Source of the DNA: an uncultured Candidatus Poseidoniales archaeon
Lineage (GTDB): Archaea; Thermoplasmatota; Poseidoniia; Poseidoniales; Thalassarchaeaceae
Direction: 5' to 3'
Length of the DNA stretch: 29,742 nt
Assembly (NCBI GenBank): GCA_964645485.1
Contig: CAZXZO010000009.1
Span: 29,612-59,353 of the forward strand
Under the pieces are notes generated by a model. The model was given only the letters and a program-made list of their open reading frames with translations, was not told the DNA's origin and did no database searches. Shown one piece after another: positions 1 to 29,742 of this stretch. A program made the position numbers and the translations under genes. How positions within the stretch are numbered: position 1 is the first letter of the stretch; each line of letters starts with the position of its first letter.

Positions 1-60
1 TTCAGGTTTCATTAAAGGAGGAAAATTAGGCTGAAAAATCAGCAAGATTGAGTGGCAAAT

Positions 61-345
61 TCAAGGTTCAATCTTTAATTTATCATCTATGAAAGCCCGC
101 ATATATTCGGGTAATTCACCATTGAGAAAAATGACATCATTCACTTCTTCAAGTTTCATCAAAGAGTAGTAAATTTGCATTGCAGTAGTGGGTGTTGCTG
201 AACACCCAGTACAGCCACCTTCAAGGGATATTGAAATTATTCCATCAGTAGTTGAAACAACATTTACCACGCCATCATGGGCATCTAATACCGCTTGAAT
301 AGGCCCCACAGATGCTAGAATTTTCTCCCGCTCTATTTCAGCCAT
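61..345 (-). CDS. NifU/NfuA-like C-terminal domain protein (Fe-S cluster scaffold/carrier)
   Basis: 94 aa. IQAVLDAHDG..V...LEGGCTGC matches the NifU-C pattern (L.G.C.GC, CxxC). SD-like GAGGCGG upstream of the ATG on the minus strand. Confidence 0.8.
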   Translation of the reverse strand: MAEIEREKILASVGPIQAVLDAHDGVVNVVSTTDGIISISLEGGCTGCSATPTTAMQIYYSLMKLEEVNDVIFLNGELPEYMRAFIDDKLKIEP

Positions 346-375
346 CTATCCGCCTCACATTGCCCACTACGCCCG

Positions 376-386
376 CCCTCTTTCAA
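376..386 (-). promoter_or_regulatory. Candidate degenerate TATA-like element TTGAAAGAGGG upstream of the NifU-like gene
   Basis: The identical 11-mer occurs at 3665-3675 (+) upstream of the lipoprotein gene. It starts 41 nt before the ATG here and 34 nt before the ATG there. Confidence 0.35.
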
Positions 387-495
387 CCATCCCTTGGTGG
401 TGATTATCAAAATCCATTTTTTGGGCTTGAAAATTGTTTCACTGGAAAGTTGTTCTTAGGAATCATTGATGACAAACATGCTCTACGATTGGAAC

Positions 496-1407
496 ATGGC
501 AAGAGGTCTTAGCGTCGCCCTTCTTGATCTCCTAGTTGAGCGTGCCGAATTTGGACATGGAGGTAATGTGGAGATACTTTTACCCCTTGCTGAAAGATTT
601 TCAACACTAGAGGTATTACTCCTGACCCCTCAATTTCAGTCTGCGGATGTTGATGAGCGTGCAAATCAAAAAGCAGGTACTGGATTGGTTCAATTGGTCA
701 GAGAAGACGTTCCAACTTGGGATGATGTTTTTCCTTTCGTCACTTCTCCTACAGATATTGACCTTCAACAGGTGAGTTCGGGAGAAGTCACAATGCAGAG
801 GGTTGCTTTGCCTTCAGCCGGCACTGACACTGTGGCAAAATGGCTTACTGCCAACTCAGTCGATGTCGTAATCTGTACCGGCAGCAGAAGAAATGTATCG
901 ATGTGGGAGCCATGGATGGAAGGTGCAGCCAGTTTATTGCGGGCCGCGGTATCATTGAAATTACCAACTCTTGGAATCTGTTTTGGTCACCAACTCTTGT
1001 GTAAAGCACTTGGTGGTGATGTGGTTAGAGCACAATCGCGGACAGATTTAGTAGTTGAATTGCAGTTAAGTGGGGATGGTAACCAAGACGAGATATTTGC
1101 GGGGCTCGGCACTCCAATTTGTCTATTCACTCACCAAGACCATGTGGAGGAACTTCCTAAACAAGCGGTGGTGTTAGGTTCTACTAGTCACAATTCATTG
1201 GCAAGTGTGAGAATTTTAGATGAACAAAATGAGCCACTTCCCATTTGGGGTTTGCAATTTCACCCAGAGGCTACAAAGAATCGGATAGAGCGTTCCGTTG
1301 GTCTTGGCCATATTTCAGCCGAAGAGGCAAAGTCGTTTGAAAGAGAACATGATGGGGCAGCAATTCTATCCAATTTTGCCTCTGTAGTGGCTAAAATCCA
1401 CACATAA
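496..1407 (+). CDS. Class I glutamine amidotransferase-like protein
   Basis: Nucleophile elbow LGICFGHQ and GLQFHPE His-Glu pair complete the Cys-His-Glu triad. Start chosen at ATG 496 (MARGLS); the ORF is open from 466. Confidence 0.85.
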   Translation: MARGLSVALLDLLVERAEFGHGGNVEILLPLAERFSTLEVLLLTPQFQSADVDERANQKAGTGLVQLVREDVPTWDDVFPFVTSPTDIDLQQVSSGEVTMQRVALPSAGTDTVAKWLTANSVDVVICTGSRRNVSMWEPWMEGAASLLRAAVSLKLPTLGICFGHQLLCKALGGDVVRAQSRTDLVVELQLSGDGNQDEIFAGLGTPICLFTHQDHVEELPKQAVVLGSTSHNSLASVRILDEQNEPLPIWGLQFHPEATKNRIERSVGLGHISAEEAKSFEREHDGAAILSNFASVVAKIHT

Positions 1408-1517
1408 TTGATAAAATCGGCTGAGATTCCGCTGTCTCTAAGAGGCAGTCACAGATGAGTTAAGTGGATATCGCTTATATGGTGACCTCAGGTCGGCGGG
1501 CCAATCAATCAGGTGAT

Positions 1518-3599
1518 ATGATGGATGGAACACAAGTAGGATTAATTGGAATAGCCGCTGGAATAGTTGGTTTAGTAATTGCAGCAATGCTGTATAAGAA
1601 GGTTGACTCAATCAAAATTGAGAACGAGACGGTGGCAAAAATCACCCAACGTATTCAAGATGGTGCAATGGCTTTCTTGTTTGCAGAATACCGTATGTTA
1701 TCGATATTCATCGTCGTAGTTGCAGTGCTTCTGTATGCTGGTGGTTCAGTAAACGATGATTTAGGAATGAATACAATGATTGCATTCATTATCGGCGCAC
1801 TTTGTAGTGTGGCTGCTGGATTTAGCGGAATGAAATCTGCAACATCTGCTAACGGCCGAACTGCACAAGCAGCGGCAGATGGCGGGCAGGCTGCTGCCCT
1901 CCAGACTTCATACAACGGTGGGGCTGTGATGGGACTTGCAGTAGGGGGTCTTGGCCTTGCCGGAATTTCATTGATGTACTACTTTACAGAAACAAATTTC
2001 CTTACTGTTGGCAACATTGCTGGCTTCGGAATGGGTGCTTCAAGCATCGCTCTCTTCGCCCGTGTGGGTGGTGGAATATACACTAAGGCTGCTGACGTTG
2101 GTGCTGACCTAGTCGGAAAAGTCGAAGCAGGAATTCCTGAGGATGACCCAAGAAACCCTGGTGTAATTGCAGACAATGTTGGCGACAATGTTGGTGACGT
2201 TGCTGGAATGGGTGCAGACATCTTTGAGTCCTTTGTTGGCTCAATCATCGCAGCCATGGTAATCGCTGCAGCAAGCGCTAATCTTGGTGCAGATTATCTA
2301 ATGATTCCAATTGCTCTAGCAGTAGTAGGTTACATCGCTTCAATCGTTGGAGTATTTTCAATGTCAGCCATGAAAAATATGGATGCAGCAGCGGCTCTTC
2401 GTAATACCACCTTTATTGCCGCTATACTCTTCCTAGTAGGCGGATATTTCGCTCTCGATTATCTCAATCTACCTACAACACCGATTTGGGCCGTAGCAAT
2501 TGGTTCTCTTGTGGGTATAATGATTGGACTTGTTACAGAGTACTACACTGGAATAGAGCCAGTGTTTGGAATTAATGTAAAGGCAATCCCTTACATCGGT
2601 GAAGCATCAAAGACAGGCAGTGCAACAAACGCAATTGCTGGTTTGGCTGTAGGAATGCAATCTGTATTCGTGCCAGTTTTGTTGATGGCTGTTGGAATAT
2701 TCGGTGCCAACCAAGTGATGGGTGGCGGAGATGCAGGACTTTACGGAATCGCAATGGCTGCTATGGGAATGCTAGGTACAGTTGGCGTGACTATGACAGT
2801 TGATGCATACGGGCCAGTCGCTGACAATGCGGGTGGAATCTCAGAGATGTCAGGTCTTGGCAAGGATGTCCGCGACATCACAGATGGACTTGACTCAATT
2901 GGAAACACAACTGCAGCAATCGGCAAAGGATTCGCAATTGGCAGTGCAGCTCTGACTGCATTAGCACTCTTCGCTGCTTTCCAGACAAGTGCTGGTTTGA
3001 CGCCTGCCGACCTTTCACTTTCAGAACCAATGGTAGTAATTGGTTTGTTGATTGGTGGCGCGCTTCCATTCGTGGTTGCTTCTATGACCATGAAGTCAGT
3101 CGGCCGTGCTGCTGAAGAAATGATTACTGAAATCCGCCGACAATTCAGAGAAATCGATGGTCTTTTGGAAGGTAAAGAAGGTGTTGAGCCTGACAGCGCA
3201 ACTTGCGTTGATATCTCGACCAAGGCTGCGCTACGAGAGATGGTCGCTCCAGGAGTAGTAGCAATTGCTAGCCCAGTTATCATTGGGTTCCTACTAGGTG
3301 CATCAGCACTTGGTGGAATGCTAGCCGGTGCAACAGCAACCGGTGTTCTAATGGCGCTATTCATGGCTAACGCTGGTGGCGCATGGGACAATGCAAAGAA
3401 AGCAATTGAACAAGGTGAAATTGATGGTGCAAAGAAGGGAGACGATGCTCACAACGCAGCAGTTGTTGGTGACACAATCGGAGACCCATTCAAGGACACA
3501 AGCGGACCTTCCCTAAACATTCTAATCAAGTTGATGTCAATCGTTTCAGTTGTCATCGCAGGAATGCTTGGAAGCGGCTGGTTGAACGGCTTGTTTTAG
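1518..3599 (+). CDS. hppA: Membrane-bound K+-dependent, probably Na+-translocating pyrophosphatase
   Basis: [58 protein letters not shown] and [14 protein letters not shown] motifs, with many TM helices. SD AGGTGA at 1511-1516 favours ATG 1518/1521 over GTG 1464. Confidence 0.97.
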
Positions 3600-3647
3600 G
3601 CTGAATCCAATCATTGAGTTCGCACAAACGGGAATTCGCTTCAACGC

Positions 3648-3667
3648 GAATAGCCGATGGCCTATTG
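3648..3667. promoter_or_regulatory. Imperfect palindrome GAATAGCC-GAT-GGCCTATTG, candidate operator overlapping the TATA-like element
   Basis: Intergenic. 16/20 columns match the palindrome at 10209-10233. Confidence 0.35.
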
Positions 3668-3698
3668 AAAGAGGGACTAACACGAGGAATTGAAGAAC

Positions 3699-4691
3699 AT
3701 GGCTCAGAGGTCAGCAGTCGGTTTCGCACTTCTCCTCTTGCTAACTTCTTTGTCTGGTTGTCTAGGTGGAGGTAGTGACTCTTCTGACTTGTTAGGAGAA
3801 GATGATCCATTCAATGTTCCAACGTGGAATATTGCTGATTGGTGGTTGTACACATTTTCGACTCCAACATTCAGTGATGATACAACTCGGTTGGTTGTAG
3901 CAGAAGATGATGCCGAAGGTGATACTGCCTATATGTTGGCAATTTCAAATCGGGTTGAAGCCCGCCGCCACGCAGTGCTCAATCACAACCCATTTCTTGG
4001 CAGAATAACTCATGATAATTTAAGCGCATTTGAGGATGGGGAAGCCAGAGATGTCTTCAAATTCCCATTTCAAAAGCATGATAGTTGGCAATTCACATTG
4101 TTTGCAACAGAATGGACTGCTCAAGTAATTGAAGTACATCTAGAGAATAATGGTGTCACCAGCAATAGAATTGCAGTCATCACAGCATCTGGGGCCGACG
4201 GTTCATCCCTTGCCTACATTTTTGATGAGAGCGCAGGATTTCTTCGCACACTCATATGGACAGATTCTAGTGGAATTGACCAACTCAATATCCAATTAGC
4301 AACTTTTGGTTCAGGCCATGAAGGCGAAGTCTGGTTCATTCGTGGAGGCGATTTATTTTCCAAGGATTACACTTTGAGTGGCGGAGCAGACGCTGATGTT
4401 GAAGACTCATTTTTCGTAAGTGACCACCCAAGTGGGGAAGATTGGGATGAGATGATTTACTGGCTCAACGCGCGCATGGGTTCAGGAACTTCTTCTGGGA
4501 CTCTTAGTCTTAGAGACCATTTCTCGGCAACTGTTCTGTTTCGTGAATGGGGCCCTGGTGCGGAGGATGAGGGGCAACTAGGGACAATTCCTTACCCAAG
4601 TGGTGAGTACACATTGACCATAACACAGAGCGGAAATTCTGACATTTCCTTAATTGTCGCCGGTGCCATTTCCTATTCTTGGACACTCTAG
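3699..4691 (+). CDS. Hypothetical lipoprotein
   Basis: N-terminal hydrophobic stretch ending in lipobox LSGC (FALLLLLTSLSGCLGG). Acidic, aromatic-rich remainder with no recognised family. ORF open from TTG 3690. Confidence 0.7.
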   Translation: MAQRSAVGFALLLLLTSLSGCLGGGSDSSDLLGEDDPFNVPTWNIADWWLYTFSTPTFSDDTTRLVVAEDDAEGDTAYMLAISNRVEARRHAVLNHNPFLGRITHDNLSAFEDGEARDVFKFPFQKHDSWQFTLFATEWTAQVIEVHLENNGVTSNRIAVITASGADGSSLAYIFDESAGFLRTLIWTDSSGIDQLNIQLATFGSGHEGEVWFIRGGDLFSKDYTLSGGADADVEDSFFVSDHPSGEDWDEMIYWLNARMGSGTSSGTLSLRDHFSATVLFREWGPGAEDEGQLGTIPYPSGEYTLTITQSGNSDISLIVAGAISYSWTL

Positions 4692-4699
4692 GTGATTCC

Positions 4700-5284
4700 A
4701 TGACCGGGCATTTCGTGATGTTACACGGGATGACAGGTTCAGCAGAAAAGATGAGACCACTGGCTGAAAAATTCTGCCCGCCGGGTTGGGATGTGTTGGT
4801 TCTTGATGCTCCATTACCCCACCCGCGCGGCGGTTTTGCGTGGTGGATAAGAGATACTCTTCCAACTGAAAATCTGGATGAAGAGACGATTTCACAATTG
4901 CAGGCATCTGTTGACTTTGTTGTCGATAACCTGCCTGCTCATGGTCCATTAATTGTCGGTGGGTTTTCACAAGGTGGCGCAGTTGCTCAAGAATTGTTAT
5001 TGACCGAAGTCGCGCAAAGGATTGTTGGTGTTGTAGTGCTTGGAAGCAAGGCAGCAAGACCACTTATCTTACTCGAGAAATTATGTGAGTTGCCTCCTCA
5101 ACATATGTTTTCCATGCATGGGGAGCGAGATTCAATCGTGCCCGTTGAGGAGGCAGAAGAATATGTTAGACTGTACCAAGAAGCAGGTTGGGATGTCACA
5201 ACAGTGAGGCATCATAAAGGCCACATGGTTGACCTTGGTAGTGAAGATGAACTTCACAATTGGTTGAGAGAAAAAGTTGCTTGA
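4700..5284 (+). CDS. Phospholipase/carboxylesterase (alpha/beta hydrolase, Abhydrolase_2-like)
   Basis: MLHG oxyanion segment, GFSQGG nucleophile, HGERDSIVP Asp and KGH His. SD AGGTGA at 4690-4695 precedes ATG 4700. Confidence 0.88.
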   Translation: MTGHFVMLHGMTGSAEKMRPLAEKFCPPGWDVLVLDAPLPHPRGGFAWWIRDTLPTENLDEETISQLQASVDFVVDNLPAHGPLIVGGFSQGGAVAQELLLTEVAQRIVGVVVLGSKAARPLILLEKLCELPPQHMFSMHGERDSIVPVEEAEEYVRLYQEAGWDVTTVRHHKGHMVDLGSEDELHNWLREKVA

Positions 5285-5290
5285 CCTGTT

Positions 5291-5554
5291 TCAAAGGTAT
5301 CCTTGGAGTTGGTCAGCACCGCCAACAAACACCGGTTCATCGCCACGCACATCCCAAATTGCAGGAACAGTGCGGTGACCTGTCATTTCTACGACTTTCA
5401 TCTGTAAGTTCGGATTATTTTCTACATTGTGCTCTTCAAATGAGAGTTTTTTTGCCCCTAGTAAATTCTTAGCTTTCGTACAGTAGGGACACCAATTTGA
5501 GGTGAACATCACAAAGTCCTTCTTACATCGCTTGAGTACTCTATTGACTGGCAT
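5291..5554 (-). CDS. Glutaredoxin (dithiol, CPYC)
   Basis: WCPYC active site, RTVP cis-Pro loop and VGGAD motif. Start chosen at ATG 5554; the ORF is open from 5584. Confidence 0.93.
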   Translation of the reverse strand: MPVNRVLKRCKKDFVMFTSNWCPYCTKAKNLLGAKKLSFEEHNVENNPNLQMKVVEMTGHRTVPAIWDVRGDEPVFVGGADQLQGYL

Positions 5555-5619
5555 ATTATCAAGCGAATGCCCGACCTTCATCAATGCTTGTTTGAAAGTG
5601 CACTTGATTATTTAGAGCA

Positions 5620-8600
5620 TCAACCAAGTTGAATGGAAGTATCTTCAACTGGTTCCATGATGTTTTCTTGGCCTGTGTCAAGAAGGAATGACCCATCTTC
5701 TTGCATCCACCATCTTTGACCATCTGGTAGGAGATACCATGTTACTCCTGTTGAGGTGTCGTACGTACCTCCACTTGGGAGTTGTTCATGGTTTGCCACA
5801 TAGGTGTGGATGGGTGCTTGCTCAATTTCACTTATGGATTCAGCAGTTGGGACGTTTTCAGAATCACCTATTTGGTGTTCAGTGACGTTTTGGTCGCCAA
5901 GTTCTTCAGTTTCAAATTCATCATCTTCCCCCGGAACATTTGATTTGAACATCAGATAGAGTCCTATTGCTGCTAGGCCTGCAAGCAGTAATGCAAAGAG
6001 GACAATCATTGCAACTCCGCCAGTGCTTGCTCCGCCTGAGTTGACGCCGGTGTTGGATGAGTTATCATCAACTGTAGGTGAGTTTGGATTTTGGGGGGGT
6101 TCAATTGTTAGATTGCTAATTGATTGTAAGCCAACATTATCTGTTACTCTGACAAAGAGGTCAACATCACTCCAGTTTGACCAAATAATTGCCCCGTTGG
6201 AGGGATATTCCTGCCAACTTAAATTATCCCAAGCCCATTCAATTGAGGAGATACCACTTCCGTCTCCATCATTCAACTGCAAACTAACTTCCAGTACAGG
6301 CGGGCCAGCATATTGGGCACCCAATTGGGTAATTGAAACAGTTGGGGCAGTTCTATCAATTCTCACCCACATCGCATCTGCATCGGATGGGTTTCCTACA
6401 ACATCCAACGCCCTGACTTCAATCGAATGGCGGCCATCAGTGAGTGAAGTGACATTTAGAGAAGTTGAGGTGTTTGTGATATCAGACCACAATCCGCCAG
6501 CCCAGCGAATTTGATAGTGAGAAAATCCTGAGCCACCATTATCTGTCACTGCGCTCCAAGAGATTTCGACTTCTGAGCCTCCAACCCATTCTGTCAACTC
6601 TGTGAATGTTGGTTTTTCTGGGGGTTCTAAGTCTGGGACCTCAGTCGCGTTTACCGTGAGGATTTTCAGTGTGTATGCTCCTCCAGTTTCAGTCTGTATC
6701 TTTGAAATACGGATGTGGTAAATTCGTGATGTGTTACTCAAATCATCATTTGTCAATTGGAGGCTAACCCTTGAGGTGCCCGAATCTAATGTGCCATTAT
6801 CAACTGAATTTGTGCCGTTTAACAGTTCAATCGTTAAGGGGTGGCCATCATTTTCAATTGAAACACCTAGGCGTTTTCCACCATGAAGGACGACTGCAAA
6901 CCAATCGTGATTATCGCCATCCATCAGACAGCCTTCAATTGTCATGGATTCAACATCAATTCCAAGTTGAGTTGCAGATGCACGGGCTGCTGGCGCATCT
7001 GAGGTGCCATTGCCATCTGTTGCTGGGTTAATGCAACCTCCAGTTGTTTCATCAATAGGGTCAGGTGCATCTTCACTCACCACCAAAGGATTTGCTGAGA
7101 TAGCGATGTTGTTACCTTCTTCATCTTCTTGATGCTGGTCACTGGTATCGACCTTTAGAATCGCCCACCACGTTCCTTCATCATCATCTGAAAGTTGTAC
7201 TTGAGTATCATCTTGAGTGGAGGTGCTGGGCCCAAGATTGGTTATGGAATATGAGGTAATAAGGCGGTCATTGCTATCCCAAACATTGTTTTGTGAAAGC
7301 CAAATTTCAACATCAAAACTTGCTTGTTCAACACCTAAGTTTTGCATCTCCCACTGTAAGGTGATGGTTTGTCCGGGCTCAGCAGAAGTTGGACCAGTGA
7401 TCCATTTCGCCAATAAATCGTTAGAAGGATTAGTTACCTCAAAAGAAGTTCCAAATCCTTCATTGTCACTCTCATCTGACTCAGAGATAGCATTTGCATA
7501 GTCTACAATTGCCATAATACGATACGACCCAGAAGGAGATGTCGGGAGTTGGACAGTTCTAGTGATTTCAACATTTGACCCAGATGCAAGCGATGTGATA
7601 TTCAAGGTTTCTAGCAAATAATCAGGTTGACCGGCAGGATCCAAGATTTCAGCAAAAAGCGCTAATTGATGTCTACCAACGTTTGCTCCGCCAGCGTTTT
7701 CAACAACCACTGAAATTTCCACAGACTGCCCAAGCATAGTTGGGCCAGGGTTGCTAACAGAAATTATCCTCAAATTTGCCTGTAAAATACAAACTTGATT
7801 AGATGCGGCAAGGCTATTGTCATTTTCATTTAATTCAACAACTACATCATTCATGTCGACAATGATGCCGTAATACCAGCAACCTGAACCAATGTTAGAA
7901 GGAATGGTGACGTCCAAAGTGTCGCTGATGGTAGAACTCGCACCAATACTTGTGATAGTTGCAGCCCCAAGGTGGGTGTCAGTTGTGTCAATTGTTGGAT
8001 TGGAAGAAAGGAACAAATCGATTGGGAAATTCCCTGCTTCACCCATGCCTGAGTTTTCAAATGAATAAGACAAGGTCACTGTTTGCCCGGGTAAAACTGA
8101 GGTAGGCCCACTGAGCGAAGTTGGCGTGAGGTCAGGAGTACAATCGAGCACCGTTAATTGTTGAGATGAAGTGTCAAAAATGTTATTGTTCTCATCAGAT
8201 TCAGAAATTTGATAATATGAATCAACAAATACAGACGCATAATAATTGCCTGAAGTCATTGATGCAGGAATAGGCCCACTAACCTGTAAATTGTAAGATG
8301 ATACACTACCACTTCCACTAGCATGGCCAATACTTGTCCAAGAACCAGCGGCACCTGTTTGTGAGAAAAGGACTTCAAAATAATGTGAGCCTGCATTGAC
8401 ATTGCCTTGATTTGAAACACCTACATTGACAGTTACAAATTCCTCTGTACAGATTGTCGAGGTCGAGGAGTCAACTGAGATAGAGTCGGCGCGGAGGTCA
8501 GGAGTAGCAACTGTGATTGATATTGAATTACCAGCAATTGCGTTGTTGTTCTCATCTCCTTCGGTCACATAATCAGAGGTGTCAGCAATAATTCCCCAGT

Positions 8601-10155
8601 AATAATTTTGATTTGAGAGGCTGCTTGGAATTGTAACACTAAGTTGGCCGCTTCTGTAGGAACCCCCATTTATGGAGGAGGCATAATTTGACGAACCTAG
8701 AACCGTATCAGAGGATGTGATAGTTGCATCAGTAGAAAGGTATGCTTTCCAATAAAACCAACCCGATGAATCATCTCCATCATTGTCAATTCTCCAATTG
8801 AGATTTACCGTATCTCCAGTGTATGCTGATGTTGGGCCACTTGGGTTATCAGGGACTAAATCTGCCTGCTCTTCAACGTCAAGGCGTCCAGTATCAGCGA
8901 CGACGTTGTTTGTTTCGTCAAGTTCAGTCACTGAGTTTCGGTTGTCAGCAATCATGCCAAGATAGTAGTATCCTGGATTGATACCGGTTGGAATCTGAAC
9001 GCTGTATTTGGTTCCTGAACTGTAGTATCCTGAAGAGATGCTGCTCTGGCTAAATTCGTCAACATAGACATCATTAGTTGTGATGGTCGTATCTGTAGAT
9101 AAGTAGAGTTTCCAATGGAATGAACCGGTGTAATCATGCCCATCGTTTTCAATTCTGTAGGTTACTGAAATCGTATCCCCCATTACTACTGAACTTGTTG
9201 ATGTCCCAACGCTATCTGCAACAACGTCTGCCAAATCATCTTCGATGGTAATTTGGGTACTGCAAGTGTAGGCATTATTTGTTTCACTCTGCTCATCAAC
9301 ATCTGTTCTTACATCAATTAAGAATCCCCAATAGTATGTGCCAGGGTTCATTGAACTAGGGATGCGGTTAGTGGTGCTTAGGGTGTCAGTGCTGTAACTT
9401 CCCCCGCTAATACTAGATTCGTACTGGTCACTACCAACCTGCTCATCATTGCTGGTTATGGTGCTGTCAGTACTGAGGTACATTGCCCAATAAAAAGTCC
9501 CCGAGTTTGCAATATAGCTACCACCGGGGTCATTGTCAAATCCGACAGTTATCGTAGAATCAATATTGTCTCCAACAACTCCTGTTGAGGGTGCCGTGCA
9601 ACTTCTTCCAGTAAGGTCTGGCGCCTCATCAATAGTTACTCTTCCATCATCGTCATAGTTGTTATTTTCATTAGTTTCACTGATTTGATTATTGATGTCA
9701 GCAAGTGCTCCTACATAATATCGTCCGCCATTTATTGTTGTTGGAATCTGCACAGTTTTGTACATTGTTGAAGTAGTATATCCTGAGGACATCGTGGACC
9801 TTGACCAAGTTCCCAATTCAATATCACTGGTAGTGATTGTTGAATCTGTTGAGAGGTATATCCCCCAATAGAAAGAACCGCTAGTTGAGGCAGTTCCTTG
9901 GTTCTCTATCCTAACACTAACACTCTTTGAGTCACCAGCATCAGCGCTTGACCAACTAGCGTAAATATAGTCGATAACTAGGTCTGAATTACCTCTGCCT
10001 GAGGTGGCATCAAGGTTGTGAAGTTCAGTTTGTATTTGGTCCACTTCTAAGGTAGTTTCATCACTGTTTTGGATGGTAGGGGCAGGGATATAACTCGCTA
10101 ACATTAGAGCGAGAAAGAGTGTTCCTGCGAAGGTTGCAATCCTAGTGGCCGCCAA
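5620..10155 (-). CDS. Large membrane-anchored surface protein: 8 CARDB-like repeats, PPC-like and Ig/FN3-like domains, C-terminal TM and cytoplasmic tail
   Basis: N-terminal signal. Eight repeats of DL...G....N.G......YLSTD.TIT..D....G.YY....D....E.DE.NN, then a G.L...D..DWF segment, SWSAVTD.GGSG...H...VRA.D.VGN, and TM GVAMIVLFALLLAGLAAIGLYLMF. The TTG start has a perfect SD GAGGTGA upstream. Confidence 0.85.
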   Translation of the reverse strand: MAATRIATFAGTLFLALMLASYIPAPTIQNSDETTLEVDQIQTELHNLDATSGRGNSDLVIDYIYASWSSADAGDSKSVSVRIENQGTASTSGSFYWGIYLSTDSTITTSDIELGTWSRSTMSSGYTTSTMYKTVQIPTTINGGRYYVGALADINNQISETNENNNYDDDGRVTIDEAPDLTGRSCTAPSTGVVGDNIDSTITVGFDNDPGGSYIANSGTFYWAMYLSTDSTITSNDEQVGSDQYESSISGGSYSTDTLSTTNRIPSSMNPGTYYWGFLIDVRTDVDEQSETNNAYTCSTQITIEDDLADVVADSVGTSTSSVVMGDTISVTYRIENDGHDYTGSFHWKLYLSTDTTITTNDVYVDEFSQSSISSGYYSSGTKYSVQIPTGINPGYYYLGMIADNRNSVTELDETNNVVADTGRLDVEEQADLVPDNPSGPTSAYTGDTVNLNWRIDNDGDDSSGWFYWKAYLSTDATITSSDTVLGSSNYASSINGGSYRSGQLSVTIPSSLSNQNYYWGIIADTSDYVTEGDENNNAIAGNSISITVATPDLRADSISVDSSTSTICTEEFVTVNVGVSNQGNVNAGSHYFEVLFSQTGAAGSWTSIGHASGSGSVSSYNLQVSGPIPASMTSGNYYASVFVDSYYQISESDENNNIFDTSSQQLTVLDCTPDLTPTSLSGPTSVLPGQTVTLSYSFENSGMGEAGNFPIDLFLSSNPTIDTTDTHLGAATITSIGASSTISDTLDVTIPSNIGSGCWYYGIIVDMNDVVVELNENDNSLAASNQVCILQANLRIISVSNPGPTMLGQSVEISVVVENAGGANVGRHQLALFAEILDPAGQPDYLLETLNITSLASGSNVEITRTVQLPTSPSGSYRIMAIVDYANAISESDESDNEGFGTSFEVTNPSNDLLAKWITGPTSAEPGQTITLQWEMQNLGVEQASFDVEIWLSQNNVWDSNDRLITSYSITNLGPSTSTQDDTQVQLSDDDEGTWWAILKVDTSDQHQEDEEGNNIAISANPLVVSEDAPDPIDETTGGCINPATDGNGTSDAPAARASATQLGIDVESMTIEGCLMDGDNHDWFAVVLHGGKRLGVSIENDGHPLTIELLNGTNSVDNGTLDSGTSRVSLQLTNDDLSNTSRIYHIRISKIQTETGGAYTLKILTVNATEVPDLEPPEKPTFTELTEWVGGSEVEISWSAVTDNGGSGFSHYQIRWAGGLWSDITNTSTSLNVTSLTDGRHSIEVRALDVVGNPSDADAMWVRIDRTAPTVSITQLGAQYAGPPVLEVSLQLNDGDGSGISSIEWAWDNLSWQEYPSNGAIIWSNWSDVDLFVRVTDNVGLQSISNLTIEPPQNPNSPTVDDNSSNTGVNSGGASTGGVAMIVLFALLLAGLAAIGLYLMFKSNVPGEDDEFETEELGDQNVTEHQIGDSENVPTAESISEIEQAPIHTYVANHEQLPSGGTYDTSTGVTWYLLPDGQRWWMQEDGSFLLDTGQENIMEPVEDTSIQLG

Positions 10156-10208
10156 TGCCTCACCTCATTAGCCGTCAACATATGGCGGTGATGAAGGTTG
10201 TTATCATT

Positions 10209-10233
10209 GTGAATAGGCCTACGGCCAATTCAC
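10209..10233. promoter_or_regulatory. Near-perfect 25-bp palindrome GTGAATAGGCC-TAC-GGCCAATTCAC (operator or RNA hairpin)
   Basis: 11-bp arms with 1 mismatch and a 3-nt spacer. Lies between the M60 stop (10264) and the CARDB start (10155). Confidence 0.5.
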
Positions 10234-10263
10234 CCATTTCCAATAATAGTAATCCTTCTCCTG

Positions 10264-13200
10264 TTAAGGAGTGGTAAATTGGCTAGTCGACTCATCCCAC
10301 CAAATGCCATTGGCGTTTTCTGCAGTAAGTCGCCAATAGTAATCTGTTGCCGGGAATAATCCATTCAATGGATGGCTATTTCCGCCAACACTCAAATTGC
10401 TTCCAATTGAGTCACAGAAGTCCCAATTTCCTCGAACGACTCCACCATCGGCTTGACCCCAACACAACTTCCAAGTTGTATTAGTTCCGTTATCATAAAC
10501 CATCCAGTCTATGTCAGCCTTTGTGGTAGTGATATTGCTTGTCACCTCATATCGCGTTTCAGGGTCATATTCATTCACCCATCCTCGTAGTGGGTCGGTT
10601 GACCAAACAGGTAAGTGATCAACTGCATTTTGTGTAGGCTCAGTAATTGGGAATCCCCATGCGGCAAGGAATGAAGTCATGTTGTAACCCGTTTTGATTG
10701 AAATCCATTTTGCATATTCATTGAATTCAGCGGAGTCTCCAGACGGTTGAGTTGTCAGATTGTAATAGTACTCCTCATAAGCGGCAGTAATTGGCTCCCA
10801 GCCAAATTCTTCATAGATTTGGAGATAAGTTTCTAACGCCGTCCAAACACTCCATTGGGAGATTTGTGAACCACCTGAAAAATAGGTTTCAACTCGATTT
10901 ATCATGCTCTGGGTGTTTAACGCACCATGTCCTGCCCTCAGGTCTTTTCCAACCAAATCAGTCATCAGTTTCACTGAATAGAGATTACACGTTGTTTCAG
11001 TAGTTCCGGGGAGAGTAGACGACATCCATTGGTGATTATGTCCCAATTCGTGGAACATCCCCCAATCTCCATTTGCTCGCATCGCGCTTCCGTTTACCAC
11101 TCCCGCAACACTTGCTGTGTGGGCCATAAAGGGATATCCTGAATGCATCCATCCGGCTGAAATTTGTACATCAAATACAGCTCTTTCAACACGAGGCCAT
11201 GGCGTGAATCCACTGAGGTTGTGTTCCATTTGCAGGGCTTCATCCCAGAAATCCATGGTTTCGTTAGGGCGGTCAAGATTTCTGATGTAAGATGATGGCA
11301 CCGTGAGAATGAACCAATCTGATTCTAGTTCAGCAATTGGAGCGGGTGAATGCCGAGTAACCATTTTCCAATCATGGACGCTTGTTACTCCATGGATATA
11401 TCGCGGCATATCAACAGCATTTTCGATTATGATATTGAAGTCTCCAAAGGTAGAACCCGGCGGAATCGTCACATAAATCGGTCCACCAAACGAATTACCA
11501 ACTTGCATTGAAGAGTTTTTAATTGACCAGCCACGAGTGATTTTTGGGTGCCTATCAAGGCTTGTTTTTCCCCACAATGAATCTGCATGAGCACCTATCA
11601 GAATTGAAGCGCCTTGATTCACCATTGATTGAGGGATTGTGATGTTGATTACTTCTCCAGCAGGGGCATACATGCCTGTTGTCATCCACCCTGCTGACCT
11701 AGCATTTGCATATCCGAATTGACTTGGTAATCCGGCAAAAGTCCCGTTAATTTGTACCGTCCGAAGTGGCCTTGGAGCGGTTGAATTTACTGAGCCTGGA
11801 AACGAGATATGTGAAGGGTGAGGTTCTAGTTCATGGGCAGGTAATTTGAGCATTAATTGTTCTTGAATATTGAGAATTAAATCATCAACTTCATCAGCAT
11901 TCATGGTATATTTGTTATTTGAGTCAATATGAATCCATCCGGTGTCATTACTCATTTTTCGTAAAGAATCCCATACTCCAGTGTAATCAAGAGGTAGATT
12001 GGAGACACAAAGTGAAACTGTTTTAGCACCTATGGTAGCATCATTCTGGGTCATCATTTGAGTGCCATCTACGTGGTCAACGATTAGAGGAAGTGCACCA
12101 TGTAACCGGTATAAGTCGCCCCATTCATTGGTATTCACCCCAAAGGTGGCAGAACCCGATGAGGTCGATATAAACAGACCAGTAGATTTTGCTATTTTAT
12201 TGCCTGGATAATTGTGTGCAGCATCACTATTTGAGTACGACCAATACCATGCGTGTCCACCCATGATTAATCCACCACCATCTTCTAACCAGTTTGTTAT
12301 GGCGAGATTTTCGCTGTCAGAATATGAGTTCCAGAATTCAGTCACAAAACAATCCAAGTTCACTAAGTCTGCAGGTGTGGCACTAGTTACTACGGCGTAG
12401 CCTTCTCCCAGCAATGTATTCTGCCAGCCGTTGAATGATGATTCTAATCCAACGGTTTTACCGTTGCCATCGCAAACCCAATCCAAAGCATTGAGGCTGA
12501 GATTGGCGCGACTATCGCCTCCTGTCCTTGCAACCATCGTTTCATGCCCGTAACCGACAATTCTTCCTTTACCGGCGTGGGAAGCAGCAGAAATGGGCCG
12601 GTTATCCCAGTCAATTCCTAGACTAAACGACCATTCTCCAATTGGTAGAATTAGTGAGGGCCAAGCGCCACCATAATCGACACTTCCAACTGGTCGCTTG
12701 ACAAGGTCAAGGTGGTCTTGTTCCAAATCGTGAATGGCGAAGGTGAGGTTAGTCTCAAACGAACCTCCTGAATTGTTCGCCCAAATAGTGTGGGTTGTCC
12801 ATGCATGGCGAGATAGGTTAACTCCGTCTCTTCCAATAGGTGAACCAAAGATAGTGCCGTTTGTGGGGGATAAGAATAACCCGCCTGGGAGTTCTGGTTC
12901 GATTGCCCAAGTGTCGATGGTCGGTCCGGTATTGATTGGGGAAATTGAAACGGATTTATTTGCTGCTAGAATCTGTTCTAATCCTCCTTGCCATGAGATG
13001 TTATCTGGTGTCATGTTGGCGATTCTGATGTTTAACCAAGATTCGAATGAGCCACCTGAATTGTTGGCCCAGATTGTATAGTTAATCCATTGCGTGATTT
13101 CGTCAGCACTGCCGCTTAGTGTGCCGTTTTGGGGGTTAAGTTGAAGTCCGGTTGGAAGAGGTGGTTCAATACTCCAAGAAACAGCAGTGCCTCCGCTTGT

Positions 13201-14322
13201 TGTTGGTGTGACATTCAGCGTTGATACACCAAATACTAGGTCAAAATCTTGACTACCGTAATCAATTGATTCAACTGATTTGTCATTGACTGTTATTTGC
13301 AAAACTTTTGCCGCGTAGCCCCCTGAATTATTGGCATAAATTATGTGTGGCAAGCGCTGATGAAGAACATCGGGAGTCCCATAAATTCGTCCCGTGACAG
13401 GTGAAATGTTTAGGCCAGAAGGAAGAGGTGGGTCAACCTCCCAACTCAAGACATCTCCTCCATTGTGACTAGGGTTCATGTCGTTCATTTGCTCACCAAG
13501 TGTCAGAATCAAATCTTCGTCGAGATAGGTGATGGAATTAGGTGCTTGGTCATGAACAGTGATTGTAATCTCAGTTGAATCACTTCCTCCATCGTTACTA
13601 GCCGTGATACTGTAAGTTGTGGCTGGCATGAGGGTAGTGGGTGCACCAACAATCGCGCCATCATCACGTAATTCAAGTCCCGGAGGCATTGGCGGCTTTG
13701 ATTCCCAAGAGGTCGGCTCACCCCGCTCATAATTAGCGAAAATAGTGAATGGGTCGCCTTTTGTTAGGATGTGGGTTGATGGTTGGTAGGCTAAAGAAGA
13801 AGGTGCCATATCTGTAACAATAATCTCGAGTGAGAGATTGGTTGAACCACCCTTGTTGGTTACTTCCACATTACATGATGTGATGCCAATTTCGTTGGCG
13901 ATGATGATCCAGGCGGGTTCGTTTTCCCTCAGGCCTGGCCGTAATTGAGCGGCGGAATCTGAGCAGTCAATTTTGAAGTCAAATTTAGAATCACCGTCAA
14001 AACTCCAGTTAAGGCCAGTGATTGAGCCGAGTGAAACTTGTATTGAATCTGTTTCAAAAGACGCATTGCTTGGCGGCGTGATATTGTCACAAGCGATTAC
14101 AACAGACAAGTCTTCTCCAAAGATTGCCCGCTGATTGTCAGCACAAATAATCGGCTGGGTTTTGTTTCCTTCATCAATTGGTTCTGTTGGTGTATTATTT
14201 CCGTCATCAGGTGGCGGCGAATCAGGTGCTCGGTTAATCAAATAGAATCCAGCACCTCCCAAACTAACTAGCAAAAGTAGTGCAGAAATAGCAATTGCTA
14301 GCCCTGCATTTTTGTCTGCCAT
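10264..14322 (-). CDS. Membrane-anchored M60-like (TCAF/FAM115-type) zinc metallopeptidase with 4 He_PIG Ig repeats and a C-terminal FN3-like domain
   Basis: WGMFHELGHNHQ (HEXXH) followed by GTTETTCN (third-ligand Glu), plus DVQISAGWMHSGYP. Four W...P.LP.GL.L....G.I.G.P....Y.I.A.N.GG repeats and an N-terminal TM (GLAIAISALLLLVSLGGAGFYLI). Confidence 0.9.
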   Translation of the reverse strand: MADKNAGLAIAISALLLLVSLGGAGFYLINRAPDSPPPDDGNNTPTEPIDEGNKTQPIICADNQRAIFGEDLSVVIACDNITPPSNASFETDSIQVSLGSITGLNWSFDGDSKFDFKIDCSDSAAQLRPGLRENEPAWIIIANEIGITSCNVEVTNKGGSTNLSLEIIVTDMAPSSLAYQPSTHILTKGDPFTIFANYERGEPTSWESKPPMPPGLELRDDGAIVGAPTTLMPATTYSITASNDGGSDSTEITITVHDQAPNSITYLDEDLILTLGEQMNDMNPSHNGGDVLSWEVDPPLPSGLNISPVTGRIYGTPDVLHQRLPHIIYANNSGGYAAKVLQITVNDKSVESIDYGSQDFDLVFGVSTLNVTPTTSGGTAVSWSIEPPLPTGLQLNPQNGTLSGSADEITQWINYTIWANNSGGSFESWLNIRIANMTPDNISWQGGLEQILAANKSVSISPINTGPTIDTWAIEPELPGGLFLSPTNGTIFGSPIGRDGVNLSRHAWTTHTIWANNSGGSFETNLTFAIHDLEQDHLDLVKRPVGSVDYGGAWPSLILPIGEWSFSLGIDWDNRPISAASHAGKGRIVGYGHETMVARTGGDSRANLSLNALDWVCDGNGKTVGLESSFNGWQNTLLGEGYAVVTSATPADLVNLDCFVTEFWNSYSDSENLAITNWLEDGGGLIMGGHAWYWSYSNSDAAHNYPGNKIAKSTGLFISTSSGSATFGVNTNEWGDLYRLHGALPLIVDHVDGTQMMTQNDATIGAKTVSLCVSNLPLDYTGVWDSLRKMSNDTGWIHIDSNNKYTMNADEVDDLILNIQEQLMLKLPAHELEPHPSHISFPGSVNSTAPRPLRTVQINGTFAGLPSQFGYANARSAGWMTTGMYAPAGEVINITIPQSMVNQGASILIGAHADSLWGKTSLDRHPKITRGWSIKNSSMQVGNSFGGPIYVTIPPGSTFGDFNIIIENAVDMPRYIHGVTSVHDWKMVTRHSPAPIAELESDWFILTVPSSYIRNLDRPNETMDFWDEALQMEHNLSGFTPWPRVERAVFDVQISAGWMHSGYPFMAHTASVAGVVNGSAMRANGDWGMFHELGHNHQWMSSTLPGTTETTCNLYSVKLMTDLVGKDLRAGHGALNTQSMINRVETYFSGGSQISQWSVWTALETYLQIYEEFGWEPITAAYEEYYYNLTTQPSGDSAEFNEYAKWISIKTGYNMTSFLAAWGFPITEPTQNAVDHLPVWSTDPLRGWVNEYDPETRYEVTSNITTTKADIDWMVYDNGTNTTWKLCWGQADGGVVRGNWDFCDSIGSNLSVGGNSHPLNGLFPATDYYWRLTAENANGIWWDESTSQFTTP

Positions 14323-14381
14323 TGTAAATGGCAGTAGTGATTAGGTCAATATGATGTCGCCCTATCGGACATTGACGAAAG

Positions 14382-15212
14382 ATGCGTGTGGCAGTGACGG
14401 GAGCGGCCGGATTAATCGGCGGAGTGGTATTTGACAGACTAGTTGGGGAAGGCCACGACGTCATTGGGATAGACCGCCCACATAGTGATTGGATGGACGC
14501 AGGTAGGAATACCGATGATGCAAGCGCTCCAAGTCGCGTAACTCATCACTTTGATTTAGCAGAAGCAACTGATTCAGAATGGCAGATGATGCTTGCAGAT
14601 TGCGAAGTAGCAGTCCATTTAGCGGCAGATGCAAATCCTTCCAACAGCGATGAGAGTATGTTGAGAAACAACATCTTGGTGACGACTAATTTCATGCGCA
14701 ATGCCAAGGAATCTGGTGTGCGCAGAGTGGTGTTATCTTCATCAGGCCTTACTCAAGTGGGTCTTGAGGCTGAACTTTTGCTGGGGGGCTCTCTTGAAGG
14801 GCAACTTATCGGGGTAAAGCACAGGACTTCTACCACTAGCACCTATGGTGAGACAAAGGTATTCGTCGAACGACTCGGCCAGTATTACTCCAGCGGGCTT
14901 GGGATGGAATGCATAGTCGTAAGAATTGGTACGGTAATTCCGTCTGAGTCTGAGCATTGGGAAAGAGGCGGCAGGCTACAAGCAACCGCGTTTTTACAAG
15001 CAGATGTTGCTAACTTCTTTAGCGCCGCGGTAGAAGCAGATTTCTCGTCGTGGGATTCACAATCTTGTGAAGGCCACCCTAACATTCCTGGCTATCTTTT
15101 GACTGCGGCTCAATCCGATTCGCCTGCTCGATTTGTTGACCTAGAACCTGGAATTTCGGCGCTTGGTTGGAGTCCAATAGAATGGCCAAGTGGGCCGGAG
15201 CACCTTCAATGA
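14382..15212 (+). CDS. NAD-dependent epimerase/dehydratase (extended SDR; uronate-dehydrogenase-like)
   Basis: VAVTGAAGLIG Rossmann motif, HLAA, VVLSSS, catalytic YGETK (YxxxK) and RIG. Confidence 0.85.
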   Translation: MRVAVTGAAGLIGGVVFDRLVGEGHDVIGIDRPHSDWMDAGRNTDDASAPSRVTHHFDLAEATDSEWQMMLADCEVAVHLAADANPSNSDESMLRNNILVTTNFMRNAKESGVRRVVLSSSGLTQVGLEAELLLGGSLEGQLIGVKHRTSTTSTYGETKVFVERLGQYYSSGLGMECIVVRIGTVIPSESEHWERGGRLQATAFLQADVANFFSAAVEADFSSWDSQSCEGHPNIPGYLLTAAQSDSPARFVDLEPGISALGWSPIEWPSGPEHLQ

Positions 15213-15236
15213 ATTCGTGGCTTATTTGGTGAGATA

Positions 15237-17348
15237 ATGAAAGGCCCATTGACACTTGGAATTGATGTTGGAACTAGTGCTACAAAAGTGCTACTGCTAG
15301 ACAATTCAAGGGAATGGGAAATGGCTTCATGGCCTACTTCTGAGGGCCTGTGGGAGAATCTTCTGAATTGGCTTGATGAGCGTGGGGAATCCGTAGTCAG
15401 AGTCGGTATCACAGGGCATGGTCCATCTGCAATTGTAATCCGAAATGGAGAAGCCGTTGGTTCCAAAATTTCCTGGTTTGATGATTTTGTAGAGGGATGT
15501 GAACGTGAGGTCGATAATGACCACATTTTGACAGGAAATAGAGCATGGGTTCCATCTCGTTTAGCCCAGTGGGAAAAACAGAACGGACCGCTAAGTGATG
15601 GTGTTCCTGTGCAACTCAAAGACCTGCTCAACTGGCAATTAACCGGGGTGGTTGGCCGTGATACTCGCTCGATGCGTGGGTATTCTGGAGAGGGGAATTT
15701 CTTCCTTCCCAATGAGATAATCGGACTTGTCAACAAGGCTGGCTCAAAGATTTCTGGAATCTGTGTTGGTGCTGAGGTGATTTGTGGATGTGATGATTTG
15801 ACTGCTGGCGTAATCGGTTTGAAATCCAAGCCGGGAGATTTGTTTAATCTCGCAAATACCAGTGAACATATTGGCTTAGTAGGCGGTCAGCCGATGGAAG
15901 GATTCAGTTGGTTGCCCGAAGTGGGTAAATTGCCAGCACTTTGCTATTTGTCAACATCAACCGGTGGAAGCACACTGGCAAAAAAATTCAATGTTCAACC
16001 GAGTGCAGAAGCGGTAAAAAGGTTCATTTCCCAATTGGAAAATGAAAAAACCCAAGGAAATGACCAATTAAATCAGGATTCCAAAGACGACTCAAACCTT
16101 GGCCCGGGTTGGGCGGCGATTAAGGAACTGAATCAGCCTATAGATGAGGTTCGAAATATGTTCCCTAACCATGAGATGTTGATTGGTGGCGGCTTGGCAT
16201 TAATCCCTCAAGTCGTTGAATCAAGGAAGGCAACACTTCGTGCAGGACAAGAGGTCAGTGTTTTGGGTGTGGCTAAACTAGCCCAACCTCCTTTGGCGGT
16301 AATTTTTGGTGCAGGTAAAGTAGGCCGAGGTTTTCTCGGTCAACTACTGCTAAGAGCAGGTTGGCGAATTCACTTTGTTGACTCTAATTTAGAGTTGGTA
16401 AAGGCACTTGAGGAGGGCACTTACACAATCAGCAATTTAGCCACTGGCGAAGTTGAGGTGATTTCAGATTATACAGTTTCAACCGATGAGTGGCGGCTGG
16501 AAGAGGCTTCTCTAATTCTTACATCATTAGGTGCTAATGGGTTAGCAAATTGGGCCCAATCAGTATCGGATTTAGATAAAGATATTGACATTATTTTGGC
16601 AGAAAACCATCCCGCTCCGGCTAAACTTGTGAGAGAACACATCAGTAGTTCAAGAGTTGGGGTTGCTCAAGCACAGGTACTGCGTTCTTGTATTGAACCA
16701 ACAGAAGAACAGATTGCGAGTCATGGGCCTCTAACAGTACAAGTCCAAGATCATTGGACATTACCACTGGATGCGGATGCACTTATTCATCCTGAATTAG
16801 TCTCAAGTGTTGGGGGATTTGAAGCAAAACCTAACTTTTCAGTAGAATTAACAAGAAAATTGTATACCTATAATGCGATAAATGCAGCAGTGTGTTATCT
16901 AGGGGCACAGAGAGGATATGTTTGGCTGAGCGATGCCGCAAATGATTCTGAAATTTCTGAGATAGCAAATCAAGTTGGGGTGGAGGCGTCAGCCGCACTA
17001 ATTGGGGAGTTTGGCTTTGATGAGGGTGAACAGCGTGATTGGTCAAGTCGTGCTTTAGCAAAATATCAGGATGTCACCATTCGTGACCCGATTGAGAGAA
17101 ATGCTCGTGACCCGATTCGAAAATTGGGTTTGCATGACCGAATCTTGGGACCTATCCATTTGTGTATCAAACATGGTTTGCCTCATGATGCCTTAATTCA
17201 GACAATGGAGAGTGCTCTTTCATACAGAGAACCAAGCGATTCTGCTGCGATGCAATTGGTGAAGTATGTCGAAGATTTTGGTGCTTGGGGTGCGCTCCAA
17301 ACCATCGCTTCTGGAGTCGATGAATCTCTTGCCAATTACATTGGTTAG
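15237..17348 (+). CDS. Fusion of an FGGY-family carbohydrate kinase (N, ~345 aa) and a mannitol-1-phosphate 5-dehydrogenase (MtlD)-like domain (C, ~350 aa)
   Basis: Kinase: LGIDVGTSATK, GITGHG, KDLLNWQLTG, ICGCDDLTAG, IGGGLA and EVSVLG. Dehydrogenase: IFGAGKVGRGFLGQLL, AEN, RKLYTYNA...YLG and RDPIRKLG.HDRI.GP. One uninterrupted frame with SD GGTGA. Confidence 0.85.
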   Translation: MKGPLTLGIDVGTSATKVLLLDNSREWEMASWPTSEGLWENLLNWLDERGESVVRVGITGHGPSAIVIRNGEAVGSKISWFDDFVEGCEREVDNDHILTGNRAWVPSRLAQWEKQNGPLSDGVPVQLKDLLNWQLTGVVGRDTRSMRGYSGEGNFFLPNEIIGLVNKAGSKISGICVGAEVICGCDDLTAGVIGLKSKPGDLFNLANTSEHIGLVGGQPMEGFSWLPEVGKLPALCYLSTSTGGSTLAKKFNVQPSAEAVKRFISQLENEKTQGNDQLNQDSKDDSNLGPGWAAIKELNQPIDEVRNMFPNHEMLIGGGLALIPQVVESRKATLRAGQEVSVLGVAKLAQPPLAVIFGAGKVGRGFLGQLLLRAGWRIHFVDSNLELVKALEEGTYTISNLATGEVEVISDYTVSTDEWRLEEASLILTSLGANGLANWAQSVSDLDKDIDIILAENHPAPAKLVREHISSSRVGVAQAQVLRSCIEPTEEQIASHGPLTVQVQDHWTLPLDADALIHPELVSSVGGFEAKPNFSVELTRKLYTYNAINAAVCYLGAQRGYVWLSDAANDSEISEIANQVGVEASAALIGEFGFDEGEQRDWSSRALAKYQDVTIRDPIERNARDPIRKLGLHDRILGPIHLCIKHGLPHDALIQTMESALSYREPSDSAAMQLVKYVEDFGAWGALQTIASGVDESLANYIG

Positions 17349-17404
17349 TGATTTTTACAGGTTTGCTCAATAGAATTGATAGGCAGACCGGTTAAACGAG
17401 CAAC

Positions 17405-20400
17405 ATGGCGAGGAAGAGACGGGTGAAGAAAAACGGGCCGGCCGGCCCTCAAAGTGGACCACCATCAGGCCCACCAAGTGGCCCACCATCCGGCCCTCCA
17501 TCTAGTGGTCCACCCGGCTCTGCAAGAAAGGGTCCGCCATCATCTTCTCGAGGCCCCCCGGGCTCGTCGCCTAGGCCTCCAGGGTCTGGCTCAAGTGGTC
17601 CTCCAAGTTCGATGCCACCAATGAGTGGTGGGCCACCTTCAATGCCTCCTCCTGGCCCACCTGCAAGCACAGTTCCAATTGAGCCTGAGGATGAAGAATT
17701 CAATTCCGAAGAAGAAAGTGATGAGGATTCAACTCAGCATGCAGAAGAATCCGAAGCATCCGATGAATCAGCAGATGAGGAAGAAATTGATTCAGATGAT
17801 GAGGAAAGTGACGCCGAAAGTGCAGAATCTATTGAAATGGATGATGCATTAGCAATGGTGAGTTCAACACCCTCACCTGAATCATCTCCAATGCCACCAA
17901 TGGGGCCACCTAGTGGGCCTCCTTCTGGGCCGCCATCAGGACCTCCAGCCGGGCCACCCTCGGGACCGCCTTCCGGACCACCAAGTGATCCACCCGCAGG
18001 CCCAAGCGGCCCTCCTCAAGCAGTTGACATGGCCGCTGCATTCGGGGCAATCGGTATGACTCCGCTTGGTGCAGATGGAGACTCAGCAGCCGAGGATTCT
18101 GATGATGAATCAGAGGCAGAGGCAGAAGCAGAGGCAGAGGCAGAAGCAGAGGCCGCACCGGAAGTAGAAGCGGACGTAGAAGCAGAATCACAAGATGAAC
18201 CTGAGGCGATAGAAGCGGATTTAGCCGGCCCAACAATTGAGCATATTCAAGCGGACCCACGCGACGAAATCGAGGTTGAAGTAGTAGAAATTGGCGAATT
18301 ATCACCTCTGCGAAAACCACTACGAAACCCCGAGCCACCCGCCCCTGAGCCAGACCTTGGGACCCCTGTATTGGAGGCGGCAAGCGACATGGGAGAATCA
18401 AAGTTAGTTGGTCACATCGTACCCCACACACATTGGGACCGAGCCTGGTATTTACCTTTCCAGCAGTTCCGCTACAAACTAGTTGAGATGGTCGATGACC
18501 TGCTTGATTTAATGGAAACAAATCCAGAATCTTTCCCCACTTTTGAGTTAGATGGCCAAACCGTCGTCATTGAGGATTACTTGGAAGTTCGCCCAGAAAA
18601 TCGTGAAAGATTGATTTCACTGGTGGAATCGGGCCGACTCTCAATCGGCCCTTGGTATGTACTTCCTGATGAATACATAGTTGGTGGCGAGGCATTAGTT
18701 CGCAACTTGATAGCCGGGAAGCGTGTCGCATCCGCACATGGTGGATGCTCAACTGTCGGTTATGTTCCCGACCCATTTGGACACGTTGGACAATTGCCCG
18801 CAGTCCTGCAAGGATGCGGGCTTGACACTTTCATCTTCACCCGTGGAGCAGGTCCTTGGGTAGCAGAAGAGGCCAAGGGAATTTTCTATTGGCAAGCGGC
18901 TGATGGAGAAACCGAAGTGTTAGCAATCAAACAGGTTCCAGATTATCCTAATCTGATGGCTTGGGGATTTGAAGACCGGCCATTAGACAAGAAAAGTTCA
19001 CCAAATGTCAATGTTGATACTGCAATGGCGAAGATGGAAAGACTCCTTGAAATGCACAAGAAAACATACTTGTGGCGACCAACTGATTTGTTGTTTGGTC
19101 AAGGCAGTGACCACACTCTGCCACAAACAACTTTGCCGAAATTGATAACCGCAGCAAACGACCATTTCGGCAACAAAATCCAATTCAAACATTCATCATT
19201 CTCACAATTCACAAATGATTTGAAATCATGGATTGGGCGCAAGAAAATTTACCGTTATCAAGGTGAACTCCACGATGGTTGGGACCGCAATATTCTGTCG
19301 GGAGTATTCAGTGCGAGGCTATACTTGAAGCGTCTCAATGACCAAACTATGCGGGCTTTGACAGACCGTGTTGAACCACTCAGTGCCGCGGCACGTGCGT
19401 ATGGTGGAAGGGATAGACAGGCAAGGCTCAACTTGGCTTGGCGAGAGGTGTTACGGGCTCATCCTCACGATGATGTGTGTGGATGTTCTGTTGATTCAGT
19501 ACACGACGATAATGAGGTGTTTTTGAAACATGCACAACAAATTTCAATGATGCTAGTTGATGATGCTGCAGAAGATCTGAGAGGTGCCTTTAATCTGCAT
19601 CACGTTGACCGTGATGCGGTTCCAGTATTATTGCATAACCCGCTTCCAGTTGCTTGGTCTGGGACTCTGCCGATTGACATGGCATTGCCGGCTTATCGGT
19701 GCTATTTGGAGGCTGGAAAGACACTGAAAATTGAATTATCGAAGCCGGTTGATGGATGCATTTTGCAGACCATGGCTACTTTGTCTGAGCCGCAATTTGG
19801 ATTGCATGAACACCCTGACCGCACTATCAATGTTGAATTGCCAAGAGTTCAGGGTGCAGTCTTAGTTCACAATCTTCCACCGGGAATTCATGTGGCTCAT
19901 GTTTTGCCGGGTACGGGCAGTCAGAACTTGCCGGCAAAACCAGTCAAGACAGGCGGGCGCCAAGGGCGCACCGACTGGATGGAAAACGGCCTTGTCAGAG
20001 TGCAATTTGGTAGAGATGGCCGTTTTGATGTAATTGATGCCGCGACCAAGCGAACTTACACCGGCTTAGGCAGATTAGAAGATTCTGAAGATGCCGGAGA
20101 TTCATACGATTGGTCGGCCGGTGGGAAACCGGTAGAGGTTGGCACCGGCCGCGGCTCAAAAATGGAAAAGCGAGTGCTGCCAGTTGACCGAAGAATATAC
20201 GATATGGATGAAGCCGATAAACGAGCGACATCTGTTACATTAATGATGGAAAATGCGTGGCTCACTACAGTGTTGGTGCAATCGCATTGGTCACTTCCAT
20301 TAGCATTTGATAATGATACTCAAAAACGGACCACTGAAGAGGAGTGGGTGACGGTTGAACACTATGTGACATTGCGCTCGGGCTCGAAGGTTGTGGAGAT

Positions 20401-21226
20401 TGAAACGATGGTCAATAATACGTGTGAGGACCACAGGTTGAGGGTCTGTTTACCCACCGGTTTGAACCCCAAGAAGGTGTGGTGTGGAGGGGCGTTTGAC
20501 GTGCTCTCAAGAAATACTAGTTTGCCTCACGTGGAGGAGTGGGAACAACCAACGGTGCCAACTCAACATTTCAGTCAGTTTGTATCTATGCAAGACCGGC
20601 TTGGCGGCTTGGCAGTGATTGTGCCGGGCTCCAACGAATATGAGGTTGCCAAGACTGATGGTAAGGATGGACTGGATTTACGAATCACGATGCTGAGAGC
20701 GACTGGCTGGTTGAGTCGGGATGGATTTGCCAGCCGGCGAAATCGTGCTGGACCTTGTTATCCAGCTCCTGGCGCTCAGTGCCAAGGTCAATCATGGATG
20801 CGTTGGGGAATATTGCCTTACGAAGGTATGTGGGCACAAGCAGGTGTGCACGAATCGGCAGAGAAATTTGCCGCTAATGCGACTCTGTTGCCTGCACATG
20901 GGAAGCCGCAACTCAACGGCTTCTTTGATGACCCGTTGTCAAAAGGAATCCGAGGGCGCTCAGCCGCGCCGGTCAGATTTGTTGGGGATGGGCCGCGGCC
21001 GATTTTATCAGCATGTAAGCCGGCCGAGGATGGTGAGGGAACTGTAATCAGGATTCACAATCCAACAAAATACGAGTGGAACGGTAGAATCGAGACAGAT
21101 TTACCTTTGTTTGAATGTAACGAATGCGACATGATGGAAAATGCTGGCAAAGCGGTTGACATCAGTGACCAAGGATGGGAAGTCAGCATTGGGGCAAAGA
21201 AAATTGTAACTTTCCGCTTCAAGTAG
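17405..21226 (+). CDS. GH38 alpha-mannosidase (MngB/mannosylglycerate-hydrolase-like) with long Pro/Gly/Ser- and acid-rich N-terminal extension
   Basis: HTHWDRAWY (Zn ligands), LDGQ, IGPWYVLPDE, YVPDPFGH (nucleophile Asp), HPHDDVCGCS and LRATGWLSR. Residues 1-~328 are low complexity. No signal peptide. Confidence 0.92.
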   Translation: MARKRRVKKNGPAGPQSGPPSGPPSGPPSGPPSSGPPGSARKGPPSSSRGPPGSSPRPPGSGSSGPPSSMPPMSGGPPSMPPPGPPASTVPIEPEDEEFNSEEESDEDSTQHAEESEASDESADEEEIDSDDEESDAESAESIEMDDALAMVSSTPSPESSPMPPMGPPSGPPSGPPSGPPAGPPSGPPSGPPSDPPAGPSGPPQAVDMAAAFGAIGMTPLGADGDSAAEDSDDESEAEAEAEAEAEAEAAPEVEADVEAESQDEPEAIEADLAGPTIEHIQADPRDEIEVEVVEIGELSPLRKPLRNPEPPAPEPDLGTPVLEAASDMGESKLVGHIVPHTHWDRAWYLPFQQFRYKLVEMVDDLLDLMETNPESFPTFELDGQTVVIEDYLEVRPENRERLISLVESGRLSIGPWYVLPDEYIVGGEALVRNLIAGKRVASAHGGCSTVGYVPDPFGHVGQLPAVLQGCGLDTFIFTRGAGPWVAEEAKGIFYWQAADGETEVLAIKQVPDYPNLMAWGFEDRPLDKKSSPNVNVDTAMAKMERLLEMHKKTYLWRPTDLLFGQGSDHTLPQTTLPKLITAANDHFGNKIQFKHSSFSQFTNDLKSWIGRKKIYRYQGELHDGWDRNILSGVFSARLYLKRLNDQTMRALTDRVEPLSAAARAYGGRDRQARLNLAWREVLRAHPHDDVCGCSVDSVHDDNEVFLKHAQQISMMLVDDAAEDLRGAFNLHHVDRDAVPVLLHNPLPVAWSGTLPIDMALPAYRCYLEAGKTLKIELSKPVDGCILQTMATLSEPQFGLHEHPDRTINVELPRVQGAVLVHNLPPGIHVAHVLPGTGSQNLPAKPVKTGGRQGRTDWMENGLVRVQFGRDGRFDVIDAATKRTYTGLGRLEDSEDAGDSYDWSAGGKPVEVGTGRGSKMEKRVLPVDRRIYDMDEADKRATSVTLMMENAWLTTVLVQSHWSLPLAFDNDTQKRTTEEEWVTVEHYVTLRSGSKVVEIETMVNNTCEDHRLRVCLPTGLNPKKVWCGGAFDVLSRNTSLPHVEEWEQPTVPTQHFSQFVSMQDRLGGLAVIVPGSNEYEVAKTDGKDGLDLRITMLRATGWLSRDGFASRRNRAGPCYPAPGAQCQGQSWMRWGILPYEGMWAQAGVHESAEKFAANATLLPAHGKPQLNGFFDDPLSKGIRGRSAAPVRFVGDGPRPILSACKPAEDGEGTVIRIHNPTKYEWNGRIETDLPLFECNECDMMENAGKAVDISDQGWEVSIGAKKIVTFRFK
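17432..17669 (+). repeat. Coding low-complexity repeat, (GPPS)n block 1
   Basis: GPAGPQSGPPSGPPSGPPSGPPSSGPPG...; 12-bp units diverged at synonymous positions. Boundaries approximate. Confidence 0.8.
17890..18018 (+). repeat. Coding low-complexity repeat, (GPPS/GPPA)n block 2
   Basis: MPPMGPPSGPPSGPPSGPPAGPPSGPPSGPPSDPPAGPSGPPQ. Boundaries approximate. Confidence 0.8.
18113..18154 (+). repeat. Hexamer tandem repeat (GARGCA)x7 encoding (EA)7
   Basis: gaggca gaggca gaagca gaggca gaggca gaagca gaggcc, containing an 18-bp higher-order unit twice. Confidence 0.9.
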
Positions 21227-21238
21227 GCAGGTGAAATA

Positions 21239-21493
21239 ATGGTTGCCAACTCAATGATAATAATTGGCTGGCTGTTGATTGCAGTCATCGGAGTCGGTAT
21301 TGAATTGTTTAGACATCGAAGAAAAAAACAGCGGATAGCTACTGAAATGATTTCAAACCCTCTCATTGGTCAGTCATTCACGGTTATACAGTGTGTTCGT
21401 TGCCAGCATAAGTTTGAGATTTCTAAATCCGAGATGGCCTCACTTGAGTCTGGAAATGACCAGTTTGTGTCTTGCCCAAACTGTGGTAAGTAA
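21239..21493 (+). CDS. Small membrane protein with C-terminal zinc ribbon (CxxC-x23-CPxCG)
   Basis: TM MIIIGWLLIAVIGVGIELF, basic RHRRKKQR and CVRC...CPNCGK. SD AGGTGA at 21229-21234; starts 12 nt after the GH38 stop. Confidence 0.75.
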   Translation: MVANSMIIIGWLLIAVIGVGIELFRHRRKKQRIATEMISNPLIGQSFTVIQCVRCQHKFEISKSEMASLESGNDQFVSCPNCGK

Positions 21494-21504
21494 ATTTACC
21501 CACA

Positions 21505-21545
21505 ATTCACTTTTCCTGCTATTCAATTGCTGGCGAAAAGTGAAT
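21505..21545. repeat. Perfect 11-bp inverted repeat ATTCACTTTTC-N19-GAAAAGTGAAT (possible terminator or recombination/protein-binding site)
   Basis: Read directly. Begins 12 nt after the stop at 21493, and the right arm lies within the 23-bp direct repeat. Confidence 0.6.
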
Positions 21546-21555
21546 GGTAGATGCC
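21533..21555 (+). repeat. 23-bp direct repeat, copy 1 (GCGAAAAGTGAATGGTAGATGCC)
   Basis: Exact match to 24389-24411. Confidence 0.95.
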
Positions 21556-21730
21556 CGGATTGCATCGCGAAGCAAGGAGAAGAAAGTACAACTTTGCAAG
21601 ATTGATTAAATTTAAAAAACTTGTTCGCAACTGGATTGATGAAGGGATAAATTCACCAATATTTGTTATGGGATTATTTTGTTTGAAAAACCTACAAATA
21701 TGCAGATAAAGGGCAGAGCGGTACAAAAAT

Positions 21731-21994
21731 ATGAATTGGCATGAAGTTATCAAACAGGTTATATTAGTCATTGAGATAGCGAAGTTCATGGCCAAGAGTG
21801 TGTGGTTGACGATAATATTGATTTTGTTTCAATTTGTTATAATTTCAGAAATGGCTTTAGTGGATTTGAATGAGAAACCGATTGAACTTGAAACTTTAGA
21901 TTCAGAATTACTTTTCTCTTCAAATACCCTCCAAGCGAGTGGATTTGTGAATGGTACTTATTCAATGAATCCTCATGAGGTGGCCCTCGTTTGA
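21731..21994 (+). CDS. Small hypothetical protein with hydrophobic signal-like N-terminus
   Basis: 87 aa (68 aa from ATG 21788, MAKSVWLTIILILFQFVII). Its TGA overlaps the TTG of the next gene. May be a remnant. Confidence 0.45.
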   Translation: MNWHEVIKQVILVIEIAKFMAKSVWLTIILILFQFVIISEMALVDLNEKPIELETLDSELLFSSNTLQASGFVNGTYSMNPHEVALV

Positions 21995-24327
21995 ATTCAA
22001 GATCTAATTTGGGTCTATTCTTTTTTTTGATTTTGATAATTGGAATGCTAATTGGAGCAATTCCGATAAAGGTATGGGGTGAGGGAACTACTGACAATGG
22101 TGATTTTACTCCACAAGAATATTATGCAAATAATTTGAATATTTATTCTAAGTATTCACCGGCAATAATCAACCATGTCTACCCTACCGAAGACGGGGGT
22201 GAGTTGCTCTACATCGCGGCATATACTGGATTCAATTTCAGTGGGTCTTTGGTAGTTCCCGATAGTAATCCAGGTGGATTGTACTTGGCAAAAGTCAATG
22301 CAAACGGAGAAGATGAATGGGTGACTTTACTCACAAACCAATTTGACGAATTCGGGGTTTTCTTTGGAGAAGGGGGAATTGTCACTCATCCCACACAAGG
22401 AATTGTTGTGACAGGTTCAGATTATACAGTAAATGGGATGTTCAGGGGAGGTAGCCATATCAGTTTGGTAACTTGGGATGGTCAGTTGAAATGGACAATA
22501 GACTCTTCTTTTGGGCAAAGGTTTGTCACGGTGGACATTCAAGATGAGTTCGTCACTATCTTAGGTAGAACTGGATTATTCGACACAGCGTCGAATTGGT
22601 TACCGCCAATCACGCCACCTCTTCCAACTCTGAAATCTGCTTCATTATTGAGGTATGATATGGATGGGAATTTAATTGCAAACGTAACCTTTGCGATTAT
22701 TCGAACAGGTTCATGGTTTGGTTCGATGGATGATACATTGGTATTTCCATTTGGTGAAAACGAGTATCTGATTGACACAAGAGATTGTTGGAAAGCAACC
22801 AATGATTGTTTGGTAATCGATGATAGAAATGACCAAAATGAGCCGTCACTCATCTCCAATAACACTGAGTTAGTACGAATCAGGTTTGAAGATACGGATG
22901 GTCTCTTCATCTCGGATTTTTCCGAGACAGAATGTGAAACCAATTTTACAGAGATGACTTTGAGGTGCTCAGATGCTAAGTTCGAGTCACATATTGAAGA
23001 GTTGACCGGCAGACCAGGATATGACGGTCAAAGCGAGTTTGTTCGGCGGGAACTTTCTGAGGAATGGTTCAATAAAGTGACTATTCCTTGGATAAATGAG
23101 AGATTGACAATTGACAGAGTCTTCTTCGGGAATGATTCATCTCCATTCGATTTTCTCTTAACCATGACTTGTAGGGCGGAATGGGGTGGAGAGGTGGATG
23201 ATTGCCAATTGGGCGAGCGATTTCAGTTCAACCAATTAATTGTTGACCACACTGTCGTAGGTGTGCTCAAGGATGGAAATTTTACCCCGATAACTCTCTA
23301 TGGATATCCCGATTTGTGGACAAGAGGGGTGGTATTCTCAGTATTTTCAATTGAACAAGTCAATTCAACTACATACCTAATCCACGGCACACATTCCGGT
23401 TCAAATTTGTCAATACTTGGTCAGTTGTGGACTCCAGTAGACCCGGGCCCTGTTCGTTCATTTCGATTCCATGTTAATTTTGACCCAATTGTGAATGAGG
23501 AAGTTGAGCCTGTAATCCCAATAATCCCCGAAAATAATTCTACTGCTCCAATTATTGAGCCAGAAATTGAAATTCCGTGTGAAGAATGGACAAATGAGAG
23601 TAATTGCGCAATTCAAGAACCCATAGTTGAGCCTGAGTTGGAAGAAGAGGAGGGTGACAACCTGAGTTTGACAAATGAGCCCAGCCAAAACAATGACTCA
23701 GATGGAATCCCCCTCGTAATCGTTGCAGGGGCTGGTATTCTCAGTTTAGGAGTAATTATTTCTCGTAAAAGGGAATTAATCGCAGGTTTGTTCGGTGGTG
23801 GTCTGCTAGGGGTAATAGGCTCCAGAGCGCGAAAATATACTCCCGGTGTCAGGACATTAATCATTGATTTAATCACTTTTGAGCCGGGAATTCATCAGAG
23901 TGAAATTTGTAGACGGTTAAATTTGAGTAGTTCTCAGATTCAACATCATACTGAAATTTTGTTGCAAGAGGGTAGCATCCATCGACAAAAAAGTGGACGG
24001 AGGGTAACTTATTTCCCAATTAGTTTTGATGCCGAATTGAATGAAGAAAAGGTTTTGATTCCTACGGCTAGGGAAAATAATCTCGACACAAGAGAGAAAT
24101 TGATTTTATTGTTGCAAGAGAGTGAAAATCAGGGTGGATTTACTCAGCGTTTATTCGCTGAAAAACTAGAATGTAGTCAACCAAATATCAATAAACATTT
24201 ACAACGTTTACAAGATGAAGGAATAGCTAACAAACTTGAGAAGGTATGGGGTTTGACAGAAATTGGCAGCGATTTAGCCGAAGAAATAAAAGAAGAGCAT
24301 CATCTAGTTGAGGACATTCTCAATTAA
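21991..24327 (+). CDS. Membrane-tethered transcription regulator: signal, beta-propeller-like ectodomain, Pro/Glu linker, TM and two winged HTH domains
   Basis: TTG start with SD GAGGTG at 21977-21982. YLAKVNANG..EW / LVTWDGQLKW / LLRYDMDG blade-like repeats and TM GIPLVIVAGAGILSLGVII. wHTH1 RTLIIDLITFEPGIHQSEICRRLNLSSSQIQHH..IL..EG...GRRVTYF; wHTH2 TQRLFAEKLECSQPNINKHLQRLQDEG. Confidence 0.8.
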   Translation: MNSRSNLGLFFFLILIIGMLIGAIPIKVWGEGTTDNGDFTPQEYYANNLNIYSKYSPAIINHVYPTEDGGELLYIAAYTGFNFSGSLVVPDSNPGGLYLAKVNANGEDEWVTLLTNQFDEFGVFFGEGGIVTHPTQGIVVTGSDYTVNGMFRGGSHISLVTWDGQLKWTIDSSFGQRFVTVDIQDEFVTILGRTGLFDTASNWLPPITPPLPTLKSASLLRYDMDGNLIANVTFAIIRTGSWFGSMDDTLVFPFGENEYLIDTRDCWKATNDCLVIDDRNDQNEPSLISNNTELVRIRFEDTDGLFISDFSETECETNFTEMTLRCSDAKFESHIEELTGRPGYDGQSEFVRRELSEEWFNKVTIPWINERLTIDRVFFGNDSSPFDFLLTMTCRAEWGGEVDDCQLGERFQFNQLIVDHTVVGVLKDGNFTPITLYGYPDLWTRGVVFSVFSIEQVNSTTYLIHGTHSGSNLSILGQLWTPVDPGPVRSFRFHVNFDPIVNEEVEPVIPIIPENNSTAPIIEPEIEIPCEEWTNESNCAIQEPIVEPELEEEEGDNLSLTNEPSQNNDSDGIPLVIVAGAGILSLGVIISRKRELIAGLFGGGLLGVIGSRARKYTPGVRTLIIDLITFEPGIHQSEICRRLNLSSSQIQHHTEILLQEGSIHRQKSGRRVTYFPISFDAELNEEKVLIPTARENNLDTREKLILLLQESENQGGFTQRLFAEKLECSQPNINKHLQRLQDEGIANKLEKVWGLTEIGSDLAEEIKEEHHLVEDILN

Positions 24328-24388
24328 GGAGAAATAATCCTTGAACTATCCTCCGCCCCATTATACTATTTATTTTACATATAATCTT

Positions 24389-24411
24389 GCGAAAAGTGAA
24401 TGGTAGATGCC
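24389..24411 (+). repeat. 23-bp direct repeat, copy 2; overlaps the probable promoter of the DUF2817 gene
   Basis: Exact match to 21533-21555. Lies 20 nt upstream of GTG 24432. Confidence 0.95.
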
Positions 24412-24431
24412 GGCACTCGCAACAATTGGAA

Positions 24432-25547
24432 GTGGCTTCGGTGGTAGCGGATGATGTGTTATGGCGATATTTTTCTCCTGATTACGTAACTGCTCGTCAG
24501 CGTTTCCTTGACGCTGCTGAGAAGGCAGGAGCGAAAATCACATCCTTGCCGATTTCCGTACGCGGCCCTTCTGATGAAAACCTTACAATCGATATTGCCT
24601 ATATTGGTGGAGAGAAACCCTCACGAATGCTCATTCACACAAGTGGGGTGCATGGGGTTGAAGGATTTCCGGGGAGCGCAAATCAGGTTAGGATGTTAGA
24701 GCGTTTTTCAGCAGGAGAATTACAGATTCCTGATGATACAGGTTTGGTGGTAGCACATTCAATCAATCCTCATGGATTTGCTTGGCTAAGAAGAGTAAAC
24801 GAAAATAATGCTGATTTGAATCGAAATTTTCTACCACCAGGGGAGCCTTACGTGGGCGAGCCTGAAAGGTACCATGAATTGGATGGCTTCCTAAATCCAC
24901 GCTCTTACAAATCAACTTTTGACATGTTCACATTGAGGGCAGCATGGGTGATGCTAAAAATGGGATTCAATATTGCCAAGCAAACTATTGCTGAGGGTCA
25001 GTTCGAACGGCCAAAGTCGATGAATTATGGTGGCCACCAAATGTGTGAGGGGCCAAAACTTTGGTTAGAATATTTGTCAGGTGTGCTACCGAGTGTTAAG
25101 CGGGCAGTATGGCTTGATTTTCACACCGGATTGGGGCCATTTGGTGTTGATTCCTTACTTGTCTCAAATGAATTAGGTGAGGAGGCTTTCACGTCTCTCA
25201 CTGCACGTTATGGCTCAAGAATTCAACCATTAGACCCAGACGCTGGTGTTGCTTACCGTATACGCGGTGGAATGCTCGAAGGATTATCTGCACGATTTAC
25301 TGATATTGATTGGACATTGATTACCCAAGAGTTTGGAACTTACAAACCAGTCAAGGTGATCAAGACATTACGCGCTGAGAATAGAATGACTCAATGGTCG
25401 AATATAGGGAAGCGCGAAAAACTTCACTCGAAAGAGCGCCTAAGATTGGTGGAAATCTTCAGTCCTAATTCCGATAAATGGCGAGGAATGATAATGGATA
25501 GAGGCCAAGCGCTGATTGATGATGCTTTGGCTGATCTCAGCGATTGA
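24432..25547 (+). CDS. DUF2817 / M14-like zinc carboxypeptidase
   Basis: SGVHGVEG (HxxE), RRVNENNADLNRNF (R..N R) and DFHTGLG (third Zn ligand). Start uncertain (TTG 24387 or GTG 24432/24441/24456). Confidence 0.85.
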   Translation: MASVVADDVLWRYFSPDYVTARQRFLDAAEKAGAKITSLPISVRGPSDENLTIDIAYIGGEKPSRMLIHTSGVHGVEGFPGSANQVRMLERFSAGELQIPDDTGLVVAHSINPHGFAWLRRVNENNADLNRNFLPPGEPYVGEPERYHELDGFLNPRSYKSTFDMFTLRAAWVMLKMGFNIAKQTIAEGQFERPKSMNYGGHQMCEGPKLWLEYLSGVLPSVKRAVWLDFHTGLGPFGVDSLLVSNELGEEAFTSLTARYGSRIQPLDPDAGVAYRIRGGMLEGLSARFTDIDWTLITQEFGTYKPVKVIKTLRAENRMTQWSNIGKREKLHSKERLRLVEIFSPNSDKWRGMIMDRGQALIDDALADLSD

Positions 25548-25619
25548 GTTATTCGTGACACTTCTTTATTCACCATCGTTCCAATCTTTACTAATATGAG
25601 GCAGATATGAGAAACAGTC

Positions 25620-27080
25620 ATGAATGCAATATTGAAGTGTGTTATGATTAGTTTTATTGTGGCGTTAATGGTATTGACGATCGGCAGTGAAAATGTAGAT
25701 GCTGAAAGCCATCCCGAAGCAGATTGGCATTATTCAGAATGTGATGATTTCCCAAGACTGTTGATAAACTATTCAATTTCAAATGGGTTACTAAGTTTTA
25801 ACTTAGATCAATGTCAACAAGAATATATTGAATACGACTCCTTGATTCTCGTTGATACTTTAACAGGTGATACAGTAGTACATCTTGATGTTCAAGAAAC
25901 ACAATTTCAGGTGAACACAAATAATGTTTACAGAGTTTGTCCAGGATTTTACCAATCAATTGAGGAGGGTCAACAACCGTTGTATTGTTCGTATCCGTTT
26001 AGTGCAAACTCATTAAGTTATGGACATCATTCTGGAACGTGCTCCGGAATGGACTTCAATAGAATTGAAACACTGAATAGTTTACCAACTTCTTCAACTA
26101 TCTCTACTTTATGGGGAACTCATTGTTTTGCACCATTGTACGAGGATTACCAATCTAGTATTATGGATTGGAATCATGATTGGCTAGACTCAACATGCCA
26201 GCCATTTGCGCAATTGGGTTGTTCTGAAAAATGGAATGCCGAAATTGAGGTACTTTCTTATGGTTATGGGAATTCAGGGTTCAACCAAGTTGAACATTAC
26301 TCCAATAAAAACACAGATACTTTATTTGATGATTCAGCAAGCGACAATCAACCATTAAGTTGGGACTCGGGCCCTCATTACTTGAATCAATATGGAGAAA
26401 TTGGTCGTTGGCAGAGTGCAATAATGACAAGTGAATATTTCAATGGGATTGTTTGGTTTCAAGATGCATATCAATTTAATTTCTTAGATAGGGCCCCACT
26501 TTTTGATATGGCCTTCCACCCAAATGTGGCGCCATCAACTTACGTTAATACACCTTCATTAGAAAATTTGTACATGACCGGTTCAACCGATTATTTATGC
26601 CAATTTGTTGAACCGTTCGTTGTAACGGATGGATTTGATAACTCTATTTTAAGAGGAAAAGGCTCATCGACTATATCTTGGAACTTGTACAATTCTGAAG
26701 AACAGTTTTCAATCGAATTTTCCAAACCTTCAGTTTGTAGAACCCGTTACCGATGGGTTCAAATTGACGTGTCTTGGGATATTGATTACTACGACGGTAA
26801 TGGATTCTCTAATCTCCTATCCTCATCAAATAGTTACAATTGTGGTTTCTCGCAAAATTCTTGTATTTATGTAGAGCCAACTTTAGTTTTAGGAGGGGGG
26901 ATACAGCCGATATCCAGCCAATCAGGTACTGTAGTAACCTTCAATTCAGGTGGGGCACCTGTATATGATGTGGAGATTACAATTGATGCTTATCTTCGCC
27001 AATGGATAATTGGTACCTATAACCATGTTCTATTAGACCACGAGCAAGCAATATTAGGTTCTCAGGTGATGATTCTTTGA
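25620..27080 (+). CDS. Hypothetical secreted Cys-rich protein
   Basis: Signal-like MNAILKCVMISFIVALMVLTIGSENVDA, 12 Cys in the mature part and no clear C-terminal TM. Its TGA overlaps the TTG of the next gene. Confidence 0.65.
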   Translation: MNAILKCVMISFIVALMVLTIGSENVDAESHPEADWHYSECDDFPRLLINYSISNGLLSFNLDQCQQEYIEYDSLILVDTLTGDTVVHLDVQETQFQVNTNNVYRVCPGFYQSIEEGQQPLYCSYPFSANSLSYGHHSGTCSGMDFNRIETLNSLPTSSTISTLWGTHCFAPLYEDYQSSIMDWNHDWLDSTCQPFAQLGCSEKWNAEIEVLSYGYGNSGFNQVEHYSNKNTDTLFDDSASDNQPLSWDSGPHYLNQYGEIGRWQSAIMTSEYFNGIVWFQDAYQFNFLDRAPLFDMAFHPNVAPSTYVNTPSLENLYMTGSTDYLCQFVEPFVVTDGFDNSILRGKGSSTISWNLYNSEEQFSIEFSKPSVCRTRYRWVQIDVSWDIDYYDGNGFSNLLSSSNSYNCGFSQNSCIYVEPTLVLGGGIQPISSQSGTVVTFNSGGAPVYDVEITIDAYLRQWIIGTYNHVLLDHEQAILGSQVMIL

Positions 27081-28618
27081 AAACTGGAGTAGTTGTTCTT
27101 TTACTCGCAATCACCATTGCTGGAATTGGTGCCGTTCTATTCTTCTCATCTTATCCCAATCAACAGGTTTTCCCTGGTAAAGACCATAATGATGGGGTAC
27201 TTAGGGAAGGAGTGTTTCAGAGATGTTTTGATGCAAATGAAAGTCGACCAGAATTTCTTTATTTTACAACCTGGAAATATTCAACCAGTAGTTATCTTCC
27301 AATGGGTTATAGAGGGTATCTAGTCACAAATAATAGTTCCTTAACTGACAATGAAGAACTTGTAGTTAGAGGTGCGGGACGCGCCGGAACCCATGACAAA
27401 TTAAAAATTGTAGAAGGCGAGATAACACAATACGAGAAGGCAAGTCCATATCTTGGTTCAAAATCTGATTTGGAAGAATATAATCATAGAAGTATTATTA
27501 GCATCCCGGATGAAAATCATTTTTGCCTTAGTATATGGGTTGTAGGGGGAAAAACGTCGATGGTGGAAAATATAACAACAGGTTGGGAAAAATTGGCGGA
27601 TCTTCACATTGAATACTTTGATTATCAAGTTAATCAAGGAAATCTGACATGGGATAGAAGGATTTCTGTAGGGGATAATGGGGTCGTTGGATTCCCGGAC
27701 AATCTTGGTAATGTGACATATTTATTCACTACATCAGAGTACACACCTGGTTGTATTGAAAGGCTGAATACTTCTGGGAGTTCGGACCAATATTGTTCTC
27801 CTAATTATGATAAGTTTGAAGGTGGTGAACTTTATACAGGTGTATTCTATCATTCAACGAATAATCATCCCACTTTGATAGATCTCAATCATAGTGGTGA
27901 CTGGAGACCCTATGTGGTTTGGTACGATTCAAATCAATGTGCTGAAGGTAGGTGTACCGGAGAAGCACTTTCCGATATTAATTATCTTGAAAATAACCCA
28001 TTTATGATTGCATTAATAATAAGTTCTCTTTCAGTCACGACATTTGTCGGTTTAATTGTAATTGATCAGCCAAGTAGGGTTGGTTTATTTAGCCGAATTT
28101 CAAAACTTGCTTTCATTGGTATTGTCGGCAAATCTGAGACAGCAAAAGGCCGAGAAATAAGAATGGTTATTGAAGAATTTATTCTGAATCACCCTGGTAC
28201 GTTTTACAACGAGATTGTAGGATTACTTGGATTGGGAATGGGACAAGCGAGTTATCACCTTCATAAATTGGAAACTTTCGGTTTAATCTGGTCTCAAAGA
28301 TTTGGCCGTCGTTTATGTTACTTTTCTTCCACTATCCCTAAATCCGGTGAAGCAGTAGACGACATTCTTCTATTATGTGAAATGAAAGAAATCGATCGTT
28401 CAATTATCCAATTCACTCGCGAATCAGGCCCAATAGAAAGTCGTCAAGTCGACCTTGCGAAGTTACTGAATGTCAGTCAACCAACAATTAGTAGGTCATT
28501 AGAAAGGTTAGAGGGATGGAAATTAATTGAGTTGGAATCGGTTAATTCTCACTTTTTCAGATTAGGACTATCAGAACAGGGTAATTCGTTTGTGAAATTT
28601 CTTAATCCAATTAACTGA
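27077..28618 (+). CDS. Membrane-tethered transcription regulator: N-terminal TM/signal, glycosylation-sequon-rich ectodomain, TM and two winged HTH domains
   Basis: TTG start with SD AGGTGA at 27064-27069 and TM FMIALIISSLSVTTFVGLIVI. wHTH1 RMVIEEFILNHPGTFYNEIVGLLGLGMGQASYHLHKLETFG...GRRLCYF; wHTH2 RQVDLAKLLNVSQPTISRSLERLE. Confidence 0.8.
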   Translation: MKTGVVVLLLAITIAGIGAVLFFSSYPNQQVFPGKDHNDGVLREGVFQRCFDANESRPEFLYFTTWKYSTSSYLPMGYRGYLVTNNSSLTDNEELVVRGAGRAGTHDKLKIVEGEITQYEKASPYLGSKSDLEEYNHRSIISIPDENHFCLSIWVVGGKTSMVENITTGWEKLADLHIEYFDYQVNQGNLTWDRRISVGDNGVVGFPDNLGNVTYLFTTSEYTPGCIERLNTSGSSDQYCSPNYDKFEGGELYTGVFYHSTNNHPTLIDLNHSGDWRPYVVWYDSNQCAEGRCTGEALSDINYLENNPFMIALIISSLSVTTFVGLIVIDQPSRVGLFSRISKLAFIGIVGKSETAKGREIRMVIEEFILNHPGTFYNEIVGLLGLGMGQASYHLHKLETFGLIWSQRFGRRLCYFSSTIPKSGEAVDDILLLCEMKEIDRSIIQFTRESGPIESRQVDLAKLLNVSQPTISRSLERLEGWKLIELESVNSHFFRLGLSEQGNSFVKFLNPIN

Positions 28619-28677
28619 ATTCGAGCAGTAATTCTTCAGTTGGCCTTAACAATCTGTTTATCCATCGGGTTGATGGG

Positions 28678-29586
28678 ATGAGTCGTATCCGGGAGGGTAT
28701 GGCTCGCAAGGTAGTGGCTCGTGCTCCGGTGCGGATTGACTTCGCTGGCGGTTGGACTGATGTTTCTCCGTACACGCACGATGTAGGTGGCGAGGTTGTC
28801 AATCTAGCCATCAATAAATACGCTACTGCCACGCTAGAAGTTGACGATGAGGGGATACTCTCGGTCTCTTACACCTGTGAGGTTCCGGTGGGCTCGGGCT
28901 TGGGGACTACCGGTGCAATCAATGTGGCATTGATGGGTGCTATCAGCGCTATGGAAACTGATGATACCGGGCGTAAGGCATTAGCAGAACAGGCATTCCA
29001 ATTTGAGTCACTTTTAGGAAACAAAGGCGGACGTCAAGACCAGTGGGCAGCATCACATGGCGGCTGGAATCATCTGATGTTCATGCAGGATGATGTTGAG
29101 GAGATGCCGCTCGCTCCACTAGCATCAGCGACAAAATGGTTGCAGCGTCAGTTGATTGTTGTGAACTCAAATATTGCTCATGTTTCTGGCGATTTACACA
29201 AGAATATCTGGGGGAGATATGCGGATGGTGACGAGGAAGTTATAGAGGGTTTGATGGCGATTCGATTGGCGGCACGTGGCATGGCGAAGGGCATTCAGCA
29301 GGACAGGCGTGACGAGGTAATTCACGCACTTCACGAGGTGTGTCGAGGGGTTGACCTGCTTGATTTGGGGCTTCACGAACCGTTCCGTGGGGTGCTTGAC
29401 CCATTACTTGCTAGCAAGGATGTATTGGCTTGGAAGGCGGTTGGCGCCGGTGGCGGCGGATGTGCGATGCTGTTGTGCAATCTTGGTCGCAGAGAAGCGG
29501 TTGAAACTGCTTGTGAAGCGGCCGGATGGAGTCTTGTTGATTGGGCCGCAGATACCGAAGGCCTACAAATCACCGTTGAAGAATGA
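28678..29586 (+). CDS. GHMP-family sugar kinase (HddA / heptose-7-phosphate kinase / fucokinase-like)
   Basis: ARAPVRIDFAGGWTDV, VPVGSGLGTTGA, GGRQDQWAASHGG and KAVGAGGGGC. Alternative start ATG 28699. Confidence 0.88.
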   Translation: MSRIREGMARKVVARAPVRIDFAGGWTDVSPYTHDVGGEVVNLAINKYATATLEVDDEGILSVSYTCEVPVGSGLGTTGAINVALMGAISAMETDDTGRKALAEQAFQFESLLGNKGGRQDQWAASHGGWNHLMFMQDDVEEMPLAPLASATKWLQRQLIVVNSNIAHVSGDLHKNIWGRYADGDEEVIEGLMAIRLAARGMAKGIQQDRRDEVIHALHEVCRGVDLLDLGLHEPFRGVLDPLLASKDVLAWKAVGAGGGGCAMLLCNLGRREAVETACEAAGWSLVDWAADTEGLQITVEE

Positions 29587-29616
29587 GTTTTCTCGGATTT
29601 TAGTAAGGGTTGCATC

Positions 29617-29742
29617 ACTGCCAACTGAGGCAATCAATTTTGGTAACAAAAACCGTGTAAATCCAACCCTTCTTAATCAGTAGGATTACTGCCAACTGAG
29701 GCAATCAATTTTGGTAACAAAAACCGTGTAAATCCAACCCTT
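29617..29742 (+). repeat. Exact 55-bp direct repeat (29617-29671 and 29688-29742, period 71) running to the window end
   Basis: ACTGCCAACTGAGGCAATCAATTTTGGTAACAAAAACCGTGTAAATCCAACCCTT occurs twice. The preceding bases differ (C vs T). Confidence 0.95.

Follow-up and report, generated by a model that had tools for sequence, protein, structure and literature searches.

Several known systems lead polyols into central metabolism by pairing an enzyme of the Mannitol_dh family with a sugar kinase, among them DalD/DalK and operons of mannitol 2-dehydrogenase and fructokinase. Such operons oxidise first and phosphorylate second, and their dehydrogenases are without a phosphate pocket. Characterised MtlD, a mannitol-1-phosphate (M1P) dehydrogenase (M1PDH), is fed instead by the mannitol PTS. 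In Acinetobacter, a bifunctional MtlD made up of a HAD phosphatase and an M1PDH (PDB 7OCN-7OCU) takes fructose-6-phosphate (F6P) to M1P and on to mannitol (PMC9168451), and this biosynthetic enzyme is a precedent for fusion-driven directionality.

The archaeal protein described here likewise has an M1PDH-type domain fused to an enzyme that would handle a mannitol phosphate ester, but its partner is a kinase rather than a phosphatase, implying the opposite, catabolic direction, as in a mirror image. The N-terminal HAD phosphatase domain is absent, an FGGY kinase stands in its place, and the NCBIfam bifunc_MtlD model (NF046057) reaches just 34.7 bits where its cutoff is 800. In contrast to characterised MtlD, the dehydrogenase has this kinase fused or adjacent to it, and unlike the DalD/DalK-type enzymes it keeps the phosphate pocket.

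A conserved fusion in Marine Group II archaea

The window (the whole stretch of DNA analysed, 29,742 nucleotides) comes from an uncultured archaeon of the order Poseidoniales, or Marine Group II (MGII), and holds the following gene cluster:

14382..15212, + strand: Azf/uronate-dehydrogenase-like short SDR of 276 aa with YxxxK intact, the obligate upstream partner (neighbour analysis)
15237..17348, + strand: fused FGGY kinase and MtlD-like dehydrogenase, a single open reading frame of 703 aa from ATG to stop
17405..21226, + strand: GH38 alpha-mannosidase of 1273 aa, directly downstream and co-inherited (neighbour analysis)

The 703-aa open reading frame is a genuine, conserved fusion protein. 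The first-pass annotation had read it as one frame joining an FGGY kinase to an MtlD-like dehydrogenase; the frame and the identity given to both halves are borne out, and the architecture is conserved. All of the motifs it named were located, those of the kinase being GIDVGTSATK (residues 8-17), GITGHG (57-62), GCDD (184-187), IGGG (316-319) and EVSVLG (339-344), and those of the dehydrogenase FGAGKVGRGFLG (357-368), AEN (455-457), VLRSC (481-485), RKLYTYN (540-546) and RDPIRKLG (624-631). An AF2 model of the whole protein is compact and without a linker (pLDDT 91.2, pTM 0.85), and a complex prediction with the two halves as separate chains scored 0.00 against a mark of 0.32, a result that counts neither way.

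More than 100 independent protein clusters carry the kinase-dehydrogenase fusion, which is found in 39 of 301 species genomes of Poseidoniales, and it is therefore neither a chance event nor a frameshift or assembly artefact. Both halves are under purifying selection, with dN/dS of 0.13-0.17 for the kinase and 0.08-0.10 for the dehydrogenase, values that leave out the more distant genomes L016-L018, for which the comparison was saturated or mis-framed. Public sequencing runs holding the stretch are DNA runs only; no RNA run was found among them.

Few heterotrophs of the surface ocean outnumber MGII archaea, and since these are uncultured, what carbon they live on has to be judged from their genes. 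MGII papers have taken this gene as a 'mannitol metabolism' marker that defines lineages (PMC6461757, PMC10480650), give it only as a KO-level 'mtlD' and describe it as mannitol synthesis or osmolyte-related; because standard models miss the kinase, such readings draw on the dehydrogenase half only. Our literature searches yielded no paper on an FGGY-mannitol dehydrogenase fusion, just these KO-level mentions; a prior characterisation of the architecture, which the first pass had named as fatal to its reading, was not met in them. The same searches gave no assigned gene for a mannitol kinase, a term met only in fungal papers. The fusion is a variant on known enzyme kinds, in an architecture without prior characterisation in the literature that we found.

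The two halves of the protein

Within the kinase half, four features can be marked:

15237..16286, + strand: reduced FGGY-family kinase domain, residues 1-350 (AF2, Foldseek, dN/dS)
15264..15287, + strand: phosphate-1 motif D10-V-G-T-S-A-T-K17 (D10, G12 and K17 invariant)
15786..15797, + strand: G184-C-D-D187, with the predicted catalytic-base Asp of FGGY kinases (G184 and D187 invariant)
16185..16193, + strand: G317-G-G319, adenosine-binding glycine motif of ASKHA/FGGY domain II (alignments)

Pfam FGGY_N matches the 703-aa protein at residues 6-24 only, below threshold (E 0.66), and the Pfam FGGY model run on the whole genome gave no match at all. The AF2 model of this half is confident and compact (pLDDT 93.2, pTM 0.91) and has the two-domain FGGY-type ASKHA fold; its top 50 PDB matches in Foldseek are all FGGY kinases (E 2e-16 to 7e-13, TM by query 0.66-0.75). 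A kinase orthologue, L011, clears the Pfam FGGY gathering score (31.5 bits, cutoff 28.8), longer orthologues (P0095-P0119) carry PF00370 and in some cases PF02782 too, and the nearest kinase model for the orthologues is XylB. The kinase half is assigned to FGGY by its predicted fold and, by way of the longer orthologues, by transitive homology. With XylB, Synechococcus SePSK (5HU2), LsrK and glycerol kinase it has in common the ASKHA/FGGY fold, the DxGT...K phosphate motif, the catalytic Asp and the GGG motif, whereas those enzymes have about 420-500 aa and the reduced half only 304-350 aa. Positions of the phosphate-1 motif appear to correspond to D8 and T11, which, to go by the entry titles, are mutated in SePSK PDB entries.

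The first-pass annotation was correct in calling the kinase ~150 aa shorter: it has 350 aa against 467-522 aa in standalone orthologues, a loss of ~120-170 aa, and the shortest forms have 304 aa. Neither the canonical FGGY size (about 420-520 aa) nor the GER-P-type loop of domain II is found: an interdomain helix is gone, and so is the loop at the position aligned with canonical GER-P. Standalone and long forms keep this loop (as 'GxRGLxPDPxxxGGW', or 'YLEGERSPIWD' in P0135); here it is a low-confidence remnant, and from the 304-aa forms it is missing altogether. Only this residual loop shows relaxed selection (dN/dS 0.28-0.44). The kinase motifs (DxGT/S..K, the G-x-x-D base and GGG) are kept and are invariant in more than 30 diverse sequences, and in archaeal as in bacterial fusions, at identities as low as 32%, D10, G12, K17, G57, D187, G318 and G319 do not vary. 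A kinase half without an ATP site, which the first pass had named as fatal to its reading, is hard to square with catalytic and nucleotide-binding motifs that all appear to be kept. Clustered at 50% identity, the reduced kinases make up just 10 clusters in a clade with sharp limits; none was without a dehydrogenase partner among the loci examined, and the domain offers a natural minimal FGGY scaffold.

For the dehydrogenase half the corresponding features are:

16287..17345, + strand: M1PDH-type (long-chain polyol) dehydrogenase domain, residues 351-703 (PF01232, PF08125; 3H2Z, 5JNM)
16308..16331, + strand: Rossmann motif GAGKVGRG, residues 358-365 (sequence)
16680..16700, + strand: LRSCIEP, residues 482-488, a subfamily signature in place of MtlD (D/N)SAVDRI (alignments)
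16857..16883, + strand: K541-LYTY-N546-AI-N549, the KxxxxNxxH catalytic motif with His changed to Asn (alignments)
17085..17141, + strand: phosphate-binding D617xxxR621 and R624xxxR628-K629xxxxD634-R635 (all invariant)

This half passes the gathering cutoffs of Pfam Mannitol_dh (PF01232, 28.4 bits, cutoff 27) and Mannitol_dh_C (PF08125, 70.9 bits, cutoff 30.7), and residues 354-695 are matched by the MtlD structure 3H2Z (E 1e-30), with PDB 5JNM at E 2e-23. It falls far short of all NCBIfam MtlD equivalog cutoffs (best 138.2 bits against 356 or more). Its top matches are all M1PDHs, DalD appearing only at E 5e-4. Characterised M1PDH/MtlD enzymes share with it the two-domain long-chain polyol dehydrogenase fold, the Rossmann GxGxxG, the AEN Asn, the catalytic Lys and Asn, the DxxxR and the Arg-rich phosphate pocket; K541, N546 and E456-N457 are invariant across the fusion family, and Asp382 (HFVDSN) suggests NAD rather than NADP.

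Two substrate-contacting positions are unlike those of all characterised M1PDHs. In KxxxxNxxH, the catalytic motif of M1PDHs (PMC9168451), K541 and N546 are there but N549 replaces His in every family member, a change that the first pass had overlooked, and the VDRIV position always reads LRSCIEP, which brings a new invariant Arg483. On its sequence, the dehydrogenase half is a distinct subfamily, and given these two changes its polyol phosphate may be other than M1P. E487 aligns with the M1PDH Asp described as binding the terminal CH2OH (PMC9168451), so that the hydroxymethyl end of the substrate is probably retained. The DxxxR and RxxxRKxxxx(E/D)R phosphate motifs, which define M1PDHs as against mannitol 2-dehydrogenases (PMC9168451, PMC6623548), are kept complete, which favours an order of kinase first and dehydrogenase second.

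Gene neighbourhood and proposed pathway

The SDR occurs in exactly the 39 of 301 genomes that have the fusion, directly upstream of it in nearly all, and GH38 occurs in all 39. No polyol transporter lies in the cluster, and a phosphatase is neither fused nor conserved in it. Co-inheritance with GH38 and the SDR, with no polyol transporter, makes it likely that the input is mannoside-derived and not the free algal mannitol envisaged in the first-pass annotation; the cluster looks like mannoside catabolism rather than algal mannitol uptake. A GHMP kinase (28678-29586) might have been a mannose-1-kinase dedicated to GH38, but it is too widespread for a specific link (196 of 301 genomes, 21 of 26 genera) and was set aside.

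The fusion probably converts a sugar alcohol such as mannitol to F6P without the PTS. In the scheme that we propose, the alpha-mannosidase would free mannose and the NAD-type SDR would turn it into the kinase substrate (mannitol, if the SDR is a reductase). The minimal FGGY half would then phosphorylate an acyclic sugar alcohol on its terminal hydroxyl with ATP and the attached NAD-dependent M1PDH-type half would oxidise the polyol phosphate to a ketose phosphate, in the simplest case from D-mannitol through M1P to F6P, which would be the pathway output. A kinase is unable to run backwards as a phosphatase, and a kinase partner thus argues for the catabolic direction. The pairing of kinase and dehydrogenase recurs, both as adjacent genes and in an independent-looking bacterial fusion. 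In favour of an alditol substrate, the one FGGY enzyme tested in PMC13576159 phosphorylated alditols and neither D-glucose nor D-mannose; against mannitol itself, human FGGY did not phosphorylate D-mannitol (PMC13576159). PTS-independent phosphorylation followed by oxidation had been suggested at first pass, and the kept kinase residues and phosphate-binding Arg motif favour that order; the identity of the substrate, the direction of the SDR and any channelling we infer. We put the chance that this is a bifunctional catabolic enzyme acting as kinase and then dehydrogenase in a lineage-specific mannoside cluster, with mannitol to M1P to F6P as its simplest route, at about even. Once the kinase is recognised, the direction of the gene reads as catabolic, and its SDR and GH38 partners point to mannose-containing glycans or glycoproteins as food; the fusion would stand in for the mannitol PTS with ATP as phosphate donor, and is a candidate for mannitol kinase activity.

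A more specific version is possible, if on balance doubtful: that a mannose reductase (the SDR), an ATP-dependent mannitol kinase and an M1P dehydrogenase together take mannose through mannitol to F6P in three steps with no hexokinase or isomerase. In that case no mannitol kinase would have been defined by sequence before the kinase half, which at 304-350 aa would also be the smallest functional FGGY kinase known, and the 'mtlD' marker of MGII ecology would report mannoside and glycoprotein catabolism, not mannitol osmolyte metabolism. In favour of the mannitol route in general, a search of the genome, which is 82% complete, turned up no ROK, ADP-glucokinase or type I/II PMI; on the other side, the genome does have a PGI/PMI-type isomerase and so shows no obvious need of a mannitol bypass. 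The bacterial fusions, which are without an adjacent SDR, also count against the mannitol route. Among characterised proteins the SDR is closest to Azf (66.6 bits) and uronate dehydrogenase (3RFT), and in structure to an Azf cluster (Atlas, TM 0.81/0.85). Both of these relatives are C1-oxidising sugar enzymes and not aldose reductases, and so speak for an aldonate route more than for a mannose reductase.

The same enzyme logic could apply to another substrate, whether an aldonate (mannose oxidised to mannonate by the SDR, phosphorylated to 6-phosphomannonate by a gluconokinase-like FGGY half and oxidised at C2 by the dehydrogenase) or another alditol, such as sorbitol, arabitol or ribitol, derived from another sugar. 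We consider this unlikely, although several observations lend it weight: besides the C1-oxidising relatives of the SDR, the FGGY family includes gluconokinase (3GBT), the dehydrogenase departs from M1PDHs in its His to Asn change and Arg483, and the bacterial fusions adjoin GH2 and GH127, not GH38. An aldonate dehydratase module (DgoD-type dehydratase/KDG kinase/KDPG aldolase) is moreover co-inherited in 35 of the 39 fusion genomes and is often adjacent. (Its MR_MLE enzyme was rejected as a ManD-type mannonate dehydratase, scoring 131 bits for ManD against 321.8 for galactonate dehydratase, cutoff 311.) Against the aldonate version, the position of E487 is that of the Asp binding terminal CH2OH, and a carboxylate would sit badly beside an acidic residue; in genomes that, like this one, have the DgoK-A-D-like module elsewhere, the SDR lies with the kinase-dehydrogenase and not with the dehydratase; and the product, 2-keto-6-phosphogluconate, has no evident consumer, Gnd and Zwf having been looked for and not found. 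That last result, together with the lineage-specific distribution of the SDR, also makes it unlikely that the SDR is the G6P dehydrogenase of an F6P-fed oxidative pentose-phosphate branch.

Reversal of the two steps, as in DalD/DalK, would have a free polyol oxidised to a ketose (e.g. mannitol to fructose) that the FGGY half then phosphorylates. Ketoses are the substrates of most characterised FGGY kinases, gene pairs of a Mannitol_dh-family enzyme and an FGGY kinase are known (D-arabinitol dehydrogenase with xylulokinase), and XylB is the nearest kinase model; this order is nevertheless improbable, as the Arg-rich and DxxxR phosphate motifs, absent from mannitol 2-dehydrogenases acting on free polyols, are invariant in every member, and the best dehydrogenase matches are M1PDHs and not DalD. 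A biosynthetic or osmolyte role, from fructose through F6P and M1P toward mannitol, would agree with the label given to the gene in MGII papers and with the reversibility of M1PDH (PMC9168451). We find it very improbable: F6P is a central metabolite for which no dedicated kinase is needed, a phosphatase is neither part of the fusion nor a conserved member of the cluster, the known biosynthetic fusion has a HAD phosphatase and not a kinase, and in archaea and bacteria alike the gene is tied to glycoside hydrolases, a catabolic context. That the shrunken N-terminal domain is a dead relic, only structural or regulatory for an ordinary M1P dehydrogenase, might be supposed from its lost residues and GER-P-aligned loop, its invisibility to Pfam and its 304-aa forms, but is very improbable for a confidently folded, compact domain with invariant catalytic and nucleotide-binding motifs and a dN/dS near that of the dehydrogenase half outside the residual loop.

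Split orthologues and bacterial fusions

The first-pass annotation had allowed that orthologues might prove to be split genes and the fusion a sequencing error. Split forms do exist in some lineages, but as natural adjacent kinase and dehydrogenase genes (L003, L004, G015 and G200) and not as errors. A further split, L002, was rejected as natural and is probably a long-read frameshift: its dehydrogenase hardly differs from the one in the fused P0083, and a split is seen in its GH38 too.

A bacterial fusion family of 882-914 aa, independent-looking, has a full-length canonical kinase. Its domain order and dehydrogenase signature (LRSxIEP, TYNxxN and the Arg-rich motif) are those of the archaeal fusion, with 40% identity in the dehydrogenase half, and both adjoin glycoside hydrolases. 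The bacterial fusions nevertheless form a separate clade in the dehydrogenase tree, and their neighbours are GH2, GH127 and DUF5054 instead of GH38 and the SDR. Close standalone kinases of these fusions are named from Acidobacteriota and Deinococcus MAGs. That soil bacteria have the fusion too points to a module of polyol kinase plus polyol-phosphate dehydrogenase more widespread than has been recognised. The JGI automatic name met in this family is 'sugar kinase/mannitol-1-phosphate/altronate dehydrogenase'. Faint GH38_N, GH38_C and MGH1-like matches, below threshold (E 0.001-0.075) and to be read as hints only, were seen among the bacterial neighbours.

The reading frame and its two halves

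Window 15237-17348 (+) is a single ATG-to-stop frame of 703 aa, and all the motifs quoted in the first-pass annotation, which had proposed an FGGY kinase joined to an MtlD-like dehydrogenase (DH), are found in it. Both parts of that assignment are confirmed, the DH by Pfam and the kinase by its fold and its longer orthologues. Residues 354-695 are those of a mannitol-dehydrogenase-family enzyme according to Pfam (Mannitol_dh, 28.4 bits against a cutoff of 27; Mannitol_dh_C, 70.9 against 30.7) and to PDB sequence matches, the closest solved structures being MtlD 3H2Z (E 1e-30) and 5JNM (E 2e-23). Residues 1-350 are nearly unseen by profile models (Pfam FGGY_N, E 0.66 across 19 residues), and FGGY_N has no match in the whole host genome. 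An AlphaFold model of this half from 29 homologues (pLDDT 93.2, pTM 0.91) nevertheless retrieves FGGY kinases as all 50 of its best 50 PDB matches in Foldseek (E 2e-16 to 7e-13), with SePSK, LsrK, xylulokinase, glycerol kinase and gluconate kinase among the matches, and its longer orthologues pass both FGGY_N and FGGY_C. The full-length model is compact (pLDDT 91.2, pTM 0.85); in it the final kinase helix stops at residue 349 and the first DH strand begins at 353, leaving no linker.

The fusion is real and conserved rather than a sequencing error, since it is common to over 100 protein clusters, 659-807 aa long, that come from numerous independent assemblies, the named ones being from Thalassarchaeaceae and Thermoplasmatota MAGs. 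Of 301 species-level genomes from the order, 39 carry the gene, in 8 of 26 genera, and inside carrier genera it is near-universal (10/10 genomes in g1, 16/17 in g10). Unsaturated comparisons with two congeners give dN/dS values of 0.13-0.17 in the kinase half and 0.08-0.10 in the DH half, relaxed values (0.28-0.44) being confined to a residual loop at residues 255-300.

The earlier annotation had also allowed that orthologues might be split genes and the fusion an error. The first part holds for some lineages, where kinase and DH are separate adjacent genes: 478 and 416 aa with a 4-bp overlap at locus L003, 522 and 377 aa at L004-L006, 467 and 399 aa in genome G200, and likewise split in G015; the second part is unsupported. 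Standalone dehydrogenases also have the diagnostic DH motifs. In a maximum-likelihood tree of the DH domain, split L003 is the earliest branch among archaea, while split L004 and G015 are nested with strong support within fused forms, so the state has changed more than once. At L002:6001-7870, on a 663-kb polished long-read contig where GH38 is split too, the gene calls give kinase and DH as two genes that overlap; this DH is near-identical to that of the fused cluster P0083, so the split is probably an assembly frameshift error.

The kinase itself ranges from 463-522 aa when standalone, through about 395-433 in long fusions and 350 here, to 304 in the shortest form. Reduced kinases have lost an interdomain helix and a domain-II loop, which in long forms reads GxRGLxPDPxxxGGW. 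By exhaustive profile search the kinase clade is small and sharply bounded, with just 10 clusters (50% identity) under E 1e-30; beyond the gap, generic XylB-like kinases begin at about 1e-29.

The top match outside this clade, P0135 (896 aa), is also a kinase-DH fusion. In it a full-length FGGY kinase, xylulokinase-like (TIGR01312, 289 bits) and keeping YLEGERSPIWD, is joined to a DH that is 40% identical to the window's and of the same subtype (ILRSTIEPT, RKLFTYNCINA and the Arg-rich motif). Proteins of this family (882-914 aa) bear solely an automated JGI name; standalone kinases close to theirs in sequence carry names from Acidobacteriota and Deinococcus MAGs. On three long contigs the bacterial fusion adjoins glycoside-hydrolase genes (DUF5054; GH2 then GH127), and TonB-dependent receptor, cupin-type PGI and sugar-isomerase-like genes lie near, with no polyol transporter. 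At L020:6856-13751 and L022:9001-16015 the fusions are translationally coupled to these hydrolase-like partners, the DUF5054 protein having faint GH38-like matches. Another protein that the tree groups with these bacterial fusions, P0121 (787 aa), is a tandem duplicate of the LRSxIEP/TYNxxN subtype with two complete DH domains, encoded on an 84-kb JGI contig together with an FGGY kinase (P0334).

Catalytic residues and the probable order of reactions

Mannitol-1-phosphate dehydrogenases (M1PDHs) are marked off from free-mannitol dehydrogenases by KxxxxNxxH, DxxxR and an Arg-rich RxxxRKxxxx(E/D)R, the last of which binds phosphate (PMC9168451, PMC6623548). The DH half holds K541, N546, E456-N457, D617, R621, R624, R628, K629, D634 and R635, all invariant in about 120 homologues, standalone forms and bacterial fusions. 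Retention of these catalytic and phosphate-binding residues indicates, at the level of sequence, a DH made to take a phosphorylated substrate; this speaks for the kinase acting before the DH. The subfamily differs from every characterised M1PDH in that the His of KxxxxNxxH is always Asn (N549 here) and the VDRIV of MtlD always LRSCIEP. Because of these differences, and of scores far under all NCBIfam MtlD equivalog cutoffs, the DH half is best labelled M1PDH-like and not an MtlD orthologue. In alignment, E487 takes the position of the Asp that binds the terminal CH2OH; Arg483 is a new invariant residue of the subfamily. In the kinase, D10, G12, K17, G57, G184, D187, G318 and G319 are invariant; matched by position, D10, T13 and D187 would correspond to residues mutated in SePSK (PDB entries D8A, T11A, D221A).

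The best-supported reading is of a bifunctional catabolic enzyme, in which the minimal FGGY domain would phosphorylate an acyclic polyol using ATP and the attached M1PDH-type domain would use NAD+ to oxidise the phosphorylated polyol, giving a ketose phosphate, in the simplest case mannitol to mannitol-1-phosphate to fructose-6-phosphate (F6P). The HAD-M1PDH fusion of Acinetobacter makes mannitol (PMC9168451); the present fusion is proposed to run the opposite way, since a kinase cannot do the work of a phosphatase.

Neighbouring genes and a possible source of the substrate

Genes and parts of genes around the fusion in the window are as follows.

14382-15212 (+): short NAD-type SDR, 276 aa, upstream of the fusion with a 24-nt gap
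17405-21226 (+): GH38 alpha-mannosidase, 1273 aa, downstream of the fusion
17405-18412 (+): N-terminal extension of GH38, of variable length
24387-25547 (+): DUF2817 protein (275 bits)
28678-29586 (+): GHMP kinase, 302 aa

The SDR occurs in exactly the 39 genomes with the fusion, directly upstream in nearly all, and GH38 occurs in all 39 and in one more genus with only a 46%-identical copy. That SDR and GH38 are obligate partners suggests an input derived from mannose freed by the mannosidase. Acting in the order of their genes, SDR, kinase and DH would turn mannose into F6P with no net redox change, provided that the SDR reduces mannose. An analogous route, in which an aldose is reduced and the alditol then phosphorylated by an FGGY kinase, is cited for ribitol-5-P; human FGGY phosphorylated alditols and not D-glucose or D-mannose, though D-mannitol was also left unphosphorylated (PMC13576159).

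The weak point of this scheme is the SDR, which by similarity looks more like a C1 dehydrogenase. It keeps an intact YxxxK motif, and its nearest characterised relatives both oxidise sugar C1: the archaeal NAD-dependent G6P dehydrogenase Azf (66.6 bits; TM 0.81/0.85 for the Atlas structure) and uronate dehydrogenase. An SDR of this kind would feed an aldonate route to a co-inherited dehydratase module or, less plausibly, into the fusion itself as mannonate. The dehydratase (321.8 bits against an NCBIfam galactonate-dehydratase cutoff of 311) is present in 35 of the 39 fusion-bearing genomes and in none of the 262 others, and adjoins the SDR in several lineages. In the window's own genome it lies on a different contig (L009, C33:5333-8092), in an operon of dgoK-A-D order with a KDG/KDGal-kinase-like PfkB and a KDPG-type aldolase. 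Where the module is unlinked, as here, the SDR stays beside the fusion, and we weighed this in favour of the two working together, not as proof.

The 82%-complete genome has a PGI/PMI-type isomerase; no ROK, ADP-glucokinase, type I/II PMI, Zwf or Gnd and no other Pfam-detectable FGGY was found in it.

In two Marine Group II papers the gene appears just as KO 'mtlD' (PMC6461757, PMC10480650), one reporting its co-distribution with 'mngB'; the passages searched in both yielded no mention of the kinase half. This literature takes mtlD to indicate mannitol synthesis or an osmolyte role, opposite in direction to the kinase-to-DH catabolism proposed here. Both halves are known families; the fusion, on which a literature search found nothing, is uncharacterised, as are the DH subtype, the reduced kinase and the cluster. 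For these abundant uncultured archaea, the finding corrects the reading of a gene that serves as an ecological marker. It also puts forward a polyol route that would need no PTS, a candidate for a mannitol kinase, and a minimal FGGY scaffold of natural origin.

Variation in the surrounding cluster

Genus g11 (L023, G231:C29:58000-77000) retains a backbone of H+-PPase, Abhydrolase_2, GH38 and GHMP kinase without SDR, fusion or dehydratase; its GH38, the 46%-identical copy, is barely above Pfam thresholds. The N-terminal extension of GH38 is lineage-specific, as open frames that hold the conserved catalytic part of the enzyme have lengths of about 960-1350 aa in different genomes. The GHMP kinase, whose best matches (fucokinase, HddA, mevalonate kinase) are all far sub-threshold, directly follows GH38 in several relatives; being widespread (196/301 genomes of the order), it is probably not a pathway-specific member.

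G200 has nine co-directional genes, for a VTT membrane protein, dehydratase, SDR, FGGY kinase, DH, CD36-family protein, GH38, DUF2817 and GHMP kinase. CD36 is generally held to be a eukaryotic scavenger-receptor family. The CD36-matching proteins of G200 and G236 (842-903 aa; L011:7314-10025 (+) and L013:4460-6988 (-)) lie between the DH and GH38 genes and match Pfam in their N-terminal part at about 72 bits, the cutoff being 26.5. A DUF2817 gene again lies downstream of GH38 in both L002 and G200; in the window a membrane-regulator cassette separates the two.

Follow-up and report, generated by a model that had tools for sequence, protein, structure and literature searches.

Two membrane-anchored tandem winged-helix proteins with secreted partners, candidate transmembrane transcription regulators in a Candidatus Poseidoniales archaeon

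Two genes on the + strand of an uncultured Candidatus Poseidoniales archaeon (marine Group II) raise the question of whether a single membrane-anchored chain can link the cell exterior to transcription. Poseidoniales are among the most abundant archaea of the surface ocean and, to our knowledge, none is in culture. We analyzed the window, a stretch of 29,742 nucleotides from whose first letter all positions are counted, in which ORF A (21991-24327, 778 aa) and ORF B (27077-28618, 513 aa) encode membrane-anchored proteins with tandem winged helix-turn-helix (wHTH) domains. The original prediction had presented them as paralogous regulators joining a conserved DNA-binding output to swappable extracellular sensors.

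Architecture and topology of the two proteins

Comparison of A and B with BLASTP yields a single aligned part, A 573-741 with B 311-479 (26% identity, E 1e-9). The common region is a C-terminal block in which the TM helix is followed by a short Gly-rich juxtamembrane helix and then by a pair of wHTH domains; this alignment, Pfam, and hydropathy confirm both ORFs and the shared C-terminal order as originally described. The ectodomains do not align to each other in the same comparison, again as proposed. Recent duplication of A and B was considered and rejected, the distance between their modules being about the same as that to the other four paralogues in the genome, which holds six genes with the tandem-wHTH module.

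Hydropathy reveals, in each protein, a hydrophobic stretch near the N-terminus (A 8-26, B 5-23) and a single TM (A 572-590, B 311-329; KD 2.43-2.47 over 19 residues), with acidic residues preceding and basic residues following it. The ectodomain of A carries 13 sequons and four close pairs of Cys (8 in all) and that of B 6 Cys and 8 sequons, the Cys and sequon counts of the original prediction being right; 2 Cys and 1 sequon fall in the cytoplasmic part of each protein. A topology check had also been called for, and hydropathy, charge, the distribution of Cys and sequons, and the AF2 helices support an outside N-terminal ectodomain, one TM, and an inside tandem wHTH in both proteins. A stand-alone cytoplasmic paralogue of the module (190 aa; frames of 188-203 aa in its relatives) indicates that the cytoplasm is the native compartment of the module.

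In A, a signal peptide or N-terminal anchor (residues 8-26, 22012-22068; KD 2.71, basic residue upstream, AF2 helix 4-22) precedes an acidic, Cys-paired, sequon-rich, beta-propeller-like ectodomain (residues 28-500, 22072-23490). Its AF2 model is all-beta with block pLDDT values mostly of 55-86, and among the matches listed from the 195 that Foldseek returned at E<=1e-3, all are beta-propellers, which bears out the propeller-like fold proposed from the sequence. Seven of the eight ectodomain Cys are invariant in three orthologues of A. With 46% identity between orthologues, compared to 73.5% for the module, the ectodomain of A evolves faster than its module, and it is present in 1 of 200 other family genomes. 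A probably disordered, acidic Pro/Glu-rich stalk (residues 501-571, 23491-23703; pLDDT 25-39, no secondary structure) leads to the TM helix (residues 572-590, 23704-23760; KD 2.43, three acidic residues before and three basic after). It is followed by a Gly-rich juxtamembrane hydrophobic helix (residues 596-610, 23776-23820) that aligns with a family-wide motif, then by wHTH1 (residues 618-676, 23842-24018; AF2 H-H-H-E-E, pLDDT 87-95) and the ArsR/MarR-like wHTH2 (residues 700-755, 24088-24255; Pfam HTH_69/HTH_5, pLDDT 86-96).

The ectodomain of B (residues 24-307, 27146-27997) is an acidic, Cys-paired, sequon-rich orphan, a beta-rich domain modeled by AF2 with low confidence and unrelated to the propeller of A. 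Only one homologue (31% identity) was found among 150 other genomes of the order, and none in a word search of 5.8 billion proteins. AlphaFold modeling and Foldseek comparison had been proposed for both ectodomains; they assigned a beta-propeller to A, and AlphaFold gave no confident model for the ectodomain of B. The remainder of B consists of a TM helix (residues 308-328, 27998-28060; AF2 helix over the same residues, KD 2.47), a juxtamembrane hydrophobic helix carrying the family motif (residues 332-345, 28070-28111; AF2 helix), wHTH1 (residues 356-417, 28142-28327; pLDDT 94-97), and a MarR/ArsR-like wHTH2 (residues 425-498, 28349-28570).

The tandem wHTH module and its family

Both cytoplasmic wHTH pairs are modeled with pLDDT values of 86-97, in keeping with their proposed wHTH fold. 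The first domain matches PF24266 (HTH_HVO_0163_N), a Pfam model that spans only this 70-residue domain, with 46.4 bits in A (620-681) and 35.2 bits in B (360-419), both above the gathering cut-off of 31. Pfam also detects a second ArsR/MarR-type wHTH (A 717-751, B 456-489), and the MarR_2 cut-off of 27 bits is exceeded by A (31.2 bits, 623-669) and B (27.9 bits, 456-489). Superposition of B wHTH2 on MarR-family wHTH domains with VIA-align gives Z-scores of 11.6-12.2 and rmsd values of 1.5-1.9 Å over 75-79 residues, among them that of E. coli MarR in its operator DNA complex. These structural matches are confined to the wH core of about 77 residues in the 140-aa MarR chains; where the MarR family has dimerization helices, A and B carry a second wHTH in the same chain.

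A profile of the module searched against the PDB retrieves a 'putative DNA binding protein' (5duk, 5e-9) for wHTH1 and ArsR/SmtB/HlyU/AdcR repressors (1e-6 to 1e-5) for wHTH2. The ArsR-type pattern S-Q-x-x-[ILV]-x-x-H-L-x-x-L is present in both recognition helices of both proteins. A and B are predicted to bind DNA and to sense the exterior. With NCBIfam NF033788 (ArsR/SmtB, cut-off 55 bits), A scores 34.4 and B 35.7 bits, while paralogues on contigs C11 (62.5 bits) and C29 (59.1 bits) of the same genome exceed the cut-off; the low scores of A and B count against a regulatory role. Foldseek matches of the tandem unit include ScpB, ESCRT-II, Rpc34, and SelB, and it likewise speaks against such a role that tandem winged helices also act as protein-protein or RNA-binding modules.

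The profile search suggested in the original prediction recovers 5,487 clusters at E<=1e-10; of 101 Thermoplasmatota genomes, 85 contain the family, and a single genome can hold as many as 24 copies. The Gly-rich hydrophobic segment, noted previously in A and B, proves to be a genuine juxtamembrane element that follows the TM throughout the family. BLAST sorts 102 N-terminal regions into 52 clusters, with Pfam content that includes BsuPI, Big/cadherin/CARDB, FG-GAP, PQQ propeller with PKD, and TSP3. The very large size of the family and the diversity of its N-terminal domains support a conserved DNA-binding-type output joined to varied outer domains. The proposed swapping of sensors is supported at this family-wide level but not on a short timescale, since in the module tree ectodomain types mostly track module clades, and the mobile unit in the genus is the whole two-gene cassette. 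These outer domains resemble adhesin or surface modules (PKD, CARDB, Big, FG-GAP) and not classical small-ligand sensors, another observation at odds with a regulatory function.

A and B are accessory members of this very large, catalogued archaeal family. Its core Poseidoniales paralogue, a protein of about 900 aa on contig C11 with BsuPI-like repeats, a TM, and the tandem wHTH, shares the module and the juxtamembrane motif and is found in each of the 31 genomes of the order that were searched. In contrast to this core gene, which has no partner gene, A and B are genus-restricted and have other ectodomains.

Secreted partners and the two cassettes

The TTG start codons of A and B both overlap the stop codon of the preceding gene (TTGA), and a GGTG ribosome-binding-like motif lies just upstream; each receptor gene is translationally coupled in this way to the gene of a secreted Cys-rich partner. 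The partner of B (25620-27080, + strand, 486 aa) has 12 Cys after its signal peptide and no Pfam match; it is 42% identical to the gene at the same position in genome G011 and a distant relative of the cassette 1 partner in genome G001. The order of partner followed by receptor is also seen in both of these genomes. Upstream of A lies an 87-aa stub (21731-21994, + strand) that joins about 69 N-terminal and about 17 C-terminal residues of a partner of about 460 aa. The two parts are 65% (68 aa) and 47% (17 aa) identical, respectively, to the 462-aa gene directly upstream of the A orthologue in G001, and the deletion is in frame and keeps the coupling to A.

Cassette 1 is an insertion relative to a sister genome and is bracketed by a 26-nt direct repeat whose copies (21530-21555 and 24386-24411, + strand, 25 of 26 bases matching) lie 2,856 nt apart. 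The right copy, located by repeat comparison and junction alignment, stands just upstream of the probable start of a DUF2817 gene between the cassettes (24387-25547, + strand; PF10994, 275 bits); comparison with G011 probably puts the true start of this gene at a GTG at about 24441. Identity between cassette 2 and its counterpart is 28-42%, compared to 82-92% in the flanks, and the cassette is an allele that has diverged strongly at a site that is itself conserved. Both cassettes are accessory and genus-restricted. The region has a lower G+C content (38-43%) than the DNA upstream (44-52%).

Two further partner-type cassettes in the genome encode type-I membrane proteins without a wHTH tail, implying that the tail is optional for the role of the outer pair. 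What is new at this locus is the genus restriction, the coupled secreted partners, the insertion of cassette 1, and the divergence of cassette 2 between conserved flanks.

A regulatory reading, its rivals, and known systems

We favor the view, with a probability of roughly 0.6, that A and B are single-chain membrane-anchored transcription regulators of the transmembrane transcription regulator (TTR) class. Within one chain the two wHTH domains would pair as an internal pseudo-dimer and contact operator DNA from the membrane, and the secreted partner would associate with the ectodomain, serving as a co-component in the manner of ToxS, TcpH, and VtrC. A ligand or partner bound outside would then change how the receptor oligomerizes, how it is oriented, or how stable it is, and transcription with it. 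Its targets would probably include the cassette itself and perhaps neighboring glycoconjugate-utilization genes. Proteolytic release of the tail may occur but would not be required.

The original prediction had tentatively placed such release at the Gly-rich segment. In that case the proteins would be inactive at the membrane until a signal causes them to be cut within or close to the TM or the Gly-rich helix, freeing the tandem wHTH for the nucleoid as in SREBP or anti-sigma cascades. We consider this unlikely. The family does conserve a helix-packing or helix-breaking Gly-rich segment immediately behind the TM, the genome encodes S2P (M50) and rhomboid proteases, and the module from the juxtamembrane helix onward exists as separate genes on contig C1 (169 aa) and in G011 (242 aa). 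However, the segment lies on the cytoplasmic side of the basic stop-transfer residues, outside the bilayer core, and the S2P and rhomboid genes belong to housekeeping families found in 14 of 14 control genomes and are on other contigs, unlinked to A and B. We found nothing that specifically supports cleavage there. Many of the 'short' forms in the databases are long forms fragmented on contigs, such as P0008, which is 95% identical to A, and the bacterial TTRs ToxR and CadC work while membrane-bound (PMC10269533).

It is similarly improbable that A and B are surface or adhesion proteins whose tail anchors them to a cytoplasmic partner or nonspecifically to the nucleoid, or serves DNA handling at the envelope. 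The presence of the protein-binding tandem winged helices of ScpB and ESCRT-II among the top Foldseek matches, the adhesin-like ectodomains throughout the family, the tail-less cassettes, and a hyper-divergence typical of exposed surface proteins would all fit this role. Sequence profiles, on the other hand, match DNA-binding repressors (ArsR/SmtB, MarR, HlyU) and not ScpB or ESCRT-II, the two wHTH domains of A and of B all retain the ArsR-type signature in the recognition helix, and the soluble stand-alone paralogues resemble ordinary regulators. We regard as more doubtful the idea that the pairs are genus-specific, mobile, hyper-divergent two-protein recognition cassettes (for self/non-self, viruses, or particles), some of whose receptors captured a tandem wHTH tail, with a polymorphic surface contact read out directly on the chromosome. 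If true, receptor and DNA would be linked without a kinase, through a pathway whose allelic diversity would be on a par with that of kin-recognition loci. Recently acquired genes heading for loss, without current function, are the least probable explanation. The loss of the cassette 1 partner to a stub and an in-frame TGA that breaks the B-like gene of G011, which also weigh against a regulator, may indicate decay, as may the low G+C content and the rarity of both ectodomains (1 of 200 other family genomes for A, 1 of 150 other genomes of the order for B). Yet the ORFs are intact over 778 and 513 codons, orthologues of A retain seven of eight ectodomain Cys and 73.5% module identity, and the stub deletion preserves both frame and TTGA coupling.

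The regulatory reading can be set against known systems. A and B combine a DNA-binding domain predicted by Pfam, AF2, VIA-align, and PDB profile with a TM region predicted by hydropathy and charge and, in B, by an AF2 helix; the joining of these two elements in a single protein is what they share with the TTR class. This general class is known computationally: Demey, Gumerov, Xing, Zhulin & DiRita (2023) reported that 367 of 404 archaeal species have TTRs, with about 4 in each genome (PMC10269533). Their survey is generic, Thermoplasmatota being absent from its main text and this family, its type-I orientation, tandem wHTH, juxtamembrane motif, and partner gene not being singled out (PMC10269533). 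The original prediction knew of no characterized system of this form in the lineage; we found no experimental study of the double-wHTH membrane family in the literature, but the class has been surveyed, and wHTH1 already has a Pfam model. At the level of this domain, A and B belong with its namesake HVO_0163 of Haloferax volcanii, listed as an ArsR-type transcription protein that rises after hypochlorite stress (PMC10294847).

ToxR/ToxS, TcpP/TcpH, VtrA/VtrC, and CadC likewise unite an outside domain, one TM, and a cytoplasmic winged-helix domain in a single chain. Co-component TTRs are an established bacterial pattern, some TTRs working with an associated protein (PMC10269533). Several ToxR-type regulators need a co-transcribed periplasmic partner, a role for which the secreted proteins whose genes are translationally coupled to A and B are candidates. 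The ToxR/CadC type, however, has a single N-terminal OmpR-type wHTH, a C-terminal sensor, and a downstream partner gene. Unlike the N-in/C-out ToxR, CadC, and TcpP, A and B run from an N-terminal signal or anchor through ectodomain and TM to a cytoplasmic C-terminal tandem of ArsR/MarR type. Their partner genes lie upstream and have no sequence relationship to ToxS, TcpH, or VtrC; Trans_reg_C (OmpR/PhoB-type) has no match in A or B, nor was any sequence relationship to the ToxR/CadC type found. Among archaea, ArnR and ArnR1 of Sulfolobus acidocaldarius are experimentally studied membrane-bound regulators (cited in PMC10269533). A and B resemble them as archaeal proteins with a regulator, here predicted, at the membrane. 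ArnR and ArnR1 have an N-terminal HTH and C-terminal TM helices and are not known to carry a large ectodomain.

Compared to the hybrid two-component sensors of Bacteroidetes, which link a propeller sensor to HK, REC, and AraC domains, A and B have neither a histidine kinase nor a receiver domain (no Pfam match to HisKA, HATPase_c, or Response_reg). As two genes with a soluble predicted DNA-binding fragment and a secreted partner, these partner-coupled, mobile, fast-diverging cassettes are compact experimental targets. If its members are regulators, the family would probably be a main route coupling the outside world to transcription in Poseidoniales and in Thermoplasmatota generally: in the 82%-complete genome, likely histidine kinases number only about two and receiver domains four, compared to six tandem-wHTH-module genes.

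Domain architecture and predicted topology of ORFs A and B

ORF A (21991-24327, plus strand) and ORF B (27077-28618, plus strand) are both intact and encode proteins of 778 and 513 residues. Alignment with BLASTP revealed a single region of similarity, between residues 573-741 of A and 311-479 of B (26% identity, E 1e-9), and found nothing alignable N-terminal of it, over 570 and 310 residues, respectively, in agreement with the original prediction that the similarity is confined to a C-terminal block. We rejected an origin of the pair by recent tandem duplication and exchange of one ectodomain, as the modules are just 26% identical and each is nearer to its own orthologue. The shared block contains two winged helix-turn-helix domains. 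The first, wHTH1, matches Pfam family PF24266 (HTH_HVO_0163_N) at A 620-681 and B 360-419 with 46.4 and 35.2 bits, respectively (cut-off 31), while Pfam assigns wHTH2 (A 717-751, B 456-489) to the ArsR/MarR type.

Hydropathy analysis shows one N-terminal hydrophobic segment and a sole transmembrane segment (TM) in each protein, the TM being flanked by an acidic side N-terminally and a basic side C-terminally. The ectodomain of A contains 8 Cys arranged as four close pairs and 13 N-x-S/T sequons, and that of B 6 Cys and 8 sequons, compared to 2 Cys and 1 sequon in the cytoplasmic part of either protein; our recount matched the Cys and sequon numbers initially reported. Both ectodomains are strongly acidic (for A, 88 D+E versus 28 K+R), and seven of the eight ectodomain Cys of A are invariant across its three orthologues. 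Taken together, the hydropathy, the charge of the TM flanks, the distribution of Cys and sequons and the Cys conservation predict an extracellular position for the large domains and a cytoplasmic one for the wHTH tail.

Full-length A and B were modeled with AF2, using for each an alignment of its own orthologues and about 28 short family members, which were checked and aligned to the C-terminal module only. Both winged helices are confidently predicted in both models, with pLDDT values of 86-97, so that the C-terminal domains do model as wHTH as had been proposed. In the B model the TM forms helix 308-328 and the Gly-rich segment a separate short helix, 332-345. Structural comparison with VIA-align superimposed wHTH2 of B on MarR-family DNA-binding domains (Z 11.6-12.2, rmsd 1.5-1.9 Å over 75-79 residues), E. 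coli MarR on operator DNA being among the matches; wHTH1 matched extended winged-helix and Z-alpha domains. When the module profile was compared with the PDB, wHTH1 matched the 'putative DNA binding protein' 5duk (5e-9) and wHTH2 the ArsR/SmtB, HlyU and AdcR repressors; these sequence signatures point to repressor families. A Foldseek search with the whole tandem unit also returned ScpB, ESCRT-II, Rpc34 and SelB, and the fold alone thus does not prove DNA binding. Since PADLOC gave only generic wHTH (Csa3-type) matches, no defence-system assignment was made.

The ectodomain of A is modeled as all-beta with moderate confidence and has 195 Foldseek matches at E<=1e-3, of which all those listed are beta-propellers, which bears out its earlier description as propeller-like. 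Residues 501-571 form an unstructured acidic stalk rich in Pro and Glu in the AF2 model. The B ectodomain is modeled with low confidence, and the ESM Atlas gave no usable lead for either this domain or the partner protein encoded upstream of B.

The juxtamembrane segment and the probable class of regulator

The Gly-rich segment is an element common to the whole family. The TM is followed by a short run of polar residues, frequently [NST]-E-x-[LI]-R-x-P, then by a hydrophobic Gly-rich helix of 12-15 residues (A-G-L-W-L-L-G-L-V-G in a core-form example) and by basic residues, with the R-G-R-I start of wHTH1 about ten residues further. Because basic residues flank the segment on both sides in A and B, it most likely lies at the inner membrane face, where packing against the TM or a role in oligomerization is possible. 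The original prediction saw in this segment a possible site of intramembrane proteolysis that would release the tail. S2P and rhomboid genes do occur in the host genome, G000, but on other contigs, and both families are present in 14 of 14 control genomes; nothing specifically supports the Gly-rich segment as a cleavage site, and its probable location at the inner face also argues against this proposal. We keep proteolytic release only as a minor variant. The best-supported reading, to which we give a probability of about 60%, is that A and B are membrane-anchored one-component regulators. As such they would bind DNA through the tail, sense through the ectodomain and interact with the partner protein.

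Transmembrane transcription regulators (TTRs), defined by a DNA-binding domain and a TM region, have been surveyed by Demey et al. 2023 (PMC10269533), who found 1,384 of them in 367 of 404 archaeal species and noted the co-component systems ToxRS, TcpPH and VtrAC. From their predicted domains and predicted TM, A and B belong to this class. They are not of the ToxR/CadC type, as their orientation is reversed, with a C-terminal tandem ArsR/MarR-type pair and a partner gene upstream. The first observation of two such proteins is confirmed, and its statement that no characterised system of this form is known in this lineage holds in part. We found no paper on this tandem-wHTH family or on Poseidoniales membrane regulators, and a single mention of PF24266 in the literature, with HVO_0163 as an 'ArsR-type' protein; the TTR class, however, was already defined and surveyed (PMC10269533). 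The class is thus known and the tandem-wHTH family catalogued but unstudied, while the novelty lies in a cassette form that is partner-coupled, genus-restricted, mobile and highly diverged.

The tandem-wHTH module family

Six genes of G000 carry the full module. Besides A and B, these encode a 921-aa form (contig C11), a 233-aa form, a soluble 190-aa form (C29) and a 169-aa form whose first residue falls exactly at the juxtamembrane helix (C1). The module was found in all 31 genomes of the order searched, mostly with 3-8 matches per genome, and the form of about 900 aa in all three families of the order. Extending the search to the phylum Thermoplasmatota, as originally suggested, retrieved the module in 85 of 101 genomes at E<=1e-12, a single genome having up to 24 matches, with diverse N-termini; among the best matches listed from outside Poseidoniales, about four fifths are in open frames of 400 to 2,290 aa. 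Among 1.84 billion representatives, a profile matched 12,682 clusters at E<=1e-3, of which 5,487 remained at E<=1e-10, and in the best 150 clusters the module is almost always C-terminal. The members, from Poseidoniales and other Thermoplasmatota, are named 'hypothetical protein', 'predicted transcriptional regulator' or similar in the databases.

We classified 153 module-bearing proteins by hydropathy. An N-terminal region of more than 100 aa followed by TM and module is present in 69 proteins with an N-terminal hydrophobic segment and in 10 where that segment was not detected; 30 proteins have a short N-terminus before the TM and module, and 27 are short soluble forms. Many of the short proteins are long forms of which the contig carries only a fragment. 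BLAST clustering of the 102 N-terminal regions that reach 80 aa gave 52 clusters, in which Pfam recognizes, among others, BsuPI, Big_7/Big_9/Cadherin_5/CARDB, FG-GAP, PQQ-propeller plus PKD, and TSP3; many of the regions have no Pfam match.

As the 52 clusters attest, the conserved tail does carry a real variety of outer domains. In the module tree, ectodomain types mostly track module clades, and the few types that recur at separate positions do so on long branches, which indicates that the diversity is old. The idea of a conserved output with varied putative sensors is thus supported, and that of frequent swapping is not.

Several paralogues of G000 differ in their surroundings or integrity. 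The soluble 190-aa form (C29:10660-14679) lies 190 nt downstream of a gene for a signal-peptide-bearing protein of 1,085 aa, and this proximity to a surface-type gene links the module to surface proteins even when unfused. A paralogue of about 306 aa (C1:81761-82830) is apparently split into a 181-aa TM protein and the 169-aa module ORF, which lie in different frames with 15 nt between them; its relatives are single frames of 302-309 aa. For this paralogue and a similar type, several relatives' frames have '1 TGA' inside the match. The core 921-aa gene (C11:15702-20613) is preceded, at a distance of about 0.9 kb, by a gene for a 400-aa HATPase_c protein, probably a histidine kinase.

Partner genes and genomic context of the cassettes

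Both A and B start with a TTG that forms a TTGA overlap with the stop of the preceding gene, and an AGGTG-like motif lies a few bases 5' of each start. These overlaps were examined as a test of the two-gene grammar first described. A sigma-70 promoter scan was set aside as not meaningful, the host being an archaeon. In cassette 2, the gene upstream of B (25620-27080) encodes a secreted protein of 486 aa with 12 Cys beyond the signal peptide, no Pfam match and an NCBIfam match far below the cut-off. The sister genome G011 keeps the order of a 42%-identical partner, a B-like gene and the same GHMP kinase. One in-frame TGA interrupts this B-like gene (C59, L038 775-2385, minus strand), leaving an ectodomain ORF of 286 aa and a second ORF of 242 aa that has an ATG of its own and comprises a TM, the juxtamembrane helix and both wHTH; a split gene, a pseudogene and a sequencing error are all possible explanations.

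In genome G001, the A orthologue (795 aa) lies immediately 3' of a gene for a 462-aa protein distantly related to the partner of B (24% over 399 aa, E 3e-4). The 87-aa ORF upstream of A (21731-21994) consists of the N-terminal ~69 aa (65% identity) and the C-terminal ~17 aa of this protein and, judged from this alignment, is a stub left by an in-frame deletion that kept the coupling to A. A partner profile found two more copies in G000. Downstream of each lies a gene for a type-I membrane protein that combines a signal peptide with a C-terminal TM and lacks the wHTH tail (C2:31910-35439, L043, minus strand, 546 and 622 aa; C37:4077-7132, L044, plus strand, 517 and 501 aa, with a 4-nt overlap). 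Among 121 genomes of the order, the partner family was found in 3, all from this genus.

The ectodomains are similarly rare: that of A was found in one genome when 200 others of the family were searched, and that of B also in one, out of 150 others of the order. A word-based homologue search returned only two other clusters for the former and none for the latter, viral contigs scanned with A yielded no relatives, and the G001 contig was the sole match in a scan of genome contigs.

In G011, the GH38 stop and the DUF2817 start are 9 nt apart, whereas about 3.2 kb (21227-24440) separate these genes in the window, comprising a Zn-ribbon ORF, the stub and A. A 26-nt direct repeat (21530-21555 and 24386-24411; 25/26 identical, 2,856 nt apart) encloses the stub and A, and in G001 the neighbours of the A cassette are unrelated genes. 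Around cassette 2, G000 and G011 share 82-92% identity in the flanking genes, compared to just 28-42% in the cassette proteins. As the cytoplasmic module, at 30.5% identity, is no better conserved than the rest, replacement by an old, divergent allele fits these values better than does selection acting on the outer face only. The short regions upstream of cassette 2 in G000 and G011, when aligned, share only a small motif. The G+C content is 38-43% over 21-29 kb, which includes both cassettes, versus 44-52% in the 20 kb upstream, and fits foreign or fast-turnover DNA.

The Zn-ribbon ORF inside the insertion (21239-21493) encodes 84 aa, with a TM helix at the N-terminus and a CxxC...CxxC zinc ribbon at the C-terminus. 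Neither the G001 nor the G011 locus has a counterpart of this ORF, and its one other match in G000, on contig C4, is weak; its first codons (M-V-A) resemble the DUF2817 start of G011. Past the GHMP kinase gene, a 63-nt unit occurs twice (29609-29742; 95% identical, 71-nt period) and runs off the right edge of the window.
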